Assembly (NCBI GenBank): GCA_019057815.1
Contig: JAHLWR010000014.1
Span: 1-64,000, forward strand
Direction: 5' to 3'
DNA length: 64,000 bases
Source of the DNA: Candidatus Heimdallarchaeota archaeon
Lineage (GTDB): Archaea > Asgardarchaeota > Heimdallarchaeia > Heimdallarchaeales > Heimdallarchaeaceae
Shown: one piece after another, positions 1-64,000 of the stretch
Numbering within the stretch: position 1 is the first letter of the stretch
How the letters are laid out: each line of letters begins with the position of its first letter
The notes under the pieces: model-generated
Databases searched by the model: none
Seen by the model: only the letters and a program-made list of their open reading frames with translations
Told to the model about the DNA's origin: nothing
Program-made: the position numbers and the translations under genes

Positions 1-96
1 ATTCCAGCCTGGGCTCATGTCACAGGTCAAGAAGTGATTTCCGCAGAAGAGAGTGGTCCCAATGATTATCGCTTTCTTGTTAAGAGACTGAAATAG
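1..96 (+). CDS. TusA/SirA-family sulfur carrier, C-terminal part (runs off window start)
   Basis: Frame 1 reads IPAWAHVTGQEVISAEESGPNDYRFLVKRLK*, matching the TusA 'DIPAW...G.E......Y.F.V.R' end. Not in the ORF track. Confidence 0.75.
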   Translation: MPAWAHVTGQEVISAEESGPNDYRFLVKRLK

Positions 97-161
97 AGGT
101 TGAATGGTGATTTCATAACTGAATCTGTAACTCAAAGAATTACTCGATGGTGACATAAAAT

Positions 162-782
162 ATGAATAAATCTGAGAAGTTTTGGGATAAAAGAGCAAAG
201 GATTATGACAATCAAAAAACGAATTGGGAGAAGTATAATAAAACGGTTGATAAAACCAAGCAATATCTCAATACCAATGATATCGTTCTAGATTTCGCTT
301 GTGGGGCAGGAATAAAGACCATTAAACTCGCTGACAATGTGAAAGAGATTCAAGGTATAGATATATCCTCCAAACTGATAGATGTCGCAAAAAGAAAAGC
401 AGAGGAGCGAAAAGTTGAGAATACCCATTTCGCGCAAGTAACAATATTTGATACTGGATTCAAAAAAGAATCTTTTGATGTAATCCTGGCTTTTAACATC
501 CTGCACTTGGTAGACAATGGACAAGAGATTATTCATAAGATACATGAACTACTAAAACCAGGAGGATTGTTTATTTCTGAAACAGTGTGTATGGGAGAGA
601 AAAAAGCGTTTCTAGGTTGGATTCTATCCTTCCTTAGCAAAATAGGACTGGTTCCACCAATAACATTTTTGAAAATCTCCGATTTAGAAGATTTGATGAG
701 TGGTGGAAAGTTTCAGATAATTGACACAGAAATTGTGCAGCAAAATCCACAGAGCTATTATATCTTGGCAAAGAAGGAATGA
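162..782 (+). CDS. Class I SAM-dependent methyltransferase
   Basis: VLDFACGAG motif I, GIDISS, FDVILAFNILHL, LKPGG. Confidence 0.92.
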   Translation: MNKSEKFWDKRAKDYDNQKTNWEKYNKTVDKTKQYLNTNDIVLDFACGAGIKTIKLADNVKEIQGIDISSKLIDVAKRKAEERKVENTHFAQVTIFDTGFKKESFDVILAFNILHLVDNGQEIIHKIHELLKPGGLFISETVCMGEKKAFLGWILSFLSKIGLVPPITFLKISDLEDLMSGGKFQIIDTEIVQQNPQSYYILAKKE

Positions 783-904
783 ATTGCCTTCAACGGATTG
801 GATCGGTAATAGATACTGTGTATCCTCTAAGCCAAACTGCAGATGCTCATCGACATTACGAAACAGGTCATTCTAAAGGTCGAGTAGTGATCAGCATAGA
901 TTGA
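779..904 (+). pseudogene. C-terminal remnant of an MDR/zinc-type NAD(P)-dependent alcohol dehydrogenase or quinone reductase
   Basis: Translates MNCLQRIGSVIDTVYPLSQTADAHRHYETGHSKGRVVISID*, matching the typical 'VIDxxYPLxxxxxAHxxxExGHxxGKVVI' tail. The N-terminal ~290 aa are absent. Confidence 0.7.
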
Positions 905-1106
905 ATAAGTAAGGATCACGATCAATTAATCTATCAATTCTTGGAGTAGTGATTTTTTAATGCAATTTTTTAATCAACTAAACTCAAATTATTTTTTGTA
1001 ATATTTCATTGCTTCTTCTTCTTTTCCATGTTCAAACCTTCAAAAAGAAGAGTAGTTATAACTTAATTGTCTAATGTATCAACCACTCTGGTAAATTTTT
1101 TTGGTC

Positions 1107-2243
1107 TTACAATTCTTCGATAGTCTCCTTAAATATCACATTTCTCTTCCGTAAGTATTCAATAATTTGGTGATAGACTTCTGAATGTTTTCCTAATAGT
1201 TCTGGAGGAATGATTCCTTTTTCTTTGAATTTTCCTTCAAGTACAATTTGAGCTACAGCTGTACAAGTATATCCTGTTGTTCTTGCTATAGATAAAATGC
1301 GTTTCTCTCTATCGTACTTATCAAGCATATCATAAGTATAACGTAGTTTCTTGTCATCTTTCATTCCTTCAATAACTATCTTCATAATAGTATGATCTTC
1401 ATCTCCCTCTTCAAACATCCAATGATCAAGTAGAAGTTTACCTGTTAGCTCAATTGGTTTGATTTTTTTTCCTGTTACATCAATTTCCTCTTTATTGAGG
1501 AATCCTGCTTTTATTAGCATTTGCATCTTTTCTATATGATCAGGATATCTCAGTGTTTTTTCTTTCATGAAAGGGATATCCATTGTCTTGATGAGAGTTC
1601 TAAGACCATCAGTATTGATGGCTACTAGAGTTCCTACTTCTGGAAAATCTAATAATTCAAGTTCAGATAATGCTGGTTTAACAACTATCTCACTATTCTC
1701 AATATATCTCGCTAATAGGATATAATCCTCGATTACCTCAATGGGTGGATAAGGTGATTTATAATCAAAAAGCCAGTTTCTTTCTACCGGTAATCCTCCA
1801 ACATAACATAGGAAACTTTCTGTTTTATCTAAGATTGAATCAATATAACCAAGTATGATGCTGCTTGAACCAGGAGCTACTCCACAGTCAACAACAGCAG
1901 TAACTCCTTTCTCCTTTGCTAATTTATCTAAGCTTAATGCATCTCCCTCATAATATGAGATATCTACTATGTTCTTTCCTGCTTCAATTACTGCTTTAAG
2001 AGACTTGTACCCCATAAAACTAGGAAGAGCTCCAATTACTAAATCAAAATCCTTTACAATATCTTTGATGATATTGGGATTGGATAAATCTGCACATATT
2101 CCATGAAGATCATAATCATGTGTCAGTTTATCTAAAACCTCTTGGTTAATATCAACTATTGAAACCTCAGTTGAGGGATCTTCTGCCAAATCTCTTGCAA
2201 TAACATTTCCTACATATCCTGCTCCTAAAACAACAACTTTCAT
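1107..2243 (-). CDS. Saccharopine dehydrogenase-family protein (lysine 6-dehydrogenase-like)
   Basis: VLGAGYVG Rossmann motif, DCGVAPG, VGGLP, TDGLRTL, KTLRYP, ARTTGYT. Confidence 0.88.
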   Translation of the reverse strand: MKVVVLGAGYVGNVIARDLAEDPSTEVSIVDINQEVLDKLTHDYDLHGICADLSNPNIIKDIVKDFDLVIGALPSFMGYKSLKAVIEAGKNIVDISYYEGDALSLDKLAKEKGVTAVVDCGVAPGSSSIILGYIDSILDKTESFLCYVGGLPVERNWLFDYKSPYPPIEVIEDYILLARYIENSEIVVKPALSELELLDFPEVGTLVAINTDGLRTLIKTMDIPFMKEKTLRYPDHIEKMQMLIKAGFLNKEEIDVTGKKIKPIELTGKLLLDHWMFEEGDEDHTIMKIVIEGMKDDKKLRYTYDMLDKYDREKRILSIARTTGYTCTAVAQIVLEGKFKEKGIIPPELLGKHSEVYHQIIEYLRKRNVIFKETIEEL

Positions 2244-2452
2244 AATCTAAACCTCTAGGTATATACAATAATAGAAATAGATGAAGTTAAAAGATTATCA
2301 GTCGATTCGTAAAACTAAATTCTTCAATTATTCTTTTGTACTTGATGTTCTTATTTCTTTGACATCAACAGGTGCAAATTCTATACTAGGTATCTCGGAT
2401 AATTTTTGTTCTTCATCACTATCATAGTCTATCATCTTCTACTTTACACGTA

Positions 2453-3352
2453 TCAAATCTTGTAATATTTCATCGCTTCTTCTTCATTTCCAGGTTTAAA
2501 ATTATCCCAGAACTCCTTTGGAGGATGCTGTAAATCATAATCAATTCGAGTATCATGCAAAACTCGAGAACAATATGGGTCTCCCTCCATCAGAGTATGC
2601 TCCATAGTTAAAATTATATGATCGCTATAGTAAGCTCTAAATTTCTCATAATCTCCATAACAGCAAACAAGATATTTGAATTCAACATCAGGAAGCTCTA
2701 TTGTAGCATCTACACAAGTTGGACAGTTCTTATTTTTGAAATCGTATCTGCCTTCTTCTAACATAGTATGTACAAGAACCCATTCAGATGAAGTTGTATC
2801 TCCAGATAAACGATTCTCCACCATTTTTTCAAGACTAAAAAATTCATCTCTATCCGGGGAAGGATTATCCATATAATAATGAGTTACATATCGCTTGAAC
2901 AGTTTCACCGCTTCTTTTCTACCAATAGTTTCCGCTAGAGCTTGTAAAAGATAATAAGATGGATATATCCAAGCTTGTATAAGTGCTTTCATTGAAATTT
3001 CCACTTCTTTAGTTTCCCATTCATTTTTTTCTTTTATCTGCAGGAGATGAAGATAGTAATTTAGAGATGCTTTATTCAAATCGGAATATTGAATTAAATT
3101 CTGGAATTTTGACAATATATTTTCAAATTCTGCAGAAGAATTTCTTGAAAAATCTTTTTCTACTAATCCCTTATATTTCTCTGTTAGATTCTTAACGTAA
3201 TCAGTAATAACCTCTGATTTTTCTTTAGCTATAAATCCAACATTATAATCAAGCTTGCTCAATAAGACTTCTTCAATCTTTTCTAATAGTTTTATAGCTA
3301 TAATCTTTTCTAAAGGATTTTCTTTGAATGTTCCAGTTTGTGTAAATTTCAT
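2453..3352 (-). CDS. L-2-amino-thiazoline-4-carboxylic acid hydrolase (ATC hydrolase)-family protein
   Basis: C-terminal NCP...CCYGDY...HTLMEGDPYC pattern. Confidence 0.65.
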   Translation of the reverse strand: MKFTQTGTFKENPLEKIIAIKLLEKIEEVLLSKLDYNVGFIAKEKSEVITDYVKNLTEKYKGLVEKDFSRNSSAEFENILSKFQNLIQYSDLNKASLNYYLHLLQIKEKNEWETKEVEISMKALIQAWIYPSYYLLQALAETIGRKEAVKLFKRYVTHYYMDNPSPDRDEFFSLEKMVENRLSGDTTSSEWVLVHTMLEEGRYDFKNKNCPTCVDATIELPDVEFKYLVCCYGDYEKFRAYYSDHIILTMEHTLMEGDPYCSRVLHDTRIDYDLQHPPKEFWDNFKPGNEEEAMKYYKI

Positions 3353-3573
3353 TTCAGAATCATTTTTTTTTAATGTTCGAATCCTAATAAGTATATTGTT
3401 GAAGATTTAATCATCACAAAAAATTGAAAAACAAAATGGTATGCACAACACAAACTAGATTTAGAGGAGTTCTAGTGTGAAACGGACCTTGCTGTTTGGT
3501 TACCGTATATTTTTACGGATGACCTTATGCGTTAGAGGACTATCATAAGAAGGTGGGTTGACAACAAGGTCAT

Positions 3574-4767
3574 TTACAGATCCATTCTAGATAGTTCTAT
3601 TACAGTTGCGATAATTGCTTGAGTAACCTTCTTCATGAAATCAAAGTCTAATTTATCTATAGTATCTGCTTCTGTGTGATGAAATGGAGAACGGAAATAT
3701 GCGGTATCTGTTATCATAACTGCGGGTATGTTTTCTTTCCAGAATGGAGCATGATCTGACTTTATCAAATCATACAACCATTTAGAAATCTTCTCAAATC
3801 TGAGAGGTATTTTAATCCACAAAAAAGGAAGTTTGATATTTTTATGTTTACAATTTTTGATGAAAATTTTTCCCAATCTTTTAGAGTTTTTATCACTCAC
3901 TATGGAAATAAAGTCACCTCTACCCTTTCGGAATTTCACCTTATATGTTGGAAAGAACAGAGGTTTAAGTAAAGGTGGAAAAAACTGAGAATGTTTTCTC
4001 TTACTTGTATAACCTATTGCGGCTAAATTTATAACACCAGTTATTTGTTTATCCAATTCTAAAGCTTTCTTAACCCAAATATCACTCCCTACCAGTCCTA
4101 GTTCTCCTACACAAGATATCCTGTTAACGTGTGATCTACTTTCGATGATATACTCACAATATTCCTTCTCAGAATCTGTAAAATTATCCTTAATATCTTC
4201 ATATGCTTTTTGCCACGTATCTAATAGAGGTTTCCCCTTTGACAGTCCTATGGTAACATTAGAATTGAATTTTTTAAACATTTTATGAGAATGATAAGAC
4301 ATATACCGATAATCTACATCAAAAATTCCCAACTCTAGTCCTTTATTCCTGTCTTGTTGAGCTAGTGTTGGATGTAGTTCTTCTAGAGTGAAACTGATAA
4401 ACCGAACACAACCTGAAAGATTTTCAGAGGCTAGTAGTCTTGCTACTTCTAACATCACTGCAATTCCTGAACCATTGTCATTTGCCCCAGGAGTATTATG
4501 AAATGTATCATAATGACCAGTAACAAGAATTTCAGGTTTAGATTCATCTCCTATATATCCTTCAATATTCTTAAAAATCATTTCTGAACCCTTTACTTCG
4601 AAGGTTTGTTCATTTGTGTTTAGACCATATTCTTGAAATTCTGATCTAATATAATCTGCGGTTTCATTTAGTTTTTGAGGATTTACAATATGATGTTTTA
4701 CTCCTTCGATTTTTAAAATGTGCTGGTAAAGTCTTTCTACATCTACTTTCTTAAGTATATCACTCAT
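3574..4767 (-). CDS. M28 family metallopeptidase
   Basis: GHYDT, PGANDNGSG, FTLEE, SDHAPFW, HTEADT. Confidence 0.9.
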   Translation of the reverse strand: MSDILKKVDVERLYQHILKIEGVKHHIVNPQKLNETADYIRSEFQEYGLNTNEQTFEVKGSEMIFKNIEGYIGDESKPEILVTGHYDTFHNTPGANDNGSGIAVMLEVARLLASENLSGCVRFISFTLEELHPTLAQQDRNKGLELGIFDVDYRYMSYHSHKMFKKFNSNVTIGLSKGKPLLDTWQKAYEDIKDNFTDSEKEYCEYIIESRSHVNRISCVGELGLVGSDIWVKKALELDKQITGVINLAAIGYTSKRKHSQFFPPLLKPLFFPTYKVKFRKGRGDFISIVSDKNSKRLGKIFIKNCKHKNIKLPFLWIKIPLRFEKISKWLYDLIKSDHAPFWKENIPAVMITDTAYFRSPFHHTEADTIDKLDFDFMKKVTQAIIATVIELSRMDL

Positions 4768-4870
4768 TTAAATTCGTTATAATTAAGAAATATGGTATTT
4801 AAACTTATCCTAATTTCATTGAGACAAGAGGTTTACAACAAGGTTCTTTTGAATCTAATTAGCTAATATG

Positions 4871-5371
4871 TTAGGTCCTAATACAGTTTAGCACAAAGGA
4901 ATAAACGTCAGCAGATAAGTACATCGTTTTATTTAATTCATCTAGAATTCGTAATGCTTTTTTTCTAGTTAGTATTTTTTTTCTAAATGAATCTATAATT
5001 ATCCCTAAAGTACCTTTAACCTTTAAATTAAGCCCTTTAGCATATATCCTAGCTTCCTCATCATCCAGTAATATGACATCTGTAGTTAGGGATATTGCTA
5101 AGTTTATGGTTTCTATCTCTCCTCTATGAAGTTGTGAATTACTAATAATGTCCTTTTTCTCAGTGATTTTATCCTCGACTCTTATAAAGCCCTTTTCAAT
5201 AGCCTTCTTGATAATTACTGCATCAGCATAATTCTCTTTTAATCCTTTTTCAACGGTCTCATTATAAACAACTACAGAGATTATAACATGTTCAAATAAT
5301 TTGTTTAGAAGATCTAAGCATCCTGCTTTAGCTAGATGAATCAAGGGTCCTGAATTACTCACTGCTATCAT
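4871..5371 (-). CDS. DUF3368-type PIN-domain protein (VapC-like toxin)
   Basis: VSNSGPLIHL, LHRGEIETI, LLDDEEAR, KGTLG. Confidence 0.88.
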   Translation of the reverse strand: MIAVSNSGPLIHLAKAGCLDLLNKLFEHVIISVVVYNETVEKGLKENYADAVIIKKAIEKGFIRVEDKITEKKDIISNSQLHRGEIETINLAISLTTDVILLDDEEARIYAKGLNLKVKGTLGIIIDSFRKKILTRKKALRILDELNKTMYLSADVYSFVLNCIRT

Positions 5372-5654
5372 TCATCTCACGCTCTAGTTCCTCAACAGAT
5401 ATCGGAAAAGGTATGTTATAGTCTCGTAATAATTTCAGAAAGGATCTATATGATTCTCCACAGTATTCAGCTGCTTTCCATACAGTCCATTTTTGTAAAC
5501 GAATGTTTTCTAAAGCTCTTCTTATTTTCATTTCTCGAATTCCTAATTCCAAAGCTTTTCGAGCTACAGTTGACTTATCTGACTTCATCTGTCTAGCTAA
5601 AGATAGCAACTCCTCTTCTTCTGATTCTTCTATGCGTACAGAAAATGTTTTCAT
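5355..5654 (-). CDS. UPF0175-family antitoxin with N-terminal RHH-like DNA-binding region
   Basis: FSVRI...DKSTVARKAL, then TVWKAAEYCG...FLKLL. Overlaps the PIN gene. ATG at 5654 is preferred over 5672 because the operator and TATA lie over 5663-5693. Confidence 0.8.
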   Translation of the reverse strand: MKTFSVRIEESEEEELLSLARQMKSDKSTVARKALELGIREMKIRRALENIRLQKWTVWKAAEYCGESYRSFLKLLRDYNIPFPISVEELEREMNDSSE

Positions 5655-5662
5655 ATAATCAG

Positions 5663-5693
5663 CAGTATACATTATAGTATACTGTATATATAA
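5663..5693 (-). promoter_or_regulatory. Palindromic operator plus TATA box of the TA operon
   Basis: CAGTATAC-attata-GTATACTG (5663-5684) directly downstream of TTTATATATA on the - strand. Confidence 0.6.
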
Positions 5694-5878
5694 ACCTTAA
5701 TGCGTTTTAAATTGAAAAGTTTTAAATTTAGAAGAAATTTAACTAAACGTTATCTATTCCTTATCTTGTTGAATTAGGTTTTTCTGATTTTTATATGTAT
5801 GCAAAAATCATCTGTTTTTCCGTAAAAAAACAAGCGTAAATAAATTTATACAAGCTATGAATAATACTTCTTGTATCT

Positions 5879-6928
5879 ATGACATCTAAAATCTATATGA
5901 CTAGTACATCGCCTTTAGATGAATTGTTAAGAGCTGCAGCTTTTGAAGTAAGGCATGTCTGGGGAATCAATGAATCAAGAATGATTGATTACATAGATTA
6001 TCTTCCTCAACAATATTGTCAGTTATCAAAATACATAGTTTCAAACATACTGCCTGAGATGGATCCAGATAAAGATAAACTCTTGATAGTTAGTCACTGT
6101 ACGGAGTTGAATAGGTTTCACGCACTTTTAGATGAAATTACTGAACACTGGTTCTTAGAGACACCTAGAACTAAAAGAGAGCATTCATTGGAATATTTGG
6201 AAACACAGCTAACGATGTTTATAGATGAACTTCCAGTTCTAAAATCAATTACTTCTGAGGAACTTAACTCTTTGATAAAAGAAAGATTTGATCTATTGAA
6301 TTTACTTAAAGAAGTCTTCATTAATCATAAGTTAGGATATTTAGAATTATTAGAATTCATTCCAAAGATATTAGATCGAAATAAACAAAATGGTAAAGAG
6401 ATTAAACAGGAACTGACATACTTAGTTAAGGAATCTGCACCAATAATAGAAACTAACGAAAACAAGCCTGCAATCATAATACTAGGAGAATTCTGGTGTG
6501 ACAGAATCAAACCTGTTCTGGAGTTTATAGTTAAAAAATTTGAAATTAGAAGTGATAGTTTTGAAAATGGTTTAAATGTTCTAGAAGAGATTTTAAGTCC
6601 TAAACCATTTGAAACAATGAACGATTATATTCGATTCACTGCTGCAAATACTATAAAAAATAGATTTAACCCTTCGTTACTTGATTTTGATATATCTGAT
6701 ATTGAAAAATTGGTAACAGAGAAGAATATAGAAGGTGTAATCATCTTAAATTACAAGTTCTGTGATGTTTATTCATTTCTTTCACCACTTTTAAAATTAT
6801 CAACAATTGCATCTATACCTATTTTAGATCTTGAAATTGAGGGAGAAGGATTGGGTCTTGAACAACTGAAAACAAGAATTGAAGCTTTTGAAGAATGTTT
6901 AATTGATAGGAGGATTATAAATGGATGA
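5879..6928 (+). CDS. 2-hydroxyacyl-CoA dehydratase subunit (HgdB/FldC-like)
   Basis: YCQLSK, SHCTE, KFCDVY, QLKTRIEAFEE. Adjacent to the partner subunit and activase. Confidence 0.8.
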   Translation: MTSKIYMTSTSPLDELLRAAAFEVRHVWGINESRMIDYIDYLPQQYCQLSKYIVSNILPEMDPDKDKLLIVSHCTELNRFHALLDEITEHWFLETPRTKREHSLEYLETQLTMFIDELPVLKSITSEELNSLIKERFDLLNLLKEVFINHKLGYLELLEFIPKILDRNKQNGKEIKQELTYLVKESAPIIETNENKPAIIILGEFWCDRIKPVLEFIVKKFEIRSDSFENGLNVLEEILSPKPFETMNDYIRFTAANTIKNRFNPSLLDFDISDIEKLVTEKNIEGVIILNYKFCDVYSFLSPLLKLSTIASIPILDLEIEGEGLGLEQLKTRIEAFEECLIDRRIING

Positions 6929-8165
6929 AAGAACTCTCCTTAAAAACATGTTAAAGCTTCTTTATTCCTACCCCTTTAGAACTATTACATGTGCAGCTGT
7001 TCCGTGGTTTACTAAAATTAAATCAGATAAAACAATCTTTTCTATGATAATGAAACATCTTAGTAAAGGTTTCAAGAATCCTCATAGAACAGCATGGATT
7101 CCTTTTGTTTATCCTGTTGAAATTCTCTATGCGATGAATCTCTTACCTTACATGACAGAAATCTATGGTAACGGGTTTTCGCGATTTCCTACGTTTTTCA
7201 AGGATGCTTTTGAAAGAGCTCTTCATTTTGGAATCCCTGCAGACGCTTGTAGCTTTCACCATGCTTCTGTCGGAATATTTACACAAGGTGTTATGCCAAA
7301 ACCTCGCTTAGTTTTAGGTGGTACGCCAACAGGATGTGAGGATCAGTATCATACTTTAAGATTATTAGCTAAAAATTTCAAAACAGAGTTCTATTCTATT
7401 GACTATCCAAGAAATTACAAAGGAGAAAAAGAGAAATTAGACTATTTCAAAGCTGAATTATACGGGTTAATAGAATTCGTGGAAAAAGAGACAGGATTTG
7501 AATTTAATAAAGAATCACTTAAGGTTATCAACCAGAGGTACAGAGATATCTACACTAAATATGAGCAGTTTATGAGATTGAAAGCTGAAATCCCAACAAC
7601 ACTTTATGAGAGTCATTTCACAGCATTTACATTTACATTAGCGGAGTTTACAGGAGATATAGATAAAACTGAGCGTTATATTGAGGAAGGAATGCAAGAT
7701 ATTGAAGATCATAAAATAATATACGAGAATGAGAAACCTCTTAGATTAGCTTGGCTAGGTCATCCGATTATACCTTTAAGGAAACTTCAATATTATCTAG
7801 CTAAAAAGAGAGCTTTCATCGGATATCAAGAGTTTATGGAAAGTTGTGTTCCTCCAGTTAAGACAAATTCTGATCCAGTTGAAGAAATAGCTGAAAAATA
7901 CCTTTCTGCTTACACTAATGTCCCTCTAGGTAAAAGGATCGAAATTATCAAGAAGCGTTTAAGTGAACATAAATATGATGGGATCGTTTATATGACTTCA
8001 TGGGGTTGTCATCAGATAAACTCAACAGCTGCCTACATACTAGAAGAGCTGAAGAATGATTATCCTATTGTACAAATTGATTCAGATTGTTGTAATCCAA
8101 AAAACGTTGGAGAGCAGCAATTAAAAATGCGTTTACAAGCTTTAATTGAAATAATTGAACAATAA
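6921..8165 (+). CDS. 2-hydroxyacyl-CoA dehydratase subunit (HgdA/FldB-like)
   Basis: DACSFH, GCEDQ, WGCHQ, IDSDC, QLKMRLQALIE. Confidence 0.85.
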   Translation: MDERTLLKNMLKLLYSYPFRTITCAAVPWFTKIKSDKTIFSMIMKHLSKGFKNPHRTAWIPFVYPVEILYAMNLLPYMTEIYGNGFSRFPTFFKDAFERALHFGIPADACSFHHASVGIFTQGVMPKPRLVLGGTPTGCEDQYHTLRLLAKNFKTEFYSIDYPRNYKGEKEKLDYFKAELYGLIEFVEKETGFEFNKESLKVINQRYRDIYTKYEQFMRLKAEIPTTLYESHFTAFTFTLAEFTGDIDKTERYIEEGMQDIEDHKIIYENEKPLRLAWLGHPIIPLRKLQYYLAKKRAFIGYQEFMESCVPPVKTNSDPVEEIAEKYLSAYTNVPLGKRIEIIKKRLSEHKYDGIVYMTSWGCHQINSTAAYILEELKNDYPIVQIDSDCCNPKNVGEQQLKMRLQALIEIIEQ

Positions 8166-8222
8166 TATCTATAGCAAACGAAATTTTATAAGATACAAAT
8201 ATTCAACTTAAAAGGACATTAT

Positions 8223-8996
8223 ATGAACATCATTGGTTTGGATTTAGGTTCAACAACAACGAAATCAGTTGTTTTGAATGATAAAAGAAAGATACTAGGT
8301 TATAATATCGTTAACACAGGAGCGGACATGCGTAAAGCTGAAAAAACAGCTTTTTATGCTTCCTTAGAAAAAGCTAATCTCAGTGAGGGGGATATCACAG
8401 CTGTTATTGCTTCAGGTTATGGTAGAGAAAGATCATCTTATGCTAAAAACCAAATAACGGAAATAAAAGCAATGGCTAAAGGTGCAGAATATCTATTCCC
8501 TGGCGTTAGAACTTTGATTGATGTCGGAGGTCAAGATAGCAAAGCGATAAAAATCAAAGAAGGTAGAGTTGAAAATTTCAAACTTAACGATAAGTGTGCA
8601 GCTGGCACAGGTAGGTTTCTAGAGTTAATTTCACAAGTTATGCAAATCCCTATGGATGAAATGTCAAGTGTAGCAAAAAAAGCAATACGATATCCTTCTC
8701 TTTCTAAAACTTGTGCAGTGTTTGCTCAGACAGAAGTTATAACACTTCTTTCAAAGGGTTCCTCAGCAAGTGAAATTATCCAAGGATCATATGAATTCAT
8801 AGCTAAAAGAGTCTTATCGATGGCTGCGAGTTTGAAGGTTGAGAAACCTATTGTTTTATCAGGTGGTGTGATGAAAAGTAAATCATTAGTTAAGATGTTC
8901 CAAAAAATTTCAAAAGAGAAAGTTCATGTGCCAAAAGAACCACAGTTATTGGGATGCATAGGCTCTGCTATTTATGGTTTGGAAAACCACAAATAA
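8223..8996 (+). CDS. Acyl-CoA dehydratase activase (HgdC/BadF-G ASKHA ATPase)
   Basis: GLDLGSTTTK, SGYGR, IDVGGQDSK, NDKCAAGTGRFLE, TCAVFAQTEV. Confidence 0.95.
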   Translation: MNIIGLDLGSTTTKSVVLNDKRKILGYNIVNTGADMRKAEKTAFYASLEKANLSEGDITAVIASGYGRERSSYAKNQITEIKAMAKGAEYLFPGVRTLIDVGGQDSKAIKIKEGRVENFKLNDKCAAGTGRFLELISQVMQIPMDEMSSVAKKAIRYPSLSKTCAVFAQTEVITLLSKGSSASEIIQGSYEFIAKRVLSMAASLKVEKPIVLSGGVMKSKSLVKMFQKISKEKVHVPKEPQLLGCIGSAIYGLENHK

Positions 8997-9046
8997 GAAT
9001 GCAATAACACTTTTATTGATAACAATTTGGAAATAAGTGCATTATT

Positions 9047-10735
9047 ATGAGAGATTCGCGTGATAACTCAAGTTTATCAACATTTAAATCGTATTCTAAA
9101 AAGCAAGTATTTTCTAGATTTAAAGCGAAAATGTCTTCATTTCTAAAATTATTAGATCTCCAACCTATAGAATTTGTTATATTAATGATATTTCTCACAT
9201 TTGTCTTTTTTCTGTATTTAATAAATTTAGGTGTTCATCGACCTTTTGATTATGATGAAGGAGTCTATCTTCTTACCAGTATAATGTTTCGAGAAGGCTT
9301 CATTCCCTATTCCCAATTATTTGTTTCTCAACCTCCTTTACTTTTTGAACTCATTAAATTAATAGCACCAAGTTTCAAGAATGATCTTTTTGGTTCTAGA
9401 TTTTCAATTGTTTTACTTGGAACTATTGGACTACTAGCTACCGCTTTATGCACTAATACGATAATTAAGTCATATTTTCAAAACGAAGAAAAAGAAATAA
9501 ATCTGCTAAAAAGAAGTTTTCCTATAGTTTTAACTGTTCTCCTCTTAGGAATTGGTTCACATTATTGGTTTTATTACTCTAGAAGATTGCTTCCCAATAT
9601 TCCAGAAGCAAGTTTTACAGTACTCGCTTTTTGGTTTTTTCTTCAATCATTTAAAAAAAATAAATCGTATATATGGGCATTTTTAGCAGGTACAAGTTTA
9701 AGCATTGGAATGTTTTTCAAATTGTTTGGTGCTATTCCTTTCCTTTTTATTCTTATTTATTATTTAATATCTAAGAAAAATAAATTGAATGCTGTACTAT
9801 TTATGATCGGTTTTTTCGTACCCTTCTTAATTTTATTTAACTATGATGTACCTTCCATGATCAATCAAATAATATATTTTCATATTCAAAAGGAAAGAAA
9901 TTTTCACATAATACTCTATAGTTTAGGGGCAATGGGTGAGTGGCTTATTACTGATCCTATCAATATTGTTGGATTATTAGGTTTAATATCTTTATTTAGA
10001 ACAAAAAATCAGTATGAAAACGTGTTATTTTTCTGGACTTGGTATAATATTGTAATTCTTTGGTTCTACTCCCCTCTCTTTCCACACCATCTAGTTCATT
10101 TAGTTCCTTTTTCTGCAATTCTAGCCTCTTTGTTTTTGTATAAATCCTGTTCGTATTTGAATAAAAACAAATCTAAAATATATTACTGGTTGCAAAAAAA
10201 GACAGTGAAATTCAGTAGAATCCTAAAGGATAGTTATACAAAAATAAGACGTTTTATCCTAACAAAACAAAGATTATCATTGTTCTTAATATTGCTTAGC
10301 TCAATGTTGCTTTCTTTACCCATACTTTATGTACAACATCTGGTTCTCTATCCTTATCCTGCAGCCAATGACACGGCTGAATTTATTAGAACAATTCTTG
10401 ATGAAGATGAGTATTTCATAACTGATGGTCCATCTATTGCATACTTAGCAGATAGATTAGTTCCTCCATATTTAGTGGACATAAGTCAACAAAGAATTTA
10501 CTCAGAAAATATACAAAGCGAAGATATAATAGCTTTAGCTATTGAATACAACGTTACAGTCATACTTTATTGGGTATACAGGTTAGTACTACTAGATGAA
10601 TGGAATCAATACGTTCAAGAAAATTATTCTTTAGGATATATTTATTCTGGAAATCAAAATAAGTGGATTAACGCAACTGATCAAATGATAGAGGAGGGAA
10701 AAGTAGCAAATGGTCAAATATGGATTTCAATCTGA
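9047..10735 (+). CDS. GT-C fold membrane glycosyltransferase (ArnT/PMT, family 39-like)
   Basis: YDEGVY loop after TM1, QPPL, many TM segments. True start possibly the downstream ATG (MSSFLK). Confidence 0.8.
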   Translation: MRDSRDNSSLSTFKSYSKKQVFSRFKAKMSSFLKLLDLQPIEFVILMIFLTFVFFLYLINLGVHRPFDYDEGVYLLTSIMFREGFIPYSQLFVSQPPLLFELIKLIAPSFKNDLFGSRFSIVLLGTIGLLATALCTNTIIKSYFQNEEKEINLLKRSFPIVLTVLLLGIGSHYWFYYSRRLLPNIPEASFTVLAFWFFLQSFKKNKSYIWAFLAGTSLSIGMFFKLFGAIPFLFILIYYLISKKNKLNAVLFMIGFFVPFLILFNYDVPSMINQIIYFHIQKERNFHIILYSLGAMGEWLITDPINIVGLLGLISLFRTKNQYENVLFFWTWYNIVILWFYSPLFPHHLVHLVPFSAILASLFLYKSCSYLNKNKSKIYYWLQKKTVKFSRILKDSYTKIRRFILTKQRLSLFLILLSSMLLSLPILYVQHLVLYPYPAANDTAEFIRTILDEDEYFITDGPSIAYLADRLVPPYLVDISQQRIYSENIQSEDIIALAIEYNVTVILYWVYRLVLLDEWNQYVQENYSLGYIYSGNQNKWINATDQMIEEGKVANGQIWISI

Positions 10736-10805
10736 TTTATTACGATTTTCTCTTTTCCTATATTTACAAGTATTTTTTTATCTTATACATACACAACATA
10801 AATAG

Positions 10806-11672
10806 GTGATATTTCTTTCCTATATCAAGATGAAAGAAGAAGTAAGAATCATCACTGTTAATGAAAATCCCGAAATTAAGATTAGACTTGCAATAAAGCC
10901 TTCAAAAGAAGACAAATTCTCTAATCGCACTATAATTATTATTCCTGGGTGGTTAAGTGGTATTGACAATTTTCTTGCTCTAGCTGAAGCTATGCAATCT
11001 TACGGAAATGCAGTAATTTATGAACCTAGAGGGTTTGGAAAATCTATTACTCCTCACAAAAAGGGCTTATTTACTCATCAAGAATATAACAAAGAACTAT
11101 CTTATGTTATTAGAGAATTAGGGCTAGAAGACAAGAATTTTGTTATTATTGGAAGCTGCTCAGGTGGTTCTCAAGCGTTCAGTTATATCTTGGATGGAGA
11201 AGGTCCTAAACCTTTAACTTTAACCGTTTTCAGTCCTCAAGAATTTTATGGTACTCCCTTCTGGTTACCTGTTTTGGGTTGGATTCCCGCATTTATTATG
11301 AGTTTTGTTCAAAAGATGATCATCATTGGTTATAAGGTTTATTTGAAACGAAAAGCAGCTGAAGACTCAGAGAATGTTAGCTGGGCTGCTGAACGTCTTG
11401 CAACGAATGATGACTGGTGTTTACGAAGATATGTCCATGAGTTCATCATCAAATATGATATCAGAGGAAGACAAAAGGAAATAGATATACCTATATTATT
11501 GGTAACAGCTGAAAAAGACCATTTTGTTAACCCTGAGGTTTCAAATAACTTCTTAAATCACTCTAATTCAGAAATACTACAAATAAAAACTGATACTCAT
11601 AGAGTACACCAAGATAAAGAGAAAGAAATAGCTGCAAAAATAAACGAGTTCCTGCTCAAATTAGAATATTAG
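10806..11672 (+). CDS. Alpha/beta hydrolase
   Basis: IIPGW, EPRGFGKS, IIGSCSGG elbow, EKDHFV, THRVH. Confidence 0.8.
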   Translation: MIFLSYIKMKEEVRIITVNENPEIKIRLAIKPSKEDKFSNRTIIIIPGWLSGIDNFLALAEAMQSYGNAVIYEPRGFGKSITPHKKGLFTHQEYNKELSYVIRELGLEDKNFVIIGSCSGGSQAFSYILDGEGPKPLTLTVFSPQEFYGTPFWLPVLGWIPAFIMSFVQKMIIIGYKVYLKRKAAEDSENVSWAAERLATNDDWCLRRYVHEFIIKYDIRGRQKEIDIPILLVTAEKDHFVNPEVSNNFLNHSNSEILQIKTDTHRVHQDKEKEIAAKINEFLLKLEY

Positions 11673-11694
11673 AACGAGAAAACAGAAAACTTTT

Positions 11695-12555
11695 TCAACC
11701 AATGGATGGAACTACTGAAACTATAATTGTCTTCATACCTGTGTTAGATCCGATAATTGGTGCAGCATCAGTCACATAAAAATCTTTTATTTTCAATTTT
11801 TTCTTGATTTTATTCGCTATTCTTGTAGAACCTTTTAGATTGTCCACATGAGATATTATCATATCATAAAATATATCTTTATTTGCCCTTTTAACAATAA
11901 TATTTGTCAGCCTGTTTTCCATATGAAATCCAAAAACAAATCCTGGAAGTTTAGACACTAATATCCCTGGTCGCTCCATAACAGCTATTGGTTTAATTCC
12001 AATAAGTTTTGTAAGATTTAGAATAAATTTCGATTTCAATCTTCCTGACTTATAGACGTTTTCAAGCGTGTAAAAACCCACATCAAGAATACTTCTTTCC
12101 TTTAACTTTTCAACTTCTTCGACAATTTTGTCTATTGGTAAATTTTGTTCTACAAGCTGTGTAACTGCAATAGTTATAAGTCCTTGAACTCCTGAAGCTG
12201 ATTCTGTATCAATTATTGTTACTTTATCGCGATATTCTTGAGATGCTACCTTAGCAACATTCAATGTTCCAGTCAAACTTTCAGAAATACCAACATAAAT
12301 TACATGATCGTAATCCTTTTCTTTGAAACAAGATTGGAAAATATCCAGAAAATCCTGTGGTGATGGAACTGAGCTTTTTGGTATCACTTTCATTTTTTTG
12401 AGCTTATGATAATATTCTCTAACAGGAATGTCAACACCAACTTTCCAATCTCTATCATCAAAAAACAATCTTTGATAAACAATTGGAATATCATATTTAT
12501 CTCTAAATTCTAAAGGTAAATCTGCTGCTGAATCGGTTATTATCTTAATCTTCAT
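11695..12555 (-). CDS. DegV/FakB fatty-acid-binding protein
   Basis: IITDSAADLP, PKSSVPSP, ISESLTGT, IDTESAS, KSGRL. Confidence 0.9.
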   Translation of the reverse strand: MKIKIITDSAADLPLEFRDKYDIPIVYQRLFFDDRDWKVGVDIPVREYYHKLKKMKVIPKSSVPSPQDFLDIFQSCFKEKDYDHVIYVGISESLTGTLNVAKVASQEYRDKVTIIDTESASGVQGLITIAVTQLVEQNLPIDKIVEEVEKLKERSILDVGFYTLENVYKSGRLKSKFILNLTKLIGIKPIAVMERPGILVSKLPGFVFGFHMENRLTNIIVKRANKDIFYDMIISHVDNLKGSTRIANKIKKKLKIKDFYVTDAAPIIGSNTGMKTIIVSVVPSIG

Positions 12556-12601
12556 TGGTTTTATTTAATTAACACTTAAGTATAAATCTTTGCCTTAATA
12601 A

Positions 12602-13309
12602 GTGGAGGAAATGGAAACAATAATTGTACACAACCACAAATCATGTTTACATACCTATATAAGTGTAAGAAAAAGTGTATTCCATATGGAATATGACTTA
12701 GAAAGCCTCTATAGGGTTTCAAAAAAGGATCTTAAACAAGTAGCTACAACCCTCTCAAAATCGTTTAAAAATGACCCCCTCAGTTGTTATATGTATCCAG
12801 ACACTGAAAAAAGATTAAAGCAGTTGTATTACTATTTCATTTTTCGAGTTAGATTTGGAATTACACATGGAGAAGTTTATGCAACCACAAAAAATTTTGA
12901 GGGAATAGCTGTATGGTTACCAAGCGATAAGACTACTATTACAAGAATGGAAGCTATGAAAGTAGGAGGATGGAAACTGTACTTCCAATTAGGAATGGAA
13001 ACTGTTTCTAGAATGGAAGTAATAAACCATTTTACGATCGAATTTCGAAAAAATGTTGTCAAAACTCCATATTGGTACTTAGCTCCTATGGGAGTTGATC
13101 CTGTACACCAAGGAAAAGGATTTGCGAGAATCCTTCTATTATCAATGTTAAATAGGTTGGATAAAGAAAAAATAGATTGTTTTCTGGAAACTCAAACTAA
13201 AAGGAATGTTGAGATATACAAGCGATATGGTTTTGAAGTTAATGGAAAAACAAAGATACCAGGGACAGAACTAGAGCATTATGGGATGATAAGGAAACAC
13301 AAAACTTGA
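12602..13309 (+). CDS. GNAT N-acetyltransferase (puromycin acetyltransferase-like)
   Basis: WYLAPMGVDPVHQGKG, FLETQ..RNVEIYKRYGF. Likely start at MEYDLE. Confidence 0.9.
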   Translation: MEEMETIIVHNHKSCLHTYISVRKSVFHMEYDLESLYRVSKKDLKQVATTLSKSFKNDPLSCYMYPDTEKRLKQLYYYFIFRVRFGITHGEVYATTKNFEGIAVWLPSDKTTITRMEAMKVGGWKLYFQLGMETVSRMEVINHFTIEFRKNVVKTPYWYLAPMGVDPVHQGKGFARILLLSMLNRLDKEKIDCFLETQTKRNVEIYKRYGFEVNGKTKIPGTELEHYGMIRKHKT

Positions 13310-13365
13310 ACATCCCTAATGAAATCAAAACATAAGAAAATCTAGAGATTAAAAACATAACCCGT

Positions 13366-14682
13366 TTAAATTTTGAAAACTGGTGAGTCTTCGTTAATAT
13401 ACAGCTTATTTGACATTCCAACACTTTTCTTGATTATTAATCTTTTATTTTCTAAACGCTGTATAATTCGAGAAAGAGTCGCTTTTGGAATTTTAGTTCT
13501 CAAAGCTACTTGAGACTGACTTATTTCTGGGTTTTTCAAAATCTCTTTCATTACTTGAAGTTCTTTTTCACTCAGTATTCCTTCTAGTTTGTCTAAAACC
13601 GTCCTTTCATCTTGTACAACTTGCTTTTCTGGTGAAGTAACTTGTTTCTTGTTTTTGGATTTTAAATATTGACGATATTCCCTTACTCCTAAAGCTACAG
13701 CGAAAACTGAAAATATAATCATAAAATATGTCCATGGGCTTATGGTTGTGTAAACTGTTAGGGAAACAGGGATATCGACTTCATTTATTGATACATTTGT
13801 TAGAAAAGTTATTTGTCCTACAAATTCGCCGTCTTTTGAGATATCTAGTTCAATATCAATAATAGCAAAGGAGAGAGAATTGATTTCAAAGTCAGATGGA
13901 ATATCTATTATGTCTAAATTATTAGTGATATTTACTTTAATAGGAACTGTTAATAGGTTAGTAACAGTAAAAGATTGGATTATTTTTGTGTTACTTCTTG
14001 AAATCCTACCAACATGCCATGAAGAAGGTGAGACTTCTATTATTTGTTGAGTTAAACCTGATTTGTATTCGACTATTAAATCAAAACTTTCAAGATTAAT
14101 AGTATCCCAAGTCATCCTTAACCTACTATCTATAACACTCAAAGTCTGAGGTTGGGGATTTGTAGAATAAAGTATCAAATTTTTTTCCAAATATATTGTA
14201 CTAGAAAAAACTGAAACAGATCTAGACCAAGATACAGAGAGATCTAATTCTCTCACTCCTTCACTAGTTTCTGTGGGTAAAATTGAATAAACTTGAATGG
14301 TATATTTCTCACCTATGCTAAGAACTTTAGGTAGTTGAAAAGTTATTTTAGTGAATCCTGAGGTTTCATTATATTTCAAGCCAATAAGAAGATTACTATC
14401 AAGCTGGTCAGTAACTTCCACATTACTCAAATTACCTTTGATTTCAATATAGTCTATCAAAAGAGTACCATTATCTGTTAGTTGAATGTATTCTATTGAG
14501 ATGTTTATATTGGTAAAAAGAAAATAAATAGAACCAAGTAGATTTACTTTTGAAATTCCTATATTATGATCCACTTGGGTAAAAACATCTGATACTTTGC
14601 TATTTGAAGTTAAACCTTGAGACAAATAAGGTAGTGAAGCAAATAAAACAAGAATAAAAAAAACTACAGTAACCTTCTTCAT
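13366..14682 (-). CDS. Membrane-tethered transcription regulator: signal peptide, extracellular beta domains, one TM, C-terminal winged HTH
   Basis: N-terminal hydrophobic signal, TM WTYFMIIFSVFAVALGV, then ISQSQVALRTKIPKATLSRIIQRLENKRLI. Confidence 0.8.
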   Translation of the reverse strand: MKKVTVVFFILVLFASLPYLSQGLTSNSKVSDVFTQVDHNIGISKVNLLGSIYFLFTNINISIEYIQLTDNGTLLIDYIEIKGNLSNVEVTDQLDSNLLIGLKYNETSGFTKITFQLPKVLSIGEKYTIQVYSILPTETSEGVRELDLSVSWSRSVSVFSSTIYLEKNLILYSTNPQPQTLSVIDSRLRMTWDTINLESFDLIVEYKSGLTQQIIEVSPSSWHVGRISRSNTKIIQSFTVTNLLTVPIKVNITNNLDIIDIPSDFEINSLSFAIIDIELDISKDGEFVGQITFLTNVSINEVDIPVSLTVYTTISPWTYFMIIFSVFAVALGVREYRQYLKSKNKKQVTSPEKQVVQDERTVLDKLEGILSEKELQVMKEILKNPEISQSQVALRTKIPKATLSRIIQRLENKRLIIKKSVGMSNKLYINEDSPVFKI

Positions 14683-14794
14683 TACAAATCTCCTCTTCTA
14701 TCTCAAAGGTGTTAATTTATACAAATAAGTATTTCCCACTGTTTATCTAAGATGTTTCTCATTTACTTACTAAAAATAAAAAAAAGAGAAAAAA

Positions 14795-16147
14795 TTAGAA
14801 TGGTTCGTCTATCTTGTCATCCCATTCATAGTACTCTATCCATAGAATTTCTAGAGGATCGTCGTCTATCGCTATTGAAAGCCATGCAGAGTAATCATAG
14901 TTGCAAAAATCAACGTACCAAATTCCGTCATAGAAATAAGTCCATATCTCATATTCAGTAAAATTTGAAATGAAGTTCTGAACTTCTTCTCGTTCCCAGA
15001 TAAAAGCTATAATCTCGTCTTCAGTATATTGAGGAGGATCAGGAATATAACTATCTATGTAGAGCACATCTCCAGTTTTGTCGTCAATTGAAAGGAAAAT
15101 ATATGCTTCAAATTGATATTCAGGCCAGATTGAGATATACCAGTAACCAAAACCATCATACCAAATATCCCAGACAACATCCTCGTAATTTAAGAGAAAA
15201 TCTTCTACTTCAGGTTGGGCTAAAGCAATCGCTTTAACATCTTCTGCAGTCATTGTAGCAGGTTCAGTCTTCCATTTATCTACTATTTCACCAGTTACAT
15301 CATCTATCCAGAGTAAAATCCAATCCATATAATCGTTTGAGTAGAAGTCAACAACCCAAAGAAGATTTTCAGATCCTTCCCAAGGAGTAGGGTCTTCAAG
15401 GTTGAAAGTGTCATAGAATTCTGTGACATAGATATAGTATTCATAATCAGAATTGTTAATAATGAATTGTTGAACATCAAAATCATTCAGAGCTATAGCT
15501 AGAATTTCATCAACTGTGTGTTGAGCATCTACCAAATAGTCAGAGACGAAAACATCAACAATTTCACCATTTACATCATCTATGATAACTGAACACCAAG
15601 CAAAATAATTATTTGCGTATATGTCTATGTACCAATATTGATAGCAATCATAGAAAACGTAATATTCATAGTCAGGATTGTTTGTAATAAATTCTTGAAC
15701 TAATTCATTAGATAAAGCAATATCTAATACTTCTTGTGTAGTCAAAATAGTTTCTTCTGAAGCAATCCAGATATCAATATCTATTACATCACCACTATTA
15801 TCATCAATAGTAACAAAAGCATAGCTCATCCAATCATCATAACTAAAGTATGATGCATACCATATCTTAAACTCATATTCATAATAGAGATAAAGATCTA
15901 CTTCAACAAATTCTGCTAAAAATTCTTGAATTTCAGGTAAGGATTCGAGTATTGCTATCACTTCAGCTTCAGTAAGAATGGAATCGTATGCTGCTAAACC
16001 ATCAGTAGAAACACGATTATTTGTACTATCTGTAGCTAAATCATTTGTTTCTAGAGGATGGTTAGTTAAAGAGTAAGTAACTCCTACTGCAAGTGAAGTT
16101 AGAACCAAAGTAACTATCGAAGTCAGGATAATTTTGTGTCGGATCAT
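14795..16147 (-). CDS. Exported acidic protein with five PepSY-like repeats
   Basis: Signal/anchor helix followed by 5 repeats of 'T..EV..IAL....V.EF...Y...W....IDD..G.I'. Confidence 0.7.
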   Translation of the reverse strand: MIRHKIILTSIVTLVLTSLAVGVTYSLTNHPLETNDLATDSTNNRVSTDGLAAYDSILTEAEVIAILESLPEIQEFLAEFVEVDLYLYYEYEFKIWYASYFSYDDWMSYAFVTIDDNSGDVIDIDIWIASEETILTTQEVLDIALSNELVQEFITNNPDYEYYVFYDCYQYWYIDIYANNYFAWCSVIIDDVNGEIVDVFVSDYLVDAQHTVDEILAIALNDFDVQQFIINNSDYEYYIYVTEFYDTFNLEDPTPWEGSENLLWVVDFYSNDYMDWILLWIDDVTGEIVDKWKTEPATMTAEDVKAIALAQPEVEDFLLNYEDVVWDIWYDGFGYWYISIWPEYQFEAYIFLSIDDKTGDVLYIDSYIPDPPQYTEDEIIAFIWEREEVQNFISNFTEYEIWTYFYDGIWYVDFCNYDYSAWLSIAIDDDPLEILWIEYYEWDDKIDEPF

Positions 16148-16168
16148 TTAATCACCATCATAACCTTC

Positions 16169-16234
16169 AGTGAAACAACCTATATACTTTAATGAAAACG
16201 ATTGTTTCACTTAGTGAAACACTCTAGAGAAACA
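16169..16234. promoter_or_regulatory. Clustered (A)GTGAAACA operator motifs around a TATA box
   Basis: AGTGAAACA at 16169-77; TATATA at 16181-86; perfect palindrome TGTTTCACT-T-AGTGAAACA at 16203-21; AGAGAAACA at 16226-34. Confidence 0.6.
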
Positions 16235-16336
16235 CTTAAACAAAGAAAAATGGCAAAAATGCTGAATAAACAACTCCCCCAATGTCCTAGTGCGAATTGA
16301 GAATCTTTTAATAAGTGAATTCTACAATAATTATTC

Positions 16337-16882
16337 ATGTTTAAGGAAAAAGAAGAAAAATCAAAAATGCAATTAATAGATATTCTACCTATCACGTTAA
16401 CTTCATTATGTATAATATCACAAATTATACTAGTTTTTACTATCTGGGGTAATTATTACGATTATGACTATTTAGTCTACATAGGTTATGGAGTCTGGAG
16501 TTTGTCAATAATTTTCGGTATTTTACCTATTTTTACGTTTAAGAGAAAAGGTGGAGTAGGTAAGAGGGAGAGTTATATCAAAACAAAAGTATTGGTTACT
16601 AGTGGAGTATATTCTATTGTTAGACACCCTCAATTTTTAGCAGGGATTCTTTTGAGTCTTGCATGTGCCCTGATATCACAACATTTGGTAGTAGTTCTAC
16701 TGTTTATACCCATATTAATAGGAACATATATTGATGCTTTAAGAGCTGATAAACGCCTTATAGAAAAATTTGGAGAAGACTATAAAAGATACATGAAGAA
16801 AGTTCCTAGACTGGAACTTTTCACCGGTGCTATAAGATTGATTATAAGAAAAATAAAGAGAAGAAATGGGTTTAAAAGTTGA
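16337..16882 (+). CDS. Isoprenylcysteine carboxyl methyltransferase/PEMT-family membrane protein
   Basis: LVTSGVYSIVRHPQF...KFGEDYKRYMKKVPR. Confidence 0.88.
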   Translation: MFKEKEEKSKMQLIDILPITLTSLCIISQIILVFTIWGNYYDYDYLVYIGYGVWSLSIIFGILPIFTFKRKGGVGKRESYIKTKVLVTSGVYSIVRHPQFLAGILLSLACALISQHLVVVLLFIPILIGTYIDALRADKRLIEKFGEDYKRYMKKVPRLELFTGAIRLIIRKIKRRNGFKS

Positions 16883-16981
16883 AAAGAACCTCTTTCGCTC
16901 GTCCTCTATACTGGAAGTGAAATTCTTGCATATTTTTTGTTCTTCAGTTATATTTTTGAAGTTATTATTACTATTTTTTCC

Positions 16982-17317
16982 ATGAATAAGCTATTTATGA
17001 TTTTAAGTAGCGCAGATCTGGAAGTCCATAATGAGCTTAGTTTTAAATACGCTTATAATGCTAAAAAGCAAGGATGGATGGATGAAGTCAGAGTTATACT
17101 CTGGGGACCAACAGAAAAGATCGCAGCAAACAATCAAGAATTTCAAGAGCAGGTAAAATTGTTGCTTGATGCAGATATTGAGGTTATTACTTGCAAAGCC
17201 TGTAGTGACAACTATGGTGTCAGCGATATATTAGAAAAAATAGGAATAAGTGTCCTTTACGTAGGAACACTAATTACTCAAATGTTGAAAGAAGATTGGA
17301 AGCAGTTAACATTCTAA
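16982..17317 (+). CDS. DsrE-family protein
   Basis: YAYNAKKQGWMDEVRVILWGP, CKACSDNYG. ATG at 16982 chosen as start. Confidence 0.85.
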   Translation: MNKLFMILSSADLEVHNELSFKYAYNAKKQGWMDEVRVILWGPTEKIAANNQEFQEQVKLLLDADIEVITCKACSDNYGVSDILEKIGISVLYVGTLITQMLKEDWKQLTF

Positions 17318-17335
17318 CTACTTTACTTCCTTTAC

Positions 17336-17587
17336 TCAAATATAGATATCTGAGTCAGTTTCTTTCTTTTCTCCATAGAGATCTTCTATGTTTTCTTGTA
17401 ACAATATTGTCTCATCAAATAATTCATCCAATTCTATTCTTTTTTCAGGATTGCATACGGGACAATAAGCGTTACAATAAGCTCCAACTGTTCTTGCTTC
17501 TGCAAAGCTTTCATGGTTCGAGAAGTAAGGAAAGTCACAGTTCCATTTTTCACCACAATCAGAGCATGTGTGTTTGCAATGTACCAT
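17336..17587 (-). CDS. Small Cys/His-rich putative Zn-binding protein
   Basis: HCKHTCSDC...C...CNAYCPVC with an acidic tail. TATA-like sequence lies upstream. Confidence 0.55.
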   Translation of the reverse strand: MVHCKHTCSDCGEKWNCDFPYFSNHESFAEARTVGAYCNAYCPVCNPEKRIELDELFDETILLQENIEDLYGEKKETDSDIYI

Positions 17588-17768
17588 ATTCTCAACCTCA
17601 TTTTTTAAACATACAAGAGTATGTTAATAGTATAAATACGCGCTCATTTTATATAAGTATTTGTTTTACCAATTGTTTGATTGTTTGATTGTTTTTTCGA
17701 TTTGCTTAGAAATTAAGTCGGATGATTAACCAATAAATTGAAATTTAAGCTAGTATTACGGGTTTTAG

Positions 17769-18419
17769 ATGAAGTTTAGAGAAGAACTCAAATTATACGA
17801 ACAAAAAATGGGAAAAATACGTATAAAACCCAGTAAAGATTCTATCACTTTAATATCTAAACACCCTCTCTTAATACATATATTACAATATACCTATATT
17901 ACAGTGATTGACATCTACAAATTCATCTTACAAGGGACTTGTGGCTGGTCTCATCTGATTACAGAAAAAAGAAACTTACATGATATTAAGAAATATCTCA
18001 CTTCTGAGTTTAGTCAACAAGCAAAACCTAGAGATGAAGAGAAACTTTTCGATCTTTTGAATCGAAGTACAGAAATTGGGAGGTTAAACCTCAGAGTGTG
18101 GAAACTTAGAGTTAACGATAAAACCGATGAAATATGGAATATGATGGAAAATGTTCAACAATCAGCTGTTTGCTCCTTGGAGTTGTTTAAAAAGAGATTT
18201 GAAGAATTTGGAAATTTTGTAAATTCGAAATACATTATTATCAAAGAAGAAGAAGATATAGTTCAATATGAGAGTTGGTTTAAATTTATTATCCGTTTAG
18301 TATCTAATGCTAAAAGCTGTTTGAACCTCCCCCTAGTATCTCATTCTGAATGTTTCAGATCAACTTACAATCCGTCATATCGATTAGTCTTTCAGAAAGA
18401 TATAGAGAAATATTTGTAA
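17769..18419 (+). CDS. Conserved hypothetical protein (DxYK..Q...G..H / HS..FR..Y.P.YR motifs)
   Basis: DIYKFILQGTCGWSHL and HSECFRSTYNPSYRLV resemble a recurrent uncharacterised family. Confidence 0.6.
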   Translation: MKFREELKLYEQKMGKIRIKPSKDSITLISKHPLLIHILQYTYITVIDIYKFILQGTCGWSHLITEKRNLHDIKKYLTSEFSQQAKPRDEEKLFDLLNRSTEIGRLNLRVWKLRVNDKTDEIWNMMENVQQSAVCSLELFKKRFEEFGNFVNSKYIIIKEEEDIVQYESWFKFIIRLVSNAKSCLNLPLVSHSECFRSTYNPSYRLVFQKDIEKYL

Positions 18420-18494
18420 CGAATATGAGTAACTTTTCTTTTCTTGTAAGAACCTGAACTACCCCTATCTAAAGGATTAGGACTTCTACTATGC

Positions 18495-19991
18495 TCAAAT
18501 TAAATCTTTCATGTTATTGACGATTAATTTTACGATTTCCCATATAGTATTAACAGATTCAATATCTACAGACTCATCAGGACTATGAACGTTCTTAATT
18601 GTTGGACCGATTGATGAGACTTGTAACTCTGAATCTAATCCCATGAACAACCCACACTCTAGGCCTGCATGTATCGCTCTTAGTTTTATTTCTTTTCCAT
18701 ATACTTCTTCATATTTTTCCTTTACAAGCTTCAAAAAACTTGAATCAAGGTTAGGCTTCCACCCAGGATAAGCTTTACTTAATTCAACTGATCCTCCTAA
18801 TCCTTCACCTATTATTTTGATTTCATCTCTAGCTTGTTGAAGTTCTTCATCAACAGAGCTTCTAGTACTTACAGAAATTTCAACAAAATTTTCAGTTGTT
18901 CTCACTTTTGCTAAATTGTTTGAAGTCTGCACCAAACCTTCAATTTCTTGACTATTACTGATGGTACCATGGTAGATGTCAACTATAGCTGAAACTATTG
19001 CTTCTGAATCACTAGCAGAAAATGCTTTATTTTCCTTTACTTCAGTTAAAATAATCTTAGCATTGGGTTCCATTTCTTTCATTTGAAACTTAACGTATCT
19101 TACCCAGCTCTTCAAGTGCCTTTTAACATCTTTATAATACACTTCAGGAACTAGAAATATACATTCAAATTCTCTGGGTATTGCATTGTGCACTGATCCT
19201 CCTTTTATAGAGTTAATAAAAATAAATAAATCTGCAAATGTATCCAAATCAATTCGGAGGTTATTAAGTGCGTCAATTCCGATTTTTATTGCACTAAGTC
19301 GAGTTTTATTAATATCTATTCCAGAATGTCCTCCTTTCAACCCATTGATTTTAATCATAAAGGCTTTTGATTTTTCCTTAATCTCACCCTTCACAGGAAT
19401 TTTCAGTTCAACATCTCCTCCTCCAGCGCTTCCTATTGTAATCTCACCTAAAATCTCACTATCTAAATTAAGAAGATATTTTCCTGTGAAAAAACCTTTT
19501 TTAATATTAAAAGCACCAGTCATACCAGTTTCTTCATCTACTGTAATTAATACTTCTAATGGACCATGTTGAATTTCTTCAGACTTTAATAATGCCATTG
19601 CTATAGCTAAACCAACACCATTGTCAGCACCTAAACTTGTACCTTTAGCAGAAACTATTATACCATCAGTCTCAACTTCTAAAGGATCATTCTCAAAATC
19701 TATATCATAATCAGCTTCTTTTTGACATACCATATCCATATGTCCTTGAATTATTAAAGTGGGAAAAGTATCATAGTTTTTTGATGGATCTTTCGAGAGC
19801 AAAAGATTTCCAACATCATCCTCCTTACATTTAATATTGTTTTCCTTAGCCCATTTTTTAATCCATTTACCTATTTTTCCTTCTTTCTTTGAAGGTCTAG
19901 GAATTTGTGTCATTTCTTCAAAAAGCGTCCACACTTCCTTAGGTTCTAAATTAGATAAAATACCTTTTGACATTTTAACATCTGAATACAA
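18495..19991 (-). CDS. pepD: Aminoacyl-histidine dipeptidase (M20C)
   Basis: IPRPSKKE, QGHMDMVCQK, LGADNG, TVDEETGMTGA, LNLDSE, GGHSG, IHAGLECG, HSPDE. Confidence 0.95.
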   Translation of the reverse strand: MYSDVKMSKGILSNLEPKEVWTLFEEMTQIPRPSKKEGKIGKWIKKWAKENNIKCKEDDVGNLLLSKDPSKNYDTFPTLIIQGHMDMVCQKEADYDIDFENDPLEVETDGIIVSAKGTSLGADNGVGLAIAMALLKSEEIQHGPLEVLITVDEETGMTGAFNIKKGFFTGKYLLNLDSEILGEITIGSAGGGDVELKIPVKGEIKEKSKAFMIKINGLKGGHSGIDINKTRLSAIKIGIDALNNLRIDLDTFADLFIFINSIKGGSVHNAIPREFECIFLVPEVYYKDVKRHLKSWVRYVKFQMKEMEPNAKIILTEVKENKAFSASDSEAIVSAIVDIYHGTISNSQEIEGLVQTSNNLAKVRTTENFVEISVSTRSSVDEELQQARDEIKIIGEGLGGSVELSKAYPGWKPNLDSSFLKLVKEKYEEVYGKEIKLRAIHAGLECGLFMGLDSELQVSSIGPTIKNVHSPDESVDIESVNTIWEIVKLIVNNMKDLI

Positions 19992-20039
19992 ATAAAGAAA
20001 CAGTAACTAAAAAAGTTACTGAATAAATAAACCTTCTAA

Positions 20040-20906
20040 CTATTCATCAATTACAGGACAAACAGTAGCCATAACTGCCCCCTTGCCTACAGAATGGGCT
20101 ATTACAGGAGGTAAGTGAAGATATTGAGTAGAATTAATATTCAATAGATCTTTAATTTCTCTCTCAAGCTTTCTTTTTAAAACAGGTGCAAGTGCATCAG
20201 AAATGAAAAGATTATATTGTGTATTTGGATTTGTCTTATTTTGGATAGCTGTTTTAATTTTCTTTATTGCGCTTTTAAAACCTGTTCCTCCTCCTATACC
20301 TACAACACCTTCATCTAAGTTTATCTCAAATACTGGTTTTAGGCTGAGAGCAGATGCTATCATAGAAATTGCTACTCCTTTTTTTACTTTTCCAGTTCTG
20401 AATAATGAATTGAAATTAATCGAACATCCAGCGGTATACACCTCTTTTTTTAACTGTTCTAGAATAGCTATGATTTCTTCCACAGATTTTCCTTTATTAA
20501 GCATTTGAGATGCATTGTAAACAAGAGCACCTTCAGATGGTCCCATCAAACCAGATTGAAAAAAGGTCATTCTTATTTTGTTTTTAACGCGCTTAGCAGC
20601 TATTTTAGCTACATTAAATTGACTAGAAACGTTGGGACTCAATCCGATATAAAAAATTTCATCATATCCATCTTCAATAGCTTTTTCATAAATATCTAAA
20701 GCATTTTGGGGACTAGCCATGCTTGTTGTTGGGTAAGGATCCAGAAATTGTAATGATACAGTAAATTTTTCTCTATTCAAATCGCTCAATTCTTTGTATT
20801 CCTTATCGTCCATCAATATAACTGATTCAAGGCAATCAATATTTTCTTTTTTTAGATATTTTGCAGGCAAACAACTAGTAGAATCGGTCACTAACTTAAC
20901 TTTCAT
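20040..20906 (-). CDS. DegV/FakB fatty-acid-binding protein
   Basis: LVTDSTSCLP, PTTSMASP, LFRTGKV, LSLKPVF, AHSVG. Confidence 0.85.
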   Translation of the reverse strand: MKVKLVTDSTSCLPAKYLKKENIDCLESVILMDDKEYKELSDLNREKFTVSLQFLDPYPTTSMASPQNALDIYEKAIEDGYDEIFYIGLSPNVSSQFNVAKIAAKRVKNKIRMTFFQSGLMGPSEGALVYNASQMLNKGKSVEEIIAILEQLKKEVYTAGCSINFNSLFRTGKVKKGVAISMIASALSLKPVFEINLDEGVVGIGGGTGFKSAIKKIKTAIQNKTNPNTQYNLFISDALAPVLKRKLEREIKDLLNINSTQYLHLPPVIAHSVGKGAVMATVCPVIDE

Positions 20907-21003
20907 ATGATATCAATATATAATACTTCAAGCTTGTATTTAAAATATTACTTATGAACTAAAAATGTTCAGATATACCGATAAAATTATTATTGGAATA
21001 GAT

Positions 21004-22071
21004 TTATTTAGATACAATAAGCCTTGAAAGCTCTTTAGGGGAGATACCGGGTATATCCATCTTGTTATCATCAAAAAATTGTGTAATGAAAACTTCTATC
21101 TTCTCTTCATTAAGATTTTGTCCTATTAAATCTTGTTCTAAATTTCTTAATAGAAATGGATTATTCAAAGAAAAATCACCAGATACAACTATATCACGAA
21201 TCTTGTTTCCTTCTGAATGAATAAATAATTGCACTAAACCTCCTAAAAACTTTTTCTCTTTAAATGTGTAAAATGTACTTCCCTTAATTTTATGTCTTAT
21301 CTGTGCTGTCTTACTTCCTTGAACGTATTGTTGCCACTCTTCTGTTTTGTACATTTCCTCTATTTCAGCTATTTTCTCTTTCTCAATTTTAGTTAGTTTT
21401 CCCTTTATAAGTTTAATATTGAGTTTTTCTTGGAAGTTCTTAATAAATTCGATTATTATCTCTTCTTTTGTTGGTTGAGAGTTTAAGAAGAACTGAAAGC
21501 TTCCCATTCTTTCCTCTAAGGTTTTAGCTATTTTATCTCTAAATTTTTCTTGTGGAACTTTTAGTATTTGAGCCATCTCTTTTGAAGGAAAATTAAGTAT
21601 AAAATTACCTACTAATACTCTTGATTTATTTATTGTAACAGCTCCATTCCCACTTATTTTCTTCCCCAAGGCTATGATATCATTGATAGGGGAATATTCT
21701 GCCGGAATTTTAAAATGTCTATAAGTTTTTACAACAGGCGAAAGAAAATTTTCATAAAAATTTCCCAAGGATTCTGGATAATCATCACTTCGGCAAATAA
21801 TATTATAGAAAATCTGATTTTGATCCAGATAAACAGATCCCCCTCCACACGCTCTACGAACAATTTCCAGATTCTTAGAGCACACATATTCTTTTTCAAC
21901 AGATAGGTCTACTATCTGGTGTAAACCCACACAAACTACAGGTGTATTTGGCCAAGAAATGATTAATGTGTTTGGTAAATATTGCTCATTTTGAACAAGA
22001 GCTAATGCATGCCAGATAGATTGAGTTCGTATTCCTGGAAGTCCTTTTAAATCTAACAATCTCCAATCCAC
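21004..22071 (-). CDS. Lipoate-protein ligase A family protein
   Basis: VRRACGGGSVYLD, NDIIALGKKISGNG, C-terminal ligase domain (VVSGDF). Confidence 0.9.
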   Translation of the reverse strand: MDWRLLDLKGLPGIRTQSIWHALALVQNEQYLPNTLIISWPNTPVVCVGLHQIVDLSVEKEYVCSKNLEIVRRACGGGSVYLDQNQIFYNIICRSDDYPESLGNFYENFLSPVVKTYRHFKIPAEYSPINDIIALGKKISGNGAVTINKSRVLVGNFILNFPSKEMAQILKVPQEKFRDKIAKTLEERMGSFQFFLNSQPTKEEIIIEFIKNFQEKLNIKLIKGKLTKIEKEKIAEIEEMYKTEEWQQYVQGSKTAQIRHKIKGSTFYTFKEKKFLGGLVQLFIHSEGNKIRDIVVSGDFSLNNPFLLRNLEQDLIGQNLNEEKIEVFITQFFDDNKMDIPGISPKELSRLIVSK

Positions 22072-22108
22072 TTGCTTTACCGCCTTCTTAGAGATTAGAT
22101 AAAGAATA

Positions 22109-22801
22109 TTACTCTATCGTCGTCCATCCAGTTTCATCTGAGATGAAGAATAATATAGTTCCATCATCTTCAAGTAGTATTAGTCTATGGAAACTTGTTG
22201 ATTGTTGAACGCCTTCTATCTCGATATCTGCAAAGTAGTTGAGTGTAATTATGTATTTCATATTGAGATATGTACTTACAACATCAGATATAGTTTCATT
22301 CACATCTAGATATCCTAGTTCAGTATAATGAAAAGCATAGTGCTCATCCATAGCCAAATGTACAATAAAAGTGCCATTGTTTTGATATCCAAATAAACCA
22401 TTGTATGTATTCATGATTATTTCAGTGGATTGAACAACTAAGCTAATATTCATTTCCAAGCTAAACACATGAACCATATCGCTTAATCCTCCATATTCCT
22501 TAGTATCTACATCTTTCATGAATTCATTTTCTTCGTAGATCAACTGTGATATATTACTTATCAGAGACAATAGTTCAGTGCTTTCTAAAGAATCAAAATA
22601 AGAGGAATTTCCATTAATTTTTGAAGTTTCATTTAGATAGGTTAAGCTTGCAGTATCACCAGGAACAGTATTAATAGAAATTACACTTTGAAACTCACTA
22701 GGTGTAGGAGGAGCTGTTGTAACTGAAATTAGGATAATAGGTAGTCCTAATAAACAAAAACCTAGAATGACAACAAAAAGATTGAACCCAGAATTTGCCA
22801 T
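22109..22801 (-). CDS. Hypothetical membrane-anchored exported protein
   Basis: N-terminal TM followed by a TTAPPTP linker. No family recognised. Confidence 0.6.
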   Translation of the reverse strand: MANSGFNLFVVILGFCLLGLPIILISVTTAPPTPSEFQSVISINTVPGDTASLTYLNETSKINGNSSYFDSLESTELLSLISNISQLIYEENEFMKDVDTKEYGGLSDMVHVFSLEMNISLVVQSTEIIMNTYNGLFGYQNNGTFIVHLAMDEHYAFHYTELGYLDVNETISDVVSTYLNMKYIITLNYFADIEIEGVQQSTSFHRLILLEDDGTILFFISDETGWTTIE

Positions 22802-22987
22802 ATTACTAAGAAGGTTTTCCTCTTATAAAAAATTATTCATTTCCAAAATCTAACCTAGGTATTTGAAAGGATGAATTGGCTGATTACTAAATGACAATCC
22901 CAGATTCTGATGTTGGGATTTTCAAATTTCCTAGATAATTAGATAATAAACAAAACAAGAAAGAGAAAAAGAAAAGAAAAGAAAGAA

Positions 22988-24262
22988 CTATTTCTTGTTC
23001 TTCTTGATAAAGATATAACTTGGTAAAACTATTATGAAAACACCAATAGTGGCAACAAATAAGATGAACCCTAAATTAGTAAATAAATTCATTTCTCCCA
23101 AATATTTGGTTGTCCATTGTTCACCATCATCTGAGAAGAAGAAACCAATATCAGGATATCCGCCACCCTTTGAACTATGACCTCTCTCATAGACAACTAC
23201 TAGATTATCTTTATATGTTGTCAATAAGGATTTTTTTTCATAAAAACCGTCATGATATGTTTTTCCTAAAAAGTATTCTATCATTGTAGATTCTCTTCCA
23301 ACATCCTCTATCCACACTCCCCAAAGATGTAACTCGAAAAGCTGCACTTGTTCTATAAATGTTGAATGTTTATCTTGACCAACAATGTAGAAACCATCAT
23401 TCCAAAATACAATTGTCGGATTAAGAATGTCTGTATCTCCAATTGGTGGCTCTATGGTAGTTGCTGTAGCCAAGTTTACTCCATCTTCTAACAAATACGT
23501 AAATCTAACGTACCCCCTGTTAATGTCTGTATAAACTACATATATTCTACCTTCGTGTTCGTAAAGATCGAAATCCTGTCCCATATAGTATGCATCTTCT
23601 CTGGTGTATTTATCCGCATCTAGTTGTTCATCAGCCATTTTGAAAGGTAAACCTGTTGGATCAAATGAGACGATAGTAGAGTTTCTTTGTATTCCATCTC
23701 TAAAAGTATATACAAATGTGATGTTTCCTTTAAATGCTATAGAATCAAAACAGTAGAACGAAGTATAAGATATATCTGAAGTGAGTAAGCAAGTATAATC
23801 CAAAGTACCAAGTTCTGTTTCAGTTGAAAATTTTTGCCATGAAATACCATTATTTTCAGTGAATGTTGCAAAAATAACAAGTTTGTTTGAGGTTAGATTA
23901 CGTGCTGCTACAATTAAGTAGGTAAATGAATTAAGTGTTACTAGTGACATATTCATAACAAAATATTTATGATCAGCAATTTCGTACTCTAGTTTGGAGA
24001 TTATGACATCATCTTCTTCATATTCAGTCCTAAATTCAGTAGGAGTCTTATAAATGAGTCTAGAATAGATTTCACGATCCTTAATTATGTCTGTCTCCAT
24101 AATATCCTTTTTGTAAACTAGTAAGTATTCTTGGTTGGTTCCCTCTGTGAATGCATATCCATAATATCCATAAATCTTCAAAGCTTGAACTCCAGAAGGG
24201 ATGGAAGACAGAACTAACATAGAAATTATCATAATTAAAGGTAACTTTTTTAAGGTTTTCAT
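22988..24262 (-). CDS. Cell-surface protein with Asp-box (BNR)-like motifs, probable beta-propeller, C-terminal TM
   Basis: Signal peptide, TENNGISW and FSDDGEQW, C-terminal TM plus KKNKK. Confidence 0.6.
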   Translation of the reverse strand: MKTLKKLPLIMIISMLVLSSIPSGVQALKIYGYYGYAFTEGTNQEYLLVYKKDIMETDIIKDREIYSRLIYKTPTEFRTEYEEDDVIISKLEYEIADHKYFVMNMSLVTLNSFTYLIVAARNLTSNKLVIFATFTENNGISWQKFSTETELGTLDYTCLLTSDISYTSFYCFDSIAFKGNITFVYTFRDGIQRNSTIVSFDPTGLPFKMADEQLDADKYTREDAYYMGQDFDLYEHEGRIYVVYTDINRGYVRFTYLLEDGVNLATATTIEPPIGDTDILNPTIVFWNDGFYIVGQDKHSTFIEQVQLFELHLWGVWIEDVGRESTMIEYFLGKTYHDGFYEKKSLLTTYKDNLVVVYERGHSSKGGGYPDIGFFFSDDGEQWTTKYLGEMNLFTNLGFILFVATIGVFIIVLPSYIFIKKNKK

Positions 24263-24370
24263 GAGGTCTCTCCAGAACTTTTTCTTTTTGTTATCTTATA
24301 TTGAACTATTTATAAATTTTACCGGTTGAATCAACAAATTTATTCTGGTATTTATTAACAATTTGTAAAA

Positions 24371-24979
24371 TCAGTAACTTGAACCTTTTGCAAACTTGAC
24401 TTCGAACTGACTTAAGCACGTATTGCAGCAGAAATATCTTTTTCTAGGACCTATTACTTTACTAAAGATGTCCCCTGAAAATTCTCTTTTGCAGTAATCA
24501 CAAATAAGCTTTATTGAATTACTGTGACCAACTTGAACTAGCGAGTAATCTGGCATATATTCATCTTGAATATCGAGAATTTCAAAATCATCAATCTGTT
24601 CAGCTTTTTGAACTCTTTTTACAAAAATAGATTTCTCTTTCTCGACTAAGAAATGGGTTATAAGAACTAATTCATATGAACCAGTTACTTGAAATATCTT
24701 CTTTATAGCTGGATCTCCCCTAAATTGTTCAATTAAACTCTCTGCAGACTTTTTAGGGCATTTAACCAATATTATATTAGGTGTTCCATCACTGATTTTC
24801 TTATAATCAATTTTTAAAGTAAATTTTTTTATTATCCCTGTTGTTTTTAGTTTCTCAATTCTACTAATGACAGCAGGAACTGAAAGTTTAAGTTTTTTAG
24901 CTAAATCTGAGTATGATGTTCTTCCATCTTTCAAAAGTTCATCAAGAATAATCAAATCTTTCTTGTCAATTGGATGCAC
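24371..24979 (-). CDS. Lrp/AsnC-type regulator with TRASH domain (archaeal CopR/CopT)
   Basis: N-terminal AsnC HTH and C-terminal CDYC...YFCCNTC. Directly follows copA. Confidence 0.9.
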   Translation of the reverse strand: MHPIDKKDLIILDELLKDGRTSYSDLAKKLKLSVPAVISRIEKLKTTGIIKKFTLKIDYKKISDGTPNIILVKCPKKSAESLIEQFRGDPAIKKIFQVTGSYELVLITHFLVEKEKSIFVKRVQKAEQIDDFEILDIQDEYMPDYSLVQVGHSNSIKLICDYCKREFSGDIFSKVIGPRKRYFCCNTCLSQFEVKFAKGSSY

Positions 24980-25004
24980 ATTAATAATAACATACTTGTG
25001 TTAT

Positions 25005-27326
25005 TTATTTATTTTGAATACTCTGTTTTTTGAATGGATTTTTGTATCTTTTTAATAGTAAAGCATTGGTTATTACCGATACAGAAGACAAAGCCATAGC
25101 TAATCCTGCAATCTCAGCGGGTAATAAAAAGCCAAAAGGTAAGAATAGTATTCCTGCAGCAATAGGAATGCTCAGAGAATTATATATCAACGCCCAGAAT
25201 AATCCTGACTTAACCTTTCTTATGGTTTTCTTACTCAAATCTATAGCTGTAACAACATCTCTGAGATCATTTTTAATTAGAACAATATCTCCAGCTTCAA
25301 TTGCTACATCAGTTCCTGTACCAATTGCAATTCCAACGTCAGCTTGTGCTAAAGCAGGAGAATCATTAATTCCATCACCAACGAAAAGTACACTTAAACC
25401 TTTTTCTTGGAATTCCTTAACAAGATCTAATTTCTCTTCTGGTAAAACCTCAGCATAATACTGATCTATCCCAACCTCGTTTGATACATTTTTGACAGCA
25501 TTTTTATTATCGCCACTAACCATTACAGATTTAATCCCTTGACGTTTTAGGAGTGACATTGTTTCTTTAGCATGAGGTTTGATTGTGTCAAAGAGAGCTA
25601 TCAAACCTACAATATCTTGTTCTTTAATCACAAAAACAACCGTTTGACCTTTTATCTCTAATTCTGTTAATTGAACTTTGACATTTTCTGAGATTTTGAT
25701 ACCAAATTTAGAAACTATTTTCATGTTTCCCACGACAATTTTGTCACCATCAATATCACCTTCAATTCCCATGCCTGGAAAAGATTGAAAATTCTTAACA
25801 TACTTTAACTTGATATCACTTTCTTCAGATTTGAGAATTATGGCTTTAGAGATTGAGTGTTCAGAGTTTTTTTCAATCGAAGCTGCTAGTTGTAAAATTT
25901 CTTTTTCACTCACATCATCTGCAATTGACACAATATCTGTTACTTCAGGGGAACCTTTTGTGATAGTTCCAGTTTTGTCAAATAATACAACATCGACTTT
26001 TCGAGTCATTTCAAGAGCGTCTCCAGAACGGATTAGAATCCCATTCTCAGCACCTACTCCTGTGCCCACCATAACAGCTGTTGGTGTAGCTAAACCAAGA
26101 GCACAAGGACAAGATATAACTAAAACTGTAATCGCTGTAAGAAATGCAAATAAGAAAACAGTGTGTCCATCAGGAAGCAACGTTGTGCTTATCACTCCGA
26201 ACTTGAAAAGACTAAACCAAACACTAAAAGTAATTAGGGATAACAATACAACGGCTGGAACAAAATAAGCTGAAATTCTATCTGCGAGTTTTTGTATAGG
26301 TATTTTTGAAGTTTGTGCGTCTTCAACCATTTTAATTATTTGGTTTAAAGTAGTATTTTTCCCCACTCTTTTAGCTTCCATTTTGATATTTCCATTTTCA
26401 TTAATAGTACCACCGATCAGCTCACTTCCTTTTTCTTTAAAAACAGATATGCTTTCACCTGTAATCATAGATTCATTAACATAACTCTCTCCTTCCATTA
26501 CAATCCCATCAACTGGGATGTTTTGACCTGGATATACAACGCAAATATCATTTTCTACAACATCATCAATAGGTATTATTACTTCTTTTCCATCTCGTAT
26601 CACTTCTGCTGTTTTTGGCCTTAATTGTATAAGTTTTTTTATAGCTTCAGATGTTTTCCCTTTTGATATTTCCTCTAGATATTTTCCTAAATAGATGAAA
26701 GTTAGGAGTATTGATGATGTCTCGAAAAATACATCTCCGCTGTAAGAGGGATTGATATAGGGATATAATAATGAGAATAAACTATAAGCATATGCAGCTG
26801 TAGTCCCTAGAACTACTAAGACTTCCATAGAAGCGCTTTTACTTCGAATACTTCTCCAAGCTGCTTTATAGAATGGGTAAGCTATGATAAACTGAACAGG
26901 GGTTGAAAGAATTAGTTGCAGAAAATTGGAAAATTTCATTCCTTCAAAGATATAGAAAGTTTGTTGCCAATTTGCAAAACTAGGAAACCAGTTTCGAAAA
27001 GGTAACATATGACCCATTGCAAAAACAAAAACAGGTAAAGATAAAGCTAAGCTCCAGTAAAACCTTTTTCTCATATCAACTAATCTTTTTTTTCTCATGA
27101 AAGCAAGCTCATCTGCTTCCATAGAAGTTCTATAACCTGCAGATTCAACAACTTTTTTGATTTTTTTGTCACTTACTAAAGAAGGGTCGTAAATCAGCTT
27201 AGCATTTTCACTAATAAGATTGACTCTAGCAGTTTTCATACCTTCTAGAGATGATAACGCCTTCTGAACACGAGTTACACAAGAAGCACATGTCATTCCC
27301 TCAATTTTAATTGTTTTTTCATACAT
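25005..27326 (-). CDS. copA: Cu(I)-translocating P1B-1 ATPase
   Basis: GMTCASC HMA, CPCALGLATP, DKTGT, SEH, GDGINDSPAL, YN...MALSS. ATG at 27326 (MYEKTIK) is preferred over 27395. Confidence 0.95.
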   Translation of the reverse strand: MYEKTIKIEGMTCASCVTRVQKALSSLEGMKTARVNLISENAKLIYDPSLVSDKKIKKVVESAGYRTSMEADELAFMRKKRLVDMRKRFYWSLALSLPVFVFAMGHMLPFRNWFPSFANWQQTFYIFEGMKFSNFLQLILSTPVQFIIAYPFYKAAWRSIRSKSASMEVLVVLGTTAAYAYSLFSLLYPYINPSYSGDVFFETSSILLTFIYLGKYLEEISKGKTSEAIKKLIQLRPKTAEVIRDGKEVIIPIDDVVENDICVVYPGQNIPVDGIVMEGESYVNESMITGESISVFKEKGSELIGGTINENGNIKMEAKRVGKNTTLNQIIKMVEDAQTSKIPIQKLADRISAYFVPAVVLLSLITFSVWFSLFKFGVISTTLLPDGHTVFLFAFLTAITVLVISCPCALGLATPTAVMVGTGVGAENGILIRSGDALEMTRKVDVVLFDKTGTITKGSPEVTDIVSIADDVSEKEILQLAASIEKNSEHSISKAIILKSEESDIKLKYVKNFQSFPGMGIEGDIDGDKIVVGNMKIVSKFGIKISENVKVQLTELEIKGQTVVFVIKEQDIVGLIALFDTIKPHAKETMSLLKRQGIKSVMVSGDNKNAVKNVSNEVGIDQYYAEVLPEEKLDLVKEFQEKGLSVLFVGDGINDSPALAQADVGIAIGTGTDVAIEAGDIVLIKNDLRDVVTAIDLSKKTIRKVKSGLFWALIYNSLSIPIAAGILFLPFGFLLPAEIAGLAMALSSVSVITNALLLKRYKNPFKKQSIQNK

Positions 27327-27403
27327 TCTCTTCAAGACACATATAGTTCTTAAAATATAACAAATACACGATATAAAAATTAAAGTGTTTAACAAAAAAA
27401 GGT

Positions 27404-27625
27404 CTAAGCTGAGGTTGCTTTATATCCTTCAGCTTCAACAGCTTCAATTAGTTGAATGGTGGAAATTTTACCTTCTTTAACAACTATTTCAGCTAATCCA
27501 GATTTGTAGCTGACTTTAACGTCTTTTACGCCTTTGACAGCTTTTAGAGCTTTTTTTACAGACATTTCACAATGCGTACATGTCATTCCTTTAACTTTTA
27601 GAATTACTTCATCCATAATTATCAA
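27404..27625 (-). CDS. copZ: Copper chaperone (HMA domain)
   Basis: KGMTCTHCE...AVEAEGY. Confidence 0.9.
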   Translation of the reverse strand: MIIMDEVILKVKGMTCTHCEMSVKKALKAVKGVKDVKVSYKSGLAEIVVKEGKISTIQLIEAVEAEGYKATSA

Positions 27626-27719
27626 TTCAATATAGAATTAAGAAGATAATAATTGCGTGGTTAAAATCTTAAAGTAGTAACTAAATAAAAGAAAAACCGT
27701 TAGAAGTGTTGACATATGC

Positions 27720-27941
27720 CTATTCAACGGAATGTAAAAATGCAGACAAACCTAAGGATCTTAAAACATTTAAAATTTTATTTATGTGAATCACGTTTGT
27801 ATCTTGTTCAAAAACAGCTTGTTTTTCTTCACAGCTTATTGTAGAAACTTTTGTTCCGGCTAGGTAGTTAAAAACCAACACTATTTTCTGTTGATCAGTT
27901 TTACGAATGTTTGGTATGTCAATTCTCACATTTTGCATCAT
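27720..27941 (-). CDS. Small HMA/ferredoxin-like fold protein lacking CxxC
   Basis: Length and pattern resemble HMA (ends ILNVLRSLGL). Upstream of copZ, with no metal motif. Confidence 0.45.
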   Translation of the reverse strand: MMQNVRIDIPNIRKTDQQKIVLVFNYLAGTKVSTISCEEKQAVFEQDTNVIHINKILNVLRSLGLSAFLHSVE

Positions 27942-28039
27942 TATAAATCAACTTCTAAATTATGAAAGAATGTACTCCTTTATAAATCCTTTATAAAGGC
28001 AACAAATAAAATAAAATAAATTAATAAGAAGTGGTTAAA

Positions 28040-28207
28040 TTAGTCTTCGTAGAGTTCGAAATCCTCTTTTCCAGCACCGCACTCAGGACAAATATAGTCA
28101 TCTGGGAGATCTTCAAAAGATGTTCCAGGAGATATATCTGCTTCAGGATCTCCTAATTCAGGATCATATATATAACCACAGAGCGTACAAATCCATTTTT
28201 GAGCCAT
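28040..28207 (-). CDS. Rubredoxin
   Basis: [55 protein letters not shown] (55 aa, below the ORF-track cutoff). Confidence 0.97.
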
Positions 28208-28239
28208 TTGTTATCCTCTTTACCTATTGGTATAATTCA

Positions 28240-28611
28240 CCACTTATCAGTCTTTTAAAAAGTTTCCTTCCCAATCCAGTATTCCAAGATAATGCAAAAT
28301 CTCTTTCTATTCTCTGTAAATATATGTTATCTCTAAATTCAACAAAAGAGATTAGAGATTCAGAGAAAGACTATATTGAATATTTGGATAATCAAATTAT
28401 TAATGCTTTGGTTTTTGAACAATATTTCAAAGATATTCTGAATACTAAATTGTTAGAAATAATTACTCCATACTTGATTGATATAAATTGTATAAAACAT
28501 GAAGATGAAAAACTAGTTTCTTTACAAACTACTATGACAAAAATGCAGAGTAACTCTAGTATAAAAAACGAAATAAAAGGAATTCAAAGTCGTTTTCCTC
28601 TGAGTTCATAA
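28240..28611 (+). pseudogene. Probable C-terminal remnant of a type IIG (Eco57I-like) restriction-modification enzyme
   Basis: LCKYMLSLN...IEYLDNQIINALVFEQYFKD resembles the 'IDxLVYELY' tail of type IIG enzymes. The ORF's 5' part is merely antisense to rubredoxin. Start is approximate. Confidence 0.45.
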
Positions 28612-28730
28612 AACTTGTTTTTCTCTTATTTACTATTTTTTACCAATTCTTCGTGTATTGCTTTAATGTGAAGAACAATCTTTTTTCCTTTTTTATCTTC
28701 AGATGATTAGAGGATGAACTTACCAAACTA

Positions 28731-28955
28731 CTATGTAAGAAAATAATTAACCAAAGTTGTTTGTTTATTGGTTTTGAGTTCGTTTTGCAATTGATCGATA
28801 AACCACTTTTTGAGTTTCATAGTCTTAGGTTCAACAACACTCTTAGGAATCCAGACGGGGTCATCTGTTAATTTAAAAATGGTGGCAAAATAAGCTTTCT
28901 CAGTTTCTGTTTGTATCATTCCTAATTGAAAATCGGTTTAAAGAGTAGAAACCAT
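28731..28955 (-). CDS. Small protein (ETEKA...WIPKS) with C-terminal PIP-box-like motif; possibly interrupted by TAA at codon 6
   Basis: ORF 28731-28919. An upstream in-frame ATG at 28955 gives MVSTL*TDFQLGMIQTETEKA. The C-terminus is QTTLVNYF. Confidence 0.5.
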
Positions 28956-29084
28956 TATTTTAATTCTAGGATTTCAATATTTAAACAATTAATCACGATT
29001 TACATTTAAAAACTCCTTAGCTGCTTTGAAGAAAATAGTTCTAGAGCGTTGTAGTCGATCTAATTGAACCTAGTTCTTTATTTA

Positions 29085-30845
29085 TTAAGTAGAGTTCTTT
29101 TTAGATAGTCTCTTCTTTAAAGTAATGACAATAAAAACTATCAAGGTGAAAAGCTGGATAATGAAACCAGAACTAGTATCGGTAGTACTATCGGTTGAAA
29201 TGGTGGTAGAAGTTTCAGAGGTTAAGGTAGTTTCAGAGGTTAAGGTAGTTTCAGTAGTGGTGAAATCGTTAGTGGGGTAGGGATCAGAAGACATGCGTTC
29301 GCCATCGATAGGGTAGGTTCCTGTACCATCCCAATCAGACCAGAAGTTGCCAGTATTAGTATCCTTATCGTACCACTGATTACTGAAACCCTCATCATAC
29401 GCTTGAGCGAAGCCATTTGGAGTCCCATCTAGATTGTTATCTACAAATGTGTTGGAGAAGATTTTATTCCCATTAGAAGCTTCCGTAATAGAAGCATCCG
29501 CAAGGATAATTCCATATCGGATATTTTCAAGTAAAAGGTTAGAAGCTATAAGGGAAAAACTAGAACCTTTAAGATAGATACCATAGGTGTTGTTTATACA
29601 AGTATTGTTTGTAATGGTGTGAGAATCAGCATGAGAGAGCAACTTAATTCCATAGTAGTTGTTTTCACAAATATTACTCGTGATTATAGGGTAGATGTTG
29701 ACTGGTACTGCATAGCTGGAACATATCCCATTTTGAATGTTATTACTGCAAGTGTTTTCACTAACAAAAGTATTATCACAAATAGATAAAACCATGCCTT
29801 CTAGAGAGTTATTACTAAATGTATTGCCAATGATAGTGGTTGAGAGAGTTCTTGAGAAATAAGCACCTCTAGTATATCCAGTAAAAGTGTTGTTAAGGAC
29901 AGAAAATATATTGCAATATTTAAGGGTTATACCATGAAAACCTCTGCTACAATCATTCTGCTTAATGGTAAAATTAGTAGAATAGTAAATATAGATGCCA
30001 TAAGCACTGTAAACACAAATATTGTTAAGAATGAGAATGTCAATAGAGGAGTCAATACTTATTCCACCGAAATTATTGAAAAAGCAAATATTATCTGTGA
30101 TATTGATGAAAGAAGAGGAAACGATACGAATACTAGATTCGTGTATATCAAGATCATTATCCGAAATTTCAGAGAATTGACAATTAAGTATCCCTATACC
30201 AAAACGAGTGTTGGTGCACTGATTGTACTGTATCACAGAATAATCGGATTCAATAATATAAATATCAACATAACCATTAGAATAGCAAGAATTTGAAGTG
30301 ATATTACCATAACTGGAATTGTACAACCCTAAACCGGCTATGTTGTGGTGAAAACTATTATTGTAGATTGTCGCATCATTTGATGAATCTAAAAATAACC
30401 CATAAGTAGTGTGGTAACAACATGTAGTGTTGCTAACAGAAGCAGTAGAAGTGAAAACATTGTCAAGAACAATACCATAAACAACTGCTGAAATATAACA
30501 ATCTTTGATAAGAAAGTGTCTAGTTGTGTTGAAAATGTATATCCCAATGCTTTCAGAGGTTGTGATACTTAAATCCTCAATAAGATAAGGATTTTCTTTT
30601 GTCCCATTACCTGGGAATTCATAATCTGTAAAATTGTCGTCATAACCAATAATTACTGAAGCACTAATTTTCCAATATGGATCCGTTAGGAGTTGGTTCA
30701 TCTGCAAGACAGATTGGGATAATGGTTGATATTTCGTTTCTTCAGAAATTGGATTGTTTTGAGAATTATAAGGAGAAAAAAGAAGTAAACAGATGAGCAA
30801 ACTGTAAAAAATTGTTTTTAGTTTTAGTCCAGTATTCACAACCAT
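29085..30845 (-). CDS. NosD/pectin-lyase-like right-handed beta-helix surface protein with Thr-rich linker and C-terminal TM
   Basis: GNGTKENPYLIE, repeated 'GI.L......I..N.C..N', GNFWSDW, TTTETTLTSE linker, TM plus basic tail. Confidence 0.88.
   Translation of the reverse strand: MVVNTGLKLKTIFYSLLICLLLFSPYNSQNNPISEETKYQPLSQSVLQMNQLLTDPYWKISASVIIGYDDNFTDYEFPGNGTKENPYLIEDLSITTSESIGIYIFNTTRHFLIKDCYISAVVYGIVLDNVFTSTASVSNTTCCYHTTYGLFLDSSNDATIYNNSFHHNIAGLGLYNSSYGNITSNSCYSNGYVDIYIIESDYSVIQYNQCTNTRFGIGILNCQFSEISDNDLDIHESSIRIVSSSFINITDNICFFNNFGGISIDSSIDILILNNICVYSAYGIYIYYSTNFTIKQNDCSRGFHGITLKYCNIFSVLNNTFTGYTRGAYFSRTLSTTIIGNTFSNNSLEGMVLSICDNTFVSENTCSNNIQNGICSSYAVPVNIYPIITSNICENNYYGIKLLSHADSHTITNNTCINNTYGIYLKGSSFSLIASNLLLENIRYGIILADASITEASNGNKIFSNTFVDNNLDGTPNGFAQAYDEGFSNQWYDKDTNTGNFWSDWDGTGTYPIDGERMSSDPYPTNDFTTTETTLTSETTLTSETSTTISTDSTTDTSSGFIIQLFTLIVFIVITLKKRLSKKNST
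29211..29254. repeat. 18-bp tandem repeat (about 2.4 copies) encoding the TTLTSE linker
   Basis: AGTTTCAGAGGTTAAGGT x2 plus AGTTTCAG. Confidence 0.85.
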
Positions 30846-31011
30846 CCATATTCACCAATAGTACAACTGTTATATATTTTTTGGAAAATAAGTGACATTT
30901 ATCTCTCTTAAAGATAACAAAGAACTACCACTTAAATATAAGCATAACATCAACCTACCTCTGCATATTATAGTTAAGAAAAAGAAAAAAAAAGGTTATA
31001 GATATTTGAAA

Positions 31012-32043
31012 TCAGAACCAAGTATAATCTAATAGATCTTCCTTTTGTGGTTTTTGATTTAAGCCCTGAAATGCGAGAGCATAAGCATTAGTGTTGACGT
31101 AAGCATAATTAAACGATTGAATATCAGTATACCCTTGACTTAATCTCTCGAAGAAGAAATGGGTAAAAGTTCCACCATATGCGCTTCCATCTTCATCTTC
31201 TGGGTTATAATTGGTTCCGTTATCACCATACCACCTTTGTGACATTGTATAATTCGAGCTTGACATTGCAAAAACAGGTTCATCTCTATATTCTTCTTTA
31301 AAATATTCTCCTACGAAATCTCCGCTATAACAAGAATCAACCAATAAAAATATATTTTGAGAATCTAAGTCTAGCAATTTTTCAACGAAGTCATTGGAAC
31401 AAATTTCATAATTTTGAGTACCTCCAACTTGGTAAACCCAAGATGCCTTGTCATCACCTCTCCATCCATACTGACCATGTGCAATTATATAGATAAAGAC
31501 TAGTGAATCGTAAGTTTCAATTGCATCGAGAGCATCGATAGCATCCTCCCAATCTTCCTCATCTTCGTAATATATGAAATCAGTAAAACTTTCATTGGTT
31601 TTAAGTTGATCAGCTAATTCTTCCATAATAGACTGATTAGCTACATCAGAAGCCCAAAGGAAGAGTGCTACACGTCCATCTAGCTCAAAGTTTTGTGTAT
31701 GGGAGCTACTTTGAGGTAAAACATTTTGATCTTGCTGATTAAATCCTAATTTGTATATGCGTATTGAATAGATTTTGAATCGTTCAACAGTCCAAGTAAA
31801 TTCATAGTAACCGTTACTATCAGTATAATCGCATCTTTTCACGTTTCCATCTTCAAGTAGTTCTACTTTGACGTTCTCTACAGGTCGGTCTAATCCTTCA
31901 ACATCTACAGTTCCATCAAAATCGACTTCTCCATAGTATGGTGGCCATGCTTGAGTGAGTTCTGCACCCCCATATATTGCAGCTATAAGGATTCCTAATA
32001 CCAGTGCTATTGATATTTTTGACTTTTTTCGATTGTTTTTCAT
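31012..32043 (-). CDS. Secreted protein: carboxypeptidase-regulatory-like domain plus caspase-fold (C13/C14-like) peptidase
   Basis: Signal peptide, PVENVKV...TDSNGYY, and a His-Cys dyad in IIAHG and VDSCYSG. Confidence 0.75.
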   Translation of the reverse strand: MKNNRKKSKISIALVLGILIAAIYGGAELTQAWPPYYGEVDFDGTVDVEGLDRPVENVKVELLEDGNVKRCDYTDSNGYYEFTWTVERFKIYSIRIYKLGFNQQDQNVLPQSSSHTQNFELDGRVALFLWASDVANQSIMEELADQLKTNESFTDFIYYEDEEDWEDAIDALDAIETYDSLVFIYIIAHGQYGWRGDDKASWVYQVGGTQNYEICSNDFVEKLLDLDSQNIFLLVDSCYSGDFVGEYFKEEYRDEPVFAMSSSNYTMSQRWYGDNGTNYNPEDEDGSAYGGTFTHFFFERLSQGYTDIQSFNYAYVNTNAYALAFQGLNQKPQKEDLLDYTWF

Positions 32044-32241
32044 TATATCACCTTATTTTTGTTTTTTGTTGCGGAGTGAGTTCTCTAGAAACGTTTCACT
32101 TTTACACCAATCTTCATCTTCTGATGTGGAGTCTCAATGAAATGAGATAGTACGCTATTTACTGCGATGAATGTCGAAAGATGAATGCATTTGTGATGAA
32201 GATCAGTTATGTTCACCAGTCCATAAGTTTCTTTTTACTCT

Positions 32242-32483
32242 ACTCCATTCGTTGCTTTTTCGTTACTTTGTAGTAAGTAACAATAATATATATAGAAATT
32301 ACTATATATAACCAACAGAAAAAAAGTCCTTTTGTTAACTTATCACCTAAAAGACAGGTAAGGTAATTTTTTCCAATTGTAAATATGTCTAAATGCAAAC
32401 TTTTAGATATTATTGTTGTGAGCTACATAGGACACTTATAGTGACCAGTCCACATAAAGAACAACACAAGCAACGAATGGAGT
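32242..32483. repeat. Perfect 16-bp inverted repeat pair in a long intergenic region
   Basis: ACTCCATTCGTTGCTT (32242-57) and AAGCAACGAATGGAGT (32468-83). Confidence 0.8.
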
Positions 32484-33090
32484 GCAAATTCAACAGGTGA
32501 ACTGGTCATTTAATTTATTGAATATGACCTTTATAAATCCTACAGTCTCTCAAAGGATTCTTTTAACCTTCTTTATATATTAGTTATTAAAGATATAAAC
32601 GCCCTAAACCTCAAATCTATTACTTTTCTTTTACTCTTAGCCCAGTTATTAAAAGAATAGAATCAGTGAAAAGTATGAAGAGAGTTATTGGTGGGAAGAA
32701 ATTTTAGAGTTATTTTACTCTGCTTTTCAAAAACCTGTTTTTCTCTTATTAATAATTGGTTTAGTTTTTATCATTGCAATAAATCACTTTTTTCAATATA
32801 ACTATGTACTGATGAGACAAAGTTTCGTAGTTTTTTATATTCTTCTCCATATTCTGTACTGAAAAATTCTGAATACTTCTTCTTTTTCTTTATCTTTTTC
32901 TTTTATTAAATGGAGTAACCAGAAAAGAACAATCGCATCAGTAGAGAACAATATGTCCTTTATTGGAACCACTCTACGATTAACTGTCATTTTAGTTTTT
33001 GCGATTGCATGTAAAACTAACTCCTTATCACAAGGAAATTTATCAAGAAATTTTTTATAATAATACTAGAAAGAAAAATCAATTAAATTC

Positions 33091-35091
33091 TTAATCAAAA
33101 TGCTTTTTTGTTAGAGTATCTATCTTTTTTAATATTTCTGAACTACCTTCTAGTTCCTTTAATAATTCAGAGTGCTCTTTTAGTTTTCTAACATATTCTT
33201 CAAATTTTATTTTTAAATCCAAAGAAATATGATCAGAAACACAAACAATCAAGTTATCTTCGATTTGTTCAATCATTAATGCCTTTTTTTCCTCTATTGC
33301 TTCTTTTAGCATTATTTCTTCTTCTAATAGAACACTTGAGAACATGTTCACTGCCGCTATAACTGTTGCTGTGAGAGAAGCTTCATTTTCTTCTTCATAA
33401 TCTGTAGTATATTTATAATTAATTACTCCTGATTGCGTTTCTACAATTGCAACGCCATATAACTTGGATGAGGTTTTTCTTGGGTTCTTTACAAATTTGA
33501 AATCTAAATATTTTTGAAGAACTTCCTCCATCTTTTTGGTTTCTTTGAATCCCTTTTCTTCAAGTGATTTCTTATCAGATTCCTTTTCTTCAGAAATTAT
33601 CTCCAAATCAGCTATTAGACTCTTAATCTCGTTTAGCAAACTTCTGTAGCCAAATCTCGAAGCTAACTCTCTAGCTTTCTCTAAATCATCTAGAGCTCTA
33701 TCTATCTTTTCCCCTTGTGCAAATACCAATCCCTTGATAATATGAATATCACACATAAGTCTTGGAACAAACTGCTCTTGGGAGAGGACTACTAGATTGT
33801 TCAAGTAATTCAATACATTTGAATAATCAGCCAATTCTTTTGTTTCTTTAAACTTTTCAAGGAAAATAGAAGCTAATTGAAATTGACTCTTGATCAATAT
33901 CTCTATGTTCTGCATTTGATTAGCATACTGAAAGGCCATTTGAAATTTTTCTATCGCTTCTGGGATAAGATTTTTTTTCTTTTTTAACATTCCTTCAAAA
34001 TATAGTATTGTGGGTATTTGCCTTGACTCTCCAGTATCTTCCACTATTTCATAGCATCTTTTTATTGAGGTTTCAGCATCTTTTAACCTATCTTGTTCTA
34101 TTTTCAACCACACATCATACAGATAAGGTTCAACTAGTTTCAATTCATTCAATTCATCCAAAGTTCGGGCTAGATCAAGACTTAGCTCAGCATGCTCATA
34201 TTCTTTAAGTATGATATGTAATTCCGTAATATTAAGAGCAGTTATTGCTTGTGAGCGGGGATTTTTTGCTACTAATTTAAATATCTGATTTAGCAATTTA
34301 ATAGAACGTTGATAATCTCCTCTAGCTAATTCTAATTTTGCTGAATTGGTTAGTAAACTAGCTCTATCAGCAGCTAATCCCGTTTCTTCTGTTGGGATAA
34401 CAGCTGAGTTAAGCATTCTTTGAGCTTTTCTAAATTCACCTCTGCTTATTAGAACATTGGTCATTAAGTTAAGTGCAACTGATTGGAAATAAGGATCTTT
34501 TTGCTTAACAGCACTCTGTAGGATATTTCTGGAAGTCTCTTCCACTTTATCTAAAGAATTAACTAGTAAATAAGCTTGAGCTGCTAGAGTCAGGAAGAGA
34601 TTGGTGAATAACTTGTCATTCAACTCATCAGTCGAATCTAGTATCTCTTCATTTTCTTCTAATTTTATTAAGGAAGACTGGAAATCCTTTTCACCGTACA
34701 GTAAGAAGAATTCCATTGTTTTCAAAATAAAAGTGTTTCTAGGATTAGTGAGTGTTTCTAAGAATTTTTGTTGAAATTGTAGCTTTAAACTTGCTATTTT
34801 ATTAGTTTGCTGAATTCTGGAATATGCATAAGCTCTATACAAGAAGTATTCAGGACGCTCCAGATTCTCTGTGAAATGCAAGATTTGTTCAAAATTGCGT
34901 GAACATATAGACATATCAACAACTAAAAATCTTATTTCATTGTTAATTTCAGTATTTTGAGCGTATTCTAGAACTTTTTCGCTGAATAACTGCAGCACAT
35001 TTTTACTAGTAACACTGATAGAATCGACAATCTGTTTAATAATTGGATTGTTGAAAGCTTTTTCATGTCGTAGGTTAAAAGGGGCGTACAC
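33091..35091 (-). CDS. TPR protein with C-terminal longin/roadblock-like domain
   Basis: Helical TPR-like repeats, then GVAIVETQSG...ATVIAAVNMFS...LIVCV. Confidence 0.7.
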   Translation of the reverse strand: MYAPFNLRHEKAFNNPIIKQIVDSISVTSKNVLQLFSEKVLEYAQNTEINNEIRFLVVDMSICSRNFEQILHFTENLERPEYFLYRAYAYSRIQQTNKIASLKLQFQQKFLETLTNPRNTFILKTMEFFLLYGEKDFQSSLIKLEENEEILDSTDELNDKLFTNLFLTLAAQAYLLVNSLDKVEETSRNILQSAVKQKDPYFQSVALNLMTNVLISRGEFRKAQRMLNSAVIPTEETGLAADRASLLTNSAKLELARGDYQRSIKLLNQIFKLVAKNPRSQAITALNITELHIILKEYEHAELSLDLARTLDELNELKLVEPYLYDVWLKIEQDRLKDAETSIKRCYEIVEDTGESRQIPTILYFEGMLKKKKNLIPEAIEKFQMAFQYANQMQNIEILIKSQFQLASIFLEKFKETKELADYSNVLNYLNNLVVLSQEQFVPRLMCDIHIIKGLVFAQGEKIDRALDDLEKARELASRFGYRSLLNEIKSLIADLEIISEEKESDKKSLEEKGFKETKKMEEVLQKYLDFKFVKNPRKTSSKLYGVAIVETQSGVINYKYTTDYEEENEASLTATVIAAVNMFSSVLLEEEIMLKEAIEEKKALMIEQIEDNLIVCVSDHISLDLKIKFEEYVRKLKEHSELLKELEGSSEILKKIDTLTKKHFD

Positions 35092-35237
35092 TATTTTTCC
35101 ACCAAAGTTAGTATAACTAGATGATTGAATTGCTTTATTTGATTATTATATCTATTTACAATGGTTAAATAGCTATATATTTGTTTCTAAGTAACATTCA
35201 GATATTTGCTAAATATACGACGAATTGTTAAGAGTAC

Positions 35238-36080
35238 CTATTCATTCAACTTCTCTTCAATTAATTCAAATAACTTTGATCCATGAGCTGCAATGTTTGT
35301 CTCCAAGTCAGCATATTCCGAATCTTTAATGTTCTCATGCATCCAATGCGTAATCTTTGATCTATGAGCTTTATCTTTTTCTGCACCAACTAAAATACAC
35401 TTTGATCTGATAATTTTTAATTCTGCTTCAGTAATTTTTAAAGCTTTAAGTTGAAGACCACATTTCCGAGCGCGTCTAATATCAACATTGTCCAGATATA
35501 GCTTGTATTTGTTAGTTTGACCTTTCTGATCCTTTTGAGTATGAACAACACCCATTAAGAGTTTTGCAAGAGGTTTAACAATAAGAAAATAAACTATTGG
35601 AACATTGACTTTGAGTACGAACCAGTAGAAATTAGATTCAGTTAATGCTACAACTGGACCAACAAGAAAAGACAATTTAGGATTTAAGACTTTTCTACTA
35701 AGAGCTCTTAAAACAACTGCTGCAAGCATACTTGAAGTCACAAGAAAATATTCATCGGTCATAAGATACTCTAAAACTTGAACTATATCGTCCCCTAATC
35801 TTTCAGCTGTAAAAGAAGAATTTTTATTTATTTTAGAGGTGTGTTTCTCTCGTGTTTCTATGTAGATAATGTTATAATCATCTTTCATTTTCATTAATAG
35901 TTCATCCCAAGCTGAAGGAAGGCTAATGAAACCAGGAATTAGAACCATTGTAGCCTTTTTTTCTCCTTTTGGTTCAAAAGTAAGAACTCTTAATGTTTCG
36001 TCTAAATTCTCTCCTACTTGTATTATAAGTTTAGAAGCAATAACCTCGAATTCTGAACTCATAAATAGCATCTCTATCAC
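35238..36080 (-). CDS. Alpha/beta hydrolase-fold protein
   Basis: VLIPGF, IETRE, VTSSML elbow, GAEKDKAH, AAH. Confidence 0.75.
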   Translation of the reverse strand: MIEMLFMSSEFEVIASKLIIQVGENLDETLRVLTFEPKGEKKATMVLIPGFISLPSAWDELLMKMKDDYNIIYIETREKHTSKINKNSSFTAERLGDDIVQVLEYLMTDEYFLVTSSMLAAVVLRALSRKVLNPKLSFLVGPVVALTESNFYWFVLKVNVPIVYFLIVKPLAKLLMGVVHTQKDQKGQTNKYKLYLDNVDIRRARKCGLQLKALKITEAELKIIRSKCILVGAEKDKAHRSKITHWMHENIKDSEYADLETNIAAHGSKLFELIEEKLNE

Positions 36081-36130
36081 AAATATTTAACTTTTTTTCG
36101 TATGAATCTAATAATTCGGAAAATTTCATA

Positions 36131-36964
36131 CTAGAATTTTTCTTTGTTAAGAATTTCTTCTATCAGGTCTACCATAGGCTTACTATGCGCGTTTATGTTC
36201 GTACCTAGGTCAATATAAGTAGAATTTTCGATAAAAGAAGCCATCCAGCGAGTTGTTTCTGATGTATGAGCTTTATCTGTCTCTGCACCAACCAAAACAC
36301 ACTTCGAGCGAATGTTTTTCAGCTCTTCTTCAGTCATTTCCCATTTTCTTAGTTGGATTAAGCTTTTTCTTGCTCTTCGTACGTCATATTGATCAAGATA
36401 ATCATTATATTTCTTAATTTGCTCTTTTTCGTTTTTATCTAATGCGAAATATTTTATGTAAAATTTTACAAAAGGTTTAACTACTAATTTCCAGACTATC
36501 GGATGAGCGATATAAACAAAAAGCCAAGACCAATTCGGTAAGGTTGTATCTTTAACAGGTCCAACAAAGAATGATAGTTTTGGATTAATTAATTTCTTGC
36601 TTAATGCTCTAAGAACAAAAGATGCAATCATACTTGAGGTAACAATAATGTAATTTTCAACTTCAAGGGAGTTTATTACTACAGGAACATCTGCGGTATA
36701 TCTATCTGCAGTGAAAAGCTTATCTTCTTCAAGTAATGCTGTATGTATCTCGCGAGTTTCGATTACTATCAAATCATAATCTTCTTTCTTCAATTCTAAA
36801 AACTCATCCCAAGCGGAAATTTGGGATCCAAAACCAGGAATAAGGATAATTGTTCCCTTCTTAACACCTTTAGTTTTTAAACGTAGCACTCGTAGTCTAT
36901 CGTTAGCTTCTAAATTACATCTAATATAAGATTCTTCAGCTAAATCTTCGAAAGCTGAGGTCAT
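36131..36964 (-). CDS. Alpha/beta hydrolase-fold protein (tandem paralogue)
   Basis: ILIPGF, IETRE, VTSSMI, GAETDKAH, NAH. Confidence 0.75.
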   Translation of the reverse strand: MTSAFEDLAEESYIRCNLEANDRLRVLRLKTKGVKKGTIILIPGFGSQISAWDEFLELKKEDYDLIVIETREIHTALLEEDKLFTADRYTADVPVVINSLEVENYIIVTSSMIASFVLRALSKKLINPKLSFFVGPVKDTTLPNWSWLFVYIAHPIVWKLVVKPFVKFYIKYFALDKNEKEQIKKYNDYLDQYDVRRARKSLIQLRKWEMTEEELKNIRSKCVLVGAETDKAHTSETTRWMASFIENSTYIDLGTNINAHSKPMVDLIEEILNKEKF

Positions 36965-37086
36965 AGATTTCCATTTAAAGAAGTCGTTTAAATCTTTTTT
37001 TACAGTTTTTATTCTTTTAGTTGATTAGAAATATTAAAAAGTGACTTCACACTTAAAGGTATACACTTTCAGAGGACTGAACAATA

Positions 37087-37908
37087 TTGCTTGAAGATAT
37101 AACTTTGAAAAGATTTCTAACTGTAAGTGATGGTACCAAGTTAAGGGTTCAAACCTTTGAAAATTCTCCTGCGAGCAGTGAACGAATAAATGTTATAGTT
37201 ATTGGTGGTATGGGCTCCTATATGTTTGCATGGCAAATATTCTTATCGAAAATCATACATGACTATAATGTTATATTTTTAGAAACTAGAGAGAAAGAAA
37301 CAGCTATTCTTGGAACTGAAAATATAACTTTTGCAAGAATAAGAAAAGATATACTAGAAATTATTGAGCAGCTTAATATTAATCTTCAAAAAACTATAAT
37401 GATAACAACCTCAGCAGGAAGCATAGCAACTCTCAAACTTCTAGTTGACCAACACATCCACCCAAAATTATCAATACTTGTATCACCTTTACCTTATAAT
37501 TATATTGGCAAGATAGCCTTCTATTATGGTAGATTACCGCTATTCTGGCATAAAACTGTAACTAAAACTATTTCAAGAATAGGATGCATTTTTGTTAGTG
37601 GTAGAGATAAACTTCAGAGAAAATATATTTTACAAGGTATAAACAGAACGGATTTTAGGAAATATAGAATTAGTACTAGAGATGTTGTAGATTTTAACAT
37701 TCTAAATGAAAATTATGAAACCATTAAGGATAAAATAATCATAATTGGAGCAAGAAAAGATAGAATTCACCCAATCAAATATGTAAGAATGTTAGTAGAA
37801 AAACTACCACAAGCAGAATATTTTGAATTAGAGTATAATTCTGATTCACTTGGTTTAGGACTATATGATATCTTTAAGAAAAAGACAAAAGGGTTCATTA
37901 GTTCATAA
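37087..37908 (+). CDS. Alpha/beta hydrolase-fold protein (divergent paralogue)
   Basis: VSDGTKL, VIGGMG, LETRE, TTSAGS, GARKDRIH. Confidence 0.7.
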   Translation: MLEDITLKRFLTVSDGTKLRVQTFENSPASSERINVIVIGGMGSYMFAWQIFLSKIIHDYNVIFLETREKETAILGTENITFARIRKDILEIIEQLNINLQKTIMITTSAGSIATLKLLVDQHIHPKLSILVSPLPYNYIGKIAFYYGRLPLFWHKTVTKTISRIGCIFVSGRDKLQRKYILQGINRTDFRKYRISTRDVVDFNILNENYETIKDKIIIIGARKDRIHPIKYVRMLVEKLPQAEYFELEYNSDSLGLGLYDIFKKKTKGFISS

Positions 37909-38331
37909 ATCTACTTCTTCTTCTTCTTTAGTGAGATATCTTCTAGAGAAATGCTCAATCAGTTCTTTTGCAGAATCATAGTCTAGAGTCAATTGTTCTC
38001 CCCATATACTTCTAGCTCTTTTCAATTTTCGCATAACGAGACTTAATTTCAGACCTGTTAATGTGTTTCTTGTAAAAAGCTCATTACCTTCAAAATATAT
38101 AACTCCATGTTCTTGTCGATATTTTCCATAGACTTTACTAAGAGTGTAATATTGCTCATAAAGGGGGTCTAAAACTTCATCAGAGCAATCATCTTGGATT
38201 ATCTGATCAAAATTGTCTTTGACTAACAGAGAAGCATATTTGATAATTTCGTCTGCTACATTTTCTAAATTTGTATTGTCATTGACAAACTTCTCAGGTA
38301 TAGAGAGAGTCATATCTTTGTTCTTACCCAT
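37903..38331 (-). CDS. Hypothetical protein
   Basis: 142-aa ORF tightly coupled in an operon. Confidence 0.6.
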   Translation of the reverse strand: MGKNKDMTLSIPEKFVNDNTNLENVADEIIKYASLLVKDNFDQIIQDDCSDEVLDPLYEQYYTLSKVYGKYRQEHGVIYFEGNELFTRNTLTGLKLSLVMRKLKRARSIWGEQLTLDYDSAKELIEHFSRRYLTKEEEEVDL

Positions 38332-38333
38332 TC

Positions 38334-38723
38334 TTACACCTTGTTTAGTAATTCTAGAGCTCTTCCTAGTTCAATAATTGCTAAATAATCATACTCATAA
38401 TCTTTGAGAAGTTGTTTCTGAATAACTATTTTTTCTTTTAATTCTTGTATTTCAACATCTCTTCTTGTAATTTTGTTTTTTAAATTCTCTTTCTCATAAC
38501 AGCTTATTACATACTCCCATGAAGAAAAATGTGGACTAAGACTAACTTCAACTAATTTGGAATTGATTTTTTCCAATAGTTCGATGGTTTCCAGATTTAG
38601 TTGCATAGACAATTTTTGGATTTTCCTAATCTGTTTACCATCTAAAGCATATTTTGACGTCTTAACTTTTTCTGCTTTACCCATTGGAATGAATTTGCTT
38701 GGCATCTTTTTTACTTTTTCCAT
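38334..38723 (-). CDS. Hypothetical protein, coiled-coil
   Basis: 129-aa ORF with a heptad-like C-half. Confidence 0.6.
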   Translation of the reverse strand: MEKVKKMPSKFIPMGKAEKVKTSKYALDGKQIRKIQKLSMQLNLETIELLEKINSKLVEVSLSPHFSSWEYVISCYEKENLKNKITRRDVEIQELKEKIVIQKQLLKDYEYDYLAIIELGRALELLNKV

Positions 38724-38736
38724 TGCAATGATATTA

Positions 38737-39279
38737 TCATTTCAGTTTCTTTTTAACTACCAGTGTATCTACTGGTGTAGGAGACATAATTTCAATCGTT
38801 TTAGAGATAGTTATTTCATCATTGAAATCAGGATCCAACCCTCCAACACCATATGCACAAACTATATCATAAACTGCGAGTTTTTGTTTTCCAGCAATAA
38901 GTGAAGATTCCGAAAGTCTAGTTTCTAAAGTTATGATAGCGCGATTATAAACAGGAGCGATAATTTTCTTACCTTCTTCTAAAACCTTAGAGTTAAGTTT
39001 AGATTGATTATAAGTAGCAATCATAGTGTCATCTTCACCTTTTCGTAAAATGTTTAAAGATAATTCTGCAGGAGGTTCTTTTGAGGAAAAAGGAATAAGT
39101 ATCTGATTTGGGGATATTGGAAAATACTTAGGGAGCATCCATAAGGAATAATTATCAAAACTTCCTGAAATGCCTAAAATAGGAGTAATAGATACCAAAT
39201 GCTTACATATCTCAAATGGAAGTTCAACTGAATCGAACATAAGGAAAATTGCATCTATGTTATTTATGAGTTGTCCCAT
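38737..39279 (-). CDS. Hypothetical protein
   Basis: 180-aa ORF between the Nudix gene and the coiled-coil gene. Confidence 0.6.
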   Translation of the reverse strand: MGQLINNIDAIFLMFDSVELPFEICKHLVSITPILGISGSFDNYSLWMLPKYFPISPNQILIPFSSKEPPAELSLNILRKGEDDTMIATYNQSKLNSKVLEEGKKIIAPVYNRAIITLETRLSESSLIAGKQKLAVYDIVCAYGVGGLDPDFNDEITISKTIEIMSPTPVDTLVVKKKLK

Positions 39280-39310
39280 TCATCAGATTAGAAAAGAAAA
39301 ATAATAATAA

Positions 39311-39865
39311 TCACTTATTTTCATAACCCTTCATTCTAGATATTAAATCAGTCAAAATTCTTTCTGTTACACCCCATATTTTGAAATCTTTAACTTGATA
39401 GTAGTTGGTTTCTATTCCATCTATATTTCCAGAAATATAATTTTCTTGATCTATCAAATGTGCAAGAGTAACACAGAAAACTAAGTCCACTTCTGAGGGG
39501 TTTATCGTTATTGTCGCATTTTTGTCTACTAATCCTACATAAGGATAAACCAAATGCTTGCTATTTGTGATTATAGGATTTAAACGACCTAATAATCTTA
39601 TTTTTGATGAGTTTATTCCTACTTCTTCCTCAGTCTCACGTAAACAAGTTTCTACTAGATTCTTATCAGATTCATCAAATCTTCCGCCAGGAAACGCTAT
39701 TTGCCCTTGATGCTGTTTCAGATTTTCAGTCCTTTTAGTAAAAAGGATTTTATCTTTTTCATAGAAGTACGGGATCAGTACTGCTGCCAGTCTTAATTCA
39801 GTTTCAGTCTTAATAGGAGCATCTATTGGTTCGAGAATTTGTTCAATATTGTTAACCCTACTCAC
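39311..39865 (-). CDS. CoA pyrophosphatase-type Nudix hydrolase
   Basis: AAVLIP, LFTKR...HQGQIAFPGG, LRETEEEVG, IWGVT. Confidence 0.92.
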   Translation of the reverse strand: MSRVNNIEQILEPIDAPIKTETELRLAAVLIPYFYEKDKILFTKRTENLKQHQGQIAFPGGRFDESDKNLVETCLRETEEEVGINSSKIRLLGRLNPIITNSKHLVYPYVGLVDKNATITINPSEVDLVFCVTLAHLIDQENYISGNIDGIETNYYQVKDFKIWGVTERILTDLISRMKGYENK

Positions 39866-39984
39866 TTAATTTACCTCCAAGCAGTATCAGTTTTTGTTTT
39901 TCTAAGTAAAAGTAAATATCAACATTACTATAGAAGATTGAAAAAAACTAAAAAATTGTGAAGAGAAAAATGTAAAAGATAGGG

Positions 39985-40614
39985 TTAGAATGTAGCTCTT
40001 ATGTCTTCATCCAATTTATGGACTTTCTCTTCAACATTTTCAAGAAGGCTTTCAAGTTCCTTATACTTACTATTTGCCCATTCAGCATCTTTAGTTTTGA
40101 TGAAACCTAAGTTGATTTCAACATTATGAACAGCTGATTTTAAGCCAGTCAAAGCACAGAGAGCTCCTACAGCTATATCAGAAAGAGCGTTCTTATTCCC
40201 TTTAGTACCCATTTCATTAAGCAGATCTATCACTTCTCTGCATGCTCTACAAGTATCCATAGGAACTTCAGCTGCTTTCTTGTACTCTTCTAAAATTTTA
40301 GCTGAACGTGTAGCTTTTTGTTCTTCAGTATCTTTAGGTAATCTAAAAGAGTTTATAACACCTGTAAAAGCATTAGCGTCCAAATCGACTAATTCTGTGA
40401 GTTTTTTACGTAATTTTTCAGTTTCTGCAATTTTAACCTTGAAAAAATCCTCAACTTCTGCATATTCTTCCTTTCCAATGGTTAAATTAGCAACCATACT
40501 TCCTAGAGCAGCACCCATTGCTCCTGCAATTGCTGCAGCTGACCCTCCACCAGGTGCAGGGCTATTAGAAGCAAGTTCATCCAAAAAATCTGTTATTTTT
40601 TTATCTATTAACAT
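39985..40614 (-). CDS. Formiminotetrahydrofolate cyclodeaminase (FTCD C-terminal domain)
   Basis: LASNSPAPGGGSAAA, SMVANLTIGK, GNKNALSD, NVEINL. Confidence 0.92.
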   Translation of the reverse strand: MLIDKKITDFLDELASNSPAPGGGSAAAIAGAMGAALGSMVANLTIGKEEYAEVEDFFKVKIAETEKLRKKLTELVDLDANAFTGVINSFRLPKDTEEQKATRSAKILEEYKKAAEVPMDTCRACREVIDLLNEMGTKGNKNALSDIAVGALCALTGLKSAVHNVEINLGFIKTKDAEWANSKYKELESLLENVEEKVHKLDEDIRATF

Positions 40615-40624
40615 CTAATTCACC

Positions 40625-41524
40625 TTATTCATAAATACGTTTTTCTATAATCTGTTTTCGCTCAAAATTATTCAATTGAAGGTAATATTCAGCAGCTTCT
40701 AGTAAAGCGTCTAAAGGAATCATACCATATACTTCGGATTCAGTAACATTTACTCCAAAACGCGCAGCTTCTGTTTTAACCATGTCGAAGACTCTATTAA
40801 GAGGAGTTCCTTTAAAATCAGTAATATTCATCGATACTTGAACGCAATTTTTTTCTTCAATGTTCATAGCACCAGCTTGTATGTATCTCAATCCTCCACC
40901 ACTATGTCTAATATTCTTAGCTATCGCTTTAGCGATACCCATATCAGTTGTATCAAGGTATATATTGTAAGCTATTAGAAACTCTCTTGCTCCAATATTT
41001 GTTGCTCCAGATTTAGGTAAGTCTTTAGGTCCATAATCAGGTTCATAAACAGGATCTTCAATAATTGCCTCTTTTAACTGCTCATATTGAAAAGATTTAG
41101 TTCTATATTTTTGAAGAACTTCCCTACTTGGGTTCTTAGCGGCTGCACCATAAAGATAGGTTGGAATCTTAAGTTCATCCCCTATTTTCTTAGCTAACTT
41201 TTCAGCTAATTCAGCACATTCTTCGAGTGAAATATCTGAAATGGGAATAAACGGAATAACATCTGTAGCTCCAAAACGGTTGTGTTCTCCTTTTTGTTCG
41301 TCCATATCAATAAGTTGAGCTGCTTTCTTACATCCAGCAAAAGCTGCATCTAAACAAGCTTCAGGTTCTCCTACGAAAGATATAACAGCTCGATTATGAT
41401 CAGGGTCCATTCGAGAATCAAGAAGCTTAATTTTGCCTCCTTTTTCTATAGCTTCAACGATTTGATCTACTACTTCTTTGCGTTTTCCTTCACTAAAATT
41501 GGGGACACATTCAACGATAGGCAT
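40625..41524 (-). CDS. ftcD: Glutamate formimidoyltransferase
   Basis: IVECVPNFSEG, DPDHNRAV, GATDVIPFIP, GAREFLIAYN, QVSMN. Confidence 0.95.
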   Translation of the reverse strand: MPIVECVPNFSEGKRKEVVDQIVEAIEKGGKIKLLDSRMDPDHNRAVISFVGEPEACLDAAFAGCKKAAQLIDMDEQKGEHNRFGATDVIPFIPISDISLEECAELAEKLAKKIGDELKIPTYLYGAAAKNPSREVLQKYRTKSFQYEQLKEAIIEDPVYEPDYGPKDLPKSGATNIGAREFLIAYNIYLDTTDMGIAKAIAKNIRHSGGGLRYIQAGAMNIEEKNCVQVSMNITDFKGTPLNRVFDMVKTEAARFGVNVTESEVYGMIPLDALLEAAEYYLQLNNFERKQIIEKRIYE

Positions 41525-41640
41525 ATACTCACCTTAAATATTTTGAAAAGATTTCGTTTTAAAGTTTACTTATTGGTACTTAATAAAAATAATTCTTTCT
41601 AATGAAAAAAATAGGAAGAAGAATGAAAAAATAAGGAAAG

Positions 41641-42948
41641 TTAAAACGTTTTAAGAACATCGATTAAGATATTTAATCCTTCATCTATTTCATCTTTCTC
41701 AATATTCAAGGCAGGACGGAAGCGAATCGTCTTCTCTCCACATGCTAAAATCATTAATTGTTTATCCATTGCTTTATTTTGAATATCATCTCTTATTTTT
41801 TTGGAAGGCAGATCAAAAGCTATCATCAAACCTTTACCCCTAGTATTAGAGATAAGTTCAGGAAAGTCAGTCTGAATCTCGAATAGATGATTGAGCATAT
41901 AAGAACCGTTTTTATCAGATTTGTCAACTAAATCTTCTTTTTCTATAATCTCAAGATATTTCTGAGCCCTTACCATATCAACTAAATTTCCACCAAAAGT
42001 GCTATTAATACGACTTGATTCCTCAAAAACGTTATTCTCTACCTCTTTGATTCTATTTGATGCTAGAATCCCACTAACTTGCATTTTCTTACCAAAAGCA
42101 ATGATATCAGGTTTAGCTTTTTCACCAAAGTGTTCATAACACCAGAATTTTCCTGTCATACCGATACCAGTTTGAATCTCGTCATAAATCAACAGAATTT
42201 CTTTTTCATCGGCAATCTTACGTAATTCCTCAAAAAACTCTTTACGTAAGTGATTATCACCACCTTCACTTTGAATGGGTTCAATTAATATCGCAGCAAT
42301 GTCGTTGCCATATTGGTCTATAGACGCATTTATTTGATTCAAACTTTTTTGTTCAGCTTGTTTAACTTCATCTAAGTGTTGCTCAAGTGGGAAGGTTATA
42401 GCAGGAGATAAAACTCTAGGCCAATCAAATTTGGGGAAATATTTAGTTTTTCTTGGATCAAAAGTGTTAGTTAAACTTAATGTGTAACCACTTCGTCCAT
42501 GGAATGCCTGTTCAAAGTGTATAATCTTTGAACCTACTTCTTTTTCGATTCCTTTTTCAAAGTTCTTTCGAACTTTCCAATCAAAAGAGGCTTTCAGAGC
42601 ATTTTCAACAGCTAAAGCTCCACCACTGATTAAAAAGAGATTAGGTAGAAAACTAGGTATACCAATACGACCAAAAGTATCAACAAAATCTGCCATTTCA
42701 TCAGTATAGAAATCTGAACTACTAGGTTTATTAACAGAAACATAAGCAAGTTTGTCCAAAAACTCTTCTGATACCATTTCAGGATGATTAAAACCTATGG
42801 GAGAAGAAGCAAAAAACGAGAAGAAGTCTAAGTATGTTTTGCCACTTTTCTTATCGTATAATCTACAACCCTTGCTTTTCTGTAAATCAAGAATCATTGA
42901 GAAGCCATCAACAAGCATATATTTTTTTAATTTCTCTAAAGCATCCAT
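41641..42948 (-). CDS. lat: L-lysine 6-transaminase (class III PLP aminotransferase)
   Basis: LDFFSFFAS, GALAVENALKASFDWK, FHGRSGYTLSLTNT, FPKFDWPR, AFGKKMQ, SRINSTFGG. Confidence 0.92.
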   Translation of the reverse strand: MDALEKLKKYMLVDGFSMILDLQKSKGCRLYDKKSGKTYLDFFSFFASSPIGFNHPEMVSEEFLDKLAYVSVNKPSSSDFYTDEMADFVDTFGRIGIPSFLPNLFLISGGALAVENALKASFDWKVRKNFEKGIEKEVGSKIIHFEQAFHGRSGYTLSLTNTFDPRKTKYFPKFDWPRVLSPAITFPLEQHLDEVKQAEQKSLNQINASIDQYGNDIAAILIEPIQSEGGDNHLRKEFFEELRKIADEKEILLIYDEIQTGIGMTGKFWCYEHFGEKAKPDIIAFGKKMQVSGILASNRIKEVENNVFEESSRINSTFGGNLVDMVRAQKYLEIIEKEDLVDKSDKNGSYMLNHLFEIQTDFPELISNTRGKGLMIAFDLPSKKIRDDIQNKAMDKQLMILACGEKTIRFRPALNIEKDEIDEGLNILIDVLKTF

Positions 42949-43145
42949 TTCAAAATCTCCTTTCTTTGAAAGAAAAGATAAAGCCTTTTTAAATTGTACT
43001 CATGCGTCATTAGAAAAGAGAGAAATGTTGTATTATATATTCTTGAGCTCCTTTCTTCTCTTTACAGAACTGATATTATAGTTAGGATAGGTTTGGTAGA
43101 AATTACATTTTATTAGCTGAGAAAGCTCACAGTTTAATTGCAACT

Positions 43146-44768
43146 CTATATTCTTAGAATTTTTCCTTCCAGAACTTCTTGCAGTTTTCCTTTCTCTACA
43201 GTAATCTTACCATTTACGATAACATAATCTATTCCTGTCGAGAATCTATGAGGTTCTTCATATGTAGCTTCATCTTTAACAGTTTCAGGATCGAATATTA
43301 CTATATCCGCCCAGTAGTTTTCTTTTATTAGTCCACGTTCTTCTAAATCCAGTTTCTTCGCTGGGAATCCAGTCATCTTCCAGATTGCTTCTTCTAATGA
43401 CAACCATTTTTCTTCTCTTACAAATTTACCTAGCACTCTTGGGAATGTTCCATAAAATCTAGGATGGGGTTTACCATGACTTAAAGGACCTTCGGGAGAA
43501 ACACCTGAACCATCGGTTGAGACCATACTATATTCACTTGTCATAATCCTTTTGATATCTTCTTCTCCCATACTTTCGATTGTTATCCAAACCGCACCTT
43601 TCTCGTCACTAATTATACTAAAGAGAGTTTCATAATCATCTTTAAGATTTCGTATTTTTGTTATTTCAGCAATGCTTTTTCCTTCAATGTCTAACCATTT
43701 ATCAGTTTTAACCGAAGCAATGAAGATATTCTCAAAACCTTGATGTTTAGCAAAGTTCTCTTGATCTGTTAATCCTTCTTCCATCTCGTTTTTGATTTTC
43801 TCTCTATTCTTTGCATCATCTAATCTTTCAAGTATTGATTCAATTCCACCAACGTGAACCCAAGGAGGGAGAATAGTGATAAGAGAAGTCATACTTCTAT
43901 TGTAGGGGTATTGATCACAAGTTATGTCCAATCCTCTTTGATTTGCTTCATGAATAATCTGTAATGTTTTCTTACTTAATCCCCAATTAGTTATACCTGA
44001 AGCTTTATGGTGAGCAATTTGTCCGCTCTTACAACCTGACGCTTCAACAATACGAATAAACTCTTCTACAGCTTTAACAACTTTTGCACCCTCATCGCGG
44101 ATATGGGAGAAGTATATTCTATTATATTTAGCAACTATCTTAGCGAGTTCAATCACTTCATCTGTCTTAGCATAAACTTGAGGAGAATATATTAAGCCTG
44201 TACTCATACCAAAAGCTCCAGACTGCAAAGCTTCTTCGACATAGGATTGCATTTTAATTAATTCTTCAGAGGTTGGTGGACGATCTTCATAACCTGGTCC
44301 CCCAGCAAGGCGGATAGCGCCAAAACCGACAAAAGGAACAATATTCATAGAACATTTACCTTTCTCCAGTTCTTTCAAATAATCTTCAAAACTCCTCCAA
44401 GACAGATCAATTTCAACACCTGGAGGACTCCACATGTCAACTTCTTTTTTGAAAAGATCAAAGGTTTCGTCACTGATAGGTGCAAGTGAAATACCGCATT
44501 GTCCCACAGCAGCTGTTGTTATACCTTGAGTAATCATGGATTCAAGCTTGTTGCTGATTGGAATATTGCTGTCAGAATGACTGTGAATATCAATAAATCC
44601 TGGAGCAATAATTAACCCTTTTGCATCAATTACTATGGTTGCTTTATCAGAGATTACTTTTTTAATTTTGGTTATTTTTCCTTCTTTAATCGCTAAATCT
44701 GATAAATAGGGAGGATTACCTGTACCATCAACAATTCTTCCATTGTTTATAACAATATCATAAACCAT
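43146..44768 (-). CDS. N-acyl-D-amino-acid deacylase (amidohydrolase family)
   Basis: PGFIDIHSHSD, QGITT, SHIRDE, PHPRFYGTFPR, ADIVIFD. Confidence 0.92.
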   Translation of the reverse strand: MVYDIVINNGRIVDGTGNPPYLSDLAIKEGKITKIKKVISDKATIVIDAKGLIIAPGFIDIHSHSDSNIPISNKLESMITQGITTAAVGQCGISLAPISDETFDLFKKEVDMWSPPGVEIDLSWRSFEDYLKELEKGKCSMNIVPFVGFGAIRLAGGPGYEDRPPTSEELIKMQSYVEEALQSGAFGMSTGLIYSPQVYAKTDEVIELAKIVAKYNRIYFSHIRDEGAKVVKAVEEFIRIVEASGCKSGQIAHHKASGITNWGLSKKTLQIIHEANQRGLDITCDQYPYNRSMTSLITILPPWVHVGGIESILERLDDAKNREKIKNEMEEGLTDQENFAKHQGFENIFIASVKTDKWLDIEGKSIAEITKIRNLKDDYETLFSIISDEKGAVWITIESMGEEDIKRIMTSEYSMVSTDGSGVSPEGPLSHGKPHPRFYGTFPRVLGKFVREEKWLSLEEAIWKMTGFPAKKLDLEERGLIKENYWADIVIFDPETVKDEATYEEPHRFSTGIDYVIVNGKITVEKGKLQEVLEGKILRI

Positions 44769-44864
44769 TTTACTCGAGTGAATTCACCCAACATCGTTTA
44801 TAACTGTTCCTTCTTCCTTCAGACTAACTAAAATAGAATAACTGGAAATAACAAACATGAGTTA

Positions 44865-45075
44865 TTTTCCCCACTTTCCCCAGATTGAAGGGTAGTGGAA
44901 GACAATTTTGAGGACTCTGCCCAACCCAGGAGCGTTTAAGGGAGCATCGCTTAAAGCAGTAGTTTAGGGAGTTTCAAGCTCTGGGATTACACCTCCAACA
45001 CACAGTGTTAGCGGAGGTGAGAGGGTTCATCTCCTCACCGGGACTCATTACTGGAGACAGTGTTATTGAGAACCT
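44865..45075 (-). ncRNA. Predicted omega-RNA (reRNA) scaffold plus guide of TnpB
   Basis: Hairpins GGTGAG..CTCACC, CCTCC..GGAGG and CCCAG..CTGGG. An internal TTGAA can pair with the terminal TTCAA. The guide would be TCTGGGGAAAGTGGGGAAAA. The 5' end is uncertain. Confidence 0.65.
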
Positions 45076-46553
45076 TAGGCTCTCACTCCAGCTCCGGGGG
45101 TAAGCAGATGACTCTGCTTCGTCTGTAGCCATTGGCTCAAGACAGGGAAGACACGAAAAGAAATGAGTGGAAAAAACTTTCCACTAACTTGGTCTTTAAT
45201 GGAGTTGTATTTTGGTTGCAGAACATATTTTATCAGTCTTTTAGCAATATTCTTCGCCCCATTCAAGTCTGCATTAAGGTTGTACCCACAGGTATGGCAG
45301 ATGAATGTTGGTTGGTTGGGACGGATAGTGTGATAGGATCCACAACGCGAACAATAAGAAGATGTTCCCGATTCACCTATTGCTAGTATCCTGTGCTCCT
45401 CCCATCCTTGTAAAGAGAGCTTGAATTTCAGCAATTCTACCACTCTCCTATAATTCCATTTGTGGACATTTTTACGAGAGTGAGGGTAGAGATTACCCCT
45501 ATAATGACTCTTGCGGATATGAAGGGGGAAGCCTACCACTACATAGAGGTCATATCTCTTGCCAACAGAGAGAATATACTTTACTAACTTGTTGACATAG
45601 GTGTGGTCGGTTAGTTGATGTTCTGTTCTTTGGCGCTTTCTGAGCGATTTAAGTTGGTGGAGAAGACTGTCTCTCTTGTTTACATTCAAACTATGTTTAG
45701 CACTAATTTTCTGCAGTTTAGCGATCTTTCTTTCAGTTTCCTTTAGTAGTTTTTTTCGTGTCTTATCAGACCAGAATCTGATCTCATGACGATTGATAGC
45801 TCCTTTCGGAGTTAACAGTGCACTTACTGCACGCTTGTTGATTCCTAGGTCTATCCCCAGCACAGCTGGAGGACGAGAAGAAGAGTATTTATCTGGAACA
45901 TGAAGCAAGATGAAATGTACCCACCACTCCTTCTTCTTGGGATAGCAGAGCACTTCTAGTGCCTGTAATTTCCCCTGATTTAGGTTATGTTCATGATAAG
46001 GTGAACAAGCTAAAGGTAACCACAATTTCTCGTGTTTGTGAGTGTTGTTCTTCTTTGTATCGAAGGAGTCTCTTATCCCCACCCACCATCGGGCAATGGA
46101 GTTGGAAGGAGAACAAGTAAGAATAAACCTTTTAGCATGTGATAGCTGTGTCCGGGGGATTTTTTTAAGTGTAGGATCTTTAGCAGGCGCTGAGTTATTT
46201 GCTTGTTGACTGTGGTAGATGGCTACAGCGTTCTCTCTACATTCTTGGAACTCATTCTGAGAGCAGCGTGGAAAGCTCTTTTTAAAATCGTGTCTAACTG
46301 TAGGGCGATTGGGTAATTTATTCATCTTGCATGTTGTAAGCGTAAGATGGTCTAGTTTTGCTTTACTCACCTTCTTCTTACCCTTCTTTGTTATTGCTAT
46401 TTGCTCTTCATTGTGGTATATTACTTTGAGGTACTGTTTGATTATTCTCGTGTCTCTCCCCGTAATCTGTTCCAGTCTTTTTCTTTTCCGTGTTGTGATC
46501 ACTTCTGCTTTCACTCTCACTTTTACAGTCGTTCTCACCCCACTTCTCGTCAT
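45075..46553 (-). CDS. tnpB: RNA-guided endonuclease TnpB with rearranged RuvC-II
   Basis: RuvC-I LGIDLGI; RuvC-II region YVVVGFP (no Glu); IGESGTSSYCSRC...CHTC Zn finger; RuvC-III NADLNGAKNI. Confidence 0.92.
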   Translation of the reverse strand: MTRSGVRTTVKVRVKAEVITTRKRKRLEQITGRDTRIIKQYLKVIYHNEEQIAITKKGKKKVSKAKLDHLTLTTCKMNKLPNRPTVRHDFKKSFPRCSQNEFQECRENAVAIYHSQQANNSAPAKDPTLKKIPRTQLSHAKRFILTCSPSNSIARWWVGIRDSFDTKKNNTHKHEKLWLPLACSPYHEHNLNQGKLQALEVLCYPKKKEWWVHFILLHVPDKYSSSRPPAVLGIDLGINKRAVSALLTPKGAINRHEIRFWSDKTRKKLLKETERKIAKLQKISAKHSLNVNKRDSLLHQLKSLRKRQRTEHQLTDHTYVNKLVKYILSVGKRYDLYVVVGFPLHIRKSHYRGNLYPHSRKNVHKWNYRRVVELLKFKLSLQGWEEHRILAIGESGTSSYCSRCGSYHTIRPNQPTFICHTCGYNLNADLNGAKNIAKRLIKYVLQPKYNSIKDQVSGKFFPLISFRVFPVLSQWLQTKQSHLLTPGAGVRA

Positions 46554-46797
46554 TCTAGGATCATTACTTATGTTAGATTTCCCTATAAAAAGTTAACTCA
46601 AATGTGGGGAAAGCGGGGAAAATTTACCATGCTTACATTACTATTCAAAAAAAATAAGATGTTTTTAGTTATGCAGAAATAGATGAAAGAGAAGAATAGT
46701 TATCTTCTTTTTTTCAGAAAAAAAGTTAAGCTTATTCCTCCAACTACAATAACTAACCCAGCAATGTAATATAATATGTGTTGGATTTGTTCAATTG

Positions 46798-46831
46798 CAG
46801 AACAGTAGTGTTCTGGAAAGGGGTTTATTAG
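46798..46831 (+). promoter_or_regulatory. Inverted-repeat operator upstream of BRE/TATA
   Basis: CAGAACA-gtag-TGTTCTG (46798-815), then GAAAGGGG-TTTATTA, about 25 nt before ATG 46852. Confidence 0.5.
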
Positions 46832-46851
46832 GGAGCAAGATATGGATTAAA

Positions 46852-47604
46852 ATGAGTATCATGAAAATTAAACCAGTCCACAAAAGCATTATTTTTGGAA
46901 TAGTAACAGCTTTAATAGCAACTTCATTAGTAGTAGGAGTTTATTTTGGAGTAACTTCTCGTGATAATAATCAGTTATTGCCCCCTTTCGAATGGGATTT
47001 CTCCTCAATAAAGAACCTTTCATTACAAATGAGTGAACGTTCAGAGTATATTTTAGCAACATCCATAGAAACTAACATAAATGACAGTAGTGGTATGTTG
47101 ACTTCTTATTTCAATCATTCAGTTCATTCGATCTATAGTTGGTATAATACTGAAACAGGAGAATGGATGTTGGTAATAAACGATTACCTCAATAACAGTC
47201 TGGATTATGATAAAATTTACAAAATCCAACCAGATATTTTAAGTCCATTTTATCTTGCCCTAAATACAGATCTTCAGACAATACAGAACCAAGTAGACAT
47301 AAGCGAGAATTACTGGGAAGAACTGAGAGCAAAAGAGTCTGCAATCCTCTCTATAACTATAACACATGCTTATCAAGATGGAACAAGGATTGTTATAGTT
47401 GCTTTTGAAAACACTATTTTTGTAAACCTCATAAGTTTTATAGAGTATCATGGTGATTTCGATAATTGGGGTGTAAAAATAGACCCTAAAGCAGAATTTG
47501 AAAATGGTAAGGTTAAGTACGATGTTTTCTACAAGGCAGATATTCCTGAGTTCTTACCAAATTATACAAATGCAACTAATGCGTTTTTAGAACTATTTTA
47601 CTGA
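46852..47604 (+). CDS. Hypothetical membrane-anchored exported protein
   Basis: N-terminal TM IIFGIVTALIATSLVVGVYFGV. Start moved from 46795 to ATG 46852 on promoter position. Confidence 0.6.
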   Translation: MSIMKIKPVHKSIIFGIVTALIATSLVVGVYFGVTSRDNNQLLPPFEWDFSSIKNLSLQMSERSEYILATSIETNINDSSGMLTSYFNHSVHSIYSWYNTETGEWMLVINDYLNNSLDYDKIYKIQPDILSPFYLALNTDLQTIQNQVDISENYWEELRAKESAILSITITHAYQDGTRIVIVAFENTIFVNLISFIEYHGDFDNWGVKIDPKAEFENGKVKYDVFYKADIPEFLPNYTNATNAFLELFY

Positions 47605-47626
47605 ATTTTCCAAAAAGAGTGATGCA

Positions 47627-48118
47627 ATGAGTAAGCAAACAGAAACCAAATTCGAGCAAATACTTGAAAATCCGATCACACTAAAGCTTTTCATTTTCTT
47701 AAAATCAAAAAATCCTGAAAGTGTAGGAATACGTGAAGTAATGAGAGCAACCAAAATGAAAAGCTCAAGCACAGTAAGTCGGCATCTAGAAACAATGGAT
47801 GAAATCGGGCTAGTTCAAAAACTCCCATCAAATAGATACATTTTGACTTCTAAAGGGTTGTCACTACGAAGTTTCCAAGTACCAGTAAAATTAACCGCAA
47901 ACCTAGTTAAAGGAAACTTTGTCACAATCTCCACCTATCAAATCAGTTTTTTAATAATGATGAGTCTTTCGACATTTATACTAATTTGGTATGATATATT
48001 CCTTGCAGCAATAAATGGATTAGTAGGGCTAATCATTGGATTGTTAATAAGTTTGAAAAATTGGTTCACAATTAAAAAACAAATGAAGACTTATAGAGAT
48101 ATTAATAATGATCATTAG
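47627..48118 (+). CDS. Winged-HTH regulator with two C-terminal TM helices
   Basis: VGIREVMRATKMKSSSTVSRHLETMDEIGLVQK, followed by hydrophobic helices. Confidence 0.8.
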   Translation: MSKQTETKFEQILENPITLKLFIFLKSKNPESVGIREVMRATKMKSSSTVSRHLETMDEIGLVQKLPSNRYILTSKGLSLRSFQVPVKLTANLVKGNFVTISTYQISFLIMMSLSTFILIWYDIFLAAINGLVGLIIGLLISLKNWFTIKKQMKTYRDINNDH

Positions 48119-48458
48119 AGGTTTTCTGAATATTTTCAATTTTATAACAGATAAAACTTTTATTCCAATATATCTTGCAATGAACGAACATTTGTTTTGA
48201 AGCAGAAAAAAGAGGTTAAAGAAGGAGAGTGTGGAGGAAAAATGCCCAAAAAAAGGTATGAAATGTATAGGCAGCGGAAAGATATCAACCACCTATACAT
48301 TTGTTGGCTAGGGGTTTTCTTTGGGCAAAGCAACATTGTTAAGTTTTTAATATATAGTTTCTAGTAGTTTTTTCCGCGATAAAAATACTAAAATATCGGT
48401 TTTCAACTTAATTTTCCAATTCTTTAAATATTTAAAACTGAATCATTTTTAGTGTAAA

Positions 48459-49310
48459 ATGAAAACTAACTCTATTTATGTTGGTTGTACTGGTTTCAAC
48501 TATAACAGCTGGAAATCGAAATTTGGCGGTTTCTATCCTCCTAGAGTAGATAATAAGCATCTTTTAGATTTTTATGTTACTCTGTTCTCTTGCTGTGAAA
48601 TTAATTCCACGTTTTATAACATACCAAAATTAGAAACTACCCAAAGATGGGCAAAATCTTTACCAGAAGAATTTATTATAACTGCAAAACTCCCTAAAAT
48701 AATCTCCCAAGCTGAAAACTTAGCTGCAACTGAAAATGAACTCTTATTTTTTCTGAATGCAATGGAACCTTTGAGAAAAAATCTTGGTCCTTTTATTCTC
48801 CAATGCTACCCGAATTTTGATAAAAACAATTTTTCATTCCAGCATTTAGAAGAATTCCTGGATTTCTATCCCCTAGATAAGTTCGAACTTGCAGTAGAAC
48901 TAAGACATACCTCCTGGTATGATGAAGACACATTTGATCTCCTTAACAAAAAGAATGTTGGAATTGTCAGTTCATACTTGCCTTATCTACCATTCGACCT
49001 TTTTGAAGAAGTAAAAAAGGAATATTGTTACATTCGCTTAATAGGTTCACACAATCAGGAAATTGAACTTGGAAAAGAGGGAGTTAATAGAGAAGAACAT
49101 TATATTGAAATCATTTCTAGATTTACTGAATTAATGAGAAATAAGAAAAAATTTGGTGCTTATGTAATGGTTAATAACCACTATTCAGGTTATGCTCCTC
49201 CTATTGCTAAAAATATTATAGAAAAATTCATCGAATTTGGTTATAAACCTATAGAACCTCTCGTAACAGCTTATAAAGGGCAATCTAATTTATCAGACTT
49301 TTTCTCATGA
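48459..49310 (+). CDS. DUF72 (YecE-like) protein with C-terminal PIP box
   Basis: VGCTGFNYNSW, EINSTFYNIP, VELRHTSW, YIRLIG, NNHYSG. Ends QSNLSDFFS. Confidence 0.92.
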   Translation: MKTNSIYVGCTGFNYNSWKSKFGGFYPPRVDNKHLLDFYVTLFSCCEINSTFYNIPKLETTQRWAKSLPEEFIITAKLPKIISQAENLAATENELLFFLNAMEPLRKNLGPFILQCYPNFDKNNFSFQHLEEFLDFYPLDKFELAVELRHTSWYDEDTFDLLNKKNVGIVSSYLPYLPFDLFEEVKKEYCYIRLIGSHNQEIELGKEGVNREEHYIEIISRFTELMRNKKKFGAYVMVNNHYSGYAPPIAKNIIEKFIEFGYKPIEPLVTAYKGQSNLSDFFS

Positions 49311-49491
49311 AAAAGAAAAAACCAAAAAATAGTTTTTATATTTGAATTTTTACATTTTTTTTACTTATTTACTTGAAATATAAACATGAAATCATAGAAA
49401 AGGCAACTATTATGGATAATAATCAAGAAAAACTACTACTTCTTTAAGAATTTTATTACTGTATCTGAAAAACTAATAATATTTAAAAAGA

Positions 49492-49866
49492 TCAACTCGT
49501 GTTAGAATTAAAAAGCTCCTTTACCATCCTTTTTAATTCACTAATTCTTATTGGTTTTCTAATAACGTCTATAGCTCCTGCTTGGAGCATCTGTTGTTGC
49601 AGTTTTCCACCAAAAGCTGATATTCCCAGAATTTGAATTTGGGGGTATCTGTTACTTATTATTTTAGTAGCTTCTGTTCCATCTAAAACAGGCATTTTTA
49701 TATCCATCAAAATTAGGTCTGGTAACCAAGTTTCAACAGTTTCAACAGCAATTTTACCATTTATAGCTGTTTTAATTACATAAGATTTTAATGCAATAGA
49801 GAAAATTGTAATAACGTCCTCATTATCGTCAACTATTAATATCCTCTTATTATTCACAAGAGACAA
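49492..49866 (-). CDS. Single-domain response regulator (REC)
   Basis: ILIVDDN, ILMDIKMPVLDG, ISAF, RKPI. Confidence 0.92.
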   Translation of the reverse strand: MSLVNNKRILIVDDNEDVITIFSIALKSYVIKTAINGKIAVETVETWLPDLILMDIKMPVLDGTEATKIISNRYPQIQILGISAFGGKLQQQMLQAGAIDVIRKPIRISELKRMVKELFNSNTS

Positions 49867-50076
49867 ACCTTAATCTTAATGGTTAATTTTAGTATCTAGT
49901 ATTATTTAAGCTTGTTGTCAAACTATAGAATAATATAATTCCTTTTTAATAAATGCACATAATATCGATTTTAATAATGAAAAGATATTAATAGAAATGA
50001 GGAAAAAATCATTTGTACAACAAATTTTGTAAGAATTCAAAAATTAAGATTTTCACAACTTAATACAATTCTTTTA

Positions 50077-50610
50077 CTATTTATAAATCTCTAATAACAA
50101 TGTACCTAGTAATTCAAAACACTCCTTCACGTTTAAACCGTAAAGAGCTGAAGTTTCTAGATATAATTCATGAGAAAAATTTACAGAGTCTAGTATTTCT
50201 TTGACCATATTTTCAGTAATTGTTCTCTCTTCTAAATCTGCTTTATTACCTAATATTACAATAGGACTATTTTCAACACTTGATTCTCTGAATTCTTGCA
50301 TCCAATTTGGAATATCTTTCAAAGATTGAATGTTTGTTAAATCAAAAAGCAACAATGCTCCGTAAGCTCCCTCATAGAATTTTGATCTAAATGATTTAAA
50401 TATCTTCTGTCCTGCTATATCAAATATTTGAAAAACTATGGAATTATTCCCGATATTTGTCCCATACGATGTAATATTTACACCTATAGTTGTAATATAT
50501 TGTTCTGGGGAATATCCTTTCGTATAGCGAGTGATAAGAGTTGTCTTTCCTGCTGAACTATTCCCTAGAACCAGAATTTTAAAAATTCTCTTTTTTTCTT
50601 TTTCCATCAC
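50077..50610 (-). CDS. Rab-like small GTPase
   Basis: G1 GNSSAGKT, G2 TTIGVN, G3 DIAGQ, G4 NKAD, G5 ETSAL, RabF-like FYEGA and LLFDL. No C-terminal Cys. Confidence 0.92.
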   Translation of the reverse strand: MMEKEKKRIFKILVLGNSSAGKTTLITRYTKGYSPEQYITTIGVNITSYGTNIGNNSIVFQIFDIAGQKIFKSFRSKFYEGAYGALLLFDLTNIQSLKDIPNWMQEFRESSVENSPIVILGNKADLEERTITENMVKEILDSVNFSHELYLETSALYGLNVKECFELLGTLLLEIYK

Positions 50611-50697
50611 TTAATTGATGTAAAGGAATTTTTAAACTTTTACTTGTAATTCTAATACAGCTCTCAGTATATACAAATTTAGAGTATGTACTTATTT

Positions 50698-52770
50698 TTA
50701 AAAAGTCCTATAAATTATTGCTTCTATTTTGTTAATCTTACTTTGATTCAGAATTTTTGTGATCTGTTCACTTTTTTGTAAATCCTGCCAAATATTTGAA
50801 TTCTTAATATTTGTGATGAAATTTTCTATTCTTTTTGAAGCTGTATATGATTCACCCTTGTAAACATAACAAAAATATAATGATGCAATCTTTTTTATGA
50901 TTATACTATTCTCTTCATGTTTAATACGATCTATACAACCAGAAACCCCAAATGCTTCTTGAATGAAATTGTTTATAGCTGATATAAAACCTGCAACAAG
51001 CATATCGTTAAAATCTTGGGACATAGCAAAATTTTTTGAATAAATAGGAATTCCTGATTCTGATAAGAGTAAAAGAATAATAGGTTCTTCATCCTGTTCT
51101 TCTAATATTTCTAGTTCTTTTTGTTTCCACATATTGCTTACTATTTCATCGAATTTTGTAGTTTTAATACGCTCAATTAGAGAAACATCCTTTTTTTCTA
51201 GTTCTTCCCATAGTTCTAATTTCTCAAGTAACAGATCATGTTCTTTAGAAATTTTCCTTGCTAGTTTTGTTAACCCCTTTTCTTCTGCTATAATTTATGC
51301 TTGAGTTAACAAATGTCTAGCTTCATTCAAATCAAACTGTATTGCAGATAATTGTGAATGTAGCCAATAAGTTTCAGCAAGTAAGTGATAATTACTCTGC
51401 GCTTTAGCAATCTTAATTAAATCCTGAAAAATAAGTTGAGCCTCTATCAGAGCTTCTTTATCACCATAATGACTAATTTCAGAAATAAGTAATTCAAATT
51501 TGTTGAGTAAAGCTATAACAGTTAATCTATGGTCTACTACTTCTTCACTAATTAACTGTGTAAGAAGAATTTCTGCTTGAACTCTATCTCTAGCGTGAGT
51601 ACTAGTTTTTAGTTTTAGTGCATGAGCAATTTGATAACGTTGGCTGACAATTTTGTTTTCTTCCTGTTCATGAATTTGTTTTAGTAGTTGTAAGTACTCT
51701 TGGGTTTGATCATAAGAATGCATGTTAATAGATAAAATAACTAGAAAAAAGAGAACCTCAGCTAAATCGATTTTGTTTCCTAATTCTTCAAAAAGAACTA
51801 CGCTTCGTTCAAAGTGATTAAAAGCTTTGTTCAGCTCGTCTTTCTGTTGATAAATTACCCCCATATTAGTGATAGAATAAGCTATGAATAGCTTATTACC
51901 AAGTACTTCACTTATTACTAAAGATTGTTGCAAGAATTCCAATGCACGATCTAATTCGCCTTTATCTTTGTATAGATCACCCATATTAACAAGAATAATT
52001 GTATTTCCTCTCTTATCACCTAATTTCTCATTTATTGTTAAAGCTTGACTGTAATTATCTAATGCTTTATCTAATTCACCTTGAAGTTTGTAGATAACTC
52101 CTATATTAACAAAAGACCTAGCCATCCTCTCTTCATTTACTAATTCTTCACTTATTTTCAAACTCCTCTGGAAACAAACTAAAGCATGATCCAGTTCACC
52201 TTTTCGCGTGTAAATTTGTCCAGTACCATTTAGTATTTTCGTAATGTCTTGCTTATTACCTAATACTTCGTTTATCATTAAACTCTGCTGGAAACAATCT
52301 AAAGCTCGATCCAATTCATCTTTATGCAAAAGAGCTACTCCTTTATGAAGCAATAATGCAGCTTTTCGTGGTTTTTTTCCAGATAGTGGTTTTATTTCTA
52401 ATCTTTGAAGTACTTTTTCCCCTTGCTCAACAACTTCTAATCCTCTATCATATTGACCAAGGAGCCATAATGCTTCTGCCATAATTATTAAAGCATCGAC
52501 TTTAATCTCTTCTCTTTCTTCCCCTTCCATTTCTTCAATGTGTTCTTCTTCTCTTACGACTTGTTGTGCTATATTCAATGCGGTTTTATGATCACTCTGT
52601 CCAAGCAAGCATCTACTCTTTACAATTTTACATCTTAAATAGAATGCATTCATAGGAGCTTGTTTTTCTATCTCTTCTACTTCTTTTAATGCATCCTCGT
52701 ATCTTCCCTCTAAAATCAGCTGTTCAATTCTTTCTAGATTCATAAACCCTATTACCTTTGTTTCGTTCAA
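50698..52770 (-). pseudogene. TPR plus longin-like protein interrupted by one in-frame TAA (51295-51297)
   Basis: Reads ...HLLTQA*IIAEEKGLTKLARKISKEHD... continuing in frame into ORF 50698-51132. The paralogue has CAA (Gln) at this position. Confidence 0.8.
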
Positions 52771-52898
52771 ATATAAGAATTTCTAATAGAATCAATTCTT
52801 TTGGTTATCTATGATTCAAGTCAGATTCGAATATATATATATGCATTAGAAGAATCCCATTGAAAGGGCTTAATACAGCATATTTTCACAATTAATTC

Positions 52899-55085
52899 TT
52901 AGTTTGCAGGAAAGATATTTTCTATCATTGTTTCGACTCTGTTAATCTCACTTTGACTAAAACCTTTGGTAATCATTTCACTATCTTGTAAATAATCCAA
53001 TATAGGAGAATTGTTAATTTCCTTGATGAAACGTTCAAGTTTTGAAGAAGCAGCGTATGATCCACCTTTAAAGACATAGCAGATAAACATTGATTCAATG
53101 TGTTTTATCAGAATAGTATTTTCTTTATGTTTAATACGATCTATGTATCCAGAAACTCCAAAAGCATCTTGAATGAAATTGTTTATAGCTGATATAAAGC
53201 CTGCAACAAGCATATCATCAATTTCTTGGGACATAGCAAAATTTTTAGAGTAAATTGGAATTCCAGTCTCATATAATAATATTAAAACAATTGGTTCTTC
53301 TTCTTGTTCTTCTAACATTTCCAGCTCCTTTTTCATCCGTATTTTTTTAACTAATTCTTCTAATTTTGCTATTTTCTCACCTTCAATAAGAGAATTATCC
53401 ATCTTTGATAATTCTTCCCATTGTTCTATTTGAATTAATAAATTATCATGCTCACTGGATAATTTAACAGCTAGTCGAGAGAGACCCTTCTCTTCTGCAA
53501 TAATTTGAGCTTGAGTTAGCAAATGCCTTGCTACATTAAAATCATATTGCACTATAGCCAACTGTGCTTGTAACCAATAAGATTCAGTAAACAATAGATA
53601 TGAATTTTGCATTTTAGCAATCTTAATTAGGTTACTAGACAACAAATGAGCTTCTCTCAAAACTTCCTGATTACCATAATGACTAAATTCTGAAATAAGT
53701 AATTCAAACAAACAGAGCAGAGCTACAACTTTTAATTCATTATCTACACCTTCTTCGCTCAATATCTGCTCAAAAAGCTCTCCAGCCTCAACTCTAGAAC
53801 GAACACGTGTGCTCGTTTTTAGAATTAATGCTTTTGATAGAATAAAGAGATGATTAATGTACTTGCTATCTTCTTTCCTATTAATTTGTTCTATCTCATC
53901 TAGTAACTTATTTGCCTTTTCTAGTGAATTCACATCAATATATGTGCAAATTAGATGAAATAAAATCCAAACCTTATAATAATTGTCTCCTATGTTCTCA
54001 AAAATCTCAAGTCCTTTACTAAAGTAATCAATTGCTAACTCTGCATTATCTTTTTTCCTATAAGTCTCTCCAATATTGGTATATAGCCAAGCCAAGCTCA
54101 ATTCATTTTCTAATTCTTCATAAATCTTTGAACTTGCTTGGTAATATTCAAGTGCTTTATCTAACTCACCCATCTTTGTATATATTATACCTATACTGAG
54201 TAGAGATGTTGGAGTGTCTTGAACATTTCCTATTTCTTCACTTATTGCTAAACTCTTGATGAAATCATCTAAAGCTCCCTTAATATCACCAGTTTTTCCT
54301 TTAACAACACCTAGAGTATTAAGAGTTTGTGCAATACCAATTTGATCCCCCATCTCTTCTCTTAATGCCAAACCTTTTCTTAAAAACTCAAAAGACAGAT
54401 GGAACTCCTCTTTATGGTGGTAATATACTCCATAATTACGATAAGATTCAGCTAAACCAGTTTTGTCTCCTATCTCTTCTCTAATTTTCATACTTTGTTG
54501 ATAATAGTCAAATGAACGATTATGATCACCTTTAATTGTGTAACTAACTCCAATATTACCTAATGTGTTAGCAATATTTTGCTTGTTATCTAGTTGTTCA
54601 TATAATTTTAAACTCCTTTCAAAAACGGATATAGACTTATCCAGATTTCCTTCAAGAAAAAATTGACAACCCTTTTGATATAAAATTGAAGCTTCTCTTG
54701 ATTTATGCTTAAGATGCCTTTCTTTTTGCAATTCTTTGAGGATGTTCATACTTTTTTCTATAACTTCTTGACTTTTATTATATTCACCAAAATATTGCAG
54801 TATTTCTGCTTTTACTAGTAAGGAATCTATTAACAGTCCTTTCTTTTGTGTTTCTTGTAAATCATCAATTGAATTTTGAATTAGACTAAAAGCTTTTTCC
54901 AACGCCCCTATCTTTATCAGATTTTTACTTCTTAATATTCTACATCTTATTCTTTCATTTACTTTTTTTTGTTCTTTTTCTATCTTCTCAAGCTCTTCAA
55001 TAGCTTCAATAATTTTTCCCTCAAGTACTAGACTATTGATTTTCTGATTGTTAGTTGAATTAGAGATAGAGATCACCAACTCCAT
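52899..55085 (-). CDS. TPR protein with C-terminal longin/roadblock-like domain
   Basis: Multiple TPR_12-like repeats (ANTLGNIG, AQTLNTLG), then LILLYETGIPIYS...LVAGFISAINNF. Confidence 0.85.
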   Translation of the reverse strand: MELVISISNSTNNQKINSLVLEGKIIEAIEELEKIEKEQKKVNERIRCRILRSKNLIKIGALEKAFSLIQNSIDDLQETQKKGLLIDSLLVKAEILQYFGEYNKSQEVIEKSMNILKELQKERHLKHKSREASILYQKGCQFFLEGNLDKSISVFERSLKLYEQLDNKQNIANTLGNIGVSYTIKGDHNRSFDYYQQSMKIREEIGDKTGLAESYRNYGVYYHHKEEFHLSFEFLRKGLALREEMGDQIGIAQTLNTLGVVKGKTGDIKGALDDFIKSLAISEEIGNVQDTPTSLLSIGIIYTKMGELDKALEYYQASSKIYEELENELSLAWLYTNIGETYRKKDNAELAIDYFSKGLEIFENIGDNYYKVWILFHLICTYIDVNSLEKANKLLDEIEQINRKEDSKYINHLFILSKALILKTSTRVRSRVEAGELFEQILSEEGVDNELKVVALLCLFELLISEFSHYGNQEVLREAHLLSSNLIKIAKMQNSYLLFTESYWLQAQLAIVQYDFNVARHLLTQAQIIAEEKGLSRLAVKLSSEHDNLLIQIEQWEELSKMDNSLIEGEKIAKLEELVKKIRMKKELEMLEEQEEEPIVLILLYETGIPIYSKNFAMSQEIDDMLVAGFISAINNFIQDAFGVSGYIDRIKHKENTILIKHIESMFICYVFKGGSYAASSKLERFIKEINNSPILDYLQDSEMITKGFSQSEINRVETMIENIFPAN

Positions 55086-55362
55086 TCAAAGTAATTCCTA
55101 CAATTACGGTATATCTACAGAATCCCTATCATATTGTACATTTACTAATATATACACTTTCTCTTTTACTTTCTCTAACTTAATTCAAAAATTGAATTAA
55201 TGATCAAAAAAATTAGATGTTTTATTGATATCAAAATGATGTGTAATAATTGTTATATATTGATAAAGAAATATTTACTCATTAAGGAGTACTATCATCA
55301 AAATCTTCTTAATCACGAGGATTGTTTGTTTCTATTTAACAGAACAGAGATAGTGAATAAAT

Positions 55363-58300
55363 ATGAATATTGAGGATATTAAAACTCAACAACTATTTGA
55401 TTTAACAGAAGTAATATTTATCGTAATTAAAAACGATCTAAATCTTGCTATTATTAACAAAAAAGGACTGGAAATTCTAGAATATACAGAAGATGAAATT
55501 ATAGGAAATAAATGGTTTGATAATTTTCTACCTAATAGGTCTATTAAAGAAGTAAAAACTTACTTTACTAACGTTTTCAAAGGAAATATTAAACTTTCTG
55601 AATATTATGAATATCCTTTATTGACGAAGGCTGGTGAAGAGAAAGCGATTGCTTGGTATAATTCTCATATTAGAAGTAAAGATGACGAAATAATTGGTAT
55701 CCTTTCTACTGGTATAGATATTACCAAGCAAAAGAAATCGGAAGAAATGCTAAAATCTTCAGAAGCATTATATAAAACATTATTTGAATCAACTGGAACA
55801 GGAGCAATACTAATTGAAGAAAATGGAACCATCTCATTATGTAATACGAAATTTGAAGAAATCACTGGATATTCAAAAGAAGAAGTAGAAGGGAAAAGAA
55901 ATTGGATGGAATTGTTTCCAAAAAGTGAGCTTGAAAGATTAATTGAATTTTCCCGCAAAACTAGAGAGGAGCATTCTTTGTTACCTGTTGAAATTGAGAT
56001 AAAACTGGTGAACAAACAGAGTGAATTAAGGGATGTAATAATTGTCCTTAATATAATTAAAGAATCAAATCAAACTATAATCATATTTTTTGATATAACA
56101 GAAAGAAAACAAGTGGAATTACAAGTACAGAAGGAGAAATATAAAGCAAAAAGCTATCTAGATGTTGCTGCTGTTATGCTTGTAGCTTTTGATGTAAACG
56201 GAAATATAACTCTTATCAATCGTAAAGGATGTGAAACATTAGGTTATAAAGAAAGTGAAATATTAGAGCAAAACTGGGTTGATAACTTCATTCCATTGGA
56301 TTGGAGAGATAATGTCAAACAAGTTTTTAGTAAATTAATATATGATGATATTGAACCATTTAGGTATTATGAAAATCCTGTTCTTACAAAAGATGGTTCA
56401 GAACAGCTTATTGCATGGTATAATTCTGTTATTAAAGATGAAGAGCAGAACGTTATAGGAATTCTGAGTTCTGGGGAAGATATAACAGAAAAGAGAAAAG
56501 CACAAGAAGATCTTGCTTTTCTCTATCATCTAGAACAGATTTTTTCAAGAATATCAGCAGATTTTATTAGCATGTCTATTAATGACATTGATCAAGGAAT
56601 CAATAATTCTTTAGAGCAAATTGCAAATTTTACTGGTGCTTATCGTAGTTCAATAATTCACTTTTCAGAGGATTTTGAAACATTGAATTGCACTCATGAT
56701 TGGATTAGTGAATCGATGGTTTCTAAAATTCAGCCACTCTTAAATATCTCATCAGATACTTTTATGTTTTTCATTGATTTGCTTAAGAATAAAGAAAATA
56801 TTGTTGTTCAAAGTATTGACACTCTTCCTGTAGATGCAGTAAAAGAAAGAGAGTGGATGAAAACTAATGAAATACAAACAATGATACTAGTCCCTATGTT
56901 ATACGAAGATACTATGAGTGGAACCATTGCGATATTCCGAGAAACTGATCATGCACAAGCAAGACTTGAAAGATTATTTCCTCTTTTGCAATTTTCAGTA
57001 GATATGTTTGTTAGTGCATTAAAACGGAAAGAAGCAGAGGAAGTACTAGAAGAAAGTGAAGAAAGATATTCAACACTACTTCATGAGATGTTAAGTGGAT
57101 TTTCTTACCGTAAAGTTATTTTTGATGACGAAGGAAAACCGATTGATTTTGTTTTTCTTGAGGTAAACGATAACTATGAAAAATTAACTGGAATGAAGAG
57201 AGAAAATATTATAGGTAAAAGGTTTACTGAAATATATCCAAAAATTCAGTTTGATCAAGATTTTAATTGGTGTGAAGAATATGTAGAAGTGGCTATAACC
57301 GGTAAACCAAAGAGGTTTGTGAAATATCATACAGATCTTAATAGTTGGTTTGATATCTCTGTTTTTTCAATAGAGAAGGGATTCTTTGCTACAACTTTTG
57401 AAAACATAACAGATCGTATATTAGCTGAAAAGAAAATTAAAGAAAGTGAAGAGAAATATAGATCATTAGTAGAGACGATGAATGAAGGGTTATCAGTCAT
57501 TGATGAAAAACAAGTTAATACCTATGTAAATAAGAAATTGTGTGAAATTCTAGGATATACAGAATATGAGTTGCTGGGGGAACCTATGGCAGAATTTCTG
57601 ACTGAAGAAAGTCAAGAGATTTTTGCTAATCAGATGAAGGAAAGAAGAAAAGGTAAATATGAACCTTATGAGATGACTTGGAAGCGAAAGGATGGAACGA
57701 TTGCTCATACTCTTTTAGCACCAAAAATTTTGTTCAATGAAAAAGGAGATTATATCGGTTCTTTTGCAGTTATTACTGATATATCAAAACGTAAAAAAGC
57801 TGAAGAAGCTTTGAGAAAGCACAAAGATCATTTAGAAGAACTTGTGAAAGAGAGAACTGCTGAATTAGGACATTCAAATCAAGAATTAGAAGCTTTTACA
57901 TACACAGTATCGCATGATCTTCGAGCACCACTCCGAGCAATGCAAGGGTTTTCTCAAGCTTTACTAGAAGACTACGAGAGCGTTTTAGATGATGATGGTA
58001 AGGAATTTGCATCCAGGATAATTAACGCTGCAAATACAATGAATGAATTAATCACAGATTTACTGAATTATAGTAGAATAGGTCGCAAAAAAATAGATCT
58101 TATACCTATTTTACTATCAAAGCTAATTGAAGATGTTTTAAAACAACATGAAAATGAGATTAAGAAAAGTAAAACAAAAATTACATTAGAAAAGATAGAC
58201 TGCAACATTTTGGGTCAACATAGTCTAGTGTCTCAAATTATTGAAAATTTAGTATCAAACGCTCTGAAATTTAGAAAACCTGAGATTGATCTAACTATTA

Positions 58301-58566
58301 AAATTTGGACTGAGGATTATGGTGATAAAATACGCTTCTATATTAAAGATAATGGTATAGGAATTGATGAAGAATATTTCACAAAAATATTTCAAGTCTT
58401 TGAAAGATTACATAGTACTGAAAAGTATCCAGGGACAGGGATAGGATTAGCTACAGTGAAAAAAACAGCTGAATTATTAGGTGGTAAAGTTGGAGTAATT
58501 TCAACTTTGGGAGAGGGTTCAATATTTTGGGCAGACTTTTTAAAAGCAAAAGAGAAGGTACAGTAA
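55363..58566 (+). CDS. Cytoplasmic multi-PAS/GAF sensor histidine kinase
   Basis: About five PAS/PAC units (DIT.R/K), a GAF-like segment, H-box SHDLRAPL, N-box NLVSNALKF, DNGIG, GTGIGL. No TM. Confidence 0.93.
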   Translation: MNIEDIKTQQLFDLTEVIFIVIKNDLNLAIINKKGLEILEYTEDEIIGNKWFDNFLPNRSIKEVKTYFTNVFKGNIKLSEYYEYPLLTKAGEEKAIAWYNSHIRSKDDEIIGILSTGIDITKQKKSEEMLKSSEALYKTLFESTGTGAILIEENGTISLCNTKFEEITGYSKEEVEGKRNWMELFPKSELERLIEFSRKTREEHSLLPVEIEIKLVNKQSELRDVIIVLNIIKESNQTIIIFFDITERKQVELQVQKEKYKAKSYLDVAAVMLVAFDVNGNITLINRKGCETLGYKESEILEQNWVDNFIPLDWRDNVKQVFSKLIYDDIEPFRYYENPVLTKDGSEQLIAWYNSVIKDEEQNVIGILSSGEDITEKRKAQEDLAFLYHLEQIFSRISADFISMSINDIDQGINNSLEQIANFTGAYRSSIIHFSEDFETLNCTHDWISESMVSKIQPLLNISSDTFMFFIDLLKNKENIVVQSIDTLPVDAVKEREWMKTNEIQTMILVPMLYEDTMSGTIAIFRETDHAQARLERLFPLLQFSVDMFVSALKRKEAEEVLEESEERYSTLLHEMLSGFSYRKVIFDDEGKPIDFVFLEVNDNYEKLTGMKRENIIGKRFTEIYPKIQFDQDFNWCEEYVEVAITGKPKRFVKYHTDLNSWFDISVFSIEKGFFATTFENITDRILAEKKIKESEEKYRSLVETMNEGLSVIDEKQVNTYVNKKLCEILGYTEYELLGEPMAEFLTEESQEIFANQMKERRKGKYEPYEMTWKRKDGTIAHTLLAPKILFNEKGDYIGSFAVITDISKRKKAEEALRKHKDHLEELVKERTAELGHSNQELEAFTYTVSHDLRAPLRAMQGFSQALLEDYESVLDDDGKEFASRIINAANTMNELITDLLNYSRIGRKKIDLIPILLSKLIEDVLKQHENEIKKSKTKITLEKIDCNILGQHSLVSQIIENLVSNALKFRKPEIDLTIKIWTEDYGDKIRFYIKDNGIGIDEEYFTKIFQVFERLHSTEKYPGTGIGLATVKKTAELLGGKVGVISTLGEGSIFWADFLKAKEKVQ

Positions 58567-59003
58567 TGAAACAAAATTTAATTCTACTCGTAGAAGATGA
58601 TGGAAATGATATAATATTAATTAAAAGAGCCTTTAAAAAAGCGAAAACTATTAATCCTCTTGAAGTAGTTACTGATGGAGAGGAAGCAATAAACTATTTA
58701 AAAGGAGAAGGAAAGTATATTGATCGAATTCAATATCCCTTACCTATAATAATCCTTTTGGATTTAAAACTACCTTTAAAATCAGGTTTTGAAGTTTTAG
58801 AATGGATAAAAAAACAAGAGGGTTTAAAACGTATTCCAGTTGTCATCCTTACTTCTTCTTCAGAATCAAGAGATATCAATCGAGCATACGATTTAGGAGC
58901 GAATACATACCTAACAAAACCTGTATATTTTGCAGATTTGATAGAGATATTGAAGACTATTGATATCTATTGGCTAATATTAAGCGAGAAACCTGATGTT
59001 TAA
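58566..59003 (+). CDS. Response regulator (Rcp1-like REC)
   Basis: LLVEDD, LLDLKLP, IPVVILTSS, GANTYLTKP. ATG overlaps the kinase stop (TAATG). Confidence 0.92.
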   Translation: MKQNLILLVEDDGNDIILIKRAFKKAKTINPLEVVTDGEEAINYLKGEGKYIDRIQYPLPIIILLDLKLPLKSGFEVLEWIKKQEGLKRIPVVILTSSSESRDINRAYDLGANTYLTKPVYFADLIEILKTIDIYWLILSEKPDV

Positions 59004-59042
59004 TATATATATTAAATTAATAATTATGAAAGGTGTGGTCAA

Positions 59043-59678
59043 ATGTCAAAAATAAAAATTCTTCTAATTGATGATGATTCAAATGATAGATTACTGATTA
59101 TTAGACACTTAAAACGAGAATTTCAAGATGTTGAAATAACGCAAATAATAAATGAATCTGAATTTTATTCTGCACTTGAAAAAGAGAATTTCAATTGTGT
59201 TATTACTGATTATGTTTTCTATTGGTCTGATGGTTTGTCTATTTTGAGAACTATTAAGAAACTAGATCCTAATATGCCCGTTATAATGTTTACAGGTACA
59301 GGAGATGAAGAAGTAGCTGTAAAAGCCATGAAGACTGAATTAGATGATTATATTATAAAAAAACCGAAACACTTCCAACGTCTGGCTGTATCCGTGAAAA
59401 AGACTTTAGAGAGATATGAAGAAAAAAAGAGATTAAAAGAAATAGAAATAGAAAAAAAACAAGCATTTGATCAATTAAGAAAGAATCTCGAAGCTTTTTC
59501 TATTTTGATAGATGAAATCAGAAATCCATTGACAATCATTTTGGGCTTAGCAGAGTTTTGTAAAGAAGATTGTGCAAAAACAATTACTAAAAATGTAATA
59601 TTTATTGAAGAAGCTATAAGAAAAATTGATGATAGATATCTTGAATCTATAATTACATGGAATTTATTGCAGAAATAA
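59043..59678 (+). CDS. REC domain plus degenerate His-less HisKA/DHp helix, no ATPase domain
   Basis: LLIDDD, ITDY, FTGTG, KKP; C-terminal LIDEIRNPLTII. Confidence 0.85.
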   Translation: MSKIKILLIDDDSNDRLLIIRHLKREFQDVEITQIINESEFYSALEKENFNCVITDYVFYWSDGLSILRTIKKLDPNMPVIMFTGTGDEEVAVKAMKTELDDYIIKKPKHFQRLAVSVKKTLERYEEKKRLKEIEIEKKQAFDQLRKNLEAFSILIDEIRNPLTIILGLAEFCKEDCAKTITKNVIFIEEAIRKIDDRYLESIITWNLLQK

Positions 59679-59726
59679 TTAAGAATCGACTCTCAGTAAA
59701 AACCTTTCTCCCAAAAAAGAAAAAGG

Positions 59727-61175
59727 TTAAATTTTAATTGTCTTCCAGAACTTTTTAGCTGATTTATTGCCACCATATCCAAGTAATTTTCCTACGTATG
59801 GCCAGATAGGATTAAGAAAAGGAAGATACATTACAATCCAATTAGCAATCTTATGAGGAAGTGTAGGAACATGATTATACTCACAATCAGAGATACATCT
59901 AGAACAGTCTCCACCATTGTCTAACCAGAACATATAACATGTTTCTACATTGATATACCATTTCTTGATACCAGGATTATTGCTCATACTATAGGTTTTG
60001 TATGAGGGCTCTTTATCAAATGGAATAGAAGCACTTGGGCATTTTTCAGCACATGTCATGCAAGTTTTACAGAACTTCTCTACAGATTTAGCGAATTTAT
60101 AATCTGCTTTATCTGGAACCAAAGGTAAGTCAGTTAATATTTTTGCTATCCTAATTCTAGGACCATATTCTCTTGTAATCAACAATCCATGGCGACCATA
60201 ACCCCCGAGTCCAGCTTCTACAGCTAGAGGTACTGACAAACCTAGACTGTTACCAGCTGGGATAGCTTCATAACCTAGATTTTTAAGAAAACTTGATAAT
60301 AGTGTTCTTACAAAAGCTATTTTCGAGTATCCTAGACCTGTTGCAATACCTGAGGGCATCTTTGGTGCAGTGTTTATCGCTCCTTGATCCATTTCAATTG
60401 CTATAACAATAGCGTATTGAATCTTTTCAGGGATGACATAAGATCTATCCAGTCGATCATTTGTATAAATCCACTTTGGATCAAATTTAGCTATTCCAAT
60501 CAAATCTGCACCATAAAACTTAGCAATCTTTTTCAGCCATTGAGTCATTATCTTAGGGTCTTCAATATCATATTTGGCTGGTTTTTGAACATCATAATTA
60601 ACCTGCTTAACATTATTTTTTGCTTTTTCTTCCTCCAATTTCTTCTTATCCTCTTCTGTTAAAGTTAGTTTTCTATCATTATGGAATTCTCTCATAGAAA
60701 CTAAATTTTCTATTGTCCAAGCGGCATCAACAGCTGCAAGTTCAATTTCAGAATAGCCATCTAATCCCATGGCTGCTTTTTCTTTAGCTTTTCCAAAGAT
60801 TGGTTTCTTGTAACCATCAAAACTTTCATCCCACATTCTTCGACTGAAAATAGTATTTTTTTCATTAAATCTTTGAAAAATCTCTTCATCTATCTCAAAA
60901 GGTTGTTTTTCTTTTTTCCAATCTTTATTCTTCGTTTTTAACTTTAATTTACCTGGAATAATCTTCTTCTTATCACTTCTCTTTACTTCTATTGCATCAA
61001 ATGGACAGACATAGACACACTGTAAACAGTTGATACAATTGCTTTTTATGATTACAGCAGTGTTTTTCTCTATTTTAACCGCTATTTTACCCCTCTTGTT
61101 CTGAGGACAAATATCAACACATTCTTGTTTACATTGAGTTGGTTTACATCTATCAGATAGATTAAGAATTTCCAT
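59727..61175 (-). CDS. Reductive dehalogenase-family protein with N-terminal RLI-like 2[4Fe-4S] domain
   Basis: KFYGADLIGI, LKNLGYEA, AVEAGLG..GRHGLLITREYGPRIR, FCKTCMTCAEKCP, CSRCISDC. N-terminal CKPTQCKQECVDICP and CINCLQCVYVCPFDAI. Confidence 0.88.
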   Translation of the reverse strand: MEILNLSDRCKPTQCKQECVDICPQNKRGKIAVKIEKNTAVIIKSNCINCLQCVYVCPFDAIEVKRSDKKKIIPGKLKLKTKNKDWKKEKQPFEIDEEIFQRFNEKNTIFSRRMWDESFDGYKKPIFGKAKEKAAMGLDGYSEIELAAVDAAWTIENLVSMREFHNDRKLTLTEEDKKKLEEEKAKNNVKQVNYDVQKPAKYDIEDPKIMTQWLKKIAKFYGADLIGIAKFDPKWIYTNDRLDRSYVIPEKIQYAIVIAIEMDQGAINTAPKMPSGIATGLGYSKIAFVRTLLSSFLKNLGYEAIPAGNSLGLSVPLAVEAGLGGYGRHGLLITREYGPRIRIAKILTDLPLVPDKADYKFAKSVEKFCKTCMTCAEKCPSASIPFDKEPSYKTYSMSNNPGIKKWYINVETCYMFWLDNGGDCSRCISDCEYNHVPTLPHKIANWIVMYLPFLNPIWPYVGKLLGYGGNKSAKKFWKTIKI

Positions 61176-61250
61176 TAGTCTGAAAACTGTGTATCATGCT
61201 AAAAATTTTTTGTAACGAGGATAAGTTTTGTGAAAATTCTCTGTAAGTTT

Positions 61251-62705
61251 TTATTTCATCTTTTTAGAAATCAAATAATTATTACCCCGTTGTACTATTT
61301 TCCCTTTGTTTAATAATATTTTAAGATCTGTTTCCAGGATATTAGAAGCATATCTCTTGTAGCGCTCTGGTAAATCTTTTTCTGTAATTTCAAGTAAATC
61401 TTGATTTGAATTGATACCTTGTTTGATTGCTTTATAAAGAATTTTAGTTCTGTGTTTAATGTTTTTCTTGTTTGCTTTAATATTTTTCTTGACATTATCC
61501 AAAATTCCTCCTTCGCCAGGAAGACCATATTTAACATGTAAAGATAATATTTTCTCTAAGCTTTGAACATAGCAAGTTGCTGAACCCTTTTTATGATCAA
61601 TCAAACATACAGTTTCTTTTAACAGAATTCCTCCAACGAACAAAATCTTCCTTGTGTCATAAAATCCTAGTAAACCTTCTGTATGACCTGGAAGGGATAT
61701 AACTTCAATTCCCCATTCTTTTTTAAAGAGAGATTTATGGCCTATTGATTTATAATCTCCCAATTTGATAAAATCTCCGTTTTTTAAAGTTTGAGCGACC
61801 TTAATTCCTTTTTCTTCTAGAATTTTTGCTGTATTATCAGAAGCATAAATCGGTATGTTATATTTTTCTTTAAGATATTTAGCAAAATTACAATTAGATT
61901 CATGATGATGACTAACAAGAATACCTTCAATTGACATAATGTTGTTTTGAACATATTCCTCCAAATTTGATAAGGCTTTAAGATCCTCAGCTCCTGGGTC
62001 TAGAATATATTTTCTTTTATCTCCAATAACATAGATGTTTGAAACTGAGACTTTAATATGAGTCAAGCCTGGAACAGTGAATCTTAGAATATGGGGAAAA
62101 ACGTAAGTTTGAATATGGTTCTGAGCACTTTGTTCTGTTTGAGTGTGTGAGATTTCAGTGATGTTGAAGTCTTTATCTCTATAAGTTTCTATTAAATGAA
62201 CAACAAAAGGGCTGAAAATTTTAGATATTCTATTAAATTCCTTTTCAATGCTTTTTAACGAGAACCATTTAAATTTGGGAATCGGTTTATCTTTTTTCAT
62301 TTTCATATTAAAAGGCGCTAATATACTATAACTTTGAATCTCATATTTTCTAGAACCCTCAAGATGTGTGATATTACAACAAGGAATTATTAGATGTAAC
62401 ATGTTACTTATCATCAATGTATCAGCTACAAGAATATGACTGTAAACCTCTTCATGCTTCTTTTCTAGAGTAGACTTATGGAAAGAGTAAAAAAGAGTCT
62501 TTTGAACAAGAAGACGAATTACACTCAGTCTATTGAGTAGATCTGTGATAATATCTCCTTCTTTTCCTCGTATTTTTTTAGTGAGGATAATGTCTTCTTC
62601 AGTTATAAAATCAGTAAACTTCTGCCAAATCTTAGGACCAGAAAAAAAGGGATAATGACCTTTAATTAACAGAAATTCAGTATTCCCTTCCTTAATCGAA
62701 AACAA
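61251..62705 (-). CDS. Metallo-beta-lactamase-fold protein with degenerate metal site and N-terminal extension
   Basis: ILDPG, SHHHESN (vs HxHxDH), PGHT, VGGI (vs GD), PGEG (vs PGHG). Confidence 0.75.
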   Translation of the reverse strand: MFSIKEGNTEFLLIKGHYPFFSGPKIWQKFTDFITEEDIILTKKIRGKEGDIITDLLNRLSVIRLLVQKTLFYSFHKSTLEKKHEEVYSHILVADTLMISNMLHLIIPCCNITHLEGSRKYEIQSYSILAPFNMKMKKDKPIPKFKWFSLKSIEKEFNRISKIFSPFVVHLIETYRDKDFNITEISHTQTEQSAQNHIQTYVFPHILRFTVPGLTHIKVSVSNIYVIGDKRKYILDPGAEDLKALSNLEEYVQNNIMSIEGILVSHHHESNCNFAKYLKEKYNIPIYASDNTAKILEEKGIKVAQTLKNGDFIKLGDYKSIGHKSLFKKEWGIEVISLPGHTEGLLGFYDTRKILFVGGILLKETVCLIDHKKGSATCYVQSLEKILSLHVKYGLPGEGGILDNVKKNIKANKKNIKHRTKILYKAIKQGINSNQDLLEITEKDLPERYKRYASNILETDLKILLNKGKIVQRGNNYLISKKMK

Positions 62706-62787
62706 ATAATCCCAATTCCTTTTTGAACATTCATTCGTTTACTCAACTTTTCGAGATATTTTATTCAACAATGTGAAGAGATATATT

Positions 62788-64000
62788 CTATATAAGCTCA
62801 ACATCATGACTTGTAGATTCTTTCCTACCTGCAGCGGTGATTTGGATGAATTCAGCATTTTTCTGCATTTCTTCAAGGTTTTTTGCACCACAATAACTCA
62901 TCCCTGAACGAAGTCCACCAACAAGTTGGAAGATTACTTCAGTAGCTGTTCCGCGGTAGGGTACCATAGCTTCGACACCTTCAGGGACAACAGAACCATA
63001 ATCTAGTTCATCAAATGAACCCTTTTTCTCTCTGGATTCTCTTCCAATAGTTGCACCTAAAGAAGCCATACCTCTAACAACTTTGTATCGCTGTCCATGT
63101 CTAAGAATTGGTACTCCAGGACTCTCTTCTGTTCCAGCAAGTAGACCCCCAATCATAACAGTGGATGCTCCAGCAGCAATAGCTTTAGTTATGTCACCAG
63201 ACGTTCTAATCCCGCCATCAGAGATTAGAGGAATATTATGTTCTTTAGCTACTTTTGCACAATCTATTATAGCAGTTAACTGAGGAACACCGCTTCCAGC
63301 TACCAATCTTGTTATACAGATCGAACCACTTCCAACACCTACTTTGATAGAATCACATCCTGCTTCAATTAACTCCAGAGTTCCATCACCAGTTGCTACA
63401 TTTCCAGCTATTAGCTCTATATCACCAAAAATCTTACGAATTTCTTTAATTGTGTCAAGGGTCAGAATAGAATGTCCATGAGCGATATCAATAACTAGCG
63501 CATCTACATCTGCGTTGATGAGTGCTTCAGCTCTTTGGATATAATCACCACGTACTCCTATTGCTGCACCAACTAATAGTCTCCCTTTTGCATCTTTAGA
63601 AGAATCAGGTAAAATTTTACTTTTAATAATGTCTTTTGATGTAATTAATCCTCTTAATTTCTTGTTTGAATCAACTAAAGGCAGTTTTTCTATTCTATTT
63701 TTTTGTAAAATTACTTTAGCCTCTTCAATTGATATAGAAGGATCAGCTGTTATAAGGTCTGTAGACATTAATTCTGAGATTTTCATATCGCCATTTTCTC
63801 CAAAAACAATGTCTCTATTGGTAAGTATTCCGACAAGGTTATCCCCGTTATCTGTGACTAAAATCCCAGAGATACCCTTCTCTTCCATTAATTTCTTAGC
63901 AACCTGCAATGTATGAGAAGGAGTTAAACAATAGGGGGAGTCAATTCTAATCATTTCAGAACGCTTAACTTTGTTGACTTCTTCAACTTGATCGGGAACA
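62788..64000 (-). CDS. guaB: IMP dehydrogenase with CBS pair (5' end beyond window)
   Basis: [44 protein letters not shown]. The frame stays open upstream ([15 protein letters not shown]). Confidence 0.96.

Follow-up and report, generated by a model that had tools for sequence, protein, structure and literature searches.

Cas12 and the eukaryotic Fanzors both descend from TnpB. In the IS607 family (IS607, IS1535, ISC1926), a tnpB with a 3' guide-RNA region is combined with a serine-recombinase TnpA. The ends of IS607 carry imperfect inverted repeats close to the termini, with 9-bp direct-repeat motifs that are bound by TnpA, and one short sequence occurs at each terminus as well as, in a single copy, in the empty target, without any duplication (Chen et al. 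2018, PMC6188088). Archaea are well known to contain elements with tnpB alone, as well as non-coding derivatives of these, and the transposase-less IS1341 group and PATEs of haloarchaea insert in one orientation by a short target, with palindromes at both ends, as in IS605-type elements, and no inverted repeat between the ends (PMC3119063). DDE-associated TnpBs (DDE-1 to DDE-6) have inverted terminal repeats in all six of their branches, and solo TnpBs with the same ends, moved in trans, are also known (Altae-Tran et al. 2023, PMC10691335). Many Fanzors are carried by eukaryotic transposons with terminal inverted repeats.

We analysed a window of 64,000 nucleotides from a Candidatus Heimdallarchaeota archaeon (contig JAHLWR010000014.1) and read positions 44857–46628 of its minus strand as a member of a non-autonomous family of TnpB/guide-RNA transposons in Heimdallarchaeia, which inserts in a fixed orientation at CAT and would be moved in trans; we place the probability of this reading at roughly 0.55. 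The element shares with the IS607 family a tnpB with a 3' guide-RNA region, the absence of target duplication, a core found at each terminus and singly in the empty target, and subterminal imperfect inverted repeats made up of 9-bp direct-repeat motifs. It differs in its core (CAT(G) versus GG), in arms that are equidistant from the ends whereas those of described IS607 ends are not, and in that no tnpA (N-terminal MerR-like HTH plus serine-recombinase domain) is present in the element and none matching it was found in the genome, whose own IS607-like elements have quite different, asymmetric ends. With the IS1341 group and PATEs it has in common the lack of a transposase, tnpB as the only gene, many diverged copies, oriented and duplication-free insertion by a short target, non-coding deletion derivatives that keep the ends, and a near-terminal hairpin at the right end; unlike PATEs and IS605-type elements, it has no conserved hairpin at the left end and has an 18-bp inverted repeat common to both ends. 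As in the DDE-associated systems, TnpB lies between symmetric inverted repeats and would be moved in trans, but insertion is oriented and leaves no clear staggered-cut duplication, the DDE families covered by the search (DDE_Tnp_1, PF13358, PF13359) gave no element with related ends and were represented by IS5-like genes only, and this TnpB belongs to an Asgard-only clade. The resemblance to Fanzor transposons, in which a TnpB-family nuclease likewise sits in an element ended by inverted repeats, is one of layout, met here in the archaeal lineage nearest to eukaryotes, and unlike Fanzor carriers the element encodes an ordinary-size prokaryotic TnpB. We know of no eukaryotic superfamily with similar ends and target.

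A first-pass annotation of the window had described an inverted repeat matching at 18 of 19 positions on either side of tnpB, with a CATG outside each arm, and both observations were borne out: ATTTTCCCCACTTTCCCCA at 44864–44882 and its reverse complement at 46605–46623 differ by one mismatch (A/G), and CATG is found at 44856–44859 and 46628–46631, each 4 nt outside the inverted repeat. Extension of the pair by a repeat finder gave 34 nt (79%). The repeat is not due to chance, because inverted pairs of the 18-mer occur at 11 places in the genome while a reversed control pattern had 0 matches, which disposes of the idea of a one-off coincidence. Read in the sense of the element (minus strand), the target CAT (46629–46631) is flank DNA that abuts the left end, occurs once in each empty site and is presumed to be the TAM. 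It is followed by the left-terminal hexamer G+NNNNN, here GGTAAA (46623–46628; from the left-end alignment), the left arm of the subterminal inverted repeat (46605–46622), which consists of the two 9-bp direct repeats TTTTCCCCG and CTTTCCCCA, a conserved TATA-box-like block (TTTTTATA, 46584–46591) ~30 nt upstream of the tnpB start that we presume to be an archaeal promoter, and an intact tnpB of 492 aa (45075–46553; ORF and Pfam). The predicted guide-RNA (omega-RNA) region (44857–45144) comprises the last 66 nt of tnpB and the 218 non-coding nt between tnpB and the right end; within it lie a near-terminal hairpin (44871–44898), recognised by sequence reading and a minimum-free-energy fold, the right arm (44865–44882; sense TGGGGAAAGTGGGGAAAA) and the invariant right terminus TAACTCAT (44857–44864; sense), which ends in CAT. 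The first flank base past the right end (44856, sense G) is host DNA and completes the second CATG. The neighbouring gene, called a D-aminoacylase in the first-pass annotation, is an amidohydrolase-family ORF (43146–44768). Contigs of other copies from metagenome runs depart from the window sequence at precisely 44856/44857 and at ~46623–46633. Contigs of four DNA runs contained no excision or circle joints, structures that contigs would not be expected to reveal. No clean empty allele of the orthologous site of the window copy was found in relatives, an extra gene of ~650 bp being present there.

The genome contains five long copies (~1776 bp, each with tnpB) and six short copies (~355 bp), all with unrelated flanks, and when the genome was scanned for the repeat with as many as 4 mismatches allowed, the only matches were these 11 pairs and some solo remnants, none of which adjoins a transposase-like ORF. 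The same layout is found in relatives from the same genus, from genus g3 and from Ca. Heimdallarchaeum, the latter with 13–18 copies plus at least 10 short copies. The left repeat arm is kept in relatives down to 65% TnpB identity, and in Ca. Heimdallarchaeum TTTTTTACGTAA replaces the repeat sequence in both arms. The repeat belongs to the mobile element and not to a host hairpin, and the combination of constant inverted repeats with varying flanks is what had been proposed as the test for a TIR-bounded, MITE-like element. Three pairs of empty and filled sites were recovered: the empty sites have one CAT, followed by A, G or T, and no hairpin, the filled sites have two CAT, and nothing else is duplicated; the bases of the left-end hexamer are missing from the empty sites.

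Immediately before the left end, CAT is found in 11/11 copies from this genome and in 12 of the 14 distinct flanks overall (variants CAA and CAC), and its C is present at every left-end junction in this genome, the relatives and Heimdallarchaeum. The right end terminates in CAT in 26 of 27 distinct cases (CGT in one), and the base that follows it is G (n = 19), A (n = 6), T (n = 1) or C (n = 1) in the 27 distinct flanks. The G of the left-end hexamer is constant and its next five bases vary among copies, and both repeat arms, each of two 9-bp direct repeats, are subterminal, lying 9 nt inside the ends. The junctions show that the element inserts in one orientation directly 3' of a host 5'-CAT-3', with CAT|G as the preferred target, since the C at the left end is always kept and the mirror G at the right end is found in only 19/27 flanks (8/13 in Heimdallarchaeum). 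The paired CATG motifs had been taken for a 4-bp target-site duplication; they are not one, because empty sites have a single CAT, the right end brings its own CAT and the next base is variable, the left G being part of the element and the right G only a preference (19/27). The oriented CAT could also reflect later selection for the TAM of TnpB instead of the chemistry of insertion.

The short copies consist of the left 70 nt and the right 286 nt of the element, align to positions 44856–45144 of the window, and keep the TATA block, the guide-RNA region and both ends; the TATA-like block GTTAGCTTTTTATAGG is conserved in all copies, long and short. They are deletion derivatives of the tnpB element. 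Internal deletion that spares the 22 C-terminal codons of tnpB together with the guide-RNA region is the reverse of the suggested capture of tnpB by a MITE. The first-pass model of a TIR-bounded, MITE-like element is nevertheless nearer to the data than the insertion into a hairpin with which it had been paired: the inverted repeats move as part of the element and there are short copies that resemble MITEs, but its CATG duplication, its placement of the repeats at the very termini and the capture of tnpB do not stand. The short copies on C9 and C38 differ at only 2 of 357 nt and so moved recently, and the site of the C38 copy is empty in a sister genome.

Identity among copies is 89.7% in the non-coding right-end part, 94.5% in the last 66 coding nt and 79.7% at third codon positions, which places the non-coding right-end region ~10 points above third codon positions in conservation. 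The guide-RNA region has a folding z-score of -2.7, and the conserved 3' region stops at the right end of the element. An Rfam search of the region gave no family match, with CRISPR-DR56 as a sub-threshold hit only (E = 0.18). In the right-end hairpin, an inner partial copy (sense CCACTACCC; plus strand GGGTAGTGG, 44890–44898) pairs with part of the right arm; the hairpin is present in all copies with partial co-variation, the consensus fold that includes the Heimdallarchaeum copies being poorly aligned. Three further ideas found no support: that the right arm serves as an internal guide directed at the left end, the sequences at the would-be TAM positions being unlike; that the ends form a bulge-helix-bulge splicing motif, for which the geometry is unsuitable; and that a left-end hairpin or promoter co-varies, which is inconsistent among copies.

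The tnpB ORF of the window has a single Pfam match, Cas12f1-like_TNB. Its product carries canonical RuvC-I (D235) and RuvC-III (D429) residues and a CxxC...CxxC zinc finger, while the canonical position of the RuvC-II glutamate is occupied by glycine and E394 is found elsewhere; D235, E394 and D429 are invariant among 20 Asgard homologues, and the RuvC-II glutamate appears to be relocated. The features by which membership in TnpB can be read from sequence, i.e. the RuvC triad (with the glutamate apparently moved), the zinc finger and a 3' region that reaches the element end, are all present. Paralogous copies within the genome have a dN/dS of 0.15–0.2 at a dS of 0.35, a ratio by which tnpB is under purifying selection. 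Distant homologues at four loci (Thor, Hod, Heimdall) are solo genes only.

If the element is a TnpB/guide-RNA transposon moved in trans, its two repeat arms are candidate binding sites for a recombinase that would pair the ends, and strand exchange would take place inside the short CAT(G) core common to the joint of the element ends and the target. The exchange would be IS607-like (serine recombinase) or, less likely, IS605-like (HUH), and not a staggered-cut DDE cut-and-paste. TnpB and its guide RNA, for which we predict a scaffold that ends in ...UAACUCAU and is followed by ~16–20 nt of flank, would read the DNA adjoining the right end, with the CAT beside the left end as predicted TAM. TnpB may then cut vacated sites, so that the element would be copied back (homing), and the short copies would be guide-RNA genes served by TnpB in trans. 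None of the enzyme classes looked at (Y1 and IS607-type TnpA, Cas1, DDE) yielded a cognate transposase, two complete genomes showed no recognisable one, and tnpA is lacking from 11/11 copies and from the copies of the relatives. The genome has three IS607-type tnpA genes, all in other elements. The IS607-type TnpA elements of this genome and the relatives have asymmetric ends unrelated to those of the tnpB element, as read for the C27-type; the C9/C18-type stops at contig ends, with its partner DNA outside the assembly. With the query used, neither of the two complete Heimdallarchaeum genomes gave a homologue of IS607-type TnpA, and each contains only two small N-terminal-domain serine recombinases.

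An unlikely alternative is that the element derives from a DDE-type TIR transposon, for which an unlinked transposase would recognise the symmetric repeats, cut at G...C and leave a 2-bp AT duplication, tnpB being cargo. Both ends read AT-G-N5-TTTTCCCC and are symmetric if AT is taken as the duplication, and the junction data cannot separate such a 2-bp duplication from a shared crossover core. IS5-like DDE_Tnp_1 genes, moreover, are present in 5/5 genomes tested. Against this stand the strictly oriented insertion and the asymmetric target described above, in which C before AT is kept without exception and its mirror base is not, as well as the subterminal position of the repeats and a variable outer pentamer at one end only; on these features the junctions appear to suit oriented, site-specific insertion of the IS607 or IS605 kind better than DDE cut-and-paste. 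The IS5-like elements also have repeats (AAGCATGTCCAAAAAYT) with no relation to those of the tnpB element; these IS5-like repeats stay constant from one genus to the next, unlike the tnpB-element repeats, and the IS5-like target footprints are different. Among the DDE families covered by the search (DDE_Tnp_1, PF13358, PF13359), IS630-type and PIF/Harbinger-type domains (PF13358, PF13359) were found in 0/5 genomes.

Mobilisation as single-stranded DNA by a Y1 HUH TnpA acting in trans, as for an IS200/IS605-type element of the IS1341 group, seems doubtful to us. On this view the inverted repeat represents the outer arms of similar near-terminal hairpins, and the short copies are PATEs. Duplication-free insertion in one orientation, 3' of a short target, a matching motif that closes the right end, the hairpin 14 nt from that end and the Y1 tnpA genes of this genome all agree with this. 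The recently moved short copies, however, have no matching or conserved hairpin at the left end, where a candidate pairing shows no co-variation, and arms on opposite strands would not be used by a strand-specific enzyme. Y1 tnpA genes occur in this genome only in classical hairpin-ended IS605 elements with other ends, which we take to be IS608-like from their apparent TTAC...TCAA ends (two copies read), and the complete Heimdallarchaeum genome G004 has no Y1 gene.

Known casposases make long duplications, which counts against a Cas1-like transposase (aCas1) as the mobilising enzyme. Such an enzyme has been proposed for the Cas1H-Asgard groups, two Asgard TnpB groups that are tied to aCas1 and have flanking repeats (Altae-Tran et al. 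2023, PMC10691335), and a Thorarchaeal homologue of our TnpB (38% identity) has the GTTCACTC motif of these groups. Besides two CRISPR-linked Cas1 genes, this genome has a solo copy flanked by perfect 41-bp inverted repeats, which also occur many times on their own; the solo gene is degraded, the repeats around it bear no relation to those at the ends of the tnpB element, and no TnpB lies within 1.5 kb of Cas1 at 30 Cas1 loci across the phylum, so we regard this explanation as very improbable. The remaining first-pass model, an IS605-type unit in the loop of a pre-existing REP-like host hairpin, is refuted by the three empty alleles, none of which has a hairpin: removal of 44885–46597 does leave a 19-bp stem, which is trivial for any inverted repeat, but the arms travel with the element to 11 unrelated sites, no free hairpins were found, only two solo right-end remnants, and the proposed inner border TTTGA|GTTAAC varies, with TTCTA, TTTAA, TTTTA and TTTCT in other copies.

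The proposed trans-mobilised family bears on the passage of TnpB from the hairpin-ended carriers of the IS605 and IS607 type to carriers with inverted repeats. It would bring together, in the archaea closest to eukaryotes, a TnpB-only gene content, symmetric repeat ends, oriented and duplication-free insertion at CAT and recently moved satellites, which we describe as guide-RNA-only and, given their TATA-like motif, probably self-promoted; we ascribe the same combination to sister families in this genome. Its enzyme, once found, would either widen the range of serine or HUH transposases or show a new partner of TnpB. We also consider, as a speculation that is rather improbable, that Heimdallarchaeia and other Asgard lineages share a class of TnpB transposons with ATG...CAT termini, inverted-repeat ends and oriented CAT insertion, moved by an enzyme new to TnpB, be it a recombinase that has gone unrecognised, a small serine recombinase encoded by the host, or TnpB and its guide RNA working on the ends of their own element. 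If real, this class would represent a prokaryotic stage intermediate between IS605/IS607-type carriers and TIR-type (Fanzor-like) ones. With their small size and exact borders, and with CAT as the predicted TAM, the short elements offer a directly testable nuclease/guide pair from a clade with an apparently relocated RuvC-II glutamate. A repeat-like match 400 bp upstream of a Y1 tnpA in genome G007 turned out to be a degenerate short copy beside an ordinary IS605 element.

The inverted repeat and CATG motifs described in the first-pass annotation were confirmed by direct reading: the plus strand is CATG-AGTT-ATTTTCCCCACTTTCCCCA at 44856–44882 and TGGGGAAAGCGGGGAAAAT-TTAC-CATG at 46605–46631. 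The longest inverted pair returned by a repeat finder for this region measures 34 nt, with 79% complementarity and a spacing of 1714 nt. A single intact ORF lies between the arms (45075–46553, minus strand, 492 aa), with a Cas12f1-like TNB domain as its sole Pfam match. Read on the sense (minus) strand, the left end comprises CAT, then G, five variable nucleotides and TTTTCCCCR CTTTYCCCA. Inward of this arm follows YATTTNNGTTAGC-TTTTTATA-GG, with the tnpB ATG ~30 nt further; the TTTTTATA block looks like a candidate archaeal TATA box. Downstream of tnpB lies a non-coding region of 218 nt, which is 89.7% identical among the five long copies of the element, compared with 94.5% in the last 66 coding nucleotides and 79.7% at third codon positions. 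This 3' region has a better predicted fold than its shuffled controls (z = -2.7) and matched no family in an Rfam search. In its final hairpin, a section of the right repeat arm pairs with an inner CCACTWYCC, and an invariant GGAAAATAACTCAT then runs to the right end of the element. Three tnpB-linked elements of this genome that are otherwise unrelated share the octamer CCCTTCAA close to their 3' ends (window 44883–44892; locus L021, ~1230–1255; contig C27, ~148520).

The assembly (3.74 Mb, 32.8% G+C), of which the window is contig C40, contains 11 inverted pairs of the 18-mer, each at a different site; a genome search with the reversed control pattern gave no matches. Five pairs are spaced by ~1750 nt (contigs C40, C30, C26, C39, C10) and six by ~338 nt (C1, C9, C24, C36, C37, C38). 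Homology is limited by (C)ATG at both sides in all 11 copies, and the outer flanks are mutually unrelated. In contigs of the source metagenome, agreement with the window stops exactly at 44856/44857 and around 46623–46633, and these divergence points are the ends of the repeated unit. The TnpB proteins of the long copies have 88–90% identity to the window copy (three intact, two frameshifted). The short copies join the leftmost 70 nt of the element to its last 286 nt, a stretch that covers the 22 terminal codons of tnpB together with the 3' non-coding region and the right end. These copies are deletion derivatives of the long element, comparable to PATEs, which derive from archaeal IS605-type elements (PMC3119063). 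They also retain the TTTTTATA block, which in them would drive the 3' region directly. The C9 and C38 short copies differ at 2 of 357 nt, and the C36 copy differs from each by 9–10 nt. Since C9 and C38 are near-identical and the sister genome has no insertion at the C38 site, a copy without tnpB was recently moved in trans by some enzyme.

We recovered three filled/empty orthologous pairs, read on the sense strand of the element. The first is empty on contig C5 of this genome (ACATA-CAT-AGTGAACC) and filled in the sister genome (acata-CAA-G...CAT-agtgaacc). The other two are empty in the sister genome and filled by short copies in this genome, i.e., CTAACG-CAT-GACTCG versus ctaatg-CAT-G...CAT-gactcg (C1) and GAAAAG-CAT-TAATTGG versus gagaag-CAT-G...CAT-Gaattgg (C38). 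All three empty sites hold a single CAT and no trace of a repeat arm, which excludes one of the two models first proposed, the insertion of an IS605-type unit into the loop of a REP-like host hairpin. The triplet before the left end is CAT in 12 of 14 distinct flanks (the others being CAA and CAC), while the right end terminates in CAT in 26 of 27 and is followed by a host G (n = 19), A (n = 6), T (n = 1) or C (n = 1). The symmetric CATG is therefore present in letters but composite in origin: host CAT plus element G at the left, element CAT plus a host base, usually G, at the right. G after the target is strongly enriched given the 67% A+T of the genome, and the preferred target is CAT|G. The other proposed model, a TIR-bounded, MITE-like element with a CATG target site duplication that had captured tnpB, was correct insofar as the element owns its repeats and has short copies, but wrong in the 4-bp duplication and in the direction of descent. 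At non-palindromic targets, CAT lies beside the left end at every junction in this genome, its relatives and 13 Heimdallarchaeum copies; insertion, or at least retention, is thus oriented.

The window element is a transposase-less TnpB/guide-RNA element, a kind already known, and its main interest lies in the identity of the enzyme that moves it. Four junction features, namely a single short core where the site is empty, its recurrence on both sides of the insert, strict orientation and a core-bearing right end, form the signature of IS607-/IS605-type insertion. For IS607 ends, imperfect inverted repeats near the termini have been described, made of 9-bp direct repeats bound by TnpA dimers (PMC6188088), and the two 9-mers in each arm of our element match these most closely. 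Junctions and arms taken together favour a trans-acting site-specific recombinase, which would exchange strands at the CAT(G) core, whereupon TnpB and its RNA would serve as the usual homing system with CAT as TAM.

We tentatively favour a serine-type enzyme (probability about 0.3). Three IS607-type tnpA genes of two types are present in this genome. One belongs to an IS607-like element on contig C27 (L020, ~145854–148592), which has a truncated MerR/serine-recombinase tnpA, a 652-aa TnpB-like ORF, asymmetric ends (CCGTCG...GTGCGT) and five ~375-bp satellites elsewhere in the genome; all IS607-type homologues in the relatives are of this type. The other type comprises two 96% identical copies at the ends of contigs C9 and C18 (L021:1306–1961, L022:1–656), which break off at the same base, so that the following DNA (tnpB partner, right end) is absent from the assembly. 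With this tnpA as query, no IS607-type gene was found in two complete Heimdallarchaeum genomes, each of which has only two small serine recombinases. Unlike IS607, the element combines equally spaced arms with a CAT core and has no matching tnpA among those found, and thus falls outside that family as defined. A DDE transposase making a 2-bp AT duplication is unlikely; none of the five genomes searched gave a DDE domain of the PIF/Harbinger or IS630 type. All five contain an IS5-like DDE element, which was rejected as partner, as its repeats are unrelated and genus-invariant and its footprint differs. An HUH enzyme, with which the IS605-like junctions would also agree, is if anything more doubtful: both Y1 tnpA copies of this genome lie within an IS608-like element, whose hairpins are classical and whose borders are apparently TTAC...TCAA, and one of the two complete Heimdallarchaeum genomes has no Y1 gene. 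An aCas1 is very improbable, with no TnpB beside Cas1 in a phylum-wide sample of 30 loci; some other kind of enzyme takes the remaining probability. Two of the three Cas1 genes of this genome are CRISPR-linked; the remaining one, solo and degraded (L137:1205–2742; C36:5629–7166), was rejected as partner because its flanking perfect 41-bp inverted repeats differ in sequence from those of the tnpB element. Copies of ~55 nt of this Cas1-locus repeat occur at at least 15 other sites, and in the relative G024 a fragment of the same Cas1 adjoins the amidohydrolase orthologue. This may represent a small, casposon-like transposon that carries Cas1 and has satellites.

The 168 matches to the protein family carry Asgard names only (Heimdall, Thor, Hod, Promethearchaeia), bar one weak partial match from Aenigmatarchaeota. 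Beyond this genome, the element is found in the congeneric sister genome and in a second genus (at least eight genomes), where the ends stay the same down to 65–68% protein identity. A third genus, named Ca. Heimdallarchaeum in the protein matches, is represented by two one-contig genomes with 13 and 18 copies of a related 1.87-kb element (~45% identity); at least 10 short copies of ~380 bp occur in one of these genomes. Their layout is the same (N|CATG-N6-TTTTTTACGTAA...TTACGTAAAAAA-GTAAAT-CAT|R); both arms have changed together, which points to a function requiring like ends. Four look-ups of distant family members found solo genes only. The locus of a thorarchaeal homologue (38% identity) includes an inverted repeat of 22 nt that contains GTTCACTC (L112:3946–3990, 5716–5775), and the 11-nt AGGTCTTAGGT follows each arm, at the right end 20 nt further on, a pattern reminiscent of the motif reported from the hypervariable region of Asgard TnpBs linked to aCas1.

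Paralogous copies in this genome have a dN/dS of 0.15–0.2 at a dS of ~0.35, and each old copy was thus kept functional. D235 (GIDLG), D429 (NADLNGA) and two CxxC pairs are invariant in 20 aligned Asgard homologues, as is E394 just upstream of the TS motif, while the canonical RuvC-II glutamate position (341) is an invariant glycine in this Asgard TnpB clade. This alignment suggests that the catalytic RuvC-II residue was relocated, with E394 as candidate. The arrangement resembles the catalytic-site rearrangements described, as a largely archaeal feature, by Altae-Tran et al. (PMC10691335).

Other solo-tnpB families of this genome (1370–1440 bp, ~20 copies, e.g., C33:105047–106413, C1:106497–107942, C46:37097–38470 and ~17 more) encode TnpBs of 417–420 aa that are unrelated to the window TnpB by BLASTP; they likewise have symmetric inverted repeats, start with ATG and finish with TCAT. 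In the relatives G014 and G017, a membrane-protein gene of ~650 bp lies between the amidohydrolase gene and the equivalent of window 46632, and its start codon overlaps the host CAT that adjoins the left end of the element in the window. Only the two extremities of this gene flank the element (44770–44856, 46632–46700); its body is missing, and the insertion thus came with an adjacent deletion. Elsewhere in the window, a 908-bp stretch is present twice, ~2.2 kb apart (50714–51621 and 52924–53831).

Follow-up and report, generated by a model that had tools for sequence, protein, structure and literature searches.

Within the 64,000-nt stretch of DNA analysed here (the window), one open reading frame probably encodes an intact TnpB whose RuvC-II site is rearranged, a class already published under the names TnpB2, RIIr and Ealt (PMC10530073, PMC10691335, PMC10711439), a reading to which we attribute a probability of roughly three in four. 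The gene is carried by a tnpB-only mobile element (Table 1) that would constitute a 1.78-kb non-autonomous insertion sequence, bounded by terminal inverted repeats of about 30 bp and inserting at CATG. The catalytic arrangement having been published and tested in other proteins, the locus adds to this class one conserved, Asgard-wide lineage.

Table 1. Features of the tnpB element, in coordinates of the window
Feature	Coordinates	Strand	Basis or remark
Whole tnpB-only mobile element, 1776 bp including CATG at each junction	44856..46631	(-)	homology limits of 5 full copies
Left-end terminal inverted repeat, made of CATG and two 10-mers of TTTTCCCC type in tandem	46598..46631	(-)	
TATA-like box TTTTTATAG, preceding the tnpB ATG by about 31-41 nt	46584..46592	(-)	read from sequence; kept in mini-elements
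tnpB CDS	45075..46553	(-)	492 aa + stop; open, complete reading frame
D235, RuvC-I Asp, motif DLG not DPG, in LGIDLG	45849..45851	(-)	codon read directly
G341, at the canonical RuvC-II Glu position, in VVVGFP, end of beta4	45531..45533	(-)	codon + family alignment
E394, alternative RuvC-II Glu, ExxxxxxCxxC, in IGESGTSSYC, just after beta5	45372..45374	(-)	
C4 zinc ribbon, C401/C404/C419/C422	45288..45353	(-)	invariant in family; PF07282
D429, RuvC-III Asp, in NADLNG	45267..45269	(-)	codon + family alignment
Candidate omega/reRNA scaffold, to right end	44856..45145	(-)	conserved 290-nt region; same part kept in mini-elements
Right-end terminal inverted repeat, ends in CATG beside putative guide-supplying flank	44856..44889	(-)	

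Membership of the product in TnpB was documented by both sequence and fold. The PF07282 profile (Cas12f1-like TNB / OrfB zinc-ribbon) matched at 48.8 bits for a cut-off of 26.3, and the NCBIfam model guided_TnpB at 73.7 bits over residues 41-439, under its curated cut-off of 100, a low score that, as far as the sequence tells, is that of a divergent subfamily. The AF2 model (pLDDT 83) and fold searches revealed the WED-REC-split RuvC-zinc finger fold, with Foldseek values of E 4.5e-16 to Cas12f and of 2e-12 and 7e-12 to TnpBs, and VIA scores of Z 14-18 to Cas12f, TnpB and Fanzor2 taken together (18.1 to 8j12_B, with 357 residues aligned at an rmsd of 14.5; 14.6 to 8iaz; 14.2 to 8exa). Canonical IS200/IS605 TnpBs (ISDra2, 8exa/8h1j; ISFba1, 8iaz) and Cas12f matched best, in sequence as in fold (E 1e-21, Z 14-18); they have the same domain order, WED-REC-RuvC-ZnF-RuvC, and likewise an RNA gene that overlaps the ORF at its 3' end, whereas their Glu lies on beta4 and a Pro or Ala occupies the position of E394. 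The initial annotation had described a long protein with an extended N-terminus. The length stands, while the N-terminal extension proved minor: the guided_TnpB alignment begins at protein residue 41 for model position 29, and the extra length comes mostly from small WED/REC insertions and from a C-terminal tail of roughly 50 aa, whose last 14 residues are of low confidence in AF2 and are coded by the guide-RNA DNA.

The peculiarity of this TnpB lies in its RuvC-II site. The two RuvC aspartates, reported as intact, were confirmed from their codons, as were, by codons and alignment, the VVVGFP reading at the canonical Glu position and the Glu of IGESGTSSYC ahead of the zinc finger. E394 is located seven residues upstream of C401, the first Cys of the first CxxC (six residues between), and the overall spacing (D235-L-G, 156 residues, E394, 6, C401xxC404, 14, C419xxC422, 6, D429) fits the published Ealt pattern, D{P}G x(120,160) E x6 CxxC x(12,18) CxxC x(4,8) D, whose definition was used to assign this residue (PMC10711439). 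D235, G341, E394, the four cysteines and D429 were invariant in 38 diverse family members, at identities down to about 32%, and when the Asgard-family profile was aligned with solved Cas12f chains, the catalytic Glu of 'MEDL' fell at G341 and the Pro of 'IDPQYTSQRC' at E394. Furthermore, positions 341 and 394 co-varied among 91 database representatives (GE 78, EP 9, EA 3, SE 1), G341 being paired with E394 in 78 of the 91 rows and E341 with P or A394, the canonical pairing, in 12. Both the invariance and this co-variation are far beyond chance. This clean alternation of GE with EP or EA supports a model in which one Glu compensates for the other. In a quick, unrooted ML tree of the 91 rows, in which some canonical rows sit on long branches, the product fell deep inside a clade supported at 99% and composed of G+E rows throughout, and the 12 canonical-E rows formed a single branch at 91%; the product thus grouped with the G+E TnpBs, away from the canonical ones.

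DSSP applied to the AF2 model delimited beta4 at residues 335-342, with G341 at its end, and beta5 at 389-393, directly followed by E394, a geometry described previously (PMC10691335). Gly replaces the Glu that canonically ends beta4, and E394, at the end of the neighbouring beta5, would most likely provide the carboxylate lacking at the D235/D429 metal site. In agreement with such a role, mutation of the equivalent Glu abolished cleavage by the mimivirus Fanzor2, and the TnpB of Thermoplasma volcanium, an archaeal representative of the rearranged class, cleaves DNA (PMC10530073). Among prokaryotic TnpB/Cas12 proteins, rearranged RuvC-II sites have been described in two major clades and eight large branches, of which some are restricted to archaea (PMC10691335). 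With members of this class, the product shares the Gly at the canonical Glu position, the Glu six residues before the first CxxC, the intact D...D, the zinc ribbon, the TnpB size and fold and a structured RNA at the 3' side that extends to the right end. The class is also known from archaeal hosts; the present proteins differ from it as a separate family, found here in Asgard MAGs only. Regarding activity, the dN/dS ratio was 0.11-0.21 (about 0.15) among copies, paralogues within this genome included, and an intact gene under purifying selection suggests a likely active nuclease. Of the initial proposal of an active nuclease of the rearranged class, the class is supported, and the activity stands as likely.

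The element that carries tnpB occurs in this genome as 5 full copies, 2 of which are broken, and as 6 mini-elements of about 358 bp composed of the left end and the guide-RNA region only. Its ends are true inverted repeats and not palindromes, the left end matching the reverse complement of the right end, whose motif is CATGAGTTATTTTYCCCACTT, at roughly 25 of 30 positions. The TATA-like box upstream of tnpB may serve as a promoter. A clean empty site in the same-genus genome G001 contains one CATG, and insertion at CATG leads to CATG on both flanks, the constant CATG being the sequence that is doubled. The locus orthologous to that of the window's copy in G014 was discarded as an empty site, with about 700 bp of other DNA and no clean junction. 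An R-W-R rule for the left flank held in 9 of 9 cases in this genome but was broken by the locus L024. No tnpA is present in the element or its flanks, as initially reported. An IS200/IS605 affiliation, for which one expects a subterminal hairpin at either end, no terminal inverted repeats and a Y1 TnpA (in cis, or in trans if its own ends match), was rejected: the element has true inverted repeats of about 30 bp, and no Y1 TnpA accompanies it or shares its ends. The locus also differs from that of the T. volcanium TnpB, carried by an IS605 with a Y1 TnpA (PMC10530073), whereas inverted-repeat ends, CATG junctions and no TnpA are found here.

Several candidates were considered for the enzyme that moves the element. 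Pattern searches of the genome with the terminal inverted repeats returned only the known copies and two short remnants; in 31 family genomes, the right-end pattern flanked only tnpB elements or mini-elements and no transposase partner; and clustering of neighbours over 52 loci identified no recurrent transposase. The genome encodes an IS607-type TnpA and two Y1 TnpA, both Y1 genes lying elsewhere, and no other element of the genome, these Y1 genes included, has the ends of the tnpB element. Cas1 was rejected as a partner, two of the three cas1 genes of the genome belonging to ordinary CRISPR adaptation modules and the third being broken by stops, as was the resident IS607, with unrelated ends starting with GGGG.

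Plausible, if short of even odds, is mobilisation in trans by a DDE cut-and-paste transposase, for which the inverted repeats would be binding sites and CATG a 4-bp target-site duplication. In its favour are the inverted repeats of about 30 bp and the CATG present on both sides of the insertion for a single one in the empty site; the mini-elements retain both ends, and next to one of them 417 bp are deleted up to another CATG, the outcome expected of intramolecular transposition. Published TnpBs with inverted ends include DDE-linked and solo ones, and solo, DDE- and aCas1-associated TnpBs likewise consist of tnpB and its RNA between inverted repeats with a transposase in trans (PMC10691335). 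The GAGTGAACTC / GAGTTCACTC arms of the thorarchaeal relatives resemble the GTTCACTCA motif reported for Asgard aCas1-TnpB loci (PMC10691335). However, the element has neither a DDE nor a Cas1 gene linked to it, no transposase-bearing element with these ends was found in the genome or the relatives searched, and none of the solo, DDE or aCas1 cases consulted (PMC10691335) shows a CATG duplication of 4 bp. An invariant 4-bp palindromic target would also be unusual, and cut-and-paste excision would leave TnpB no clean joint to recognise.

Precise excision would restore a single CATG, the site needed by TnpB, which is the attraction of a second, more tentatively held possibility: a site-specific recombinase acting at CATG, either an IS607-like serine transposase that exchanges strands at the AT in its centre or a Y1 TnpA whose cleavage sites are identical at the left and right ends. 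CATG would possibly be in this case a shared crossover or cleavage site and not a duplication. Each end displays two tandem 10-mers and the palindromic CATG common to ends and target, reminiscent of IS607 ends, which combine imperfect inverted repeats and short direct motifs with the same dinucleotide at ends and target (PMC6188088), and the genome encodes TnpA of both types. On the other hand, the resident IS607 copy has the unrelated GGGG-starting ends mentioned above, IS605 and IS607 are both described without terminal inverted repeats (PMC6188088, PMC3119063), and no TnpA was linked to tnpB in the 52 loci. Whatever the enzyme, a tnpB-only element with inverted repeats and a strict palindromic CATG bears on the cooperation of TnpB with partners beyond Y1 and serine TnpA.

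The 3' 290 nt of the element would encode a structured RNA and, by analogy with characterised systems, the putative omega/reRNA scaffold. This region shares with tnpB its final 23 codons and the stop (45075-45145), and its core (44895-45105) comprised 47 pairs, 95.9% paired, of which 14 showed compensatory changes, compared with 3.2+-1.3 pairs in shuffled controls (0 of 500 as high) and 2-5 in slid alignments. Searches with the 290-nt region (nhmmer) reached only relatives of at least 56% protein identity, no Rfam family reached its gathering score over the whole window, and the sequencing runs listed with the element were sediment and subsurface DNA assemblies only, with no RNA run. By analogy with characterised TnpBs, the guide would be read from the adjacent flank, and the nuclease would cut the empty site (CATG-containing TAM and flank), favouring retention of the element. 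As CATG also ends the right end beside the flank that would act as guide, a TAM consisting of CATG alone would permit self-cleavage, implying that the TAM is longer or different. At 492 aa, the nuclease is compact and apparently functional; with its well-delimited scaffold of about 290 nt and a probable CATG-containing TAM, it could be of practical use. An absence of collateral cleavage has been reported for members of the rearranged class.

The loss of the canonical RuvC-II Glu could alternatively represent an inactivation, the protein being a nuclease-dead, exapted TnpB turned into an RNA-guided DNA binder or regulator (TldR-like), as its selection without any transposase present and the conserved positions of thorarchaeota relatives beside a large ORF (whose protein gave no usable match in an Atlas search) might suggest. 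We consider this unlikely: the three acidic residues D235, E394 and D429 are invariant, E394 co-varies with loss of the Glu at the canonical position, those members of the class that have been tested use the equivalent Glu in catalysis (PMC10530073), and the element, present in several copies, is mobile and has inserted cleanly. An intact nuclease of the rearranged class remains our preferred reading.

The host is supported as an Asgard, Heimdallarchaeaceae-like archaeon, in line with the initial suggestion of a probable Asgard genome. All members of the TnpB family came from Asgard MAGs (Heimdall, Thor, Promethearchaeati), matches outside these MAGs not exceeding about 31% identity across the RuvC half, and a scan of IMG/VR for viral or Fanzor2-like relatives gave no close relative, only weak partial matches without taxonomy. 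From the Gly and relocated Glu, taken as a hallmark of Fanzors and their precursors, the initial annotation had concluded to a relevance for Fanzor origins. Neither point could be sustained: the E-to-G/Ealt change has arisen along many branches of TnpB and occurs in many prokaryotic TnpB/Cas12 lineages (PMC10691335), including the active archaeal example cited above (PMC10530073). Fanzor1/2 and the cyanobacterial pro-Fanzor IS607 TnpBs share with the product the relocated RuvC-II Glu and the overall TnpB fold; by contrast, the present proteins have a prokaryotic host, a DLG and no IS607 TnpA. DPG at RuvC-I, the second pro-Fanzor signature (PMC10711439), was found in 0 of the 91 nearest representatives and nowhere in the family, where the middle position of RuvC-I is a nearly invariant Leu (D-L/V/F/I/M/R-G over family and representatives). 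No IS607 TnpA, the serine recombinase with which pro-Fanzors and Fanzor2 are associated, and no other recombinase lay beside tnpB in the 52 Asgard loci, and the family profile, searched against PDB chains, matched Cas12f and TnpB chains and no Fanzor chain at E<0.01. By fold, Cas12f (Z 16-18) ranked ahead of the mimivirus Fanzor2 9b0l (Z 15.5, 357 aligned, rmsd 20.3) and canonical TnpBs (14.0-14.6); on the predicted model, Fanzor2 is not structurally closer than Cas12f and is about level with canonical TnpBs.

With DLG instead of DPG, no linked IS607 TnpA and Cas12f ahead of Fanzor2, a Fanzor origin is unsupported, and nothing tested ties this tnpB specifically to Fanzor origins, which are not informed by the locus on present evidence. 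It is thus very improbable that this lineage is an Asgard pro-Fanzor, ancestral to the eukaryotic Fanzors and sharing its rearranged site with them by descent, even with the common Ealt, the Asgard host, inverted-repeat ends as in many Fanzor1-carrying eukaryotic transposons, and a Fanzor2 score slightly over those of canonical TnpBs. Equally improbable is the proposal that Asgard Ealt TnpBs on an undescribed transposon type (inverted-repeat ends, strict CATG target, cryptic transposase) are an archaeal counterpart, or even the source, of the Fanzor1 arrangement of TnpB within a TIR transposon, which, if true, would derive part of Fanzor diversity from the archaeal partner of eukaryogenesis and not only from cyanobacterial IS607.

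Finally, the six mini-elements of this genome may borrow TnpB in trans. They are comparable to PATEs and stand-alone omega-RNA mini-elements of IS200/IS605, which likewise keep only ends and guide-RNA scaffold, and differ from these by their inverted-repeat ends, their CATG junctions and the fusion of the promoter-like region of tnpB to the RNA, providing a natural coupling of a promoter-like region with a guide RNA.

The tnpB reading frame encodes P0001, a 492-aa protein in which the motifs quoted by the initial annotation, LGIDLG (D235), VVVGFP (G341), IGESGTSSYC (E394 and C401) and NADLNG (D429), were borne out codon by codon. P0001 carries a Cas12f1-like TNB/OrfB zinc-ribbon domain (Pfam, 48.8 bits for a cut-off of 26.3), and its best full-length NCBIfam match is guided_TnpB (73.7 bits over residues 41-439, under the curated cut-off of 100). 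In Foldseek, an AlphaFold2 model built on 38 relatives (mean pLDDT 83) matched structures of Cas12f, TnpB and Fanzor2 at E 4.5e-16 to 1.9e-10; VIA gave Z values of 18.1 (AsCas12f), 15.5 (mimivirus Fanzor2), 14.6 (ISFba1 TnpB) and 14.2 (ISDra2 TnpB). The N-terminal extension proposed for this protein proved overstated.

Aligning the family profile with solved Cas12f chains placed G341 at the catalytic Glu of the 'MEDL' motif and E394 at the Pro of 'IDPQYTSQRC'. Both residues, together with D235, C401, C404, C419, C422 and D429, were invariant in 38/38 diverse family members spanning 83% to ~32% identity with P0001. HMMER, run exhaustively against 1.84 billion cluster representatives, found 1228 relatives, the best 150 of which provided 95 alignment rows of at least 320 aa, 91 of them covering the RuvC region; among these 91, positions 341 and 394 were almost perfectly coupled (GE 78, EP 9, EA 3, SE 1). 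In a quick maximum-likelihood tree, the 12 canonical-Glu sequences formed one branch (91% support), and P0001, rather than grouping with canonical IS605 TnpBs carrying another RuvC-II Glu, lay deep within a 99%-supported clade that was entirely G+E except for its own Ser341 near-copy. The latter, a 90% identical metagenomic copy (P0003), reads VVVSFP and retains E394, its Ser being the sole non-Gly, non-Glu state among the 91 representatives from the best 150 of the 1228 relatives. The motif observation is correct and highly non-random, and the assignment to TnpBs with a rearranged RuvC-II stands. By DSSP on the model, strand 335-342 has G341 at its C-terminal end and strand 389-393 is immediately followed by E394, the same beta4-to-beta5 relocation as in RIIr TnpBs (PMC10691335). 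A catalytic role for E394 would rest on this co-variation and invariance, and on mutagenesis reported for its counterpart in mimivirus Fanzor2, E467 (PMC10530073).

The catalytic arrangement is already known, and P0001 adds one more member. Altae-Tran et al. reported altered RuvC-II motifs in two major clades and in eight large branches, some of them confined almost entirely to archaea; the largest has Gly in place of the Glu, with an alternative Glu to compensate (PMC10691335). Jiang et al. named such prokaryotic proteins TnpB2 and demonstrated DNA cleavage, with an NTGAC TAM and no collateral activity, by the TnpB of the archaeon Thermoplasma volcanium (PMC10530073). Yoon et al. described as Ealt a Glu six residues ahead of the first CxxC, combined with DPG in RuvC-I in Fanzors and their cyanobacterial IS607 precursors (PMC10711439). 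P0001 fits exactly the D{P}G...E x6 CxxC...CxxC...D expression of that study, but with DLG, the motif of its whole family; DPG occurred in 0/91 nearest representatives from the best 150 of the 1228 relatives. The relocated Glu was less specific to Fanzors than first proposed, the arrangement being widely published in prokaryotic TnpBs. Given the DLG motif, a family profile that matched solved Cas12f and TnpB chains and no Fanzor chain at E<0.01, no serine recombinase adjoining tnpB in 52 Asgard loci and no close relative in IMG/VR, the link to Fanzor origins is, from these comparisons, a likeness in a single feature that recurs by convergence, and falls short of a demonstrated relationship.

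The Asgard host was correctly recognized. About 200 homologues at E<=1e-3 bore the names Heimdallarchaeota, Heimdallarchaeaceae, Hodarchaeales, Thorarchaeota and Promethearchaeia, and across GTDB (one genome per species) full-length relatives were confined to Asgard MAGs, with matches elsewhere reaching at most ~31% identity over the RuvC half. Two single-contig genomes (3.1 and 3.3 Mb) belong to the same GTDB family as the window's own genome (G000), and two Ca. Heimdallarchaeum genomes carry many copies. A literature search for 'TnpB' together with 'Heimdallarchaeota' found no paper.

Pairwise dN/dS among intact copies was 0.11-0.21, including paralogues within G000 (dS 0.35-0.42), and the TnpB protein is therefore selectively maintained in each copy. 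Such selection speaks against decay of tnpB and, combined with a triad that never varies, against P0001 being nuclease-dead. P0001 is probably an active nuclease, as the initial annotation proposed.

The less ordinary part, which merits its own follow-up, is the transposon carrying tnpB, with its inverted repeats, strict CATG and promoter-plus-guide mini-elements. Of the copies in G000 (3.74 Mb, 48 contigs), three are intact (89% protein identity) and two are broken, and there are six mini-elements besides; homology among copies is bounded by 44856 and 46631. At each end, CATG precedes two tandem TTTTCCCCAC-like 10-mers, and the two ends form genuine inverted repeats of ~30 bp, unlike those of IS200/IS605 and IS607, neither of which is described with terminal inverted repeats (PMC3119063, PMC6188088). 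The doubled sequence is always CATG; at the site of the C10 copy, G001, a genome of the same genus, is uninterrupted and carries one CATG at the precise position where G000 reads CATG-element-CATG. This CATG could be a 4-bp target duplication (DDE-type) or a shared crossover or cleavage site (serine or Y1 recombinase), which sequence alone cannot tell apart.

The C9 mini-element (G000:C9:56170-56528; L012:1279-1637) replaces 417 bp of coding sequence present in G001:C7 (L110:2184-2602); both breakpoints adjoin CATG and the flanks lie 417 bp apart within a gene of G001, so this insertion goes together with a neighbouring deletion that extends to a further CATG. At the C39 site (G000:C39:29292-29330; L003:3189-3226), the 'empty' G001:C4 (L127) lacks CATG and ~38 nt beyond the right end, a gap with CCTAAAG / CCTGAAG microhomology on its two sides, as might result from end-joining after the guide-matching flank was broken, or just from slippage. 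The 10-mer CTGAAGGAAG, with 19 occurrences in G000, lies 32-33 nt past the right end of both the C40 (window 44813-44822) and C39 copies, the intervening flanks being unrelated.

Mini-elements retain exactly the 290-nt region at the right end, fused to a 72-nt left end with a TATA-like TTTTTATAG ~31-41 nt upstream of the tnpB ATG. This region is better conserved than the protein (~88% mean column identity, including the relative at L024, whose protein is only 68% identical). An 11-sequence alignment extending to relatives whose proteins are 65% and 56% identical gave a consensus structure of 47 pairs (95.9% of cells paired), with compensatory double changes in 14 of them, against 3.2+-1.3 in column shuffles (0/500 as high) and 2-5 when 3' partners were slid. 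The region resembles an omega/reRNA scaffold. Were the flank 3' of the right end to serve as guide, CATG would form part of the TAM in the empty site; this TAM would have to be longer to avoid self-cleavage, since ...CTCATG also terminates the right end. The base preceding CATG is a purine at 9/9 insertion sites in G000 and C in the right end, a rule broken by L024. G+C rises to 0.40 in window 44001-46000 (~0.31 elsewhere), coinciding with the G+C-rich RNA region and tnpB.

Coordinates of the tnpB gene, its candidate guide RNA and related features (G000, the window's own genome; C, contigs; L, loci)
Feature	Location	Strand	Remarks
tnpB ORF	45075-46553	minus	492 codons, uninterrupted
Candidate omega/reRNA scaffold	44856-45145	minus	last 290 nt of element; overlaps final 23 tnpB codons, reaches right end
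Solo right-end inverted-repeat remnant	G000:C19:25554-25574		~25 nt, without element
Solo right-end inverted-repeat remnant	G000:C27:90263-90315		~50 nt, without element
1.35-kb IS605/IS1341-type examples	G000 C19:31681-33022, C4:58709-60058, C38:11661-13011		
Thorarchaeal large-ORF loci	L036, L039-L041, L047-L051, L056, L057, L061, L064, L086; also L017:935-5734		e.g. L039:643-5499 (-)
HerA/FtsK-like ATPase loci	L026:2866-5589, L069:2915-5593, L033, L032		

No transposase with these ends was found in G000, where, apart from two short end remnants, the motif was confined to the known copies; the relatives in another 30 genomes of the family comprised only tnpB elements or mini-elements. Cas1 was rejected as a partner, since stops interrupt one of its three genes in G000 and the other two belong to ordinary CRISPR adaptation modules, and so was the resident IS607, whose ends begin GGGG and are unrelated to the element. 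IS607-type TnpA (MerR-like HTH plus serine recombinase, 197-204 aa) lies at two contig ends (G000:C9:67948-68541 and C18:42-656), the left end of the resident IS607 starting GGGGTGACC, likewise unrelated. G000 also holds a decayed recombinase followed by a 652-aa TnpB-like ORF (C27:146123-148551) and, beside the inverted-repeat family, ~10 copies of another tnpB element, 1.35 kb long and of the classical IS605/IS1341 type, whose subterminal hairpins are palindromic.

Other associations were observed among relatives. P0120, a 736-aa family member from a Heimdallarchaeota MAG, carries winged-helix domains (MarR, HTH_20, TrmB) fused at its N-terminus and retains D, G, E and D; it may represent the nuclease joined to a DNA-binding module. 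In Thorarchaeota, a divergently transcribed ORF of 1500-1900 aa precedes the TnpB relative at 14-16 loci, several per genome; these ORFs have no Pfam hit and share only 23-90% identity, and the TIR-like arms GAGTGAACTC / GAGTTCACTC enclose tnpB only, not the large ORF. The pair could be a conserved two-gene association or reflect a strong insertion preference. Finally, at four Heimdall loci of a 40-45% identity branch, a ~900-aa HerA/FtsK-like ATPase gene lies directly upstream of tnpB on the same strand.
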